Of a stretch of DNA of 31,201 nucleotides, positions 1 through 31,201 are shown one piece after another. The position numbers and the translations under genes are program-made. How positions within the stretch are numbered: the stretch's first letter is position 1; the number at the start of each line of letters is the position of its first letter. The notes under the pieces were generated by a model that saw only the letters and a list, made by a program, of their open reading frames with translations, ran no database searches and had not been told where the DNA came from. This DNA is from a bacterium (GTDB lineage Bacteria; Patescibacteriota; JACMRA01), in NCBI GenBank assembly GCA_043764135.1, contig JAYUKV010000131.1:1-31201 (forward strand), in the 5' to 3' direction.

Positions 1-377
1 CACAACTTTTTTTCTTAAATCATTATCATATCTCATAAATTTAAGACAGTATAGTTGATTAAAATTAATTGTCCAGTTGTGTTATGGGTTAGCTATAAAA
101 ATGAAAACGTCACAATAATAGAATATATCACCAACTTTATAATCTTCATAATTATTTGCTTTTTCTTATATTATAAATAATTAATGCAAAAACTATGCTT
201 AGTAATAGTTGGCCGATTATAAATCCTAGTATCTAGGAAGCATCAGTAGAGTAGTCCTCATTTGGTCTAATTATAAATTGTAATATTAAAAATACAATTA
301 TAGTGTATTTGAAAAATTTTAACTTCATTCTTAATTTGATAACACATAATGTGTTAAAATGATAAATGACAAAAAAT

Positions 378-2096
378 CTAATTAACAACTCTGATTATTT
401 CTTGCATATCAGTTTCTCCTATTACTACTTTATAGACTCCATCCATTAACATGTTTACAAAGTTGTTTTTTGCAAGGCTCATTCTGATGTCTGATGGTGA
501 AGTGATGTTATCTGATAATAGTGCTTTTAACTCTTGGCTGACATCGAATACTTCGTAAATACCTATTCTGCCTTTGTAACCTGACATATTGCATTTTTCA
601 CAACCTTTGGACTTGGTGAATTCTATTTCTTTAATGTCTGGAAGTTTATCAAATGTTGGATTGGCTTTAAGTAGTTGATAACCTCTATCAAAGACCTCCC
701 TTTCAAATTCATCAAGCATGTGTTTTATCTTGCAATGTGGGCAGACTTTACGAACAAGTCTTTGACCGATTACAACAGACAGGGCATCGGCAAATAAATA
801 TCCTTTTAATCCCATTTCTAGCATTCTAGGTAATGCTCCAACTGCGTCATTTGTGTGAAGGGTCGATAATACTTTATGACCAGTTAAGGCTGCGTTTACG
901 GCTGTGTCTGCAGTTTCAAAGTCTCTTATTTCTCCTACCATGATAATATCTGGATCTTGTCTAAGAACAGATCTAAGAGCTGTTCCAAAAGTCACACCTT
1001 TAGATTGATCAATCTGAGTTTGAGAAATACCATCTAACCTGTATTCTATTGGATCCTCAAGAGAGATAATCTTATTCATACCATCGTTAAGTATTGTTAA
1101 CATGGTGTAAAGTGTTGTAGTCTTACCGCTTCCTGTAGGTCCTGTAGTGAGAATCAAGCCTTGATTTCTTTTGAGAGCTTTTTCTAGCATCTTGCGTTGG
1201 TACTCTAGAAATCCTAAGCTCTCTAGATCCAATACAACATTATTATTACCCAACAATCTCATAACTACAGAATATCCATGTTGAGAAGGAAGCATAGACA
1301 CACGGACATCTAGAGGAAGAGTGTTGTATTGAAAGGAGAATCTTCCATCTTGTGGAATATCGTTAATGTTTAGTTTTAACTTTGATAGTAGTTTTATTCT
1401 GTTTTCAACTTCTCTTTGTTTGGATGCAGGAAAATATGCCATTGTCTTCATTACACCATCAAGTCTGAGCTTAATGTAATATTTCTCTCCGTCTGATTCT
1501 AAGTGGATGTCTGAAGCAAGGTTTCCAGCAGCGCATGCGAGCATAGCTTCCATCTTCTCAGTTACAGTCGGTGAGTTATCAATTACTTGTTGTAAATTAT
1601 CTAGTGACAAACTTTGATTCTCAAATTTTGCCATAGTTTCAGAGTTAAGATTTATATCATCGTTTACAGTGGTATTTTCAACAATAAGGTCGTATGTTTT
1701 TACAATTTTATCAATTGATTCTTCAGAACAATAATAGAATTTGATTTGGTATCCTTTTTCTATGAGTGCATTTATTTTTTCTTTTTGACCTTCGATTTTT
1801 AGTCTTGACAGCGCTATGTTTAAGTCGTTTTCATTGTTGTTAAAACAGCCCATTCTTAATCTATCCACTTCACCTTTTGTAAAAAAACCTAAAGCTCCAG
1901 AAGTAATTGGATAACCAAAAAGGTTAATATACCCCATACCGTACTCAGCTGCTTTACGTTCGATTATACCTTCTTGAAAGGTTCTGTTTAAATCGTTTTG
2001 CACTTTGTTGATTCTAAACTGTTTATCATCAGAAAGGGTGCTAACTCTCACATCATTTGAGTTGTTTATTTGACCTGGATCAATAGTTACCGGCAT
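378..2096 (-). CDS. pilB: Type IV pilus/T2SS assembly ATPase (PilB/GspE family)
   Basis: Walker A GPTGSGKT, LEDPIE Asp box, LRQDPDIIMVGEIRD Walker B region, TLHTNDA His box, tetracysteine CPHC...CEKC; 572 aa. Confidence 0.92.
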   Translation of the reverse strand: MPVTIDPGQINNSNDVRVSTLSDDKQFRINKVQNDLNRTFQEGIIERKAAEYGMGYINLFGYPITSGALGFFTKGEVDRLRMGCFNNNENDLNIALSRLKIEGQKEKINALIEKGYQIKFYYCSEESIDKIVKTYDLIVENTTVNDDINLNSETMAKFENQSLSLDNLQQVIDNSPTVTEKMEAMLACAAGNLASDIHLESDGEKYYIKLRLDGVMKTMAYFPASKQREVENRIKLLSKLKLNINDIPQDGRFSFQYNTLPLDVRVSMLPSQHGYSVVMRLLGNNNVVLDLESLGFLEYQRKMLEKALKRNQGLILTTGPTGSGKTTTLYTMLTILNDGMNKIISLEDPIEYRLDGISQTQIDQSKGVTFGTALRSVLRQDPDIIMVGEIRDFETADTAVNAALTGHKVLSTLHTNDAVGALPRMLEMGLKGYLFADALSVVIGQRLVRKVCPHCKIKHMLDEFEREVFDRGYQLLKANPTFDKLPDIKEIEFTKSKGCEKCNMSGYKGRIGIYEVFDVSQELKALLSDNITSPSDIRMSLAKNNFVNMLMDGVYKVVIGETDMQEIIRVVN

Positions 2097-2134
2097 ATTA
2101 TAAGTTAATTTTACCCTAATGTAAGTATATGGTC

Positions 2135-2164
2135 AAAAAAAATTCCCCTTTGAAAAAAAGGGGA
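2135..2164 (-). terminator. Intrinsic terminator of ORF 2175..2492
   Basis: 8-bp stem TCCCCTTT/AAAGGGGA followed on the minus strand by A plus T8. Confidence 0.8.
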
Positions 2165-2174
2165 TGTAATGTAT

Positions 2175-2492
2175 TTATACCGTAATCAAATCATCATCTC
2201 GACCGGTATCGGTTTTTTTTATGAATTTTGCTTTCCTAAAGAATGTTGTATTGAAGTCAAAAGTGTCTAGTTTTGCTGGAGTCACTCTATATAAAGGTTC
2301 TTTAGAAAGTTCATTTTTTTCAATATCGTTGACCATGTAACATTGGTTACTTCCGTCACTTTCTTCAACAAGGATTAATGGATTTGTTCCTGCTTGTAAA
2401 AGATCAAGAATTGTTTTGTTACTAGTATCCATGTGTCCAAATGAATATATGGATTCATGGATAATAAACGATTTGAAGATTTGATGTGACAT
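2175..2492 (-). CDS. Hypothetical protein, 105 aa
   Basis: ATG with AGGA 7 nt upstream, TTGACA at 2564-2559 and its own terminator; no recognisable motif. Confidence 0.75.
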   Translation of the reverse strand: MSHQIFKSFIIHESIYSFGHMDTSNKTILDLLQAGTNPLILVEESDGSNQCYMVNDIEKNELSKEPLYRVTPAKLDTFDFNTTFFRKAKFIKKTDTGRDDDLITV

Positions 2493-2567
2493 GATTTTGT
2501 CCTGCTAATTGAGGTTTTAGAGTGCAATACTTTAAACGTTGTTCCAACTTATAAAGTTTGTCAAGAA

Positions 2568-4118
2568 TTATCTATCAATTTTATCTGTGTAGGTCAAGCT
2601 CACGATTTTTGGATCAGATAAAACATAGGCTGCAAAACCTGAATTGTTGTTTATTGTTAAACCAATAGGTTTTGCGTTTTGACCTCCTAATTTGGCTTTA
2701 ACAAAATTAACATTGTCATTGTCTTCGAATATCTGTAAACCGAGATTAATTCTGTTCTCAGGCACAGCTTCTACAATAATCTTATATTTAGTATTGGGGT
2801 TATCCGAAGTAAATTTAGTTATTGTACTTATTAAAGTTTCAATAACTAAACTCAAATGAGCCGATAATTCTTCTAAAGTTTTAGAATTTAAAGTACAGTA
2901 GGAGATAAAATCAGGGTCCAGATCTAATCCATTTTGAATTTGATTGTTTTGATTTATAAATACCAGTACTTCGTCTTCTAACTTTGGGCAAAACCCTCTC
3001 GAGAGAAGTGATTGCAAGGTTGAATTAAAATTATCTTTTTCTACTTTGGTAATTAGTTTTTTTTTGTTTTCAATAACCTCTGGTTCTGGTGAGACTGTGG
3101 GGTTTAGTAAAGAAGTTGTTAAATTCTCTTTAAGTGTCTGAAATTTTTGCCCTACAAGATCTGATGAAGTAACATCTTTTGGGTTACGTTCTTCGTTGAT
3201 TTGGGTTTGAATTTTTGTTCTAATATCAAAAACTTTATAAACCTTACCATGGTAAGTGTATAATGATAGATTACCATCTGTTAACTTAAGAGTCATGGCA
3301 GTAGGCTGAGACAAGTCATCGTCACTTTCATAAGCAACAACATTGTTTAGAAAATCTACCCCTATTTGAAATTTATTTCCTAATCCATAATAAATAATGT
3401 CTTTTAGAGAAGGGTGTAAGTTTTTACTATTGATTCTTGCAAATTGTGACAATTGATCAATGTATTCAATCTTGGTTTGAGTTGCACTGGCGATCATTTT
3501 TTGCTCTGCCTCTTTGATTTTTGAGTGTAGCTGTTGGATTGAGTCAGTTTCAAATACTTTTGCATTTTTTGGATCAATGGTTTGTATTTGTGGAGTTTGA
3601 CTTTTATCTTTATACTCTTTATTTCGGTTATTGTCTAGTAGTTGTTTAAGATATTTTTCATTATATGTGATTGAATCATTTTTTATTCTTGATGATTTAA
3701 TGGCTTGTTCTAATTGATTTAGATTTTTATCAATTAAACTTAGATATCTTGTTTGAATTTTGTTACTCAGATTAGTTTTTAAATTATTTATAATTTTAAT
3801 TAGTTTATTTGATTCTTGAACTTGAGTATTGATTATATAAATTGAATTTTGTATGTGTTGTTTTCTTTGTGTTGATGAGTAGTGTCCGATTATATTTCTA
3901 GCAAATTTTTCTAATCCAGGTAATTCAAATTCTATAGGTTTTATCAGATGAGGTTGGTCCAAATCATCCTTAGAACCACCTAATTGAATATATTCTTTTT
4001 GTAATTTAATTAAAATAGTAGATGTTTTGACTAATAAAACATTAAGCTTTTCCAAGCTATAATGTAACTGGTTATCAGGAACGAATTTATTAGACTCACT
4101 TCCTGCAATATTATTCAT
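2568..4118 (-). CDS. Hypothetical protein, 516 aa, N-terminal half predicted coiled-coil/helical
   Basis: Long ORF divergent from leuS; K/N/Q/I-rich heptad-like N-terminus; no family recognised. Confidence 0.8.
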   Translation of the reverse strand: MNNIAGSESNKFVPDNQLHYSLEKLNVLLVKTSTILIKLQKEYIQLGGSKDDLDQPHLIKPIEFELPGLEKFARNIIGHYSSTQRKQHIQNSIYIINTQVQESNKLIKIINNLKTNLSNKIQTRYLSLIDKNLNQLEQAIKSSRIKNDSITYNEKYLKQLLDNNRNKEYKDKSQTPQIQTIDPKNAKVFETDSIQQLHSKIKEAEQKMIASATQTKIEYIDQLSQFARINSKNLHPSLKDIIYYGLGNKFQIGVDFLNNVVAYESDDDLSQPTAMTLKLTDGNLSLYTYHGKVYKVFDIRTKIQTQINEERNPKDVTSSDLVGQKFQTLKENLTTSLLNPTVSPEPEVIENKKKLITKVEKDNFNSTLQSLLSRGFCPKLEDEVLVFINQNNQIQNGLDLDPDFISYCTLNSKTLEELSAHLSLVIETLISTITKFTSDNPNTKYKIIVEAVPENRINLGLQIFEDNDNVNFVKAKLGGQNAKPIGLTINNNSGFAAYVLSDPKIVSLTYTDKIDR

Positions 4119-4200
4119 AATGATTGAGTATAGTTTATAAACGCAGTTTTAACAACCTTGGCTTTACATAATTTATATACTTAATTACCAATAGATATAT

Positions 4201-6696
4201 ATGTCATACGATCACAGACAAATAGAAACTAATATTCTTAAATATTGGAATGATAATAATATTTATCAAACCATAAATGATTATTCTAAACCAAAAAAAT
4301 ATATTCTTGATATGTTTCCTTATCCTTCTGGTGCAGGTTTGCATGTTGGACACCCAAGAGGCTATGTAGGAAGCGATATTCTTGCTAGGTTTTATAAACT
4401 CAATGGTTATAATGTACTTCATCCAATGGGGTTTGATTCGTTTGGTTTGCCAGCGGAAAATTACGCTAAAAAGAATAAAGTAATGCCAGCATTGATTACA
4501 CAATCTAATATCGATACTTTTAAAAAGCAGTTAGAATCATTAGGTTTTAGTTATGATTGGGGCAGGGAACTTGCAACAACAGATGAAGACTTCTTCAAAT
4601 GGACACAATGGATATTTCTAGAATTATTCAAAAAAGGCTTAGCCTATGAAGAATCTACTATGGTTAATTGGTGTCCTGGATTGGGGACCATATTAGCTAA
4701 TGAAGAAGTTATAGATGGTTTAAGCGAAATAGGGTCGTATCCAGTATTTAGAAAACCTTTAAAACAATGGTCAATGAGAATTACTCAATATGCTGAAAGG
4801 TTAAATGATGATCTAAATTTGTTAGACAAATGGCCTGAAAAAATCAAAACAATGCAAGCTAATTGGATTGGTAAATCTACAGGTTATGAAGTTAAATTTC
4901 CTGTTATTAATTCAGATCTATTCGTTGAAGTATATACTACAAGATTAGATACAATTGAATCAAATACTTATTTGCTTCTTGCGCCCGAGCATCCATTGGT
5001 CGGACAATTAACAACAGAAGACAATAAGTCAACTGTAGATGAGTACATCAAGCAGACTTCGCTTAAGTCAGATTTGGCTAGACAAGAGAATCAAGAATTT
5101 ACAGGTTGTTTTACTGGTTCTTATGCTACTAACCCTATTAATGGTATAAAATTACCTATTTGGATTGCTGACTTTGTTCTAGCTCATTACGCAAAAGGTG
5201 CTGTTTTCGGAGATGCGCATGATCAAAGAGATTTTGATCTGGCTAAGAAGTATAATATCCCTTTAGATACTAATATTTATCCAGTTAATGCTACACCTGA
5301 TGAGATTGAAGAAATTAAGAATTTAAATATTTGTTATACAGAATTAGGAGTTGACAGTGAGGGTAGAACAAGTGAAGAGCTTAAGAAGTTTTATGGAGAT
5401 AAGCTAGTCGATCAATCTTTGGCAAAAGTAAAAGTTAATTATAGACTCAAAGATTGGGGATTTTCTAGACAGAGGTACTGGGGTGAGCCAATCCCTGTGG
5501 TGTATGAAATTGATGATAATAAGAAAAAAGTTACAGGACCTATAGCTTTGGATTTTTGTACCCTTCCATTGAGATTGCCTTCAATAGATAACTTTGATCT
5601 AATTGATTATGATACGACAAAAGAAGATCCAGAACCTATTTTAAATAGATTTGAGGATTGGTTGTATGTTCAAGGTTATTATAATGATAAAGGTGAGGTG
5701 ATAACAATTGATGAAAATTCAATTATCCCAGAAGGAGTTGAGATTAAAAACTTTATTAGAGAAGGTAATACTATGCCTCAATGGGCTGGCTCTTCTTGGT
5801 ATTATCTAAGATATATGGACAATAAGAATGATCAAGCATTTGTAGATCCTAAGGCTGAGAAATACTGGAATCAAGTTGATATTTATATTGGTGGGGCTGA
5901 ACATGCTGTACTACACTTACTGTACTCAAGGTTTTGGCATAAAGTCTTATTCGACCTTGGTCATGTAACAACAGTTGAACCATTCAAGGAACTAATGAAT
6001 CAAGGTTTAATCATGGCCGAAGACGGTCGCAAAATGTCCAAGTCGCTTGGTAATGTTATCAATCCTGATGATATTGTTAATGAATTAGGAGCAGATTCAC
6101 TTAGATTATTTGAAATGTTTATTGGTCCGTTTGATCAGAATGTGGCTTGGCAGACTAATGGAATAATAGGTATGAGAAGATTCTTAGATAAAATTGAATC
6201 TTTAAAAACCAAGATCCAGGACCAGACAAATCCTAATCTAGACTTCATTCATAACCTTACAATTAAAGAAGTAACCAACAATATCCAAGATTACAAGTTC
6301 AATTCAGCAATAGCAAGAATGATGGAATGGTGTAATGTTGTTATCAAAGAATCTTTTATAGGCAAAAAACAATATCTCCAATTCTTACAAATCCTAGCTC
6401 CGTTTGCTCCATTTCTAACTGATTCAATTTGGTTGGAATTGGGTAATAGTAAATCAATTCATCTATCCACATGGCCTCAATATGATGAAACCAAGATTAT
6501 TGTAAAATCCAAAGTTATTGGTGTTCAAGTTAATGGAAAACTAAGAGGTGAGATAGAAGTGTTCGAAGAAGATACACAAGAACAAGCTCTAGTTAAAGCT
6601 AAAGAAATTGAAAATGTCTCAAGATTCATTGAAGGGGAAATTACCAAAGTAGTATATATTCCAATGAGAGTATTAAATATAATAGTAAATAATTAA
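4201..6696 (+). CDS. leuS: Leucine--tRNA ligase
   Basis: MFPYPSGAGLHVGH (HIGH), KMSKS, WGFSRQRYWGEPIP, CP1 editing-domain motifs YTTRLDT and AHDQRD, C-terminal VQVNGKLRG. Confidence 0.99.
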   Translation: MSYDHRQIETNILKYWNDNNIYQTINDYSKPKKYILDMFPYPSGAGLHVGHPRGYVGSDILARFYKLNGYNVLHPMGFDSFGLPAENYAKKNKVMPALITQSNIDTFKKQLESLGFSYDWGRELATTDEDFFKWTQWIFLELFKKGLAYEESTMVNWCPGLGTILANEEVIDGLSEIGSYPVFRKPLKQWSMRITQYAERLNDDLNLLDKWPEKIKTMQANWIGKSTGYEVKFPVINSDLFVEVYTTRLDTIESNTYLLLAPEHPLVGQLTTEDNKSTVDEYIKQTSLKSDLARQENQEFTGCFTGSYATNPINGIKLPIWIADFVLAHYAKGAVFGDAHDQRDFDLAKKYNIPLDTNIYPVNATPDEIEEIKNLNICYTELGVDSEGRTSEELKKFYGDKLVDQSLAKVKVNYRLKDWGFSRQRYWGEPIPVVYEIDDNKKKVTGPIALDFCTLPLRLPSIDNFDLIDYDTTKEDPEPILNRFEDWLYVQGYYNDKGEVITIDENSIIPEGVEIKNFIREGNTMPQWAGSSWYYLRYMDNKNDQAFVDPKAEKYWNQVDIYIGGAEHAVLHLLYSRFWHKVLFDLGHVTTVEPFKELMNQGLIMAEDGRKMSKSLGNVINPDDIVNELGADSLRLFEMFIGPFDQNVAWQTNGIIGMRRFLDKIESLKTKIQDQTNPNLDFIHNLTIKEVTNNIQDYKFNSAIARMMEWCNVVIKESFIGKKQYLQFLQILAPFAPFLTDSIWLELGNSKSIHLSTWPQYDETKIIVKSKVIGVQVNGKLRGEIEVFEEDTQEQALVKAKEIENVSRFIEGEITKVVYIPMRVLNIIVNN

Positions 6697-6725
6697 GCAC
6701 CTAACTAATAGTTAGGTGCTTTTTA
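6695..6725. terminator. Bidirectional terminator between convergent leuS and PH-domain gene
   Basis: Perfect 12-bp stem AAGCACCTAACT/AGTTAGGTGCTT with a 3-nt loop, T-rich downstream. Confidence 0.85.
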
Positions 6726-6734
6726 TTAACTCTT

Positions 6735-7133
6735 TTACAAATTCTTGAATTGTTGTTCAGACAAGAACTGTGTAATCGGGGTTAAAGGGATTGATTTTTT
6801 AATCTGGATTTGGAATGTTGGTGTATGAGCGAAAGTGAAATTGATGTCATGATCACCATCGATAAGCCCACCTGCATTTTCAGTTGTAAAACAAACAAGA
6901 TGTTTCCATGGTATAAAGAAACGAGATATTTTCTCTCCTTTTAGATTTTGAAGATTAATAAAAATATATCGATGTGAAGTAAATAGAACCATGTCTCTTT
7001 TATAACGAAAGGCAAAATGAATTTCCTCTCCCTTACAAAGAAATTCTTCAATTACTTCTGTTACTCTTTGATCAGTCACACTAATTTCAGTTGCATTTGA
7101 AGTGAATAGAGACTGCCAATTTGAATCTGCCAT
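6735..7133 (-). CDS. Bacterial PH domain protein (bPH_1/YvbH-like)
   Basis: GEEIHFAFRYKRDMVLFTSHRYIFINLQNLKGEK...IPWKHLVCFTTENAG matches the bPH_1 pattern (GEEI...RD...FT.KR.I.VD.QG..G.K...SIPY..I..F..ETAG). Confidence 0.8.
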   Translation of the reverse strand: MADSNWQSLFTSNATEISVTDQRVTEVIEEFLCKGEEIHFAFRYKRDMVLFTSHRYIFINLQNLKGEKISRFFIPWKHLVCFTTENAGGLIDGDHDINFTFAHTPTFQIQIKKSIPLTPITQFLSEQQFKNL

Positions 7134-7207
7134 TTTATTTTCTACCTAAGATTATGGTTTTTCCATAGCCACTAATAGTAATGGCATAATAAAAACTTAA
7201 TTGCAAA

Positions 7208-8338
7208 TTAATAATTCTGTAATTCTTTTATCAAGTTTTTCTTCTTCGGGTGGTTAGTTACAATATAATCAATTGCTTCAATAAATAACTCTGTTTTACC
7301 ATAGGTTAAATACCATTTTTCTATTGTTGATAACAATTCTGAATAGTCATTGTTGTATAAGAAATTGGACCATTCTTTGATTAAATTAAAAACTTTATTC
7401 TCAATAAGATCTTGATCATGTGGGCAAATATTAGCAATTTGTAACAAATCTCTTACTTCAAAGGAGTCTAGATTTTGAATAAGGCTTTTTTTATCTTCGG
7501 CTTTTAAGGCGTATGACATCCATACCCTAGGTTGTTTCTTGTAATACTTCATTAGATATTGAGAAATACTATATTTAACATCATCATCCATCGATTTAAG
7601 AAAGTTTATAATATCAATATGTGAATCAATGGTAAAGATATTGGAGTAAATGTTTACATATGTTTTTACTCCTAAACTCTCTTTATTAAGAGAGTGAATC
7701 TTCTTCAGATATGGCATAAATAGCCTAAACCATAATGCGGAATTCTGCGCTGACAAATAAGGGTGTGTGAATAGCTGAATAATCTTAATCTCGTTATTAA
7801 ACTCTTTAGAACTTATATTAAGAGCTTCAGATAAAATATCTTTAACTTCAGGATATTTTATTATGTCTTTTGATATTGATCCTAGATTCTTGGTTATATC
7901 TCTTTCATCCCAATCAAACTCAAAATAATTAGTTAGATTAAATTTATATTGATTAAGTACAGTGCTTTTTTCACCTAAAATGAGGGTGTCCCATAGAGAG
8001 TCGTTGACTTTTGTTGTGTTATCTGTTGATTTGTATTTATCTTCTAATAATGATAAAACAGCGCTTATATGATGGCAATATCCCATCATATGGTAATATT
8101 CACAGTTACAATGTGCCAGCTTAAAATATTCATCACTTCTATACTCTGGATTAATCAAATGTATTGTTGGGGCGATAACTTCATAAATTTTATCATGATC
8201 TTTTATACCGTAATTATACCAATGTGGAATTAGTTCAGCTTTGGAGACTAGAACCTTACCTTCTAAATATAATTTCTGACCCTTTTGAATAAGGGTCTCA
8301 TTGTTAATTAATTGATTGATAGAATTATATATTGACAT
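7208..8338 (-). CDS. SWIM zinc-finger domain protein
   Basis: CNC-x8-CHH (CxC...CxH) followed by ISAVL; start overlaps the upstream stop by 1 nt (TAATG). Confidence 0.8.
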   Translation of the reverse strand: MSIYNSINQLINNETLIQKGQKLYLEGKVLVSKAELIPHWYNYGIKDHDKIYEVIAPTIHLINPEYRSDEYFKLAHCNCEYYHMMGYCHHISAVLSLLEDKYKSTDNTTKVNDSLWDTLILGEKSTVLNQYKFNLTNYFEFDWDERDITKNLGSISKDIIKYPEVKDILSEALNISSKEFNNEIKIIQLFTHPYLSAQNSALWFRLFMPYLKKIHSLNKESLGVKTYVNIYSNIFTIDSHIDIINFLKSMDDDVKYSISQYLMKYYKKQPRVWMSYALKAEDKKSLIQNLDSFEVRDLLQIANICPHDQDLIENKVFNLIKEWSNFLYNNDYSELLSTIEKWYLTYGKTELFIEAIDYIVTNHPKKKNLIKELQNY

Positions 8339-9774
8339 TATTGGATAATGTTTAAGATTGCTACTATAATTATAGCTATAGAAGAGAAAATGGGCAACAG
8401 AACAGCTATTTGTTCAGCTTGGCTAAAAGTCCTACTTGCTTTGTTTATCACTTTGGCGGTAATATACCCAATTAAACTAAGACTAATACCTAGTCCAATT
8501 GAAAAGATTAACAACATCCAGAATCCCAACCACCCAAGACCTAGAGATATAGAGAGTGTAAATATTATTAATGCATCAAAACAAGGAGTAAAACCAGTAT
8601 TTATTCCAAGCAAGATTGACTCCTTTAGATTTAACCTCTTGCTAGGTAGGTAGTGTTTATGATCTCCATGATCTAGAATTGTAAATGGCTTATTGCTATC
8701 GATATCAAGCTGAATTTCGTCGTATTTGTTTGATTTGGAAGCTAACTTATAATCTACATAATTCTTGTATGATTTTAATATCAAGAAAAAACCAAATATT
8801 AACAAGCTTAATGATGATAGAATCCTAATCCAATTAGCAAGAACAGGTATATTGATCCATTCTTTAGGGATATCAATTGTGAAGTTAATATATGGGATTA
8901 AAAGTTTAAATCCATCTTTGAACACTGCCCAAAGTAGCCCTAATAAAAGTATTATAAATGTATGGCTTATAGTAGTGCTAATTGCCATAATCACAGAGTC
9001 TTTAAATGTACCATTTATTGCACTTAGATATGATCCTATAATAGCTTTACCATGCCCTGGTTGGAATGCATGAAGAGCGCCAAAAATTGCACAAATACCA
9101 AGAATTATTAACAAATTTTGAAATGAGTAGTCAGGGTTTCTTAAAAAACTTTTTACTTTTGAGAAAAGTTCATTATTACTTATTCGATTAAAGAAGCTTA
9201 GATTGTTTATGCCTTTTGGACTTGCAATTGTAGTATTTAATTGTTCAGATACTAGGGTTTTATCTGGATAATATCCTATATTATCAAAGGTCACATTTAC
9301 ATTCTTATCAAGTGATATATTCCAATCTTGTGCAAGGACTGTATTAAATTTGAGTTTGTTATAGATTTTAATCTCTTTGGGGTTTTGATCTAGTATTACT
9401 TTGCCATAGTTGATTTGTAATTCAATAGTTGGAACTACAACTTGTTCAAGATTATTGTATGGGGTAAGAAGTTCAACACTTATTGGTCTATAATCAACTG
9501 AATCGTAATTAATGTATAAATTGTCTCTAAGTTTTGATAAATATTCCTTATTTTCTGAGTCATCAAAAACCTTATCAATATTCTTATCAAAACTTCCAAA
9601 CACAACATCTAGTTCAGAGCTTGGAACATTTATATCTAGAAGAATACTCAATTCTTGTTTATCATTATACACAACTGCAGTGGTCCTAGTTATAGCATTA
9701 CGAACCAGATGTGCATATGATATCTGTGGAATTAAAGCAAGTAAAATTAAACAACAAAATAGTATTTGTTTCAT
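8338..9774 (-). CDS. RcnA/NicO-family Ni/Co transporter fused to a secreted N-terminal domain
   Basis: Signal peptide ending ISYA-H; ALHAFQPGHGK motif, SHT helix, short His loop DHGDHKH, G.TPC.DAL motif; several TM helices in the C-terminal half. Confidence 0.82.
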   Translation of the reverse strand: MKQILFCCLILLALIPQISYAHLVRNAITRTTAVVYNDKQELSILLDINVPSSELDVVFGSFDKNIDKVFDDSENKEYLSKLRDNLYINYDSVDYRPISVELLTPYNNLEQVVVPTIELQINYGKVILDQNPKEIKIYNKLKFNTVLAQDWNISLDKNVNVTFDNIGYYPDKTLVSEQLNTTIASPKGINNLSFFNRISNNELFSKVKSFLRNPDYSFQNLLIILGICAIFGALHAFQPGHGKAIIGSYLSAINGTFKDSVIMAISTTISHTFIILLLGLLWAVFKDGFKLLIPYINFTIDIPKEWINIPVLANWIRILSSLSLLIFGFFLILKSYKNYVDYKLASKSNKYDEIQLDIDSNKPFTILDHGDHKHYLPSKRLNLKESILLGINTGFTPCFDALIIFTLSISLGLGWLGFWMLLIFSIGLGISLSLIGYITAKVINKASRTFSQAEQIAVLLPIFSSIAIIIVAILNIIQ

Positions 9775-9875
9775 TGCTGAATTTAAACAGTTTTTGATAA
9801 ATAAGTAAAATCATTAAGTAAAATTATAGTATTTTTTTCCTAAAGATTTTTAATCAAATAGGTTAAAATATAATT

Positions 9876-9904
9876 TTGACATTTAAAGAAAATTAAGCTA
9901 TTCT
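9876..9904 (+). promoter_or_regulatory. Sigma70-type promoter
   Basis: TTGACA-N17-TATTCT, upstream of AGGAG SD (9923-9927) and ATG 9933. Confidence 0.7.
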
Positions 9905-9932
9905 TGATAAGAAATGTCATTTAGGAGCTAAA

Positions 9933-10315
9933 ATGAAAACCCAAAACGAAAATTTCTTATTTATAGTAGCCTTTGGAGTGATAGGTATTACTATTGGTTG
10001 TATTATCGCTGCTTTTGCAGTTGATAAAAAAATGTTGATAATAATTTTATAACTAAAAGGGAAACTGTTTTAGTAACAGGAACTGATTTTTCTTCCACAA
10101 TAAATGTTACTTTTCAATTAGGGAACGGTGGGTATCTAAATGCGAAGGACACTACTCCAACAACAGAGACTTATCGTTCTAATCGTCGAGATTTGTATCG
10201 TAAATTTCTAAATGATAAAACAGTAATCTGTTTTGATTATTCATCTCCTAAGGAAAGTGTCACTCAAAAAGAGCGCGTTAAAACATTTCAACTCGGGGCT
10301 TGGGCCAACCTCTAA
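9933..10315 (+). pseudogene. Frameshifted membrane-anchored hypothetical gene (127 aa if A7 becomes A8); absent from the ORF track
   Basis: Frame 1 runs MKTQNENFLFIVAFGVIGITIGCIIAAFAVDKK and stops at 10050-10052; the -1 frame is open from 10028 to TAA 10313-10315; A7 tract at 10026-10032; promoter, SD and terminator all present. Confidence 0.7.
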
Positions 10316-10337
10316 TTAGTTAGAAGAATTCTTCTGA

Positions 10338-10381
10338 TAAACTCTTTGAAAACATTATTGTTTTTGAAGAGTTAATTTTTT
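10338..10381 (+). terminator. Terminator-like hairpin after the frameshifted gene
   Basis: TAACTCTT...AAGAGTTA stem with inner AAAAC/GTTTT, followed by ATTTTTTT. Confidence 0.6.
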
Positions 10382-10589
10382 ATATTAGATTGCAAAAATG
10401 AAGAATATCTGAAAAGACATAAAATCTTATAAAATGCTTGAAAATCAACCTAAATCTTCCTTAAACAAACATAAATCACTCCATTTCAAATGACTTTTTT
10501 CACTATCTGATCGTATCTCTCTTTATGATTTTGTTTTAGTTCATAAGTAAAAAATAATTATTGATCATTCAGTATTTACTTAATAAATT

Positions 10590-10610
10590 AGACCGCTATC
10601 ATTGCGGTCT
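10590..10610 (-). terminator. Hairpin after ORF 10617..10862
   Basis: AGACCGC/GCGGTCT 7-bp GC-rich stem 6 nt past the stop; weak T-tract. Confidence 0.55.
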
Positions 10611-10616
10611 GAAAAA

Positions 10617-10862
10617 TTAATTAGTTCGATAAGTGTTTTCTAATTGAGCTTTTTTAAGATTTAATTGTGCATTTTTTAGCTCATCTTCTACAAGTACTTC
10701 TAACTCTACAACTATTTTGTTCAATTCCTCTAGTTGGAGATTTACCTTTCTTAGATTTGTTTCTAATTGGTCTAGATCATAACATATTTGGTGTATTTCT
10801 CCATAACTTATGCTGGAAACGTAAATGTTAATAATAGCATTAAATGTTAAGTATGAAAGCAT
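10617..10862 (-). CDS. Small coiled-coil hypothetical protein, 81 aa
   Basis: GAGGT SD 5 nt before ATG, TTGACA at 10927-10922, downstream hairpin; leucine heptads. Confidence 0.7.
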   Translation of the reverse strand: MLSYLTFNAIINIYVSSISYGEIHQICYDLDQLETNLRKVNLQLEELNKIVVELEVLVEDELKNAQLNLKKAQLENTYRTN

Positions 10863-10969
10863 GGCTTACCTCGTCTTGTTAACTTGTAGAACTATACTAG
10901 TAGTACTCATATTTTTTCTAATGTCAATTTCTATGTTCAATTTTACAAATATTTTACCAATTCTGATCT

Positions 10970-11006
10970 AAAAAAATTATCCTCCAAAACAAATGTTTTG
11001 GAGGAT
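10970..11006 (-). terminator. Intrinsic terminator of ORF 11020..12009
   Basis: Perfect 12-bp stem ATCCTCCAAAAC/GTTTTGGAGGAT followed by AATTTTTTT on the minus strand. Confidence 0.85.
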
Positions 11007-11019
11007 AGTGTCAAATTAA

Positions 11020-12009
11020 TTAGAATTGATTGTAATAGTGTTGAGTTAGTACAATTAATTCCTGAATTTGAACAGTAGAAGAGGCAGTCATAGGACTCTC
11101 AATAATACCACTAGAGGAACCTCCCCAACCCACTTCAGCAATATTTTGTTTAAAGAAGGGGACAAAGCCTGGATGATTGGACCCGTTCTGGATCATCAAC
11201 GAGAATTTGTTTATAGGTTCACTTTGACCATTGAAGCCTTTAAATTCTGGCAAGTGTAGGATAGCGGTTGTGTCAACTGTCGGCGTGAAAAGATAGAGAA
11301 GTTCGGGCAGAAGTCCGGAACCTAATGTGGTAGCCAAGGAAATCGAGTGATCATGATAAACAATCGATTTTGCAAGATTTGCAATTTCATTAACATGTCT
11401 ATCATTGAAAAACCTTGGTTCAGTCGGGTTGGATAACTCCTGACCGAATGCTTCGAGCTTTTCTTCGAGGCTTGTTGCTTTGTTGTTACAAATCCCAATA
11501 TAATTTGAGATCATGTAGGTTACTGAATTCTTAAGCATTTCGGCAATTAATCCAGTATCACTTGCATCAACCGTAGTTCGATCAATCAGCATTCTACGGC
11601 AATCGTGAGCTGCAATCAGCTCTAATTGTCGTTTTTGAACAACTGTCAGATCGCTAAAGTTTCTACCAGATTGTCTCTGATAAATTACCCATAAAGCAGC
11701 GAGCGCATCTGGGTCTAGTCTTCCAGGCAATGCCACAATGCAATTATCTGCGAACAGTGGTTTATGGTTCCATGCGGACTCGCAAGCTGCAATTCCATAT
11801 TGTGCTTGAAATGTGAGTTCATGCCCATCATAGATGCGGTAAAGCATCAATTTAGCAAGATTTTTATCTTGAACTGCTGCGTGCTGTGGATCGAATGAAA
11901 TCGTTCCATAGCCTAATGTAAGCGCAGCGAATTCATTAATTTCGATCGCAATAATTTGTTCTTTTGTATCGAGAATGTTTTCAATAATCAGACTTTGAGT
12001 CAATTTCAT
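11020..12009 (-). CDS. Hypothetical protein, 329 aa; tentatively a divergent DHH-like phosphoesterase fold
   Basis: GAGG SD, promoter and terminator; motifs FDPQH, RLDPDALAALW, AAHD and C-terminal GWGGSSSGIIESP loosely recall DHH/DHHA1 architecture. ORF is secure; function is tentative. Confidence 0.6.
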   Translation of the reverse strand: MKLTQSLIIENILDTKEQIIAIEINEFAALTLGYGTISFDPQHAAVQDKNLAKLMLYRIYDGHELTFQAQYGIAACESAWNHKPLFADNCIVALPGRLDPDALAALWVIYQRQSGRNFSDLTVVQKRQLELIAAHDCRRMLIDRTTVDASDTGLIAEMLKNSVTYMISNYIGICNNKATSLEEKLEAFGQELSNPTEPRFFNDRHVNEIANLAKSIVYHDHSISLATTLGSGLLPELLYLFTPTVDTTAILHLPEFKGFNGQSEPINKFSLMIQNGSNHPGFVPFFKQNIAEVGWGGSSSGIIESPMTASSTVQIQELIVLTQHYYNQF

Positions 12010-12039
12010 TTGAATCCTCTAATATATAGGTCTAGTCCT

Positions 12040-12068
12040 TAAATAGCACAATAATTGTATGATGTCAA
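12040..12068 (-). promoter_or_regulatory. Sigma70-type promoter of ORF 11020..12009
   Basis: TTGACA (12068-12063)-N17-TATTTA (12045-12040). Confidence 0.55.
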
Positions 12069-12191
12069 TCTTAATTGTTCAAAAACTAACACTTATTAAA
12101 TATATTATCAAATACAATAAAAAATGTAATATTTTTAAGTAAAATGGGTTATAAAAAAGTTCATTTTAATTCAATTAAATTAGCGATTTAT

Positions 12192-12491
12192 GGTGTTTTC
12201 GAACATACCTCGCCCTTTGGCCACTCCTTTCAACCTTGAAAGGAGAAATTCTTAGAAGTTGATTAACAGATGTTGTAAAACATTTCCATTATCTTATTTC
12301 AAAAATAGAAACTCTGCTTTATTTAAAGAACCTTTCAAGGCTGAACCCTCACCTAAATCTTTTTGCAAAAGATTCAGGAAACCTGAAGGGAACCCTCACC
12401 TAAATTCAAACAGTCGATTTTCTCTAAGTTTTAAATTCAAGTACCTGAGGGGTGCGATAGCTAATAGTGATGTGGTTTGTTCGAAAATATC
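12192..12491. mobile_element. REPIN/MITE-like non-autonomous palindromic element, 300 nt
   Basis: Terminal inverted repeats GGTGTTTTCGAACATACCTC / GTGGTTTGTTCGAAAATATC (16/20); internal hairpin CTCCTTTCAA-CC-TTGAAAGGAG; left end repeated at 18441. Confidence 0.55.
12343..12405 (+). repeat. 16-bp direct repeat GAACCCTCACCTAAAT x2, period 47
   Basis: Exact copies at 12343-12358 and 12390-12405, separated by hairpins AATCTTTT/AAAAGATT and TTCAGG/CCTGAA. Confidence 0.9.
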
Positions 12492-12529
12492 CTAACTGTA
12501 TTATCACACTTAATTCATCATAACTAGTT

Positions 12530-12557
12530 AAAAAAATTAGCCTATTAAAATAAGGCT
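12530..12557 (-). terminator. Terminator of ORF 12566..13174
   Basis: AGCCT...AGGCT stem followed by AATTTTTTT on the minus strand. Confidence 0.6.
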
Positions 12558-12565
12558 GTAAATAC

Positions 12566-13174
12566 TTACAAAATTAATGTGATAAGCGCCTGATATAGTT
12601 CATCAGGTTCAATATACTTCGAAAGCTTACCTTTTTGATCTACCTTGAATTTAAGTTGAGTTTTATTACCTTTAAAATAATATTCCTCATTGTCTAGATA
12701 TTCAAAAAAAAGAACACCATCAACTTTATTTATTATTAACAAGTGTGGATGCCTAACTGAGATTTTACTAATCAACCTATCTATGTAAGATGCGTGTATT
12801 ACCATTAATATTTGAAAAACAAATATTATTCCAAGTGCAATAATTAACGCCATTGGAGCAATAACATTATGAAACACCAACAAAACAAATATACTTATTC
12901 CAACTACTGGAGAAGCAATTTTACCAAAATTTAGTATTCTTCCGTGAAACCTGGTCTTTTTTAGTATTTTTCTTTGTTTGATAGTAAGTTGAATAGCGTC
13001 AGGGTTATTGTAGTATACAACCTTTAAAGATCCGTCATTTAAATCTAGAATTTGATTAAGAACTTGGAAAAGCTTTGGATCAAATTTTCTGGCATAAAAC
13101 GGTTGTTTTATTTTTTTTGGGTTTTTTGTAAGTAAAACTTGTAACTCCCAATTCAGCTCATCAATTGTACACAT
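12566..13174 (-). CDS. Hypothetical membrane protein (2 TM), 202 aa
   Basis: Two adjacent hydrophobic segments (IASPVVGISIFVLLVF; VIAPMALIIALGIIFVFQILMVI). Confidence 0.75.
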   Translation of the reverse strand: MCTIDELNWELQVLLTKNPKKIKQPFYARKFDPKLFQVLNQILDLNDGSLKVVYYNNPDAIQLTIKQRKILKKTRFHGRILNFGKIASPVVGISIFVLLVFHNVIAPMALIIALGIIFVFQILMVIHASYIDRLISKISVRHPHLLIINKVDGVLFFEYLDNEEYYFKGNKTQLKFKVDQKGKLSKYIEPDELYQALITLIL

Positions 13175-13289
13175 TTGTGATAAAATATTAAGGTGCTAAA
13201 TAATAACTAACACATTACTTGATAAAAATCAAAAAATATGAGATAAACAAGAAATATTCAATTCATGGAATTCTATAAGGTTAAGAAAA

Positions 13290-14120
13290 ATGATCAAGTC
13301 GATTTGCACAATTCTTATAAAAACCTACCAGTTGTTTATAAGTTCATTGACGCCATCAATGTGTAATTACAAAAATACCTGCTCTCAATATACAAAACAA
13401 GCAATTGCAAAATGGGGTTTTGTAGATGGTTCTATCCTTGCAACTAGATACCTCAAGCTATGCGCCCAAGAAGGCAAGTCATTACGAAAAATTCATATTA
13501 CTGAGAAGCACTACTTCGATGGCTATCAAGTACCAATTACTAAACCAGTAATTAAGGGAAAAGAATATTTGAATTTTTTAATTTCTATTACTCTTTATTC
13601 CATGATTGCACCATTAACAATGTTGTTGATATTGAATTATGATTTGGGGTTTAGCTTGGTTCTTGGTGTGTTTTACTTTTTGATTTATGCATTAACTGTT
13701 ATTCTAAAATTAAAACACCGCAAGCTTAAAATTTTAAGTCCAATCTTAAAGTTAAATTTGTTGCCTGTTATCAGTGTCAGCTTTCCTTCGATTTTTATTG
13801 CTTGTACTGTAAAATCAATTTTTGAACCCACTAAGCTAGAATCCCAACTTGGTCTAAACAATAAGACAAAACTTATTGTGGCGGCTGTAATTATTGCTGT
13901 GATAGGTTTGTCGATTATGTTTTATTCACCATTAGTTGGATGTGTAATTGTACTTGCTGGCTATCTTACAGTTTGGAAGAACAGCCCTACAGAAAGAGGA
14001 AATTTGGATAATAATCTTGGATTGATCGCTCTTTCTATTGGGTGTATTTTGTTCTATTATAGTCCAGTTTTTGCACTACCTTTGATAATACTCTGGTGGG
14101 AATCTAATAAGAATCGATGA
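13290..14120 (+). CDS. yidD: YidD-like (membrane insertion efficiency factor) domain fused to a multi-TM domain
   Basis: IKTYQLFIS...CNYKNTCSQYTKQAIAKWGFVDGSILATRYLKLC is the YidD three-Cys signature; followed by about 200 aa with several TM helices. Confidence 0.7.
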   Translation: MIKSICTILIKTYQLFISSLTPSMCNYKNTCSQYTKQAIAKWGFVDGSILATRYLKLCAQEGKSLRKIHITEKHYFDGYQVPITKPVIKGKEYLNFLISITLYSMIAPLTMLLILNYDLGFSLVLGVFYFLIYALTVILKLKHRKLKILSPILKLNLLPVISVSFPSIFIACTVKSIFEPTKLESQLGLNNKTKLIVAAVIIAVIGLSIMFYSPLVGCVIVLAGYLTVWKNSPTERGNLDNNLGLIALSIGCILFYYSPVFALPLIILWWESNKNR

Positions 14121-14159
14121 GTTATTGATTTTTAAAAAGAATTTGTTATTACATCTCAA

Positions 14160-14192
14160 GCCAATCCAGATTATCTGGGTTGGCATTTTAAT
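14160..14192 (+). terminator. Intrinsic terminator
   Basis: 11-bp stem GCCAATCCAGA/TCTGGGTTGGC (one G-U) followed by ATTTTAATTT. Confidence 0.7.
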
Positions 14193-14317
14193 TTGATTGA
14201 ATTTTAATTGCTACTTTTTCTGTTAATTTAGATACTTAATAATAGTATTTTGACTATAATGGTTTAATATGTTAATTGATATTTTGTAGACTATTCATAA
14301 GCAAAGAGGTAAATCAG

Positions 14318-15214
14318 ATGGCTGTAGATTTGAAAAATAAAAGTTTCACGTTAGTAAATAACTATGGAACTACTTTTATTGCTGTTTTTGAACTTACCAA
14401 AGTAAGCTCTTTTAAAACAGAAGAAGAATTTCAAAACTTTCTTAAAAAGTATAAAAAGTAAATTGAAGAAGCTCAAAGCTCTAAGCTTTTTGATGAGGAA
14501 ACATCTTATGCATTAGGTGGCTTTGACATTCAATTGGCCACTGCTGGTTTAAAGAGCAACAAAGTAATTGTTACATTGGGCGGCTCTTGCTCTAGTTCCT
14601 TGGTGGAAGATATTGACCCTGTCAAAGGCTTTGGTAGTATTCTATCACGAATGCTCAATAGCTACTTTGATACGGAGTTTGTCTTATCATGTGACCCTAA
14701 GCCAGGTGAAGTACCTTACAAGATTATGGCTCTTCAATTGAATGAGTCTATCTTGGTTGATACTTTTGATGAAGACTTTAACAAGTTTGATCAATTACAA
14801 CCTAAGAAGGTCGAAGGTAGATCTCCATTGTTTGATTATGGTCGTACTTATTCCGATGTATATTGGGATTATTACTTCATTGATGCATTGGGTGATGTTA
14901 TCGAATTGTCATTTAATGTTGCTCAAATCCTTTTGGAAAATGGCTCTAACGTAGCAAGTTCTGTAGATTTTGCAGAACCTGCAATAAGCGTAATTCCAGA
15001 GATTCTAGCTTCAACAGATGCTCCTATTTCTGTAGTTTCAGAGGCAGCAGCTTCTGTACCAGATGTAGATGGAGATGCTTTGGGCTGGTTTGGTGACTTA
15101 TTTGGCGGTATCGGTGATATGTTCTCCGGAATGTTTGATAGTTGCTCAGTACCAGATTGCGATGTTCCTGATTGCGGAGGTCTAGATTGCGGAGGAGTTG
15201 ATTGTTCAAGCTAA
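14318..15214 (+). pseudogene. Single acidic hypothetical gene (298 codons) broken by one in-frame TAA; Cys/Asp-repeat C-terminus
   Basis: ATG 14318 has a GAGGT SD. ORFs 14276..14461 and 14534..15214 share a frame and the intervening codons are open (KYKK*IEEAQSSKLFDEETSYALGGFDIQL-ATAG). Confidence 0.7.
15143..15205 (+). repeat. Degenerate 15-bp coding tandem repeat encoding (CxxxD)4-C
   Basis: TGCTCAGTACCAGAT TGCGATGTTCCTGAT TGCGGAGGTCTAGAT TGCGGAGGAGTTGAT TGT = CSVPD CDVPD CGGLD CGGVD C. Confidence 0.9.
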
Positions 15215-15244
15215 GCACAACTAAAATTGGAATTTAATTATTTT

Positions 15245-15278
15245 TTCGCCCTTTTTTGATTTAAGGGCGAATATTTTA
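15245..15278 (+). terminator. Intrinsic terminator
   Basis: TTCGCCCTT/AAGGGCGAA 9-bp stem followed by TATTTTAT. Confidence 0.75.
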
Positions 15279-15323
15279 TAGCCGCTTGTCTATTCTCATA
15301 TAATTTGTAAATATAAATAGATA

Positions 15324-16280
15324 ATGGCTAATTTTTGGTTAGAACTGCCTAAGAATTTTTCTGTATTGGCACCAATGGAGGATGTTACTGACACCGTTTT
15401 TAGACAGGTGATTATTAAGGCGGGAAGACCTGATGTTATGTTTACAGAGTTTACTAATTGCGATGGTATGTGTTCGATTGGTCAAGCAAATCTAATCCAC
15501 AGACTTAAATTTTCATCGCTTGAAAAGCCAATAGTCGCACAAATCTGGGGAAAAACTCCAGAAAACTATTATCAGACAGCTAAACTATGCTTAGAAATGG
15601 GTTTTGATGGAGTTGATATTAATATGGGATGTCCTGAAAAAAGTGTTATAAAGCAAGGTGCTTGTTCAGCTTTAATAAACAATCACGAATTGGCTTCTGA
15701 GATAATTAAATCAGTAAATAGAGCTGTAGAAGGCAAGATCCCAGTATCAGTCAAAACAAGAATAGGCTTTAATACTATTGTTACAGAAGATTGGATTGGA
15801 TTCTTGTTAAAACAGAATATTCAAGCGCTTACTGTACACTCAAGGACCGCCAAAGAACTAAGCGATGCGCCTAATCACTTTGAACAGTATGAGATAATAC
15901 AAAGTTTAAGAGATGAAATCAATCCGAATTGTATACTTATTGCAAATGGTGATATAACTGATTCTACACATGGGGTTAATGTATGTGAGCAATATCAGAT
16001 TGAAGGTTACATGATTGGACGAGGAGTATTTCAAAATCCTTGGTGTTTTAATCCCACAATAAAGATTGATGAAGTCTCAAAACAAACAAGACTAGAATTA
16101 TTACAATTCCATTTAAATCTATGGTCCGAAACTTGGCAAAATTCAAAATCCTATCCAAAACTCAAAAAATATTTCAAAATCTATATTCAATCATTTGCAC
16201 AAGCTTCTGACTTGAGAGTATCATTAATGGAAACAAAATATATTGAAGAAGCAAAAAAAATTATCTTTGACAATCTTTAA
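15324..16280 (+). CDS. dus: tRNA-dihydrouridine synthase (Dus family)
   Basis: LAPMEDVTD, VAQIWG, DINMGCP (catalytic Cys), PVSVKTRIG, LTVHSRT, ANGDI, MIGRG. Confidence 0.96.
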   Translation: MANFWLELPKNFSVLAPMEDVTDTVFRQVIIKAGRPDVMFTEFTNCDGMCSIGQANLIHRLKFSSLEKPIVAQIWGKTPENYYQTAKLCLEMGFDGVDINMGCPEKSVIKQGACSALINNHELASEIIKSVNRAVEGKIPVSVKTRIGFNTIVTEDWIGFLLKQNIQALTVHSRTAKELSDAPNHFEQYEIIQSLRDEINPNCILIANGDITDSTHGVNVCEQYQIEGYMIGRGVFQNPWCFNPTIKIDEVSKQTRLELLQFHLNLWSETWQNSKSYPKLKKYFKIYIQSFAQASDLRVSLMETKYIEEAKKIIFDNL

Positions 16281-16338
16281 TAATTTTAATTAAATTCAAC
16301 AGTCTACAGATCCCTTACTCATTGAAGGCTATTGATAT

Positions 16339-17127
16339 ATGTTGCAATCTGTTGTTATGTATCAAGAAATTGCTTCCGACACACCTTCTGCAATTGCCAT
16401 TGCAATTGTAATGGCGGGTCGAACAGGCAATCAAATACTATCTCAACGCGATTATCAGACTTATCGATATTTATCGTTAATTGTTTCCAAAATTGCAGTG
16501 GAGTATAGAACCTATGAGGAGCTAGCTTACGATCTCAAGACAAATTTTAAGCTTACAGAAACACCATCGCTTCAATACTTAATGAAAAAAATTACAAGTT
16601 TTTTCAATTGTGATGATGGCGATAATTACTGTCGTGAAAAATGGAATTGTAGAATTATACCAAAATTCATAAGATTCCAAAGCCATCAAAAGCATCTCTG
16701 GCAAGGTCAAATTGAGAAGTATAAAAATACTTTTCGATATATTTCAATAGATATTCAGAGCGAGAATCTGAACCTTAACTCTGCTGTACAGAGTTCAGTT
16801 CATATGCAGTCGAGTAACAATGTTATTCAAATGACACCTCGAACTGAAAAGGTTGAAGAAAAACCTGAAGAAGTTGAGGTTGTTGGCTCGTACAATATCA
16901 AAGTTGATTATCTCAAGTATCTTCTTGAGAAACTTCAACTCAAATTTGGTCCTGCATCAAACACTAAACTTCTTATTCTTTTCTCATCTGTTGTTGAGGT
17001 TGAAGAAGGACTTTTTCAGTTACCCGAACAGGCTTTAACAGATGCTCTAATTACAATGTATGATTCTTTTAGTGAAGATGATGAGTTGAAACTTATCAAT
17101 ATCCTAACACACAAATTGATGAATTAG
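16339..17127 (+). CDS. Hypothetical protein, 262 aa
   Basis: Long ORF with downstream terminator; acidic linker EKVEEKPEEVE; no family recognised. Confidence 0.8.
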   Translation: MLQSVVMYQEIASDTPSAIAIAIVMAGRTGNQILSQRDYQTYRYLSLIVSKIAVEYRTYEELAYDLKTNFKLTETPSLQYLMKKITSFFNCDDGDNYCREKWNCRIIPKFIRFQSHQKHLWQGQIEKYKNTFRYISIDIQSENLNLNSAVQSSVHMQSSNNVIQMTPRTEKVEEKPEEVEVVGSYNIKVDYLKYLLEKLQLKFGPASNTKLLILFSSVVEVEEGLFQLPEQALTDALITMYDSFSEDDELKLINILTHKLMN

Positions 17128-17160
17128 AGCTTTAACATCTGAGCTAATACTTGCTACTTA

Positions 17161-17188
17161 AACACTTTTTATAAAGTGTTATTTTTTA
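17161..17188 (+). terminator. Intrinsic terminator
   Basis: AACACTTT/AAAGTGTT stem followed by ATTTTTT. Confidence 0.7.
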
Positions 17189-17252
17189 TATATGACTTAT
17201 ACATAAGATAAAAAAGTATCAACTATAATAAATAAAACCTATAATTCAATTC

Positions 17253-17281
17253 TTGCTTTATTAGTAAATATATTGTATAAT
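17253..17281 (+). promoter_or_regulatory. Extended -10 promoter of the SPFH gene
   Basis: TTGCTT-N17-TATAAT with TG directly upstream of the -10; only 13 nt to ATG. Confidence 0.65.
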
Positions 17282-17294
17282 CTATGCAAAACTT

Positions 17295-18185
17295 ATGTTT
17301 GAATTATTTATTTTATTTTGGATTGCATTAGCGGTTTTAGCTGTGCTATTCTTTGGTTCGATAGTCAGAATTGTAAAGCAACAAGAAGTATATATTGTTG
17401 AAACTTTAGGTAAGTATTCCAGAAATTTATCTTCTGGACTTAACTTTACAATTCCTTTTTTAGATAGGATTTCTAAAGTTATTAGCCTTAAAGCAAAAAA
17501 CCTAGACTTTAATATTTTAGCTATCACTTCGGATAAAGTGACTATAACTCTTGATACATCACTAATATATCAAGTGATTGAATCAAGAGCGTATGATGTT
17601 GCATACAAACTTGAAAAACCAGAACAAGTAATCAAGACTACCGTTGAAAACTCAATTCGAGCCTACGTAGCAAAAGAAAACCACGAAGAAATACTTCAAA
17701 AACGAGACGAACTTACAATCTATTTAATTGAACATCTTAAAGTATTAATGGAAGGTTGGGGTTATGAAATCCTAAACTTCCAATTAAAGGATGTTGTTCT
17801 TCCTGCCGAAATCACTTCTGCGATGAGTAGAGTAGTAGCTTCTAAGCGTTTACAAGAAGCAGCAGAGAATGAAGCTGGAGCCGAGTATATCAAAGAAGTA
17901 AAAAAAGCAGAAGCCCAAAAACAAGCCAGAATTCTTCAAGGAGAAGGTCTTGCTGGAGAGAGAAAAGCAATTATCAATGGTTTGGCTGAATCAATTACAG
18001 AACTCAAAACACAAACAGAAGTCTCATCAGAATCAGTTCTAAATATAGTAATGTTAAATCAATATATGGATACACTTAGAACTATTGGAAAAGATGATAA
18101 AGGCAACTCAAAAGTAGTATTTTTAAACTCCAATCCTTCTGCGTTAAATGATGCTATGAATCAAGTAAGTGAGCTAATTAAGTAA
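17295..18185 (+). CDS. SPFH/band-7 domain protein (HIR/QmcA-like)
   Basis: N-terminal TM, IVKQQEVYIVETLGKY..LSSGLNF.IPF, TSDKV, LKDV.LP, GEGLAGERKAIINGL, LNQYMDTL. Confidence 0.93.
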   Translation: MFELFILFWIALAVLAVLFFGSIVRIVKQQEVYIVETLGKYSRNLSSGLNFTIPFLDRISKVISLKAKNLDFNILAITSDKVTITLDTSLIYQVIESRAYDVAYKLEKPEQVIKTTVENSIRAYVAKENHEEILQKRDELTIYLIEHLKVLMEGWGYEILNFQLKDVVLPAEITSAMSRVVASKRLQEAAENEAGAEYIKEVKKAEAQKQARILQGEGLAGERKAIINGLAESITELKTQTEVSSESVLNIVMLNQYMDTLRTIGKDDKGNSKVVFLNSNPSALNDAMNQVSELIK

Positions 18186-18274
18186 ATTCAAACTAAAAGT
18201 GAGACTTTGAAATAGTTACAAATAAATTCAAGGACTAATTTAAAATTTTACATTTGCCAATTAAATAAGTTATT

Positions 18275-18437
18275 TATACTCAAACCACACCAACCCCCAT
18301 CTAATATAGATAGAAAAAATTGGATATAATAGTGACTATTTCAAGCTTCTTATGCTTTGCATAAAAGATTGAGATAGTAGCTATTAGATACTATTTTGGC
18401 ATTTAGATAAGGTGGAGGTTGGTATGGTTTGAGTATA
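18275..18437. repeat. 163-nt fold-back element (candidate MITE or 6S-like ncRNA)
   Basis: Arms TATACTCAAACCACACCAACC (18275-18295) / GGTTGGTATGGTTTGAGTATA (18417-18437) match 20/21; ATCTAA/TTAGAT extension; inner hairpin 18336-18377. Confidence 0.8.
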
Positions 18438-18440
18438 TAT

Positions 18441-18560
18441 GATGTTTTCGAACTTACCTCGCCCTTGGGGCACTCCTTTCAACCTTGAAAGGAGAGTTTC
18501 TTCGAGGCTGATTTATTTATGTTGTATCAAAGTAATTCAAATAGTAGAAATTCTACTTGT
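18441..18560 (+). repeat. Partial second copy of the 12192 element left end
   Basis: GATGTTTTCGAACTTACCTCGCCCTTGGGGCACTCCTTTCAACCTTGAAAGGAG aligns with 12192-12245 with few substitutions; similarity decays through TAGAAATTCTACTT versus TAGAAACTCTGCTT. Confidence 0.9.
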
Positions 18561-18662
18561 TTTTATTCCCATTTCAGGCGATTAAATAATTTTTGTGTTT
18601 GACATTTTTCATTAAATTCTGCATTGCTTAAAACTACTATTTAAAGCACTGGAGAAAATTCT

Positions 18663-19184
18663 GTGAATACTTCTGACTTAACAATCGCAATTAACACCAA
18701 AACTTCAAACTACGAATTGTATGTACTAATTCCTGAATGCTTAATAGGATATGATCAAACTATTATTGATCAATACGCACATTGCATTTTTAGAACTGTG
18801 GGTAAAAAACTACTATGCAGTGATAAAAATTCGGATAATATTAAAATTGAATCTAGGAGTGTTTTGAATTACTTTAGAACTTTAGGATTGGATGTTGATT
18901 ATCAACATTTATCAGTTGTAAGTTACACCTCCCTACTTTTTTTTCTCAAAATCAAAAAGCGAAGTTTTCTCAAACCCTTTAAATTCGAATCTTGTTCTTT
19001 TTCTCAAATATCAACTTTACAAGAACAGCTCTGTGATTTTTCACTGTCTCTTGTAAACTTGATAGATTCCCAATCGTTAGAAGCAATAATCAAGCATAAA
19101 ATTCCATTTGAAAATGTGTTCGATTCTGCTATATTTACACGATGTTTTGAGAGTGTAAATAGTAACAAATTTACCTTTGTATAA
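18663..19184 (+). CDS. Hypothetical protein, 173 aa (GTG start)
   Basis: GGAG SD 8 nt upstream, TTGACA at 18599-18604, terminator at 19201. Confidence 0.75.
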   Translation: MNTSDLTIAINTKTSNYELYVLIPECLIGYDQTIIDQYAHCIFRTVGKKLLCSDKNSDNIKIESRSVLNYFRTLGLDVDYQHLSVVSYTSLLFFLKIKKRSFLKPFKFESCSFSQISTLQEQLCDFSLSLVNLIDSQSLEAIIKHKIPFENVFDSAIFTRCFESVNSNKFTFV

Positions 19185-19200
19185 ACTAATAATGAATAAC

Positions 19201-19228
19201 ACTGACATATGCATGTCAGTATTTTTTT
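19201..19228 (+). terminator. Intrinsic terminator
   Basis: ACTGACAT/ATGTCAGT stem followed by A plus T7; the T-tract overlaps the next -35 box. Confidence 0.8.
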
Positions 19229-19255
19229 GACATTAATCTAATTGTAAAATATAAT
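19227..19255 (+). promoter_or_regulatory. Perfect consensus sigma70 promoter
   Basis: TTGACA (19227-19232)-N17-TATAAT (19250-19255). Confidence 0.85.
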
Positions 19256-19261
19256 AAAAGA

Positions 19262-19365
19262 GAAACACAGATTCGAAAAATATATCTACTACCAAACCTG
19301 GAAATTTTGGAAGAAGGTATCCTGGATTTTGATAATGATTAGCCCTTAGTGGGCTTTGTTTTTTT
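19262..19365 (+). ncRNA. Candidate orphan small RNA of about 100 nt
   Basis: Lies between a perfect promoter and a terminator; no SD-led ORF (the only ATG gives MISP*); family not recognised. Confidence 0.5.
19341..19365 (+). terminator. Intrinsic terminator oriented on the + strand, abutting the recJ 3' end
   Basis: AGCCC-TTAGT-GGGCT followed by TTGTTTTTTT. Confidence 0.75.
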
Positions 19366-19371
19366 GGCTCA

Positions 19372-21135
19372 TTAACGAGTTATAATTTTATCAATTATCA
19401 TTTGATTGGTAACATTGGAATTAAAAATATTCTTGCTTACTTTGAATAAAACAAAGATTGGCTTTGTTTCTTCAAGAATTAATTTGTCAGTTGTATCAAG
19501 ATTGAACATAACAAAACTCCATTTATCCATTTTTATTCTTACATGATTCTGGTGTTGACCCATATAAGTAATTGTGAAATTTGTGATTTTTGTTAAAAAT
19601 TTTGGCATTTGAAAATCTTGACCAAAAGGCTCTAAACTACTCAAGTCATTAAACAGTGATTCAGAAATGTCTTTGGGTTCTAGATATATTGTATTTTTGC
19701 GATTAAAGTCAGGTAGACTGAGGGATTGAGGAATATAGTTAGCTTTTGTTTCTGGAGTTGGGGTGTAGCCTGATAAAATTCTTTCGAATTCTTCCCCTAC
19801 TAGCTCACAATATTCATTTTCGCAGCTAAAACCAGCCGCTTCTGGATGACCTCCAAACTTCTTTAACAATCCCGGTTTTACTTGTTTCATTATTTCAACT
19901 AAATTATATCCTTTTGGTGCTCTTAGAGAAGCTGAAGAGTAAGACTCAGGGTCTTTGGAGATAACTACAGAGACTTTGTTATTCATATCTAATAATTTGG
20001 TTGCTATTAATCCTACTATTCCTTTTGAATAGTCTGTTATTAAATAATTACAATGTGTATCATCTTCGACTAGTGTTAAAGCGGTTGTTGATGCTTCTTT
20101 TACCATTTGCTTTCTTTGATTGTTTATATCGATGATTGTTTGGGCTAGGTTATGGGCTTCTTCTTCGTTTGAAGTGCATAATAACTTGATAGCAACATTT
20201 GCATGGTCAATTCTTCCTGCGGCGTTTAACATAGGTGCTAATGTATAACCTAAATCTTGACTTGATAGTAGTCCTAGCTCTATTTTATCTGATAATCCTG
20301 CTAAATTGATTAGAGCTTTTAAGCCTTTGAATTTTGACATTGATTGTGGAAACATTTTAAGACCTGCTTTTACCAATAGCCGGTTTTGGTTGTCTCTGAT
20401 TGACTGGCAGTCAGCAATTGTTCCAATTGCTACAAATGGAAGTAGTAGATTAAGCAAGTTAGGATTTAGATTTAAATGGTTTGTAAGATGTAAAAGACAA
20501 AACCACACCACACCTACCCCACATACAGATGGAGATACAAAATCTTCTTTAATCGGTAACCTAAACTCTTGATTACTAAAACTATTTTCAAAAGTGCTTT
20601 CCCTCATTCTTCTTGCAAGATAATTCTTTTGGTATTCTTCTGTAAGCCTTGGATTGATAACGGCCAGTGCTTGGGGAATTGTACCTGATAGAACGTGGTG
20701 ATCTGTAATTATTAAATCACATTCAGAATCTAGGCATATTGAGGCTTCTATAACTGAATTTATTCCGCAGTCTACTGATATTATTAGATCATTTGATTTT
20801 GCAAGTTTGGATATGGCTTCTGGATTAATTCCATATCCTTCAATAAATCGGTCCGGAGCATAATATGAAATCTTGTCAGGATTAAAACCTAACAGAATCA
20901 AGCCCCAATACATAGTTGCTGTCGCAGTTATGGCGTCTGCATCGTAGTCTGAATATATGCATATTTTTTCTTGCTTATCTAATGCTGTTTTAAGACGGGT
21001 ATTAAAGTGTTCAACTTCGACCAAATAAGGAGCTTGTATATCAAAACTCTCTCGATCTATACTTGTAAAGAACTTACTATACTTGCTTGTAGTAAATTCA
21101 AATCGATTAAGGTATTCAAGGAGCTTTATATTCAT
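19372..21135 (-). CDS. recJ: Single-stranded-DNA-specific exonuclease RecJ
   Basis: IYSDYDADAITA, PDRFIEGYG, ISVDCG, ITDHH, AIGTIAD, LAPMLNAAGRI, SLRAP, FGGHPEAAG, LEPFG. Confidence 0.95.
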   Translation of the reverse strand: MNIKLLEYLNRFEFTTSKYSKFFTSIDRESFDIQAPYLVEVEHFNTRLKTALDKQEKICIYSDYDADAITATATMYWGLILLGFNPDKISYYAPDRFIEGYGINPEAISKLAKSNDLIISVDCGINSVIEASICLDSECDLIITDHHVLSGTIPQALAVINPRLTEEYQKNYLARRMRESTFENSFSNQEFRLPIKEDFVSPSVCGVGVVWFCLLHLTNHLNLNPNLLNLLLPFVAIGTIADCQSIRDNQNRLLVKAGLKMFPQSMSKFKGLKALINLAGLSDKIELGLLSSQDLGYTLAPMLNAAGRIDHANVAIKLLCTSNEEEAHNLAQTIIDINNQRKQMVKEASTTALTLVEDDTHCNYLITDYSKGIVGLIATKLLDMNNKVSVVISKDPESYSSASLRAPKGYNLVEIMKQVKPGLLKKFGGHPEAAGFSCENEYCELVGEEFERILSGYTPTPETKANYIPQSLSLPDFNRKNTIYLEPKDISESLFNDLSSLEPFGQDFQMPKFLTKITNFTITYMGQHQNHVRIKMDKWSFVMFNLDTTDKLILEETKPIFVLFKVSKNIFNSNVTNQMIIDKIITR

Positions 21136-21214
21136 AATAATTTTAGTATTATACTACTAATCGATATTGTATAGTAGTAGTTGTTGATAACAATCCATTT
21201 TCAAAATTAATCCC

Positions 21215-21256
21215 AAAAAAAATATCACCCCAATTCAAAAAATGAATTGTGGTGAT
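21215..21256 (-). terminator. Terminator of the lipoprotein gene
   Basis: ATCACC-C-CAATTCA / TGAATTG-T-GGTGAT stem followed by ATTTTTTTT on the minus strand. Confidence 0.8.
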
Positions 21257-21280
21257 TTGAGTGAGCCAAATATCAGGCTA

Positions 21281-22837
21281 CTACTTTGCTCCTGTAAGCT
21301 TCGGGAAACGATTATTAACAAAGTCAGGAGTATCCTTGATCATTGCTTCTAATTGTTGCTGAGACTGTGGGAGTTTGTAGATGCGTCGTAATGGATCTGC
21401 AAATGCTACTTGAGCATTTGTATAATCACGGTTTTTACCATTGTAGGGGTAATTCTTTGTGATTGTGACTTTGTCTCCATCTAAGACAGTCACTTTGATT
21501 TGATCACCCGCTTGTTCACCTCTAAAGACTAATGCTTTGAGATTGGCATTTGGGTTGATTTTAAGAATTTCGGCTTCAAGATCCTTTTGGATTGTAGGGT
21601 TGTCTTTTTTCAGTGAATTGAATGTCCACTTATTTGCAGCTCTGGTTAACCAGGTTTGTTTTGTTGTAAACTTGGTGGAAGTTCCAGAGTTGTGATAGAA
21701 AACCCGCGCCAAAGCTGAACGAATTTGTTCAGTCTCTAGCTTAGTAAGATCGATTGGATCACCAAAACCAGTGTAGAAAATTTTATCATTTCCTACAATC
21801 CCGAGTTTCTGCAATACATCGATATAATCAACTTTGGATAGCACGCCTTTAGGATAGGAGGTGGATTCCTTTTCTTTTGTAAATTTAATGTCGCAATTTG
21901 TGCTAATTAAACAAAGTTGATCTTTGAGTTCAGGATAGTTAACGATTTTGCTACCCATCACATCATACAACCGAATAATGTTATCAATGTTAGCGTAAAT
22001 TTGAATTAATTCGCTAACACCACCTAGCCCGAGTTGGTTAGATTGATCAATGAAATACAAGTAAAGGGAAGTTGATGGATCAACAATTCCATATTTACCA
22101 ACCATACTTACAACCTGATCTGCATTTTTCCTTAGACCAACTGAGTAAGAAACTCCGATATCATAAGGCAGATTAGTGTCATAATAAAGGTCCCTGATTT
22201 GTTCCAGTGTCATGGATTCGACTTGAGCAAGTGTTTTGCCTGCTTTAGCAAATGCATCGGCACATACTTTTCGTAACTCAGAGTCATTTGGTCGATCTTC
22301 AAAACAATTGACCGAATAGAAACCCGCATTGACTTTTCCAAATTCAATATTTCCGGGCTTTGCTACTCGTTTCGAGCTACCAGGGTCTAAGTGAGCATTA
22401 TAATTTTCACTTAAATTGAATCTGTCTTCAAAAACTGCGTTACCCTCGGGGATTGCAAGTATTAAATCAATTGTGTGGATTTTTTTGGAGCTTCCCAAAT
22501 CGATCCATTCACGAATAAATCCTTTCTTGGTAAAAATCCCAAAGGTTTCCGGAGGTTTTTGAGATTCAGCATCAACTTTCCTAAACTCTTGACCTTTAAA
22601 AGTCACAAATTTAGATTCGCTACTATTACTCATCGCAAGCGGCATAGCTTTAGTAGGGGTCTCACCAAAAGAAATCTGAATTTCAGAATTGGCGTTTGTC
22701 TGAGATTGAGGTTCTGTTTGAACTTTTGTTTGCACAGGCTCATTAGGTTTATTTCCACAAGCTGCAAGGCTCAACAGCGTAAAAACAATACAACCGTGAA
22801 TTACCACTCGTTGTGACATACGTTTTGACAACACCAT
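21281..22837 (-). CDS. Predicted lipoprotein of unknown function, 518 aa
   Basis: AAGGAG SD; basic N-terminus, hydrophobic stretch, lipobox LAAC, then a P/Q/T linker. Confidence 0.8.
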   Translation of the reverse strand: MVLSKRMSQRVVIHGCIVFTLLSLAACGNKPNEPVQTKVQTEPQSQTNANSEIQISFGETPTKAMPLAMSNSSESKFVTFKGQEFRKVDAESQKPPETFGIFTKKGFIREWIDLGSSKKIHTIDLILAIPEGNAVFEDRFNLSENYNAHLDPGSSKRVAKPGNIEFGKVNAGFYSVNCFEDRPNDSELRKVCADAFAKAGKTLAQVESMTLEQIRDLYYDTNLPYDIGVSYSVGLRKNADQVVSMVGKYGIVDPSTSLYLYFIDQSNQLGLGGVSELIQIYANIDNIIRLYDVMGSKIVNYPELKDQLCLISTNCDIKFTKEKESTSYPKGVLSKVDYIDVLQKLGIVGNDKIFYTGFGDPIDLTKLETEQIRSALARVFYHNSGTSTKFTTKQTWLTRAANKWTFNSLKKDNPTIQKDLEAEILKINPNANLKALVFRGEQAGDQIKVTVLDGDKVTITKNYPYNGKNRDYTNAQVAFADPLRRIYKLPQSQQQLEAMIKDTPDFVNNRFPKLTGAK

Positions 22838-22919
22838 GTCTACTCTCCTTAATTTAGTTAAATAGGGCTAATTTATAGTTACCTTAGAAAACAATAAATG
22901 TCAATTTATTATTCTTAGA

Positions 22920-22956
22920 AAAAAAATTACCACTCATAATAAATATTATGAGTGGT
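22920..22956 (-). terminator. Terminator of ORF 22968..23426
   Basis: Perfect 12-bp stem ACCACTCATAAT/ATTATGAGTGGT followed by AATTTTTTT. Confidence 0.85.
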
Positions 22957-22967
22957 TGAATTAGAAA

Positions 22968-23426
22968 CTAATACTCAGTCTCGTAAGAGTAATCATTTAC
23001 GATTTGACCGCTTACAACCTCTGGTTCGTCGTCTAAATCTTTAAGACTATATGTAAAGATCTCCATTTGGAGTAGCTCTTTTTTGATTCGAACACTTCGT
23101 AGTAACAAATCAAAATTACCCTCAAAGTAAATTGTTAACAATTCAGATTGAATTTCTTGTATCATTTCACATTTAAACATTCTTTCGTTGAACGTTTTAG
23201 AAGAGCTATCTCCGTAACCAGAATTTGTAGGAATTTGTGTAGCAAATTTTGCAATTAGCTCTTCTCTAATATTCTGATAAAGAATTTCAGGATCAGCCAT
23301 GATAAACTCTTCTAACAGCATTCCCCCACAACACTCATAGAGTATAGTGACAACAGTTGGGTTAATTTTTGTTGTTTTTTCAACTCTTAGAAAGGCTTGT
23401 TTGCAAGTTGTAAACATATGTGTCAT
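22968..23426 (-). CDS. Hypothetical acidic protein, 152 aa
   Basis: GAGGT SD 5 nt before ATG; own terminator. Confidence 0.78.
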   Translation of the reverse strand: MTHMFTTCKQAFLRVEKTTKINPTVVTILYECCGGMLLEEFIMADPEILYQNIREELIAKFATQIPTNSGYGDSSSKTFNERMFKCEMIQEIQSELLTIYFEGNFDLLLRSVRIKKELLQMEIFTYSLKDLDDEPEVVSGQIVNDYSYETEY

Positions 23427-23483
23427 TATGGACCTCTTTAAAAATAATTGACTACAGTTAAATACCTATCACAGTTTTTTGAT

Positions 23484-24446
23484 TTAATCAAGGTCCTCTC
23501 CAAAAATCACTCCATCATCTTCAATTTCTGTTAAAATATTGCTAAAATCTGACTGTCTTGAAGTTCTCTCTAAAAACTTTAAAGATATATTAGGTTGCTT
23601 TAATTGATCTAATTTATCTGTTACAAAACCAGAAAATCTTACTGATGGAAGTGTAGATATGAACTCAAGATTAATTCCATAAATCTGTGATGCCCAATAT
23701 GCAACCTCTCGCGTATCAAAATATACCTTTGTTTCAGAAATATAACTTGGATTAGCCTCATCTATGATTACAATCAAATCGTAATTTATAATGGTTGTAA
23801 ATAGCTCGTTTTTGGTAGAAAAATTAACTAAGACTTGATCGTTTTGAGAAAACAATTCTGTATATGCTTTACTTAATTTCTTATTACTGGTTGAAGTTAG
23901 ATCATTGATAAGAAAATTGGAAGATTCTAAAGAGATTGATAATGATTGTGTTATTTGTTCAATAAGTTTTTTTATTAATTTCTTTTCCGGTGTAATTATT
24001 AGAATCTTTTTGTTAGCTTTAGAATATAATAAATCGGTTATTCTATTGGACCAATTGGTTGTTATATTATAATTAATTGATGAGTTAGAAGATTTTGCAC
24101 TTAATTCTAGACCTGATAAAGATTCATTTTTATCTATCAAAATCTCAAAAGGCTTAACTCCATAATTCAAAAAATTCCCAAAGCTATTAAACGTCAAAAA
24201 ACCAACCTTTATATAAAACTCCATCTGCTCTTCTGGCAAAACATATTCAAACGCTTTACTTATTGTTTTAAGATTTTTAATATTTTCTGGTTCTAGCTGT
24301 GACTCACCATTTATAACCGCATAATATTGGGTTGTTTTTATCTCAACCATACAAAGTTGCCCTCTACTTAATTCTACATCACTAGAATAAGTCAACGACT
24401 CAAAAGGCAAATTAGGTTTGGCTACAAATAGATTATATAAATACAT
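23484..24446 (-). CDS. priA: Truncated, degenerate PriA-like protein (3'-DNA-binding domain plus helicase lobe 1 only); likely start ATG 24446, 320 aa
   Basis: LTYSSDVELSRGQLCMVEI resembles the PriA 3'BD; KKILIITPE resembles motif Ia; VIIDEANPSY...FDTREVA...GINLEFISTLPS resembles IVIDEEHDSSY...YHARDLA...IPIILGSATPA. No GxGKT, Cys-rich region or lobe 2. Confidence 0.65.
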   Translation of the reverse strand: MYLYNLFVAKPNLPFESLTYSSDVELSRGQLCMVEIKTTQYYAVINGESQLEPENIKNLKTISKAFEYVLPEEQMEFYIKVGFLTFNSFGNFLNYGVKPFEILIDKNESLSGLELSAKSSNSSINYNITTNWSNRITDLLYSKANKKILIITPEKKLIKKLIEQITQSLSISLESSNFLINDLTSTSNKKLSKAYTELFSQNDQVLVNFSTKNELFTTIINYDLIVIIDEANPSYISETKVYFDTREVAYWASQIYGINLEFISTLPSVRFSGFVTDKLDQLKQPNISLKFLERTSRQSDFSNILTEIEDDGVIFGEDLD

Positions 24447-24534
24447 ATGATAAGAAAAAAAGATATATGTCCAAATAATAAATAAAATCCCCCACTTATG
24501 CAAGTTTAACAAATACTCTTGTTTTGGCGTAAAG

Positions 24535-24574
24535 ATAAAAAATAAGCCTGTTTAATCATTAATTAAACAGGCTT
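24535..24574 (-). terminator. Terminator of ORF 24638..25156
   Basis: Perfect 13-bp stem AAGCCTGTTTAAT/ATTAAACAGGCTT followed by ATTTTTT. Confidence 0.8.
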
Positions 24575-24637
24575 TGGGTAACCTTTGATCAATCTTTTCT
24601 TTTTTTACTTTGATGCATAATGATAAAGGTTAAATCA

Positions 24638-25156
24638 TTAAGGAATAATACAGCCAACAGAATAATTCTGTGTGAAAGTATATCTTTGTAGCTTTTGTTC
24701 GTCTGTAGTATCAGGCACTTGATAGACTTTGAGACATATATCACTGATAGGAACAAGCTCGCCATCCAATACATAACAGAATTGTTTTGATTGATCGTTG
24801 ATTGTGTAGACTGAACCAATTTGATCATTTATCATTTTTTTAATTCTAAGCTTAGGTGAAAAACTACTAGTCAATTCCCTATCAAACAAAAAATTAACAG
24901 AATCTGGATCAGCACTAATACCAGCCAAAAAAATTTCATCTACCCCAATTCTTGATTGTAAACCCAAGATAGAAAACAATTCAATGTTGATTTGATAGAA
25001 AATATCTTCTTCAATTGAGTTAATAAAACCAGTCAATTCATTAATTAAATTTACCATTTTTAACTGTAATTGTTGAAATGGTAACAAAGTATTAAAATTA
25101 ACAATATCGTTTAAACTAAGCATTCTGGTAGTATAAATCAGTTTAGAGTGTTGCAC
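24638..25156 (-). CDS. Hypothetical protein, about 160-172 aa
   Basis: ORF with downstream terminator; start uncertain (GTG 25156 or ATG 25123). Confidence 0.7.
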   Translation of the reverse strand: MQHSKLIYTTRMLSLNDIVNFNTLLPFQQLQLKMVNLINELTGFINSIEEDIFYQINIELFSILGLQSRIGVDEIFLAGISADPDSVNFLFDRELTSSFSPKLRIKKMINDQIGSVYTINDQSKQFCYVLDGELVPISDICLKVYQVPDTTDEQKLQRYTFTQNYSVGCIIP

Positions 25157-25203
25157 AGCGTTTTACCTAATAAAGTATTTTTTATTTTGTAGCATACTAG
25201 TTT

Positions 25204-25227
25204 AGATTTGCCAAGAGATTTGCCAAG
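25204..25227 (+). repeat. 12-bp tandem direct repeat AGATTTGCCAAG x2
   Basis: Exact adjacent duplication in a divergent intergenic region. Confidence 0.9.
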
Positions 25228-25291
25228 ATACAATAGGAATGTTAAACATCTATTTGCACCTTTTACTACAATTTAATGTTGTATTTTTACA

Positions 25292-25927
25292 ATGCTGGTA
25301 ATTGAACAACTTGGTAACGCAGTTGAAACAAGTAAGCAAACATTTTTTTCTAAATCAGAAAGAAAATATACTCTACTTGAACAAAACGGAAAATGTCTTA
25401 AAGTATTTAGAAAAAATTTAGAACAAAATATCAATTGGGACCACAGATATGAAAATGTGCTTGAATATCTCGAATGGTTTCTTTATGACTATTTAATCAC
25501 AAATTCCAAGTCAGATTCACCTTACTTTAAAGCACTGCATCAGCTTATTCATTTAATCAATCATCTGGAAAAAGATGATTCTATCACGGTTGAATTATTG
25601 CTTGATATGTTTTTGCTCAAAGCTTTGCTTAGTCATTGTGACAATTCCACAAGTAAGGAGGAGTTAATTACAATAGCATATGAAATTTCAAGCCAAATCA
25701 AAACCTTACCTTACTCACCCTCAATTCAGAGTTTAAATTTGAGAGTTAACATACAATCAGCTATCGAAAATTTCGATTGGACTAAAATCCTTCTTTACGA
25801 CTTTAGTGAAGTAAATTGCAATGATTGTGTTTTTTATTTTGCAGGCGAAAAAGATTTGAATATGTTTTTTGATTACTGTACCCATTACCTGATCGGAGCA
25901 GAAAAGATCTTAGTTCTAGACTTATAA
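25292..25927 (+). CDS. Hypothetical protein, 211 aa
   Basis: ATG-led ORF, helical composition, no motif recognised. Confidence 0.75.
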   Translation: MLVIEQLGNAVETSKQTFFSKSERKYTLLEQNGKCLKVFRKNLEQNINWDHRYENVLEYLEWFLYDYLITNSKSDSPYFKALHQLIHLINHLEKDDSITVELLLDMFLLKALLSHCDNSTSKEELITIAYEISSQIKTLPYSPSIQSLNLRVNIQSAIENFDWTKILLYDFSEVNCNDCVFYFAGEKDLNMFFDYCTHYLIGAEKILVLDL

Positions 25928-25995
25928 CTTGACGATTAGAGCAAGATAAGTTAATTCTTTATTTAGTCCTTTTGGAAATTAAAACGGGTATTAAT

Positions 25996-26193
25996 ATGGA
26001 TGACTGTTGTGACTGCGATGTTTGCCAACCAATTGAATGTTGTGGTGAAGTTGTTTCATTTTCCATTATAGGTGTTGGGCTAATTTTGTTAGTTGTTGGT
26101 GCTTTAGTTTTCTTGGGAGTTAGAACTCTAGATAACAACAATAACCAGCCAGGGCCAAGATTCCAACAAAGAAACTCTTTAATCCTCAAATAG
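25996..26193 (+). CDS. Small Cys-rich single-TM protein (65 aa from ATG 25996; ORF track starts at 25972)
   Basis: MDDCCDCDVCQPIECC followed by an approximately 23-aa hydrophobic helix and a polar tail; terminator at 26232. Confidence 0.65.
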   Translation: MDDCCDCDVCQPIECCGEVVSFSIIGVGLILLVVGALVFLGVRTLDNNNNQPGPRFQQRNSLILK

Positions 26194-26231
26194 TTTTTTA
26201 GTTTTAATTACGATTTATTTCTTAAATTACC

Positions 26232-26261
26232 TCACCAATACTTTTTGGTGAATTTTTTTTT
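26232..26261 (+). terminator. Intrinsic terminator
   Basis: TCACCAA/TTGGTGA stem followed by A plus T9. Confidence 0.8.
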
Positions 26262-26336
26262 GACTTCAGTACTATTGACTAATATTTAAGATTTATATAA
26301 TAGTATTGTTACTCTTAAACATTTGGCGAATATTCA

Positions 26337-28115
26337 ATGAACACTCAATTGGCAATTCCAACTACCACCAAATCTCATCTTGAACAGTTATCTGACTTTA
26401 TACAATCTTCTAGGACTTGGCCCAAATTAGTAAATTGGAATTCTCTTGTTCTAGAGCATCCATTAACTGTAAATCACTGGTTAATGGTAAAAGGTTTAAT
26501 AGATTCTTACTACAATTATGGTCAGGAATGTATTAGATTTACAACCGACCAAGAACCAGGCTATCTTGATAACTCTCTATTTACATTTAGGAATTATCTA
26601 GATCATTTTTGGGAAAGTATTGTACTTGATGAATATTGCTGTTATGCACATAACCTTATTCTTGAGTTTATTGCATACATCAATTGTAGAATGAATGGAG
26701 TAATGGGAGAGTATTTAGAATACGCAACCAATCTAGCAAAATTAAATCAAGTTAATACAGAAAGCTGGAATATTAATCAATACTTTGATTACTATATCAA
26801 GCAGTTTAGCCCTCTTGGAGGTCTTTCACAATCTAGGTTTGGATACATACTTGAATTCTATCCGTTTAATTGTATAAGAGAAGTCTGCAAACCAAAACAT
26901 TATGCAGCTTGCCAAAAACTCTTTATAATTCAGGAAGTTGTTCAATTAATTCATAAACTGCATTTACGAAATGACTCAGAAGTTAAGATAAATGTTGCAG
27001 GTTTTGATTTTTTATCAAAACAGGACTTAACGCCTGTGATGAACAAAAGAATCAACAAAACTTCATCATTAGATTTTCTAAATTATACTTATGATTTTGA
27101 AAAAATTGATGAAACTTGGATAAAAGAAAGTTTTAATATGGAGCTTGTTGAAGCGCTGTTTACTCAAAACGAGTTTGCCTTGTTGCTAGAAAATCCATTT
27201 GAAACTTATTTTGAAAATCTCAGGTATTTTCTCAATGATGTATTACCTGAAATCGCAAACAATAGGGTGATATTACCCTTTGTTAAAAAAGCAAATGAAA
27301 GTTTCAAATTAACACAAAAAACAAGATTAACTTCTTCAAAAGGTCAAGCACCCTACCTTGAATATTTTGAAGAAAAATTGGTTTTTGGTTATTTATTAAG
27401 CGATGATTGTAATCAGGAACAAGCTTCACATATCCTTCGCCTATTGGCATTAAGTAAGAACAAAGGTTTTGATGAAGTTGTAACTTTGTTGTATTTAGAT
27501 CAAACCAAATCAAGCAAACTTACAAAACAATCGGTTCGTTATCTGTATGAACTTTACAAGGAGCAGTATGATGAATTGTTTGAACTTAATGTGGACAAAT
27601 CTGATTCTGTTAGAACTGATTCACTTGAGAACGATTTACATGAGAGTAACACAGATTATCAGGGAGATGATAAAGACAGTGAAGAAGCGATTGTATTTAC
27701 ATCCAAGACAGATAACAGAATTGTTCGTAAGACACCGTGGAGTGGAATTATAGATCAAGGGATTTTTGAATTTAAGTCCAATTATATCAATTTTGACGCA
27801 TTCAAATACTCTGCAGTAAATAGATCCTTTAAAGAAGTCGAAAGAATACTAAAAATCGCAATCTCAATTCATCGAGAAAACGATTCAATTCTAGATGCTT
27901 TTAAAGCTATCTTAATAAATCCAGATTTATATGGTATAGGTGCTTCTTTGCTTAAGAATAAGGTAACACCATTCCATGAAAACACTTCAAGAATCAGAGC
28001 GGGTGATCTAGAAATCAAACTGAGTGAAGGATATAGATTATTTCTGAGGAACTGCGATGGTGATGTTAGAAAAGTCGAAATTGTTGAACTGTCCAATCCC
28101 AAATACCACCACTAG
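26337..28115 (+). CDS. Hypothetical protein, 592 aa, with a possible C-terminal RelE/ParE-like domain
   Basis: Long ORF; acidic linker (DSVRTDSLENDL...DDKDSEE) then C-terminal GDLEIKLSEGYRLFLR...VEIVEL...YHH. ORF is secure; the domain call is tentative. Confidence 0.7.
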   Translation: MNTQLAIPTTTKSHLEQLSDFIQSSRTWPKLVNWNSLVLEHPLTVNHWLMVKGLIDSYYNYGQECIRFTTDQEPGYLDNSLFTFRNYLDHFWESIVLDEYCCYAHNLILEFIAYINCRMNGVMGEYLEYATNLAKLNQVNTESWNINQYFDYYIKQFSPLGGLSQSRFGYILEFYPFNCIREVCKPKHYAACQKLFIIQEVVQLIHKLHLRNDSEVKINVAGFDFLSKQDLTPVMNKRINKTSSLDFLNYTYDFEKIDETWIKESFNMELVEALFTQNEFALLLENPFETYFENLRYFLNDVLPEIANNRVILPFVKKANESFKLTQKTRLTSSKGQAPYLEYFEEKLVFGYLLSDDCNQEQASHILRLLALSKNKGFDEVVTLLYLDQTKSSKLTKQSVRYLYELYKEQYDELFELNVDKSDSVRTDSLENDLHESNTDYQGDDKDSEEAIVFTSKTDNRIVRKTPWSGIIDQGIFEFKSNYINFDAFKYSAVNRSFKEVERILKIAISIHRENDSILDAFKAILINPDLYGIGASLLKNKVTPFHENTSRIRAGDLEIKLSEGYRLFLRNCDGDVRKVEIVELSNPKYHH

Positions 28116-28139
28116 TCTTAGGTTTTATAAACACACACA

Positions 28140-28172
28140 TTTACCACTTATTTATAGTGGTGAATTTTTTTT
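28140..28172 (+). terminator. Intrinsic terminator
   Basis: TTTACCACT/AGTGGTGAA stem followed by T8. Confidence 0.8.
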
Positions 28173-28185
28173 GTTTTGTGTTTAT

Positions 28186-28348
28186 TAGACTTCCCCACAT
28201 TTAAAATTTTTAATTAGAAATTAGAAAAATATTTAGAATTTTATGATTTTTGTTTTCCTCTTATACCTATGTATAAAGGAAAACAAAAATTGTAAAATTA
28301 TAGATATTTAGCAATTTTTAATAAAATTATTAAATGTGGGGGAGTCTA
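28186..28348 (+). repeat. 163-nt near-perfect fold-back hairpin upstream of the methyltransferase
   Basis: By hand, 73 bp paired and 17 nt unpaired, with a CTAT loop at 28267-28270; outer arms TAGACTTCCCCACATTTAA/TTAAATGTGGGGGAGTCTA. Confidence 0.92.
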
Positions 28349-28386
28349 TTGACTTGGATTTAATAATACACAACAATTTATTGTAT

Positions 28387-29103
28387 ATGGACTTCTCACA
28401 AGTCAACACACAATTCTACCAAGATATTTTTAAAATTTGGAATAACGAACCTGATTATTATTGGGACGGTTTCTGGTATCTATACAGCTATTTTGATCAA
28501 TGTTTAGAAGGAATTGACTCACCTAGGGTCTTGGATATTGGGAGTGCTAATGGAAGATTCTTTAATTTTCTTGAATTCTGCTGGCCAGAAAAGACGTTTA
28601 TAAAAGTAGGGATTGATTTTGTTGATTTTAAGATGGTGAATAACTATGATTTTATAAAATGTGATATTTCTAAAGAACAGTTCTTAGATCTTGATTTGGG
28701 GAAGTTTGATCTAATTACAGCCTTTGGTGTATTCCATCATATACAGTCACAACAAGTAAGAAATACAATCACTAACAAGATCAGTTCAATGCTATCTGAT
28801 AATGGTGTATTTGTATTTACTAGGTGGAATTTTCTTTTACTAAATAGACTAAGAAAACACATCCTCACACCTGAGCAAATTCCTAATTTTGATGCTAGTA
28901 GTCTAGAATTGGGTGACTATTTTTTAAAATGGGATAAAGGGCAATACTCTATTAGATATGCCAATTTTATGGATATATTCCAAATCGAGCAAATGTTATA
29001 TAAATCTAATTTGAAATGTCTTAATTCATTCAATGCAGACGATAAAACTGAAAACAGGAATTCATACTTCATATGTAATTTGAAAGCAAGGATATATAGC
29101 TAA
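28387..29103 (+). CDS. Class I SAM-dependent methyltransferase (likely start ATG 28387)
   Basis: VLDIGSANG motif I, GIDF, FDLITAFGVFHHI motif IV, LSDNGVF. The ORF-track start at 28336 lies inside the hairpin arm and upstream of a TTGACT -35 box at 28349. Confidence 0.88.
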   Translation: MDFSQVNTQFYQDIFKIWNNEPDYYWDGFWYLYSYFDQCLEGIDSPRVLDIGSANGRFFNFLEFCWPEKTFIKVGIDFVDFKMVNNYDFIKCDISKEQFLDLDLGKFDLITAFGVFHHIQSQQVRNTITNKISSMLSDNGVFVFTRWNFLLLNRLRKHILTPEQIPNFDASSLELGDYFLKWDKGQYSIRYANFMDIFQIEQMLYKSNLKCLNSFNADDKTENRNSYFICNLKARIYS

Positions 29104-29261
29104 TTACTACTAAAAAAAATTACATTTATAACTACAAATATCCCAATATTTATCACTTCTTATTTTACTTTAACCATTGGGTTAAGAGTAAAATAACGAG
29201 AAATAAATATTGGGATATTTTATTCATTCTAAATGTACATTTTTAGTAGTAATTAGCTATA
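29095..29261. repeat. 167-nt fold-back hairpin overlapping the methyltransferase stop codon
   Basis: Perfect 22-bp outer arms TATAGCTAATTACTACTAAAAA/TTTTTAGTAGTAATTAGCTATA; perfect 18-bp AAATATCCCAATATTTAT/ATAAATATTGGGATATTT; 67 bp in total; ATTG loop. Confidence 0.92.
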
Positions 29262-29337
29262 ACTATGATTTTATCTTGCTTATAATTTAATTAGTAAAGC
29301 TATCTAAAGGAATTAGTGACAAACGATTAAATTTCTC

Positions 29338-29366
29338 TTGCTAATTTATAAAATTATTATTATAAA
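29338..29366 (+). promoter_or_regulatory. Sigma70-type promoter
   Basis: TTGCTA-N17-TATAAA directly upstream of ORF 29372. Confidence 0.5.
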
Positions 29367-29371
29367 TATCT

Positions 29372-29677
29372 ATGTTAGAATTGCAGGGAAAGTATATGGC
29401 TTTTAAAAAACTTTTCGACACCCAATCTGTCGAAGATATTTATTACAAAACTACCATAATGTGCTCCCATGAAAAGCTTAACTGCCTGAGTTTTTTGATC
29501 AAGTTTTACTTTAAGAGGTTATCAATTTACACCTCTACATGTTTCGACGACGATAGCTATCTAAAAGCTACAATACAATCTCAACAAAACCAAAGTAATA
29601 TTGATAAAGACCTTAAGTTATGGCTAACACGATTATTAGTTATAGATTTATACTATAACAAGACTACATCAAATTAA
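29372..29677 (+). CDS. Hypothetical protein, 93-101 aa
   Basis: ATG-led ORF (alternative ATG 29396) behind a plausible promoter. Confidence 0.6.
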   Translation: MLELQGKYMAFKKLFDTQSVEDIYYKTTIMCSHEKLNCLSFLIKFYFKRLSIYTSTCFDDDSYLKATIQSQQNQSNIDKDLKLWLTRLLVIDLYYNKTTSN

Positions 29678-29785
29678 ATATGTAGTTTATTTTTTTATAA
29701 TTTGACTTTAATTCTCGTTTATGTTAGGAATTATATAGACCTAATATCGATTACTTATTCACTTATCTAATCATCGGAGAAATGA

Positions 29786-30883
29786 ATGTCGAATTTCAAA
29801 AAAAAGCATACATCAACCCAGTTTGGGCAACCACAACCTGTTGTTCGTAGAACTCAACCACCACAACAACCCGTTACCGATACTCAACAATACTCTCAAA
29901 CCGTCCAACCCACTATTACCACCCCTCCTTCAAACCCATCAGCTGCACCTCGAGTTGTTACCAACTTTCCTGCGCCTGGGCTTGCTGTAACAAAACCATC
30001 AAGAAAAGCTAGAATTAGCCTAAAAGCAGTAGGTGCTTTACTATTCTTGGGTACTGTTTCAATTGGAGCTGTGGCTATTGGATCTCCTAAAACTGTATAT
30101 GAAGTCAGGGCCGCACTAAGCAGTACTGATTCTCAATGCCAAAATGCAGATGGAAAGTTCCACAAGAACCTAACTGCAACATTGAGCAAAGGAATGTTTG
30201 GAGTTCCCCAACTTTCCATTTGTATTAACGGGCTTGTAGTGTCTCCCGACACCAAGCTACGAGTTCAAAATATTCCCGCAGGCGATTATTTACTTTACAG
30301 TGCAGCTCCGCGGCAAAATACACAGGTTGCAGCTAAGGACGTTGTAACTGCTCAAGTTACATACAAAGAGCAAGTTGTTCCTGTTAAAGATAACAAATTT
30401 GTTATCAACAACAAGGAATATTCCATTCAAACAGGTAGTAACAAGGTTAACATTGAGGGCACTGAAGCTACAGTTCAAACTGTTGATTCGTATACTGTCC
30501 AAAACGGAGTAAATTATCCTGTTACAAAGTTCGACCAAGGATACACTGCTAGTCTACCAGTAAAATGGGGATATGTTTTTGGGTATGTTCGTGATGATGG
30601 AACGGTTGTACGCGACCTAAAATCAGTCATTTCCCAGATCGAAGCAGGTAAAACCCTTGAAGAGCTTGGACTCAAAAGCGATCAATTCTTGACAATTGTT
30701 CCAAGTCCAAAATCCACATCTGCTACTGACCTTTCTGACCGCAATCTGGTCCAGGTATATCCCGGTGGTGACACTGACAAATACATTCTAGGAGCAAAGG
30801 ACGATAAAGGCAAACCCTTACCGGAAAAAGATGCAGCGAAGATCCTCAACGGTGTTAAATTTACAGTCCATGACTTAAAATAA
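29786..30883 (+). CDS. Single-pass membrane protein: Q/P/T-rich N-terminal tail, TM, about 265-aa predicted extracellular domain
   Basis: GGAG SD; low-complexity QPQPVVRRTQPPQQP..., RKARI followed by a hydrophobic helix; beta-rich C-terminal part. Confidence 0.85.
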   Translation: MSNFKKKHTSTQFGQPQPVVRRTQPPQQPVTDTQQYSQTVQPTITTPPSNPSAAPRVVTNFPAPGLAVTKPSRKARISLKAVGALLFLGTVSIGAVAIGSPKTVYEVRAALSSTDSQCQNADGKFHKNLTATLSKGMFGVPQLSICINGLVVSPDTKLRVQNIPAGDYLLYSAAPRQNTQVAAKDVVTAQVTYKEQVVPVKDNKFVINNKEYSIQTGSNKVNIEGTEATVQTVDSYTVQNGVNYPVTKFDQGYTASLPVKWGYVFGYVRDDGTVVRDLKSVISQIEAGKTLEELGLKSDQFLTIVPSPKSTSATDLSDRNLVQVYPGGDTDKYILGAKDDKGKPLPEKDAAKILNGVKFTVHDLK

Positions 30884-30911
30884 ATAACGCCTGAAAAAAT
30901 TTAATACTTAA

Positions 30912-30944
30912 ATAACACTTGCTTAGTCAAGTGTTATATTTTTT
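30912..30944 (+). terminator. Intrinsic terminator
   Basis: ATAACACTTG/CAAGTGTTAT 10-bp stem followed by ATTTTTT. Confidence 0.8.
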
Positions 30945-31201
30945 GGTTTATTTTTTGGTTATTAAGATATCAATAGAGATAGTATTCAAAGTTTTGGAAT
31001 ACGAATCAAAACATTACTTCGTATAACCAAAAGAATATCAAATTAGAATATTTATTGTTGTTCCTAATAATATTTTGAAAAGTATTATTATGAATTACAA
31101 TATAATTATAGCCTATTCACCTTTTAATTGTACAAAATAATCGAATAAAATTTATCTAGATATTGATTCTGTTATTTATCTCTTTACCCAATGGTAAAAG
31201 A

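Follow-up and report, generated by a model that had tools for sequence, protein, structure and literature searches.

What is the 300-nt palindromic element at positions 12192-12491 of this DNA, and by which route did it come to lie there? The window, by which we mean the whole analysed stretch of 31,201 nt, is contig C131 of a genome that we refer to as G000 (1.39 Mb in 156 contigs, 85% complete). The element sits inside a 556-nt gap that is flanked by two minus-strand orphan genes (11020-12009 and 12566-13174). The initial annotation described it as a REPIN/BIME-like composite palindrome in a CPR-like genome. A CPR-like background is indeed plausible: LeuRS has its best matches in CPR MAGs (46-53% identity), Saccharimonadota supply the nearest RecJ cluster and the genomes of relatives measure 0.7-1.6 Mb. 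We propose that the element is a non-coding, decayed and gene-less composite of the end repeats of a DUF559 nuclease cassette, similar to the BoxC/TMECO repeats, that contains nested B hairpins and is orphaned in G000. To this reading we assign a probability of roughly 0.6.

The element is composed of an inverted pair of module A, a double-hairpin unit of about 55 nt, that encloses three tandem copies of a hairpin repeat B. The features that had been described from the letters alone could all be recovered. The left module A (12189-12254, plus strand, T-type) is intact and scores 72.0 bits with nhmmer and 84.2 and 57.5 bits with the covariance models R1 and R2. It contains a putative third-strand segment CATACCTC (12204-12211), linker hairpin 1 (12212-12222), which has one mismatch in the window copy, and hairpin 2 (12224-12245, followed by AAAT), whose arms CTCCTTTCAA and TTGAAAGGAG at 12224-12233 and 12236-12245 are 100% complementary. 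A remnant of the right arm of the unit follows at 12255-12290 (plus strand) and has homologous stretches in contigs C91, C32 and C116. Within it, positions 12270-12282 are able to pair with 12194-12206 (13 nt, 85% complementary), closing a local fold of about 90 nt. The three B units are likewise on the plus strand. Unit 1 (12286-12342) is a decayed hairpin repeat that aligns to the intact 63-nt units of C91, unit 2 (12343-12389) is a 47-nt variant, and unit 3 (12390-12452) is of the 63-nt type and matches a C91 unit with nhmmer E=4.7e-7. The right module A (12448-12491, minus strand, C-type) is decayed, as had been noticed; it is homologous to the intact inverted right module of C91, aligns also with that of C32, and retains the TTCGAAC..ACC head and the linker region, while hairpin 2 is gone. 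Both termini (12191-12207 and 12473-12489) carry the near-palindromic TGGT(G/T)T(T/G)TTCGAA(C/A)ATA and are base-paired with each other in the minimum-energy fold of the plus strand. Folding of 12192-12491 beats that of shuffled sequences on both strands (z -3.6 and -4.8), and the G+C content of 36.3% exceeds the 19.8% and 24.3% of the flanking intergenic DNA.

The repeated DNA extends to the left beyond 12192 and starts at about 12078. Its left edge is a degenerate terminal inverted repeat (TIR CTGAAGACTTAACACTTTTTA; 12078-12101, plus strand) of an insertion sequence termed IS-X, with 3 mismatches to the 20-mer AAACCTAACACTTTTTAAAA at 12082-12101. From there an extension of about 90 nt (12102-12188, plus strand) reaches to the module. 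This extension is common to 8 other module A copies and never occurs without a module, and homology to the left arm of a ~130-nt unit in the relative G008 covers its final ~45 nt. A promoter-like pair of boxes (TTGAAC, 17 nt, TACAAT) lies on the minus strand at 12054-12082 and faces the 329-aa gene. It scores at chance level; its -35 box is the outer end of the degenerate IS-X repeat, and it could be a hybrid promoter. The window has a second module A copy (18437-18502, plus strand), which abuts a 163-nt fold-back repeat at 18275-18437. This fold-back represents a family of about 12 copies that are 83-98% identical, with further members on C29, C99, C69, C11, C17, C50, C138 and C79. Repeat B has about a dozen copies in G000.

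Module A is not limited to two syntenic copies, as a conserved regulatory motif might have been. G000 holds 23 copies of it (nhmmer, E<1e-3; unit length ~55-65 nt) beside unrelated genes, and the 12-mer TTCGAACATACC occurs 17 times in the genome, every time within a module; the decayed right module of the window has it with one mismatch at 12474 on the minus strand. All 23 copies are intergenic, outside ORFs of at least 100 aa. The neighbouring proteins are unrelated to each other, and for this reason we rejected the idea of a conserved upstream region of a paralogous gene family. Further inverted doublets are found on C91 (325 nt, both arms intact), C28 (158 nt), C88 (349 nt) and C32, and module A is also present within mosaic clusters. 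Several copies lie at contig ends, and hence the family breaks assemblies. As far as the layout is concerned, with dispersed and solely intergenic hairpin modules, inverted doublets and mosaic clusters, the comparison with REPINs and BIMEs was well chosen; mobilisation by a RAYT, the other half of that comparison, was not supported.

The module has three parts, namely an 8-nt segment CATACCYC, a short linker hairpin and a hairpin of 8-10 bp, CYCCTTTC / GAAAGGRG, and comes in two sub-types, CTCC/GGAG and CCCC/GGGG. In the linker hairpin the sequence varies and the pairing is maintained. Over 20 aligned copies, pairing holds in 95% of the cells compared with 90% in shuffles (0 of 500 shuffles equal it), and three base pairs are altered on both sides. 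As a third strand, the 8-nt segment corresponds to hairpin 2 at every base. Read on the complementary strand, all eight triples follow the canonical purine motif: over 32 distinct copies from 6 genera this holds for 234 of 241 triples (97%) with the strands in register, compared with 24-61% when the third strand is slid. A base pair of hairpin 2 and one base of the single-stranded 5' segment vary in concert. Two positions switch jointly in all three strands, once in the T-type copies of G000 and once in the relatives G013 and G017. By its sequence, module A fits the intrastrand-triplex design of the BoxC/TMECO type, and it may form such a triplex. The signals for the folding strand are in conflict: hairpin 2, which contains three U-G wobbles, and the closing stem of the G008 unit, which is rich in G-U pairs, favour the strand that reads CATACC, whereas the eight canonical triples are on the opposite strand.

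Other assemblies of the same population carry the locus as well. In one of them the sequence around 12 kb is identical over 600 nt except for one extra tandem 47-nt B unit; the unit that stands once in our window stands there twice in tandem. This difference in copy number reflects either a real gain or loss or a collapse during assembly. Empty-site alleles, which had been suggested as a check, were not found for the window element in the other assemblies available. At the second copy, two other assemblies of the population match the window as far as 18437 and then diverge into a further insertion sequence, IS-Y; they have five differences in the right half of the fold-back 18275-18437. We read the divergence after 18437 as a path switch inside the repeat rather than as an empty site; alternatively, it is a real rearrangement. 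In three assemblies contigs break at or beside these repeats.

How could such a module have reached 23 sites? It might be cargo between the TIRs of IS-X, that is, a MITE moved by the DDE transposase of this insertion sequence. A module unit on C33 is flanked by a 24-nt stretch that is identical to an IS-X end (24/24 nt), near-identical stretches occur on C76, C8 and C28, and on these four contigs units of about 200 nt consist of a TIR, the extension, the module and a second TIR. IS-X ends were located at 10 contig ends, and the window locus has the degenerate left TIR at 12082-12101. However, a TIR is present on either side of only about 6 of the 23 module copies, and a search for a right-hand IS-X TIR at the window locus gave no match. 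A target duplication is not seen at the TIR-bounded units, nor was a convincing direct repeat found at the edges of the doublets or of the ThrRS cassette described below. Because IS-X is absent from all 25 relatives and the module is present in 15 of them, module A is older than and independent of IS-X, which forms a recent layer and accounts for part of the module spread, not for the family. As an explanation of the family itself, the MITE reading is therefore rather unlikely.

The insertion sequences of this genome deserve a few remarks of their own. IS-X is multi-copy, with a perfect 21-nt inverted repeat CTGAAGACTTAACACTTTTTA (21-24 nt around the module units), and its interior is missing from the bin. 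Its ends lie at the starts of C12, C13, C21 and C140, at the ends of C117 and C126 and at the starts of C22, C91, C66 and C32; one of them includes a TTGACA promoter box and the protein start MNNKVTENEF. IS-Y is more abundant, with ends at about 28 contig termini (e.g. C5:1-121, C153:1-96, C88:3143-3237), which implies 14 or more copies and is unusual for a genome of this size. Contig C124 (8.7 kb) has tandem iteron-like repeats of about 22 nt (GTCCAACATTGACCCCCATTTT) at both ends (1-120 and 8630-8729) and also encodes an IS5-type transposase; it could be a small circular replicon or a phage. Two ORFs of 1239 and 1285 aa have a zinc ribbon of the TnpB/Cas12 type (PF07282) near the C-terminus (C32:~5762-6283 and C59:188-256) and could be Cas12-like effectors or TnpB fusions.

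The classical alternative is a REP/REPIN family that is moved by a RAYT, a Y1 HUH transposase, and this is what the initial annotation had in mind. Module A is REP-like in that hairpins stand next to conserved single-stranded flanks, inverted doublets occur, the copies in G000 are strictly extragenic and the family persists across the lineage. Homologues of Y1_Tnp are also present in G000, but these are only two pseudogenised tnpA genes of the IS200/IS605 type (NF033573). Stop codons and small insertions disrupt both of them, one adjoins tnpB, and neither is flanked by modules. In five relatives no Y1 gene was found on any contig that holds a module, the presence of Y1 genes across the family does not track that of the module (Fisher p=0.23), and module A is devoid of a GTAG-type head. 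The RAYT reading is thus largely refuted, and we regard it as very improbable. IS200/IS605 ends and TnpB guide RNAs were rejected as identities too, the tnpA and tnpB contigs being without modules. The two tnpA genes are interrupted by three B-type hairpin units of 35-61 nt that shift the frame (C83:1872-1934, C83:~2005-2039 and C110:586-626), and each paralogue offers the empty site for the B-unit insertion of the other.

The wider distribution of module A became visible with covariance models only. BLAST of the module against 40 relatives gave no match, and the exact 22-mer of hairpin 2 had 0 matches in 185,579 species genomes and 2 in metagenome contigs, both by chance. Of the 25 other genomes from this GTDB family, 15 gave matches to covariance model R2, with 1-49 copies each and a spread over 10 of the 17 other genera; elsewhere in the phylum, 2 of 144 sampled genomes had the module. 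Genomes of CPR/Patescibacteria are small and usually thought to be repeat-poor. This lineage keeps a structured family in no fewer than 11 genera, where a genome can have as many as 49 copies, and G000 additionally contains two insertion sequences that have expanded and two more families of small repeats. The core that relatives have in common reads AAAC-AUACCCCG, a variable linker hairpin and CACCCCUUU-loop-AAAGGGGAAUUU. In G008 it is embedded in the ~130-nt unit, which has a 27-bp closing stem plus three hairpins and is more stable on the strand that reads CATACC (-47.7 vs -30.5 kcal/mol; 17 of 21 copies); covariation in the linker hairpin is seen there too, and no autonomous element bearing the arms of the G008 unit was found. 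The module frame is open in both orientations in relatives, and host ORFs read through it. In-gene copies, in either orientation, occur in ThrRS, HsdS and a DUF1016 protein.

Two clusters in relatives may be mentioned here. In G006, four module A copies stand directly by the tmRNA gene (C13:96-714; tmRNA gene at 769-1302). In G008, five same-strand units are spaced by 0.45-1.1 kb (C15:4732-8208) and alternate with small genes, including an AbrB-like and PIN-like toxin-antitoxin pair, with other short hairpin repeats in between. This row resembles a cassette array and suggested an integron attC array, a candidate that we rejected: no match to the integrase model TIGR02249 exceeds 121 bits, where the cut-off is 265 bits, the 14 control genomes all give the same picture, and the module ends are not complementary to each other as those of an attC site would be.

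A core that is conserved in 11 genera with compensatory changes could also be a functional structured or cis-acting RNA that selection maintains and that serves, for instance, as a terminator or insulator, as a processing site or as a multi-copy small RNA. The marked strand preference of the G008 unit would agree with this, as would the upstream genes of G008, which are co-oriented with the unit somewhat more often than not (11 vs 5). Rfam, however, gave no match at any threshold, gathering or E-value; the window, the G008 units and low-copy relatives returned nothing beyond chance. The orientation of the modules relative to neighbouring genes is inconsistent in G000, promoter-like and terminator-like matches are at chance level, and an SD-like GGAG is not followed by a conserved downstream ORF. 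Moreover, the copy number ranges from 0 to 49 between genera, and copies in relatives lie within reading frames in either orientation. An RNA under selection is therefore unlikely. The more specific candidates of a terminator or promoter and of a leader for a small ORF or type I toxin were discarded, the latter since neither a start codon nor a peptide is conserved after the GGAG. ARAGORN detected no tRNA or tmRNA.

The cassette reading comes from the genes that the module accompanies in relatives. A DUF559-like ORF beside a module pair in G041 prompted a PF04480 search of the family genomes, on which the module positions were overlaid. Nine loci combine a DUF559 (Vsr-like) domain with a module on the same strand that starts 3-111 nt behind it; they come from eight genomes, which represent seven genera and two families. 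At four of the nine (G024:C71, G041:C140, G008:C2 and G016:C47) an inverted module stands upstream of the gene as well. Examples of DUF559 genes flanked by modules are one of 138 aa at G009:C19 and one of 192 aa at G024:C46. The cassette in relatives measures about 0.5 kb and consists of a gene for a DUF559 (Vsr-like PD-(D/E)XK) nuclease between inverted copies of module A. Since modules are rare, with 6-49 per megabase-sized genome, the chance of a module-gene adjacency is about 1e-3 per gene. Among the 25 relatives, 12 have both module and DUF559, 3 the module only, 3 DUF559 only and 7 neither (Fisher p=0.034, a significance that is overstated as the genomes are kin). Module-rich relatives without DUF559 are G006, G014 and G017, two or three DUF559 carriers are without modules, and most of the large helicase-type proteins that have DUF559 as their C-terminal domain show no module close by. 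The suggestion to look for DUF559-type genes flanked by the same motif was borne out in seven genera of relatives and failed in G000, where the 85%-complete assembly gave no PF04480 match.

One such cassette lies in the ThrRS gene of G013. This gene has an in-frame insertion of about 175 aa that is absent from the orthologues of G005 and G014 (69% and 67% identical). The insertion opens with a recognisable inverted module, holds the DUF559 domain and stops exactly at the 3' end of a module. In sequence terms this single case is a comparison of a filled with an empty site for the whole cassette, which is a discrete insertion in this gene. The site after about residue 127 of ThrRS has different in-frame inserts depending on the genus: two GNAT domains (500 aa), a SAM methyltransferase (283 aa), a DUF952 domain (113 aa) and DUF559 (175 aa). 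The ThrRS genes of relatives behind this observation are G011:C141, G024:C125, G008:C60 and G013:C2, and also those of G017, G015, G009, G018, G020 and G006; an uninterrupted ThrRS of 614-651 aa is found in thirteen genomes, G000 included.

These findings also bear on the idea that module A is a non-mobile DNA structural motif retained by the host, namely a triplex or hairpin that acts as a hot spot of recombination or rearrangement or as a protein-binding site, and was spread by ordinary recombination. The triplex-compatible design agrees with such a role, as do the contig breaks at or near the repeats in three assemblies and the variable number of 47-nt units, and the E. coli TMECO repeats are associated with genomic instability (PMC4666352). 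Yet recombination alone does not explain the dispersal to 23 unrelated intergenic sites, nor why modules precisely bracket a nuclease gene in seven genera, nor the discrete insertion in ThrRS. We consider this reading improbable.

We return to the cassette ends. All 23 module copies in G000, including that of the window, are most likely gene-less derivatives of such ends. They would have multiplied in the past by means of an enzyme that was supplied in trans, and they would now be orphans; they look orphaned because no DUF559 gene was found in the assembly. In the doublets of G000 the 5' ends of the modules point outward, which is the reverse of the cassette ends in relatives, and hence a simple deletion of the gene does not produce these doublets. 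Tentatively, we suggest that the DUF559 nuclease may recognise the module or cut it and in this way bring about its spread. Somewhat more doubtful is the broader proposal that module A and DUF559 form a partnership of repeat and enzyme that follows the logic of REPIN and RAYT with unrelated parts. Cutting at folded ends might then copy both the cassette and gene-less modules, also into in-frame sites of essential genes, and the orphans of G000 would be fossils that were left after loss of the enzyme. We found no published description of end repeats of DUF559 cassettes. For the window element itself the practical message is modest: it is decayed non-coding repeat DNA, neither a gene nor a known RNA. 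In all likelihood it is what selfish DNA has left behind, and not a gene or a regulatory RNA.

How does this family compare with known repeats? REP/REPIN elements and their RAYT transposases are well described (Bertels and Rainey 2011, PMC3116915, PMC3337134; Nunvar et al. 2010, PMC2817692). Like these, module A consists of short imperfect palindromes that are multi-copy, extragenic and persistent in the lineage and that occur singly, as inverted doublets and in mosaic clusters, and in relatives the modules flank a small nuclease-type gene in inverted orientation. However, this gene encodes a DUF559 PD-(D/E)XK nuclease and not a Y1 HUH transposase. Module A moreover has two hairpins and a third-strand segment, and tens of copies rather than hundreds are low for a REP family. 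In contrast to REPINs, the spacers of the G000 doublets are long (28-230 nt) and filled with other repeats, and copies in relatives may be in frame within genes.

With MITEs (Correia, RUP, ERIC) and BIMEs, module A shares that it is non-autonomous, structured and intergenic, that it nests in or abuts other repeats and that a subset is bounded by repeats of a resident IS. Most copies, however, have neither IS-type terminal repeats nor a target duplication, and the conserved part is the internal folded module instead of the termini. The palindromic elements of Rickettsia (RPEs; Ogata et al. 2000) are reportedly small palindromic repeats that lie in frame in protein genes and can be read in either orientation. 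The copies of module A that lie in frame within ThrRS, HsdS and a DUF1016 protein of relatives resemble them. RPEs differ in that they are not known to have an associated nuclease gene, and the siting in G000, with 23 of 23 copies intergenic, is unlike that of RPEs.

A precedent for the proposed role of the enzyme is I-Bth0305I, a homing endonuclease of a group I intron that belongs to the Vsr/DUF559 clade (PMC3424549, group 58). Nucleases of the DUF559 fold can thus drive the spread of their own gene. Unlike the intron of I-Bth0305I, the DUF559 cassette has no Rfam group I intron match, is read through in frame and has folded inverted ends.

In structure, module A resembles the BoxC/PIT/TMECO repeats, intrastrand-triplex elements known from E. 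coli and from other bacteria (Holder et al. 2015, PMC4666352). Module A has the same strand order as TMECO, with a pyrimidine arm, a loop, a purine arm, a connector and a purine-rich third strand that runs antiparallel to the purine arm. All eight triples would be canonical purine-motif triples, and the copies are likewise intergenic, often in inverted tandems and at unstable loci. There are differences in the details. The connector of module A is a hairpin of 11-17 nt in place of the 3-nt loop of TMECO and falls outside the ITxF loops of 1-6 nt (PMC4666352). Its stem, CYCCTTTC/GAAAGGRG, is richer in A/T than the G/C-rich 9-nt stem of TMECO, and its triplex is a prediction from the sequence. 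The published work on BoxC/TMECO names no protein partner (PMC4666352). What we add is a clade-wide census, a filled and an empty site and the triple covariation in this lineage. The link between module and DUF559 thereby offers, in a case that extends across a clade, a candidate protein partner for the long-unexplained triplex repeats of the BoxC/TMECO type.

Follow-up and report, generated by a model that had tools for sequence, protein, structure and literature searches.

The stretch of DNA analyzed here (the window, 31,201 nucleotides) lies on contig C131 of a MAG of 1,386,021 bases in 156 contigs, which is 85% complete and has a G+C content of 31%. Between an SPFH/Band-7 gene (17295-18185) and a co-directional 173-aa ORF without a Pfam match (18663-19184) lies a 163-nt fold-back at 18275-18437, which starts 89 nt past the stop of the former gene; the ORF begins 225 nt beyond it. 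The fold-back stands between the two in its better-folding orientation, and a convergent RecJ gene is located farther downstream of the ORF. The element is small and non-coding, with no ORF of 60 aa or more overlapping its 163 bp, and among the inverted repeats that a repeat finder detected in the window it is the longest, its 47-nt arms showing 79% complementarity. It folds as a single long hairpin on either strand, with a minimum free energy (MFE) of -69.0 kcal/mol for the plus-strand RNA (z = -11.3) and -61.1 kcal/mol for the minus strand (z = -10.4), and none of 200 dinucleotide-preserving shuffles (0/200) folded as well. The fold-back noted in the original prediction, which offered 6S RNA and MITE as alternative readings, is thus real. 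The features of the locus are the following.

18245-18274, plus strand: left flank with weak homology to the upstream part of the family-2 paralogues, representing the other side of the interrupted site (BLAST and alignment of the reconstructed empty site)
18275-18437, no strand: fold-back, non-coding, very probably a full MITE copy; best RNA fold on the window plus strand, 12 copies in the MAG, fold z = -11
18275-18276, no strand: left TA, a putative target-site duplication, judged for the window copy from the TA at most ends in the MAG and from shared-TA junctions in sister families
18277-18299, plus strand: left terminal inverted repeat (core of 25 nt counting the TA), one mismatch to the consensus TATACTCAAACCACACCAACCTCCA
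18336-18377, no strand: apical stem-loop with the loop TTT at 18356-18358, from the MFE structure and present in all full copies
18413-18435, minus strand: right terminal inverted repeat, one mismatch to the family consensus
18436-18437, no strand: right TA, a putative target-site duplication on the same grounds as the left one; an empty site with one TA reconstructs to TATATGATG
18438-18530, plus strand: family-2 repeat module with two small hairpins, the second terminator-like; 85% identity to 12186-12277

Twelve copies of the element, distributed over 10 contigs, were found in the MAG. Seven of them, counting the window copy, are full-length, three are cut by contig ends (C11, C138, and C79), and two are truncated (C120 and C37). 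Identity to the window copy ranges from 83 to 98%, and the family forms one size class. All aligned copies have common borders, starting with TATACTCAAACC and ending with GGTTTGAGTATA, and alignment with their flanks revealed nothing shared outside these borders. The terminal inverted repeats measure about 25 bp, and the 25-nt ends are present with zero to five mismatches in all copies. This terminal sequence is confined to both ends of the copies; no solitary 25-nt end was detected in the MAG. All full-length copies are intergenic, one of them directly abutting a stop codon, and the truncated copy on C120 overlaps an ORF. Orientation with respect to neighboring genes is mixed, with approximately four copies in sense, approximately four in antisense, and two between convergent genes. 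The original prediction had proposed copy number as a means of deciding between its two readings, a single copy favoring 6S RNA and multiple copies a MITE, and the 12 copies, which are dispersed, sharply bordered, and dissimilar in their flanks, decide in favor of the latter.

The family consensus is an almost perfect hairpin, in which 140 of 163 nt are paired (-89.6 kcal/mol). The copy at C29:4172-4334 folds at the consensus energy and does not differ from the consensus at any paired position, and several pairs of copies are 96 to 98% identical, which suggests a recent spread of the element. Among the copies, 34 substitutions at paired positions break the pair on both strands, whereas pairing is kept by wobble on one strand only in 14 cases on the plus and 10 on the minus strand, and a single double change at paired positions is shared. 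This pattern is one of neutral decay, with no signal of structure-preserving selection. Taken together, we regard 18275-18437 as very probably one copy of a MITE, that is, a 163-bp, non-coding, non-autonomous DNA transposon.

BLAST searches with the element returned no match in 60 related genomes, sampled from family to phylum level, nor in plasmids and phages, and no match was obtained with the 25-nt end, allowing three degenerate positions, in genome and metagenome contigs. The same element was present, with 4 to 13 differences, in contigs from one algae and one freshwater metagenome (two public runs), where no fewer than three distinct left flanks were seen. In the algae run, the genes flanking the window copy are found as well, at about 91% identity, which together with the other insertion sites points to a close relative carrying the same family elsewhere in its genome.

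A pattern search for both 12-nt ends, spaced 125 to 155 nt apart (149 to 179 nt in total), for which we estimate about 0.1 chance matches per collection, identified 47 metagenome stretches and 21 in species-representative genomes; no match was found in viral contigs. After removal of duplicates, 62 distinct elements remained, of which 56 are 161 to 164 nt long. The genome matches fall in MAGs labelled Flavobacteriaceae, Flavobacteriales, Bacteroidetes, Saprospiraceae, Simkaniaceae, and Glaciecola, and several source runs of these sister elements are algal or freshwater. Three groups can be distinguished, a Bacteroidota type, a Simkaniaceae type, and that of the MAG studied here, which diverge completely past the terminal 13 to 14 bases. 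The interiors of the sister elements are unrelated to the window family; each is still a fold-back with inverted ends of 21 to 34 nt, and an Rfam search on ten sister loci assigned them to no family. In five sister genomes, the 12-mer occurs 9 to 21 times versus 0 to 3 times for the reversed control, and most of the seemingly unpaired ends belong to complete copies whose opposite end differs by a single base.

Nearly identical MITE copies were observed in a Saprospiraceae MAG (loci L101, L107, and L117) and in the 'Glaciecola' MAG (L106, L110, L116, and L118), which belong to different phyla and were both binned from metagenome 3300053770. Either a recent transfer or mis-binned contigs would account for this sharing, and the Glaciecola bin needs caution. 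In one metagenome organism (L077, which is Ga0256827_10001730, L089, L098, and other Ga0256827 contigs), sister MITEs occupy many intergenic regions, often in tandem and sharing a TA, at a density unusually high for a bacterium.

It is conceivable, if somewhat short of an even chance, that these groups form a cross-phylum MITE superfamily, defined by a terminus of about 13 nt consisting of TA and TACTCAAACCA, a length of 161 to 164 bp, and a free interior, with members in Bacteroidota, Chlamydiota (Simkaniaceae), and the small-genome lineage represented by this MAG. Such a superfamily would be driven by one hypothetical family of TA-targeting transposases moving between aquatic bacteria. If this holds true, the fixed length might reflect a mechanical need of the enzyme, such as the geometry of a paired-end complex on a hairpin-prone substrate.

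TA is found at most of the element ends in the MAG, and two ends read AA. Sister families provided a closer view of the target site, as copies in the metagenome contigs richest in them are often arranged head to tail. In at least eight junctions, which read GAGTA-TA-TACTC, a single TA both closes one copy and opens the following one; in two junctions the copies simply abut, and a four-base overlap was found in none. A single-TA junction is the outcome predicted for TA duplication if the TA adjoining an existing copy serves as the target of a new insertion. Duplication of TATA is disfavored, since it would give a four-base overlap. The element proper would then be TACTC...GAGTA flanked by a duplicated TA, which for the window family we infer from these junctions and from the TA at most of its ends.

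Removal of the window copy in silico showed that family-2 homology crosses the junction and reaches leftward beyond the MITE by some 17 nt or more. In BLAST, the reconstructed empty site aligned across the junction to 12172-12277 and to the copies on C76, C28, and C15. With one TA kept, the site reads TATATGATG, as in most paralogues, while one paralogue fits better with none. The paralogous sites cannot separate duplication of the TA from its absence, because the site lies in a TA-rich run. As judged from this alignment, the window MITE is a nested insertion into, or at the edge of, a family-2 repeat. A search for an orthologous empty site via relatives of a Flavobacteriaceae host found the flanking genes to align and the intergenic DNA to be too diverged.

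TA duplication is a signature of the IS630/Tc1-mariner group. Considering that the MITE probably duplicates its TA target, it may move by cut-and-paste transposition in the manner of IS630/Tc1-mariner-type elements. A transposase supplied in trans would bind and cut the inverted-repeat ends of about 25 bp, and the MITE would be reinserted at a TA dinucleotide, which would thereby become duplicated. The window copy landed in an intergenic region, within a repeat of a different family.

Among bacterial MITEs, those with TA at their termini, such as Correia/NEMIS, RUP, and ERIC, are well described, and several of them lack a known parent (PMC2229807). The Correia/NEMIS elements of Neisseria, which measure about 107 and about 155 bp, have terminal inverted repeats of about 24 bp, TA termini, and a target duplication; when transcribed, they would fold into a long stem-loop, and they have no known cognate transposase (PMC2229807). 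The window family is similarly small, non-coding, and multicopy, with TA ends, a long hairpin, and no parent found. Compared by described properties rather than with a reference sequence, it differs in that its sequence appears to be unrelated, it resides in another host, it has one size class, and no IHF site or promoter is demonstrated in it, a promoter scan having yielded nothing above shuffled sequences. The Correia terminus also differs from that of the window family. RUP of Streptococcus pneumoniae is a bacterial MITE that inserts at TA, with a tendency to settle within or beside other mobile elements (PMC2229807), reminiscent of the window copy, which lies in another repeat, and of the tandem arrays in sister families. 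RUP is 107 bp long and has been proposed to be mobilized by IS630-Spn1; it has perfect inverted repeats of 9 bp and a known candidate parent insertion sequence whose ends match, whereas the window family has 25-bp ends and no parent was found. Stowaway-type MITEs and other Tc1-mariner-IS630 derivatives of eukaryotes and giant viruses, with TA duplication, a length of about 100 to 300 bp, and hairpin potential, likewise combine conserved terminal bases with a free interior; the hosts of the window family, in contrast, are bacterial. The kind of element is ordinary, and the family appears to be undescribed.

The search for a parent transposon covered the MAG, the sister loci, and several other MITE-bearing genomes. 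In the MAG, no IS630/DDE_3 transposase was found with PF13358 and NF033545, and the mariner model PF01359 gave no match, which is uninformative, as the control genomes were silent too. A lone end at a distance of 0.4 to 5 kb from its partner was found neither in the MAG, nor in 68 fetched loci, nor beside 20 unpaired ends in four other genomes. The ORFs located between ends were ordinary genes and one homing-endonuclease-like ORF replacing part of an element. IS630 copies were present in two MITE-bearing genomes, but these are fragments or bear ends of another kind; among them, the one IS630 transposase of a Flavobacteriaceae MAG (G061) belongs to an element with different ends. The MAG's own transposases were rejected as a parent, their ends being unrelated (rve on C73 and C117; DDE_Tnp_1 on C113, C117, and C124; Y1 fragments on C110 and C83). 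A literature search with the terminal 12-mers returned only chance matches to primers, and the terminal sequence TACTCAAACC could not be tied to any described transposase. The absence of a parent is weak evidence, since the MAG is 85% complete and has visibly lost high-copy mobile DNA, as indicated by a 96-nt repeat at its contig ends.

Several observations were made on the mobile DNA surveyed in this search. On L089, a 277-aa ORF (5879-6712) that is homing-endonuclease-like by reading of its sequence, with a sub-threshold HTH_38 as its sole Pfam match, ends inside a sister MITE, in roughly its final 36 nt, as if replacing the remainder. A 96-nt sequence is identical at no fewer than 22 contig ends of the MAG, always reading inward (for instance, C73:1-96, C110:2-97, C46:1-96, and C94:3044-3139), and probably represents one end of a high-copy insertion sequence, the body of which the bin has lost. 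On C110 it is closely followed by a degraded Y1 (IS200-like) transposase gene, and on C73 by a transposase gene of the rve type. The rve-type genes (HTH_32, rve, and rve_3) at C73:95-1099 and C117:1600-2602 are 69% identical. Insertion sequences with DDE_Tnp_1 transposases were found at C113:7755-8820 (1066 bp, with 20-nt inverted ends, GAGGCTGTCTAAAATCTTTT) and at C117:576-1471 (896 bp, with an ORF of 266 aa).

A MITE by origin may have been adopted by its host at the RNA level, with co-transcribed copies serving as RNase III targets, transcript stabilizers, or attenuators. For NEMIS in Neisseria, a role involving RNase III has been described (PMC2229807). We consider such a secondary use of the window family unlikely. 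It would fit the very stable hairpin, the position of the window copy between co-directional genes in its better-folding orientation, and the fact that every full copy folds better on the same strand, by 8 to 29 kcal/mol, and the consensus by about 22 kcal/mol. Such an asymmetry might point to a role as RNA. Inheritance from a master copy explains it too, and since it traces to five G-T wobble pairs in the consensus, it amounts to one inherited observation rather than twelve. Furthermore, the mixed orientation of the copies to their flanking genes argues against this use, as do the substitutions, most of which abolish pairing, with no preference for either strand (14 versus 10).

Less probable still is a REPIN/PATE-like element moved as a single-stranded hairpin by a Y1 transposase of the IS200/IS605 or RAYT type instead of a DDE enzyme. 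In its favor, hairpins are what Y1 enzymes act on and the element comes close to a full palindrome; remnants of Y1_Tnp genes are also present in the MAG on C110 and C83. To our knowledge, however, Y1-mobilized elements have no long terminal inverted repeats and no target duplication, whereas inverted repeats of 25 bp form the ends described here, and neighboring sister copies have a single TA in common. Moreover, the Y1 genes are degraded, with an internal stop or reduced to fragments, and their contigs do not carry this element. A REP/REPIN system with RAYT, for which one would expect short palindromes in inverted pairs, no duplicated target, and an intact Y1 gene with the repeats on either side, was rejected for the same reasons, namely Y1_Tnp fragments on element-free contigs, long inverted-repeat ends, and the TA shared in sisters.

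That the fold-back is the host's 6S RNA gene is refuted, and another small RNA gene with a single function can practically be dismissed, as a size of 163 nt and a rod-like fold are all that it has in common with 6S RNA, and against this stand 12 copies with transposon-like borders, the lack of a conserved central bubble in the consensus, the lack of any match to the element in 60 related genomes, and the silence of RF00013, which at E <= 1 matched nothing in the window or the whole MAG while responding in 5 of 14 control genomes. At gathering thresholds, no Rfam family reached its score anywhere in the window, and at E <= 10 the region 18100-18700 hit only plant microRNA-precursor hairpin models, with 37 bits against a threshold of 200. 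The structural details that had evoked 6S RNA were in part confirmed. The 21-nt closing arm with one C-A mismatch and its ATCTAA/TTAGAT extension are present as described, and so are the apical stem (18336-18344 paired with 18369-18377) and its inner TTATGC-TTT-GCATAA hairpin at 18350-18364. An open A/T-rich central bubble is not among them, as most of 18305-18335 is paired with 18378-18402 in the MFE structure, where no more than small internal loops stay open. At paired positions, four substitutions are private to the window copy, and all of them break pairs on the plus strand; its 6S-like layout is therefore the decay of one copy of a near-perfect consensus hairpin and not a conserved design. 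Nor is the long hairpin evidence of an RNA gene, since the element is nearly a full palindrome, formed by inverted repeats and a self-complementary interior.

With the MITE reading, one false small-RNA candidate is removed from the annotation. Three copies sit at contig ends, and the element thus accounts for assembly breaks at three sites. The genome is small (approximately 1.4 to 1.6 Mb) and low in GC, and yet it carries several families of short repeats in unusual abundance, with recent activity of at least one of them. Genomes of the sampled phylum-level relatives are 0.5 to 2.0 Mb in size. Genetic code 25 was tried and left the ORFs unchanged, and the genome uses the standard code; a search of the MAG for an ATP/ADP translocase gave no match, with the control giving no response either. 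The identical 12-nt ends and the length of 161 to 164 nt in at least three phyla provide a handle for finding a pairing of transposase and ends that would be undescribed, as well as for tracing the horizontal spread of mobile DNA among uncultured aquatic bacteria. This conjunction of ends and length is the single feature worth following up, and its wider point is modest but real.

Other repeats of the window deserve separate mention. The original prediction had also considered a REP-like family common to the fold-back and the element at 12192. The 9-mer CAAACCACA on which this was based occurs twice in the window, and two or more occurrences were obtained in 6 of 100 shuffles, so that the link is at chance level, and the 12192 element ends in a different inverted repeat, of the TTTTCGAAC type. 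A module of the family to which the 12192 element belongs, family 2, does adjoin the MITE directly on its right at 18438-18530; it shares 85% identity with 12186-12277, recurs in the MAG in about 20 further copies, and is unrelated to the MITE family. Among these further copies are C91:9523-9611, C28:49-107 with 198-144, and C88:1048-1096 with 1385-1334. Family 2 has a conserved core of about 55 nt with two small hairpins. The second hairpin, at 18473-18494 in the window, exists in the variants CTCC...GGAG and CCCC...GGGG, a compensatory double change, and is followed by a T-rich tail, resembling a terminator. The modules often form inverted pairs, and many copies have a conserved AT-rich stretch of about 80 nt upstream. 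Family 2 may represent the end of another MITE family.

Two further fold-backs of the window are also repeats, at lower copy number than the MITE. For the fold-back at 28186-28348, one full copy and two partial matches were detected (C94 and C38). The fold-back at 29095-29261 has a full copy of 93% identity on C126, and its core gives about 20 partial matches, several of them at contig ends, including 31143-31200 in the window itself.

Follow-up and report, generated by a model that had tools for sequence, protein, structure and literature searches.

A predicted small RNA gene beside recJ in a Patescibacteria lineage, with a candidate antisense target in the leader of an SLT-domain gene

A stretch of about 100 nt, lying between an orphan protein gene and a convergent recJ on a contig of an ultra-small, uncultured member of the Patescibacteria, is very probably a separately transcribed, stand-alone gene for a non-coding small RNA (sRNA). 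On comparison with related sequences, its best reading is as a new family of a known kind, a trans-acting antisense sRNA with a specific predicted target. The predicted RNA displays an invariant hairpin loop that is exactly complementary to a ribosome-binding region, itself invariant, upstream of a gene for an SLT-domain lytic transglycosylase, so that the sRNA probably regulates the SLT gene by pairing and not by titrating CsrA. We put the probability that it represses this muralytic enzyme by base pairing, with the target and the mechanism as specified below, at roughly one half.

The window, by which we mean the whole 31,201-nt stretch of DNA that was analysed, is a single contig (C131) of a metagenome-assembled genome of 1.39 Mb in 156 contigs, 85% complete and with a G+C content of ~31%. 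Translation table 11 leaves long genes such as leuS and recJ intact, which argues for the standard genetic code. A few public runs containing window DNA are labelled as algae metagenome, and the DNA runs contain only 5-13% of the sampled words.

Promoter, terminator and conservation of the unit

The unit opens on the + strand with a sigma-70-type promoter at 19227-19255, in which a -35 box TTGACA (19227-19232) and a -10 box TATAAT (19250-19255) are separated by 17 nt, matching TTGACA-N17-TATAAT at 12/12 positions. The original prediction had described this as the only fully consensus promoter that it found, which we confirmed for the scanned part of the window and also for the whole contig, which is identical to the window. 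The 5’-end of the RNA is predicted at ~19262, 7 nt past the -10 box. An intrinsic terminator on the same strand (19341-19365) begins ~80 nt past the promoter, with a stem AGCCC/GGGCU (19341-19345 with 19351-19355, 4/5 pairs being G-C), a loop UUAGU and a tail UUUGUUUUUUU, which reads TTTGTTTTTTT in the DNA and extends to 19365. The T tail is present on the + strand only. Promoter and terminator together enclose ~100 nt without a conserved ORF, and no ORF of at least 30 aa beginning with ATG, GTG or TTG lies inside the unit.

Both neighbouring genes are set apart from this unit. Upstream lies a gene for a 173-aa orphan protein (18663-19184, + strand), to which belongs a terminator of its own, a hairpin and T-run at 19201-19226 (+ strand; stem 19201-19220, tail ATTTTTTT) that abuts the -35 box and separates the orphan gene from the sRNA unit. 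Downstream, and outside the RNA unit, recJ (19372-21135, - strand) runs convergently, its previously proposed identity being confirmed by Pfam domains DHH, DHHA1 and RecJ_OB. Family searches returned neither a family match nor homologues for the 173-aa orphan, and its predicted fold was poor and of low confidence. Further upstream, between a Band_7 gene and the orphan gene, we observed a 477-nt ORF-free gap (18186-18662) that contains a long fold-back (18275-18437) and a terminator-like hairpin (18473-18494), and that has no Rfam match.

Across the source genome we counted 15 perfect TTGACA-N17-TATAAT matches, compared with 3 matches to the reversed pattern and a mean of 3.1 (maximum 9) for 40 composition-matched, letter-permuted hexamer pairs. 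Most of the perfect matches are therefore real promoters, and such a match usually marks a working one in this genome. The others were found upstream of tRNA gene(s), of leaderless genes and of two further RNA-like units. From the consensus promoter we infer that the sRNA is highly expressed.

Two further observations on transcription in this genome were made in the course of the analysis. Two paralogous loci of ~350-400 nt, L113 (G000:C10:1252-1700) and L114 (G000:C121:2841-3250), carry a perfect TTGACA-N17-TATAAT promoter and a terminator; they share conserved blocks at 75% column identity, have no Rfam match, and constitute a candidate second non-coding RNA family in the source genome. In addition, the region directly before start codons is enriched in TATAAT-like words genome-wide (e.g. 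C78:1228 and C135:1728) and an AGGAG-like motif was found at only ~6-10% of sampled gene starts, so that leaderless or very short-leader mRNAs seem to be common.

The original prediction had named conservation beside recJ in relatives as a way to check it, and homologous units were indeed found in three metagenome contigs of close relatives: L033, L036 (NCBI assembly GCA_051650445.1) and L112, whose RecJ proteins are 78%, 67% and 76% (cluster of P0003) identical to that of the window. In L033 and L036 the promoter-terminator unit is kept with recJ on one side and a diverged homologue of the orphan gene on the other, with the upstream-terminator layout also present, while in L112 the unit stands directly after recJ and comprises the -10 box and the terminator, the contig ending short of the -35 position. 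The -10 box is thus kept in 3/3 relatives and the -35 box in both contigs that reach far enough upstream (TTGACA/TATAAT in L033, TTGACG/TATAAT in L036), and the 17-nt spacing is kept with unrelated spacer sequences. In all three relatives the terminator hairpin has a different stem sequence that still pairs, followed by the tail UGUUUUUUU, and a 12-nt block, AACCUGGAAAUU, is invariant in the window and the three relatives. When a covariance model was made from nothing but the window sequence, L033 reached 45.8 bits and L036 36.4 bits, and noise did not exceed 20 bits; a model built from the window, L033 and L036 scored L112, which was not part of the model, at 55.2 bits. As an observation on the neighbouring protein, the orphan is 173-191 aa long and fast-evolving, and lies beside the sRNA gene in three lineages (the window, L033:4003-4527 and L036:3953-4528), with an identity to the window protein of 39% in L033 and 26% in L036.

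Beyond these relatives, searches for the unit were negative. A metagenome protein search recovered RecJ relatives at 64-78% identity, from sources named Patescibacteria, Gracilibacteria or SR1, and the unit was absent from the recJ-adjacent position in the other RecJ lineages (58-68% identity). BLAST of the unit against 40 relatives gave no match; the genomes of the family, whose RecJ proteins are 40-46% identical, have a different neighbourhood, in which recJ is followed by a co-directional ~125-aa gene. A RecJ search of the species-genome contig collection returned nothing. Pattern scanning for the promoter, the loop motif and a T-run gave 54 matches in metagenomes, all of which fell by chance in coding or unrelated DNA and none of which combined a -35 box with the second motif, one chance match among species genomes (Tannerella), none among viral contigs, and the source genome only in a class-wide scan of 27 genomes. 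Covariance model R2 gave marginal scores of 23-31 bits in the 27 class genomes, which on inspection were coding regions or bare terminators. Since neither pattern scans nor covariance searches gave convincing matches elsewhere, the family appears on present data to be confined to a narrow clade, so far one of genus level within a Patescibacteria lineage related to Gracilibacteria.

Two loci outside this set deserve mention. At L038:6745-6830 (- strand), a TATAAT box, an AGAUUAG-like 5’ part, one CCUGGAU and a terminator occur together, either as a degenerate relative of the sRNA or as a chance match; with its single CCTGGAT and a promoter spacer of 21 nt we found it unconvincing. As to recJ itself, matches to the protein fall into 2-3 separate frames, often on different contigs, corresponding to N-terminal DHH, middle and C-terminal OB parts, in genomes G002, G005, G006, G008-G011, G013, G015, G017, G020-G024 and G041, a pattern suggestive of a recJ gene that is split in some members of the family.

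Fold of the RNA and nature of the gene

From 5’ to 3’, the predicted RNA consists of a single-stranded tail, a hairpin, a second motif, a linker and the terminator, all on the + strand. The A-rich tail of ~20 nt (19262-19281) carries a semi-conserved AAAC.CAG.U..GA (alignment A5). The hairpin (19282-19320), conserved with covariation in four sequences, is composed of a 6-bp lower helix (19282-19287 with 19315-19320) and a 5-bp upper helix (19292-19296 with 19306-19310), closed by an apical loop CCUGGAAAU (19297-19305) that is identical in 4/4 sequences; the invariant 12-mer (19295-19306) spans this loop. The hairpin thereby displays CCUGGAAA(U) as its loop, and a second CCUGGA follows directly at the hairpin foot (19321-19328; alignment A5), L033 having CCUGAAUU where the other three members have CCUGGAUU. 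Near the terminator, a UAGCC is also conserved.

Support for this fold comes from base-pair substitutions, counted in an alignment of four sequences only that was fitted to the model structure. In this alignment 98% of the pair cells form standard pairs and 12/16 pairs change on both sides; the hairpin keeps 11/11 pairs, 9/11 of them changed on both sides, and in the terminator stem 3/5 pairs are changed on both sides next to an invariant U-run. By comparison, slid controls in which the partners were moved by 1-3 columns were 32-44% paired with 1-3 double-changed pairs, and none of 500 shuffles reached the observed pairing values. The folding energy of the window RNA is no better than that of shuffled sequence (z = -0.86), and the evidence for structure is therefore the comparison with relatives. 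A different, nested stem that had been proposed from the window sequence, ATCTA-C-TACC...GGTA-TCC-TGGAT, can form there but is not upheld by the relatives, in which 58% of its cells are paired, with no compensatory changes. Likewise, all three GGA motifs that had been reported are present (19300, 19308 and 19324), but only the first and the third are conserved, as CCUGGA, the middle one lying unconserved in the 3’ strand of the stem.

The unit was matched to no family when the whole window was searched with Rfam at gathering thresholds, and a search of 19150-19420 at E <= 10 gave only six matches, all at chance level and all to unrelated families. None of the reading frames stays open across the four sequences, which argues for an RNA gene and against a micro-protein gene. 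The conserved unit in three contigs, the covarying stems, the lack of a shared ORF and the lack of an Rfam match together bear out the earlier view of the stretch as an sRNA of unknown family.

We also weighed whether the unit might encode a micro-peptide, using a short or non-canonical ORF such as an 11-codon TTG-GAA-GAA... frame or ATGATTAGCCCTTAG. An ATG-led 19-codon frame does run through the conserved block in L036, but in L033 it meets a stop after 6 codons and in the window it lacks a start codon, none of the frames is open in 4/4 sequences, there is neither a Shine-Dalgarno motif nor a start codon at the predicted 5’-end, and the substitutions track base pairing and not codon position, making translation of the unit barely credible. 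It is also very unlikely that there is no gene here and that a promoter-like site has arisen by chance beside a terminator serving the neighbouring genes. Some 3 of the 15 perfect promoter matches are expected by chance, and the hairpin could help to stop recJ transcription; yet a separate terminator follows the upstream gene, the T tail is confined to the + strand, and the hexamers, terminator, hairpin and loop were kept while the spacers diverged and the orphan protein drifted to 26-39% identity.

As to the kind of RNA, the original prediction had offered a CsrA sponge as one option, and this option was not sustained. CsrA/RsmA (PF02599) was detected in 0/27 genomes of the class, including the source genome (85% complete), with matches in the control genomes; the Rfam models of CsrB, RsmY and RsmZ did not match the unit even at E <= 10; and in place of the multiple conserved GGA motifs in loops expected of a sponge, two are conserved, one of them in the hairpin loop. 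Because RF00169 is undetectable in the source genome, we also considered a divergent SRP RNA, a reading that is ruled out by the lack of an Ffh M domain and of SRP54-type GTPases. RF00169 had no match in the window, the source genome, 26 family genomes or 61 phylum genomes, the Ffh M domain (PF02978) was found in 0/26 genomes and the SRP54-type GTPase (PF00448) in 0/41 at E <= 1e-5, and neither the Ffh/FtsY GTPase nor the M domain was detected in the source genome, the family or 15 near-complete phylum genomes. The prediction that the unit is not an SRP RNA thus agrees with a lineage that appears to lack Ffh and FtsY altogether, and published work describes many CPR bacteria as lacking SRP subunits (PMC8080830). 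Hfq and ProQ were not found in a genome search, and the source genome does encode a KH protein of the KhpA type (C137:3911-4123).

Two candidate partners for pairing were examined and rejected. The E. coli-like UUCCAGG segment of rRNA is missing from the 16S of the source organism, the 3’-end of which reads GGAUCAACUCCUUUUU, and no consistent pairing emerged in three loci between the sRNA and the 5’ regions of the genes on either side.

A candidate target in the leader of an SLT-domain gene

The candidate target is a gene on contig C27 of the source genome (G000:C27, ATG at 12917) for a 223-aa product whose N-terminus is hydrophobic and which carries a Lys/Glu-rich linker and an SLT lytic-transglycosylase domain (PF01464); homologues of this product are called Rpf-like by their sources. 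Its leader contains AUUUCCAGG (12894-12902, positions -23 to -15 relative to the ATG), an exact 9-nt complement of the sRNA loop, and the resulting 9-bp loop-site duplex has an energy of -13.1 kcal/mol in all four lineages compared. The SLT gene was the top duplex match in a genome-wide scan, and among 861 confidently placed gene starts it is the only one with TCCAGG within -30 to +5; the other UUUCCAGG sites in the genome all lie inside long ORFs, leaving none other that is non-coding. The duplex energies of the whole sRNA are no better than those of shuffled sRNAs, so that the scan match is weak by itself, and a complement to the 9-mer in some leader has a chance expectation of ~0.2, as estimated from base composition.

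The site is placed where pairing could interfere with initiation. The SLT leader reads ...UUAGGUAUUUCCAGGAUACCAAAUACUACAUG, and the site overlaps its only Shine-Dalgarno-like motif, an AGGA located 13 nt from the AUG, a long distance for a Shine-Dalgarno sequence. A small leader hairpin, GGUAU[UUCCAGG]AUACC, contains the site, which is partly paired inside this hairpin in the minimum-free-energy fold of the leader. In the source genome only, the second motif and its flank can form a further 11-bp pairing (GGUAUCCUGGA with UCCAGGAUACC).

Conservation of the leader provides a test that is independent of the target scan. We compared the source genome with L116, from the same JGI sample as the L033 sRNA, and L117, from the genome of the L036 sRNA. 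Across these three lineages 41/44 leader columns (93%) are invariant (G000:C27:12866-12916; L115:567-617), beginning ~7 nt past a conserved TATACT -10 box, compared with 22% of columns in the upstream spacer, 34% in upstream coding sequence, 73% in the SLT coding sequence and 56% at its third codon positions. The leader hairpin and the site are also kept in a fourth lineage, L118. Judged by these columns, the SLT leader surpasses the coding sequence behind it in conservation and qualifies as a conserved RNA element independently of its role as a candidate target. Searches of the 26 remaining class genomes found neither the leader motif nor the sRNA; one match to the leader motif, in G011, was a chance match in a coding region.

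These features are those expected of a base-pairing sRNA: a conserved unpaired seed facing a conserved site in an initiation region, as indicated computationally, and a conserved, non-coding gene with its own promoter and Rho-independent terminator. Both partners being invariant, covariation between sRNA and target cannot prove the pairing.

We propose that the sRNA acts in trans, its loop pairing with AUUUCCAGG in the 5’ leader of the SLT gene (9 bp, about -13 kcal/mol). Pairing would probably start as a loop-loop kiss between the sRNA hairpin and the leader hairpin, and the resulting duplex would hide the ribosome-binding site, lowering translation and/or stability of the SLT mRNA. The second CCUGGA may serve as a redundant seed, and the conserved UAGCC near the terminator could contact the 5’ UGGCU of the leader as a second short pairing. 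The absence of Hfq, ProQ and CsrA fits such a chaperone-independent mechanism, directed from a loop to a Shine-Dalgarno region. It is also possible that pairing activates the SLT gene by opening the leader hairpin.

The same observations can be accounted for in other ways. The sRNA may be real and conserved and its match to the SLT leader coincidental, in which case its targets would lie elsewhere or its role would be a different one, for example within a ribonucleoprotein or as a ligand-binding RNA. The target was after all picked by a scan in which ~0.2 matches of this length are expected by chance and in which shuffled sRNAs give duplex energies as good, and the proposed pairing makes no use of the conserved AAAC.CAG.U..GA tail and of UAGCC. 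However, coincidence would have had to place the site in a leader more conserved than its own coding sequence, overlapping the Shine-Dalgarno-like motif, with no other non-coding UUUCCAGG in the genome, and we regard it as a minor, though real, possibility. The leader might, for its part, be conserved for some other reason, such as a protein-binding site. Alternatively, the two CCUGGA motifs may work as those of CsrB and RsmY do, titrating a dimeric RNA-binding protein other than CsrA. The same hexamer does occur twice in exposed positions, in a loop and in a single strand ~20-24 nt apart, CsrA dimers can bridge dual sites of certain spacing, which the spacing seen here resembles, and the genome encodes a KhpA-type KH protein. 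Against this, CsrA is missing in 27/27 class genomes and no Hfq or ProQ was found, two motifs are few beside the many in known sponges, the locus offers no candidate partner (the 173-aa neighbour having no recognisable fold or family), and the exact complement in a conserved leader would be left unexplained. Such titration therefore seems rather unlikely, and repression of the SLT gene by pairing is the reading that we carry forward.

Relation to known systems and biological meaning

Hfq-independent sRNAs of low-GC Gram-positive bacteria, such as S. aureus RNAIII and RsaE and B. subtilis RoxS, pair hairpin loops with Shine-Dalgarno regions. The present sRNA resembles them in having its own sigma-A/70-type promoter and an intrinsic terminator, in not needing Hfq, in exposing two copies of a short motif, one of them in a hairpin loop, and in a predicted site that lies in a hairpin loop at a ribosome-binding site, where initiation would be loop to loop. 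It differs from them in its seed, CCUGGA(AAU) as opposed to their C-rich UCCC/CCCC, and in its Patescibacteria host; it shares no sequence or Rfam kinship with them, and it has one candidate target, predicted computationally. Loops on both partners that offer 7-9 complementary bases are also found in OxyS-fhlA, CopA-CopT and RNA I-RNA II, and in fhlA, as here, the target loop holds the ribosome-binding site. Unlike in these kissing-loop antisense pairs, the present target is trans-encoded, on another contig, and the kissing geometry comes from predicted folds only. With CsrB, RsmY and RsmZ the sRNA has in common GGA motifs in a hairpin loop and in single-stranded RNA and a small stand-alone transcription unit. 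Known CsrA-sponge sRNAs, however, carry about 5-22 GGA motifs, compared with two conserved motifs here, and this genome and 26 relatives are without csrA.

A full-text literature search found no description of small or non-coding RNA in ultra-small CPR/Patescibacteria. A much bolder proposal, which we consider doubtful, is that the two partners form the first sRNA-mRNA regulatory pair in CPR, in which an abundant kissing-loop sRNA would restrain a secreted lytic transglycosylase used by an episymbiont to breach or remodel a wall, its own or that of its host, and would thereby switch a cycle of attachment or predation. Should the gene alone prove real, it would be a further lineage-specific orphan sRNA and of modest interest. 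The 9-nt loop and the leader site upstream of a peptidoglycan-cleaving enzyme, both invariant, make up a concrete and falsifiable pair, in a lineage without the usual sRNA chaperones and even without a signal recognition particle. If the pairing is true, such reduced genomes would keep post-transcriptional control of a cell-wall hydrolase, and RNA catalogues would gain a new family.

Follow-up and report, generated by a model that had tools for sequence, protein, structure and literature searches.

What is a hairpin of 163 nt, paired over almost its entire length, doing between two genes of the same orientation, and is it a structured RNA maintained by the host or a mobile element that happens to lie there? 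The question arises at positions 28186-28348 of the window, a stretch of 31,201 nt that represents one whole contig of a 1.39-Mb assembly (156 contigs, ~31% G+C, ~85% complete); relatives of the same phylum have complete genomes of ~0.8-1.2 Mb. The genes of the window are bacterial and include a leucyl-tRNA synthetase (LeuRS) with an editing domain, RecJ, a PilB-type ATPase and Dus, and many further open reading frames are without a Pfam match. The hairpin is flanked by an orphan ORF of 592 aa and a gene for a SAM-dependent methyltransferase, both on the + strand. A first-pass annotation, made from the letters alone, had placed it between a terminator and a promoter, and this setting was confirmed: a terminator-like hairpin (28139-28165) followed by a T run precedes it, and a promoter-like TTGACT-17-AACAAT follows at 28349-28377. 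For the methyltransferase, support was found for a start at ATG 28387, with the upstream GTG 28336, located inside the right arm of the hairpin, being spurious; homologues measure 232-250 aa, and the ATG also matches the gene calls in two further assemblies, L050 and L051. These two were considered as independent strains and rejected as such, as they derive from the same strain (100% identity over 5.8 kb) and carry an identical methyltransferase.

The minimum-energy RNA fold of 28186-28348 on the + strand is a single hairpin of 74 pairs, in which 148 of the 163 nt are paired. The hairpin of the first-pass annotation is thus recovered, with a count differing slightly from the 146 paired nucleotides given there. 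Its folding energy is -72.0 kcal/mol (z = -15.1 against dinucleotide shuffles), and the - strand folds more weakly, with -56.3 kcal/mol (z = -10.6), an RNA advantage of 15.7 kcal/mol for the + strand. Calculated for DNA, the energies amount to -46.3 (+) and -39.7 kcal/mol (-), so that the + strand is favoured in both chemistries. When the left arm is aligned strand-neutrally to the reverse-complemented right arm, the two differ by five G-T and no A-C pairs, five transversion mismatches and three one-base indels. The five G-T pairs (28192/28342, 28217/28318, 28233/28303, 28244/28292 and 28245/28291) occupy in the fold exactly the coordinates at which all wobbles had been claimed to be G-T on the + strand. 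A G-A mismatch (28236/28300) and discrete bulges (28211-12, 28260 and 28329) are likewise present as described, together with a small internal loop (28223 and 28225-26 versus 28310-11) that the earlier description had left out. The palindrome at 28187-28347 exceeds chance by far. Covariance models of Rfam, run over the whole window, gave no match at the gathering score.

The element proper begins with AGACTTCCCC at 28187 and finishes with GGGGGAGTCT at 28347, so that its ends read AGAC...GTCT. Its terminal inverted repeats are AGACTTCCCCACATTTAA... and ...TTAAATGTGGGGGAGTCT, and the pairing continues from them over the whole element. Outside these ends, ATT at 28184-86 and at 28348-50 forms a direct and not an inverted repeat; the length of this target duplication is ambiguous: 3 bp if taken as ATT, and 2 bp if taken, one base further in, as TA. 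Stop codons in all six frames of the 161-bp element define it as non-coding, and no promoter-like site was detected inside it. We consider, with a probability of roughly 0.87, that 28187-28347 is a MITE which inserted into the spacer between the terminator and the -35 box, duplicated the 3-bp ATT and was moved in trans. In the proposed course of events, the element would have entered downstream of the terminator that closes the preceding gene and upstream of the -35 box that serves the methyltransferase gene, with ATT being duplicated on insertion, and the mobilisation of this non-coding sequence would be catalysed by a DDE transposase encoded elsewhere. The coordinates of the features are compiled in Table 1.

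Table 1 Features at and around the hairpin, and hairpins of the same genome referred to in the text (positions refer to the window unless a contig is named)
Feature	Position	Strand	Basis or remark
Intrinsic-terminator-like hairpin with T run	28139..28173	+	ends the upstream 592-aa ORF (26337-28115)
Left target-site duplication (putative), ATT	28184..28186	.	direct repeat; T-T mismatch 28185/28349 in the arm alignment
MITE body (putative), 161 bp, AGACTTCCCCACA...TGTGGGGGAGTCT	28187..28347	+	palindromic over full length, 20% G+C
Left arm, with derived bases, e.g. G at 28217	28187..28266	+	arm alignment; partial copies on C94, C38 and C60
Apical loop CTAT	28267..28270	+	minimum-energy fold
Right arm, the arm type resembled by all partial copies in the genome	28271..28347	+	BLAST
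Right target-site duplication (putative), ATT	28348..28350	.	its TT is the start of the TTGACT -35 box
Promoter-like TTGACT-17-AACAAT of the methyltransferase gene	28349..28377	+	box also in the X1 contig and in the 79% relative
SAM-dependent methyltransferase gene	28387..29103	+	Pfam Methyltransf_23 and related families
Example copies of families A/B and D	C13:18782-18903, C57:4071-4193, C94:2532-2656, C60:4038-4162		
Hairpins with one-sided wobble	this element 5:0; C5 5:0; C29 0:5; C99:7721 6:0; C126:8226 5:1		

The insertion is polymorphic. Contigs of four public metagenome runs were compared with positions 26300-31201, and a contig of 862 nt from run X1 represents a closely related strain: the 794 nt that it shares with the upstream gene contain 19 differences (~97.6% identity). 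This contig joins position 28174 to position 28347 and skips the hairpin, with 18 other letters in between; its empty site reads ...TTTTTT ATT GACTTGG and contains one ATT only. The spacer to the left of the site differs by these 18 letters, so the empty site is not letter-perfect. In run X2 the site is filled, with a single difference over 28287-28433. A contig from run X3 matches 28259-28347 with two differences and stops exactly on the last base of the element, and the 62 nt that follow do not resemble the window; it probably represents a copy of the element elsewhere, the alternative being that it stems from this locus and its flank has diverged strongly. The joint in X1 and the end of the match in X3 both support the right boundary of the element. 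A more distant relative, with 79% identity in the methyltransferase, has this gene together with its TTGACT box and lacks the hairpin, and the empty state is therefore regarded as ancestral. The X1 contig continues alongside the window up to 29092 and is unlike it thereafter, which is consistent with the absence in that strain of a second hairpin of 167 nt that overlaps the methyltransferase stop codon in the window (29095-29261).

The family of this element is represented in the assembly by one full copy and two or three arm fragments, a count from which copies may be missing since the assembly breaks at repeats. The fragments, identified by BLAST at C94:2702-2746 (93% identity), C38:13958-13988 (94%) and C60:3852-3882 (90%), are located beside fragments of other families. 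The region C94:2700-2900 was considered as a longer, full copy and discarded: it does not fold (z = -1.1), and only ~50 nt of one arm are related. A BLAST search with the element against 40 relatives yielded AT-rich noise only. Its terminus pattern, with three mismatches allowed, had no match in 26 other genomes of the order, and scans of public metagenome and genome contigs with exact patterns returned chance matches within coding sequence only.

A genome-wide inverted-repeat scan placed the element in a larger context. It detected over 30 long hairpins (110-260 nt) that fall into about ten sequence families; the hairpin-element families of the 1.39-Mb genome, about ten in number, measure 110-170 bp. 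Two further hairpins of the window are located at 18273-18437 and at 29095-29261. Matching 3-bp flanks are also seen in sister families. In family A/B (AGACCTC...), matching flanks of ATT, AAT or TTT border five of six full copies, and in family C (GAACCTG...) all three copies are flanked by TAA or TAT, which are read as 3-bp target duplications because an inverted reading was excluded. One insertion is nested in another at C51:8304-8511; there, a hairpin of family H carries in its apical loop a 122-bp hairpin of family A. The stems of sister families have been maintained by two-sided changes that preserve Watson-Crick pairs: they affect 16 of 58 pairs between A and B and 8 of 61 pairs in family D, and reach as far as pair 56 from the end. 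Family H is also represented at the right end of the window, where positions 31106-31201 are a truncated hairpin (TATAGCCTATTCACC...) of a kind that terminates at least nine contigs; a complete copy of ~167 nt is found at L050:5720-5890, in another assembly of the same strain. At the start of contig C117, a near-perfect palindrome of 208 nt with 97 pairs (C117:1-208) is probably an assembly fold-back artefact and not a biological hairpin.

Insertion sequences are abundant in the same genome. About eight repeat types make up the ends of nearly all 156 contigs, accounting for 30, 28, 23, 17, 16, 14, 10 and 9 ends, respectively; a self-megablast thus indicates a genome saturated with insertion sequences, the interiors of which are unassembled. 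The first 90 nt of the window are themselves an insertion sequence end (TATAGCTAACCCATAACACAACTGGACA...) common to 17 contig ends, and a related end, TATAGCTAACTCATAGCTCAACTGTACA, closes 16 further contigs; the two are probably the opposite ends of a single high-copy insertion sequence.

Candidates for the mobilising enzyme were sought among these insertion sequences. A complete one of ~900 bp (C117:573-1475) has a TAT/TAT duplication and the ends GAACCTGTTTAATTAATC, and MITE family C has the same 18-bp ends. Its transposase of 240 aa matches DDE_Tnp_1 (70.9 bits), DUF4096 and DDE_Tnp_4, on the basis of which it is assigned to the IS5 family. Judged from the shared ends, family C derives from this IS5-family element. 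An ORF for an rve-type (IS481/IS3-like) transposase adjoins it at 1555-2586. For family B, an insertion sequence end at C105:9553-10030, AGACCTCTTTCCTAATTCC, is identical over 19 nt to the family terminus; behind it lies an HTH_Tnp_4 ORF that is cut off by the contig end, and matching right ends are located at C133:1-98 and C150:1-98. As the insertion sequences that share the ends of families B and C are of this kind, the element at 28187-28347 would likewise be served by an IS5 / PIF-Harbinger-like transposase that produces 3-bp duplications. An insertion sequence end of the form AGACT(T/C)CCCCACA, as expected for the present family, was not found in the assembly, in which most insertion sequence interiors are unassembled. 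DDE_3 (the IS630 type) was not found in the assembly either. A family D-type insertion sequence end (C90:1-146) was without match in 300 genomes of the phylum, and its continuation was not present in the assembly. Transposases of a different class are encoded as well. Y1_Tnp homologues occur at C110:291-700 and C83:1456-2200, both broken by stops or frameshifts. The latter belongs to an IS605-type unit (C83:91-2200) with an intact TnpB of 436 aa (91-1401) and a frameshifted Y1 TnpA. At C110:1-700, a Y1 TnpA with a stop is accompanied by a TnpB N-terminus that is interrupted by another high-copy repeat.

The one-sided distribution of the wobble pairs was the observation from which the first-pass annotation had inferred that selection, rather than neutral decay of an inverted duplication, had shaped the hairpin. 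Taken alone, the 5:0 split of this element corresponds to a two-sided binomial p = 0.0625. In strand-neutral arm alignments of hairpins from this genome, however, the well-paired ones with at least five transition mismatches are all one-sided (Table 1). At the level of family consensus sequences, the independent informative families show ratios of 5:0 (this family), 0:5 (F), 6:1 (H) and 2:0 (E), families H and I having been counted once because they are related. So few minority events would arise by chance with a probability of 6e-4 for the four families and 0.007 without this element, the informative families having been picked after the data were seen; over 19 families without selection, the test for heterogeneity gives values between p = 0.016 (chi-square form) and p = 0.09. 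Transitions private to single copies are distributed differently, with 9:11 in F, 8:3 in H, 5:3 in E, 22:18 in A/B, 3:6 in C and 5:7 in D; those toward the favoured strand sum to 24:15 (one-sided p = 0.10). Relative to the flanking genes, the wobble-favoured strand across families is sense in 12 cases and antisense in 17 (p = 0.46). A mutational origin of the wobbles was considered and rejected, as the favoured strand tracks neither local GC/AT skew nor the direction of the flanking genes. Compared by eye with the arm fragments, the G at 28342 and the G at 28217 are polarised as A-to-G changes on the + strand.

Since the bias resides in sequence shared by the family and the private changes are near-symmetric, the 5:0 bias is inherited from the master sequence of the family and did not evolve at 28186-28348. 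The conclusion of the first-pass annotation therefore survives in part: with the bias recurring in three other independent families and the stems of sister families kept by two-sided compensatory changes, a passively decaying duplication is a poor description of the hairpin. Its other half, that a folded + strand RNA is under selection at this locus, is not supported: the insertion is absent from the ~97.6% identical strain and from the distant relative, it occupies a gap that follows a terminator and precedes the next promoter and contains no promoter-like site itself, and it belongs to a set of families in which the favoured strand is sense in 12 cases and antisense in 17 and private transitions are near-symmetric. 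If the bias is selected at all, selection acts on the element, as single-stranded DNA or as its own RNA, and not on a host transcript.

The alternatives to a MITE differ in how they deal with these observations. A host-selected structured RNA on the + strand, such as a 3'-UTR stabiliser, a leader element or a small RNA whose G-U pairs are kept for folding, would agree with the 15.7 kcal/mol by which the + strand RNA folds better, with the occurrence of all five transition mismatches as G-U on that strand and with the + orientation of both flanking genes. It is nevertheless very unlikely at a site where the ~97.6% strain and the 79% relative, despite having retained the two genes or the promoter, lack the hairpin altogether; the sequence follows a terminator, precedes a promoter, has no internal promoter-like site and matches nothing in Rfam, and the 12 sense to 17 antisense cases in the other families, along with their roughly symmetric private transitions, are not what such an RNA predicts. 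The one-sided wobble is also what would be expected of a single-stranded DNA substrate, and the genome encodes Y1_Tnp homologues (C110 and C83) and a TnpB (C83), by which a REPIN or an IS200/IS605-derived element that a Y1 (HUH) transposase would mobilise in folded, single-stranded form comes into consideration. Y1 (IS200/IS605) transposition is not known to make a target duplication. The direct duplication at the present site argues against it, the ends are true inverted repeats instead of distinct left- and right-end hairpins, a GTAG or CGTC head is absent, both Y1 genes are broken and of IS605 type, and the ends of sister families recur in DDE insertion sequences; we regard an origin of this type as no more probable than the host RNA.

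Two further readings concern a local duplication and a recombination site. A non-mobile local inverted duplication that decays neutrally, its 5:0 split having arisen by chance, is compatible with the p value of that split alone and with the single full copy assembled. It has to be set against arm fragments of 90-94% identity on three other contigs, an indel polymorphism with precise edges and a direct repeat, the agreement in size, ends and duplications with other hairpin families, and the recurrence of the bias in families F, H and E (p = 0.007 without this element), and appears marginally less probable still. The least likely explanation is an attC-like site, with the hairpins at 28186 and 29095 bounding a mobile methyltransferase cassette in the manner of an integron. 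The methyltransferase gene is indeed located between two hairpins of similar size, with the surrounding genes in one orientation. Core sites of attC have the form RYYYAAC...GTTRRRY, to which the ends ATTAGAC...GTCTATT do not conform; moreover, in X1 the methyltransferase gene has the upstream neighbour known from the window but lacks the first hairpin, the X1 contig departs from the window at 29092, i.e. at the start of the second hairpin, and the sequences of the two hairpins show no relationship, the first having a target duplication of its own. A retron or an origin of single-stranded DNA replication was rejected: the neighbouring ORFs gave no match to a reverse transcriptase or a Rep protein, and the hairpins form many dispersed families. 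The MITE interpretation has a weakness of its own, as plain cut-and-paste transposition of double-stranded DNA leaves the 5:0 wobble bias unexplained.

Bacterial MITEs have been described as elements of <200 bp with terminal inverted repeats, TA at the termini, a high AT content, a target duplication and a long stem-loop (PMC2229807; PMC10969869). The element at 28187-28347 fits this definition in all of these respects, i.e. size, inverted repeats, TA termini, AT richness, duplication and stem-loop. Like the Correia/NEMIS elements of Neisseria, ERIC/IRU of enterobacteria and RUP of S. pneumoniae, it is a non-coding, intergenic sequence of 100-200 bp that forms a hairpin over its whole length; in contrast to these, its host is Patescibacteria-like, sequence similarity to them is lacking and its duplication is probably the 3-bp ATT instead of the TA of the Correia/RUP type. 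Duplications of 3 bp and AT-rich composition are known from Tourist-type PIF/Harbinger MITEs and from IS5-family MITEs. Read as ATT, the AT-only duplication of the element is compatible with the Tourist/IS5 type; ends shared with an insertion sequence were observed only for families B and C. Its own ends match those of family A/B over about the first 7 nt and those of family D at ~12 of 15 positions by eye, and unlike the Tourist/IS5-type MITEs its interior is a long palindrome unrelated to any insertion sequence interior. In the Bacillus cereus group, bcr1 is a mobile repeat of ~155 bp with short direct repeats, the fold of which is kept by compensatory changes (PMC3184786). Comparable two-sided changes were seen in the sister families A/B and D. 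Transcription of bcr1 is established, and its duplication measures 5 bp. REPINs with their RAYT and IS200/IS605-derived palindromes share with the element the nature of hairpin-forming dispersed repeats, whose single-stranded form would account for a strand-specific fold, but they are not known to duplicate their target and they rely on a Y1 HUH enzyme, whereas the element has a direct repeat, inverted ends and DDE relatives. REPs are described as carrying a GTAG or CGTC head (PMC3733652).

In our case, the hairpin is an ordinary mobile element, probably with little or no function for the host at this position, and should be annotated as a mobile-element insertion and not as an RNA gene. The wider interest of the locus is the one-sided wobble at the level of families. 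We tentatively suggest that the long-hairpin MITE families of this genome, the present one included, may be selected to fold as one particular single strand, an idea that is possible rather than probable. It is based on the one-sided shared wobbles in four independent families, the symmetry of private changes and the compensatory changes deep in the stems, together with a favoured strand that is independent of host gene direction and GC skew. The selected form would most likely be single-stranded DNA that folds back at a replication fork and brings both ends close to each other; an RNA derived from the element is the alternative.

For the organism, insertions that are polymorphic between ~98% identical strains imply that the elements are active now or were so recently, and insertion sequences together with about ten MITE families constitute an unusually heavy load for a genome of ~1.4 Mb that probably belongs to the Patescibacteria. 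For this class of elements, if single-strand selection is true, DDE-type MITEs with target duplications would pass through, or need, a strand-specific single-stranded form. Here the wobble could be divided into a biased component common to the family and an unbiased component private to single copies, which offers a concrete way to ask whether the hairpins of MITEs play a part as single strands in transposition.

Follow-up and report, generated by a model that had tools for sequence, protein, structure and literature searches.

The methyltransferase gene of the window (the complete 31,201-bp contig that was analyzed, one of 156 in a 1.39-Mb, 85%-complete genome) ends inside a long hairpin, and this raises the question of what the hairpin is and why it is there. 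LeuRS from this genome matched Saccharibacteria, Paceibacterota, and Nomurabacteria MAGs best (45 to 53%), which places the host among ultra-small, CPR/Patescibacteria-like bacteria. A preliminary description of the locus had offered an inserted fold-back element, a recombination site with extrahelical bases, or an RNase III-type processing substrate. The hairpin is repeated in the genome, is missing from a sister strain exactly here, and has its ends in common with a resident insertion sequence (IS). It is very probably an IS630-derived MITE, about 163 nt long and flanked by TA at both ends, that inserted at the methyltransferase stop and was presumably mobilized by the resident IS630-type IS. 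The features of the locus are listed in Table 1.

Table 1. Features of the hairpin locus and related elements in the window
Feature	Positions	Strand	Basis or remarks
Left end of the resident high-copy IS630-type IS	1-97	-	GCTATA terminus at 92-97; transposase start codon at 36-34; gene runs off the contig
Unrelated 163-nt hairpin upstream of the methyltransferase gene	28186-28348	.	Missing from the X1 strain
SAM-dependent methyltransferase gene	28387-29103	+	Pfam Methyltransf_23/31/12 and homologues; the element supplies the last two codons and the stop (29095-29103)
167-nt fold-back, a family C MITE, TA at both ends included	29095-29261	.	Fold, second copy, covariance-model match
Left terminal inverted repeat, perfect 22-nt arm	29095-29116	+	Outermost 9 nt (TATAGCTAA) identical to the resident IS630-type ends
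Left TA (putative duplicated target site)	29095-29096	.	Probably once the TA of the TAA stop
163-nt body of the element, TAGC...GCTA, if TA was duplicated	29097-29259	.	TA-TAGC ends; gapless X1 alignment of the predicted empty site
Right terminal inverted repeat with TGTACA block (29234-29239)	29234-29261	-	Same block-to-end distance in family B and the IS right end
Right TA, putative target-site duplication	29260-29261	.	Predicted under the same model
Half of an older D-type MITE, decayed, directly past the insertion site	29266-29309	.	Matches the D-family copies of C68 and C65 at 82-83%
Conserved small downstream gene (MAFKKLFD...)	29397-29677	+	45-60 bp after the methyltransferase gene in relatives, 293 bp here
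Half of a family B MITE, contig broken in its loop	31106-31201	+	Sister family of the hairpin

The hairpin is a 67-bp rod that contains the methyltransferase stop codon

In RNAfold the segment formed one rod with 67 pairs and an energy of −68.7 kcal/mol, compared with a mean of −18.2 kcal/mol for dinucleotide shuffles (z = −15.9; none of 200 as good). Three parts of the preliminary description were reproduced: the 67 bp, the 22-, 8-, and 18-bp outer helices, and an apical ATTG loop (29176 to 29179). Its inner helices of 4, 9, and 6 bp became 3+12+4 pairs in the minimum-energy fold, and the opposed 3-nt bulges that it had drawn gave way to a 2×2 internal loop and single bulges. The 167 nt are noncoding: they contain no independent reading frame, and their terminal arms are perfect over 22 nt. 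As had been read from the sequence, the left arm begins inside the coding sequence: the nine bases from 29095 are TAT AGC TAA, the final codons and stop of the methyltransferase gene. The reported lack of a terminal U-tract also held, with no T-tract 3′ of position 29261 and no entry at the hairpin in a terminator scan, which did list an ordinary 10-bp terminator at 28139 to 28165. An identity as an intrinsic terminator, with a GC-rich stem of 5 to 15 bp and a U-tract directly behind it, was rejected. An Rfam scan of the whole window found no family at gathering score.

The hairpin belongs to a repeat family with a covarying sister family

Comparison of the genome with itself revealed more than 20 long palindromes of 120 to 175 nt that fall into several sequence families, and at least 61.5 kb of the assembly consists of repeats. 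The family of the hairpin, family C, has two full copies only. The second (C126:8222-8386) is 93% identical, lies in the opposite orientation a few bases past the dcd terminator, and folds at −44.9 versus −68.7 kcal/mol, its differences being mostly uncompensated, as expected of a neutral inserted copy. Family B elements, likewise 167 nt long, are about 65% identical to family C from end to end; the family numbers about 24 copies, and contig ends truncate most of them.

A joint alignment of families B and C predicted 72 pairs, with 95% of the cells paired. Between the two families, 25 pairs were altered on both sides, versus 0 to 8 when the partners were slid, although these 25 compensatory pairs amount to effectively one divergence of B from C and not to many independent events. 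The sequences of the internal loops and the apical loop are conserved between B and C. Moreover, in families A, B, D2, and F (163 to 175 nt), transition mismatches between the arms are nearly all G:T on one strand (6:0, 10:0, and 5:0), and one strand therefore folds 20 to 35 kcal/mol better than the other. This bias is a property of the family founders; copy-specific changes are unbiased, and family C shows little bias. The better-folding strand had no preferred orientation relative to neighboring genes, with 8 sense and 11 antisense family B copies and 5 and 6 family A copies at 3′ ends.

Searches with the hairpin DNA against 40 relatives returned weak AT-rich matches only. The B+C covariance model, run against 26 genomes of the family, hit the window's own genome and, weakly, one 146-nt element in genome G041 that has the ends in common with B and C but not the rod. 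No match was obtained for the methyltransferase alignment among public genome contigs or for the left flank among public metagenome contigs, and the conserved loop gave two unrelated chance matches.

A sister strain lacks the hairpin exactly at the methyltransferase stop

The two closest homologues of the methyltransferase (79% and 75% protein identity) are encoded on metagenome contigs. On both contigs the same small gene (M.FKKLFD...) follows after a much shorter spacer than in the window (Table 1), and the spacer upstream lacks the 163-nt hairpin. The spacer beyond the hairpin is long because the decayed D-type MITE half occupies part of it. Contigs of a public sequencing run, X1, are about 96 to 97% identical to the window; the match ends at 29092, and 30 reported bases then align from 29262. 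These contigs also skip 28175 to 28346, so the upstream hairpin is missing as well. The methyltransferase ends in ...NLKARN* in the X1 strain versus ...NLKARIYS* in the window, and comparison of the C termini, KARN* without the element and KARIYS* with it, places the switch exactly at the hairpin boundary. A contig of a further run, X2, spans the left junction of the filled allele.

We compared two duplication models, a TAGC...GCTA body with a TA duplication and a GC...GC body with a TATA duplication, and both predict the pre-insertion sequence ...AGG ATA TAA CTATG.... This sequence aligns with the X1 allele, a single diverged empty site, without gaps (41 of 50 matches, score 32), and the two TAA stops coincide. 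The alternative alignment, a 169-nt insertion without duplication, includes a 4-nt gap and scores 28. Because the gapless model outscores it, insertion into the TA of the old stop is favored. The X1 allele has no TA directly at the break, and every copy of families B and C has a TA at both ends. For family C no offset gave a flanking 3-bp direct repeat; only TA or TATA fits. The sequences are thus compatible with a TA target-site duplication rather than proof of one.

These observations lead to a model in which a multicopy resident IS of the IS630 family (Tc1/mariner type) would move the MITE in trans, and the MITE would have inserted at the TA of the original TAA stop of the methyltransferase gene. 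The old stop would have become TAT, with AGC TAA supplied by the MITE, so that ...KARI* turned into ...KARIYS* and two residues were gained. The mRNA would then hold a 67-bp hairpin between the methyltransferase gene and the next gene, which may affect the transcript.

The hairpin shares its ends with a resident IS630-type element

The first 97 bases of the window are an end of a high-copy IS, with the end sequence TATAGCTAACCC. Contig ends formed by this IS bear TATAGCTAACCC... and TATAGCTAACTC...; 18 contig ends, that of the window among them, carry the left end TATAGCTAACCCATAAC..., and 13 others bear the matching opposite end, TATAGCTAACTCATAGCTCAACTGTACA..., so that the IS is present on 31 contig ends. 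About 40 of the 312 contig ends lie within TATAGC-type elements. The outer 9 nt of the hairpin are identical to both ends of the IS, and a TGTACA block lies about 23 nt in, at an equal distance from the end in family C, in the right end of the IS, and in both arms of family B. The ends of family B, family C, and the resident IS all read TA-TAGC.

Sixty-one nucleotides into the IS end, a reading frame starts with MRYSNDLRKKVVKLITDQ...SRTTIDSWL. The first 40 codons of this frame (MRYSNDLRKKVV...SRTTIDSWL) resemble the N terminus of an IS630 transposase in G011, a genome of a related genus, whose start, MSRYSNDLRLKVI...SRPTLDFWL, is parallel to it. The G011 transposase lies 36 nt behind the end sequence TATAGCCAATTCCT, and the two overlapping frames of its IS belong to the IS630 family (NF033545, 110.5 bits; DDE_3, 100.8 bits). 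A 152-nt MITE in G011 has the TATAGCCAATTCCT end and about 40 nt beyond it in common with this IS. Its interior is not fully palindromic, and the perfect rod is therefore specific to the window's genome. In G011 the 152-nt MITE, with about 26 end-sequence matches, is found for example at L101:536-687, and the multicopy IS630 element that shares its ends at L123:1-918. The motif TATAGCYWAWT... is multicopy in other genera of the window's family, with 26 matches in G011, 10 in G013, and 4 in G008, compared to 0 to 1 for the reversed control; a search for a full IS behind the G013 matches found isolated end sequences only.

A DDE_3 search of the 85%-complete assembly of the window's genome returned no match, the interior of the IS lying outside the bin. 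Missing interiors are usual for high-copy repeats that collapse in assemblies. Since the resident IS is visible as about 95 to 180 nt at contig ends, its assignment to IS630 is based on 40 codons and the end sequences. Mobilization of the hairpin is presumably the work of this IS630-type transposase. Altogether, a second copy, a sister family of about 24 copies, an empty site, and ends common to a resident IS630-type IS bear out the inserted fold-back element of the preliminary description.

Other explanations account less well for the hairpin

A hairpin kept mainly for a host RNA function, as an RNase III site, a 3′-end stabilizer, or a terminator independent of a U-tract, would fit several of our observations. 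The 67-bp stem with its perfect 22-bp helix is of a length that RNase III can use (from about 20 bp), an RNase III gene is present (C10:5454-5852, 133 bits), and in Neisseria the enzyme cleaves Correia elements within transcripts (PMC10969869, PMC2229807); the 25 compensatory pairs between families B and C also speak for such a function. We nonetheless consider it unlikely. The element is missing from a near-identical strain and from relatives that retain both genes, the same sequence is decaying at an unrelated locus on C126, sister-family copies are not preferentially oriented (8 versus 11 in B, 5 versus 6 in A), and both a U-tract and an Rfam match are absent. As a side effect, cleavage of the probably co-transcribed hairpin by RNase III is plausible; it is not the reason for the hairpin's presence. 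Still less probable is a REPIN- or IS200/IS605-like element, for which an HUH tyrosine transposase would mobilize a folded single strand without duplicating the target. The one-strand G:T mismatches of the 163- to 175-nt families, covariation of the entire rod, the X1 alignment with an exact 169-nt insertion, and Y1 transposase remnants on C110 and C83 are in line with that mechanism. The hairpin, however, has true terminal inverted repeats common to an IS with an IS630-like N terminus, this end sequence also borders an IS630 transposase in G011, and the gapless TA model scores higher. Furthermore, the Y1 matches on C110 and C83 are IS200/IS605-type genes broken by an in-frame stop and frameshifts, with no such hairpins adjoining them, and both a REPIN/RAYT identity and a link to a Y1/TnpB element were rejected on these grounds.

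The recombination site of the preliminary description did not hold up. If the two hairpins around the methyltransferase gene were attC-like folded sites with extrahelical bases, they would mark the boundaries of a mobile gene cassette; they do match in size (163 and 167 nt), flank one gene, and both contain bulged bases. The X1 strain, however, has the methyltransferase gene in the same place with neither hairpin, and the two relatives retain it together with its downstream neighbor, likewise without hairpins. The two hairpins also belong to different repeat families that are scattered singly beside unrelated genes, and the ends read TATAGC, with no AAC/GTT core; we give a cassette hardly any credence. 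A chimeric fold-back arising in assembly is just as improbable a source. Palindromes do interrupt this assembly, many contigs of which end in such repeats, and a perfect 208-nt palindrome stands at the start of contig C117, but the hairpin is internal to a 31-kb contig, and the X2 contig crosses its left junction. An identical hairpin is present in two other public assemblies, which possibly come from the same sample and are hence partly independent at most, and both the second copy and the sister family have diverged from it. An assembly artefact is excluded because of these diverged copies and the other assemblies. This leaves the IS630-derived MITE as by far the best explanation.

Further repeats in the window and the genome

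Several other palindromic repeats were recorded. The upstream hairpin represents a different, essentially single-copy family with the ends TAGACTTCC; all five of its arm transition mismatches are G:T on the + strand, and the X1 strain has 18 other bases in its place. A 163-nt family A hairpin with the ends TATACTCAAACC lies at 18275 to 18437 of the window. Family A has 12 copies in the genome and is strongly strand asymmetric (e.g., −84 versus −60 kcal/mol; G:T to A:C, 6:0). GC-richer terminal modules (TTTCGAACATACCCCGCC...) at 12192 to 12491 and 18446 to 18495 of the window belong to a further repeat family with about 20 matches, and modules of the TTTCGAACATACCCCGCC type form composite palindromes of 143 and 338 nt on C28 and C88. 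Family D (122 to 129 nt; e.g., C13:18782-18903 and C51:8346-8467) has the same base beside the terminal TA on both sides in 11 of 12 copies, which suggests a 3-bp duplication (AAT, ATT, or TTT) and not TA. On C51, one family D copy sits inside the loop of a family B element; as an empty site this case is ambiguous.

IS5-family ISs (NF033580) are present at C124:1142-2048, C117:572-1475, and C113:7755-8821, with A/T-only 3-bp duplications (ATA, ATA, and TAT). A 123-nt MITE at C134:5403-5525, flanked by TAA, has the end sequence GAACCTGTTTAATTAATCC of the C117 and C124 ISs, and this IS5-family IS and MITE form a second, independent pairing of the kind in the window's genome. A link between the IS5 family and the hairpin at the methyltransferase gene was rejected, the IS5 ends (GAACCTG and GAGGCTG) being unrelated. 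The 208-nt palindrome mentioned above (C117:1-208) opens a 2.7-kb contig, beside an IS5, and looks like a fold-back artefact. At C110:291-700, the IS200-type Y1 transposase gene is broken by an in-frame TAA and a frameshift.

Discussion

The closest described analogue of the hairpin is RUP with IS630-Spn1. RUP of Streptococcus pneumoniae is a 107-bp element with TA as termini and target, ends like those of IS630-Spn1, many intergenic copies, and a long stem-loop (PMC2229807). Both are short noncoding elements with TA termini, a long stem-loop, and ends resembling a resident IS630-family IS. The hairpin described here differs in its 167-nt length, in being a near-perfect rod throughout, and in its unrelated sequence and host phylum, and the transposase domain of its partner IS is missing from the assembly. 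The Correia/NEMIS elements of Neisseria have TA termini with duplication, repeats of about 24 to 26 bp, and co-transcribed hairpins that are cleaved by RNase III, and some are fused to open reading frames (PMC2229807, PMC10969869). The TA termini, the length of the terminal repeats, the long hairpins (in our case probably co-transcribed with the neighboring genes), and the occasional fusion to a reading frame are common to these elements and ours, whereas the sequences are unrelated, our hairpin shows no evidence of an IHF site, and RNase III cleavage, established in Neisseria, is putative here. In addition, the parent IS of Correia is not known, whereas one is indicated for our hairpin.

Other palindromic repeats resemble the hairpin in single respects. 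ERIC (RU-1) of enterobacteria is a TA-ended palindromic repeat, an insertion of which removed a stop codon and gave new C-terminal residues and a new stop (PMC2759123); it measures 127 bp and can contribute as many as about 35 residues, compared with two here. YPAL (RU-2) of Yersinia, at about 167 to 168 bp, is palindromic and equal in length to the hairpin, but it has no TA termini, contains internal inverted repeats, is not AT-rich, and makes 3- to 26-bp duplications (PMC2229807); the match in length appears coincidental. REPINs with their RAYT share with our families long hairpins kept by compensatory change and a strand-asymmetric fold. They differ in that no RAYT-like gene is flanked by the hairpins studied here, whose ends match a DDE-type IS.

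The hairpin MITE is an ordinary kind of selfish DNA whose full-length hairpin is unusually well kept. Cut-and-paste transposition needs the ends only; the full-length palindrome and the 25 compensatory pairs exceed this need, and something else must also act. One speculative reading, which we regard as improbable, is that the whole 167-nt rod is kept folded on one particular strand, beyond the ends that bind transposase. It draws on the compensatory pairs between B and C, the conserved loops, and the one-strand G:T mismatches of the sister families. If true, these CPR MITEs would depend for their spread on a single-stranded form specific to one strand, or would act in such a form, for which a hairpin DNA intermediate and a transcribed RNA controlling the IS630 transposase are candidates; neither is part of textbook cut-and-paste transposition.

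For this locus the consequences are minor: the stop codon gave way to that of a selfish element, a variable tail became two residues longer, and a large hairpin now separates two genes that are probably transcribed together. On the scale of the genome, where the finding matters more, at least 100 hairpin repeats of about eight families, together with the high-copy IS630-type element, make up at least 4.4% of a reduced genome of about 1.4 Mb. CPR lineages are usually regarded as streamlined. The mobile repeats differ between strains that are about 96 to 97% identical, indicating that the mobile load is recent and active. Our literature search found no description of MITEs in CPR/Patescibacteria, and these phyla go unmentioned in the text of a 2024 survey of prokaryotic MITEs. 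The full-length fold, preserved and strand biased, gives a tangible starting point for asking why certain bacterial MITEs remain perfect hairpins.
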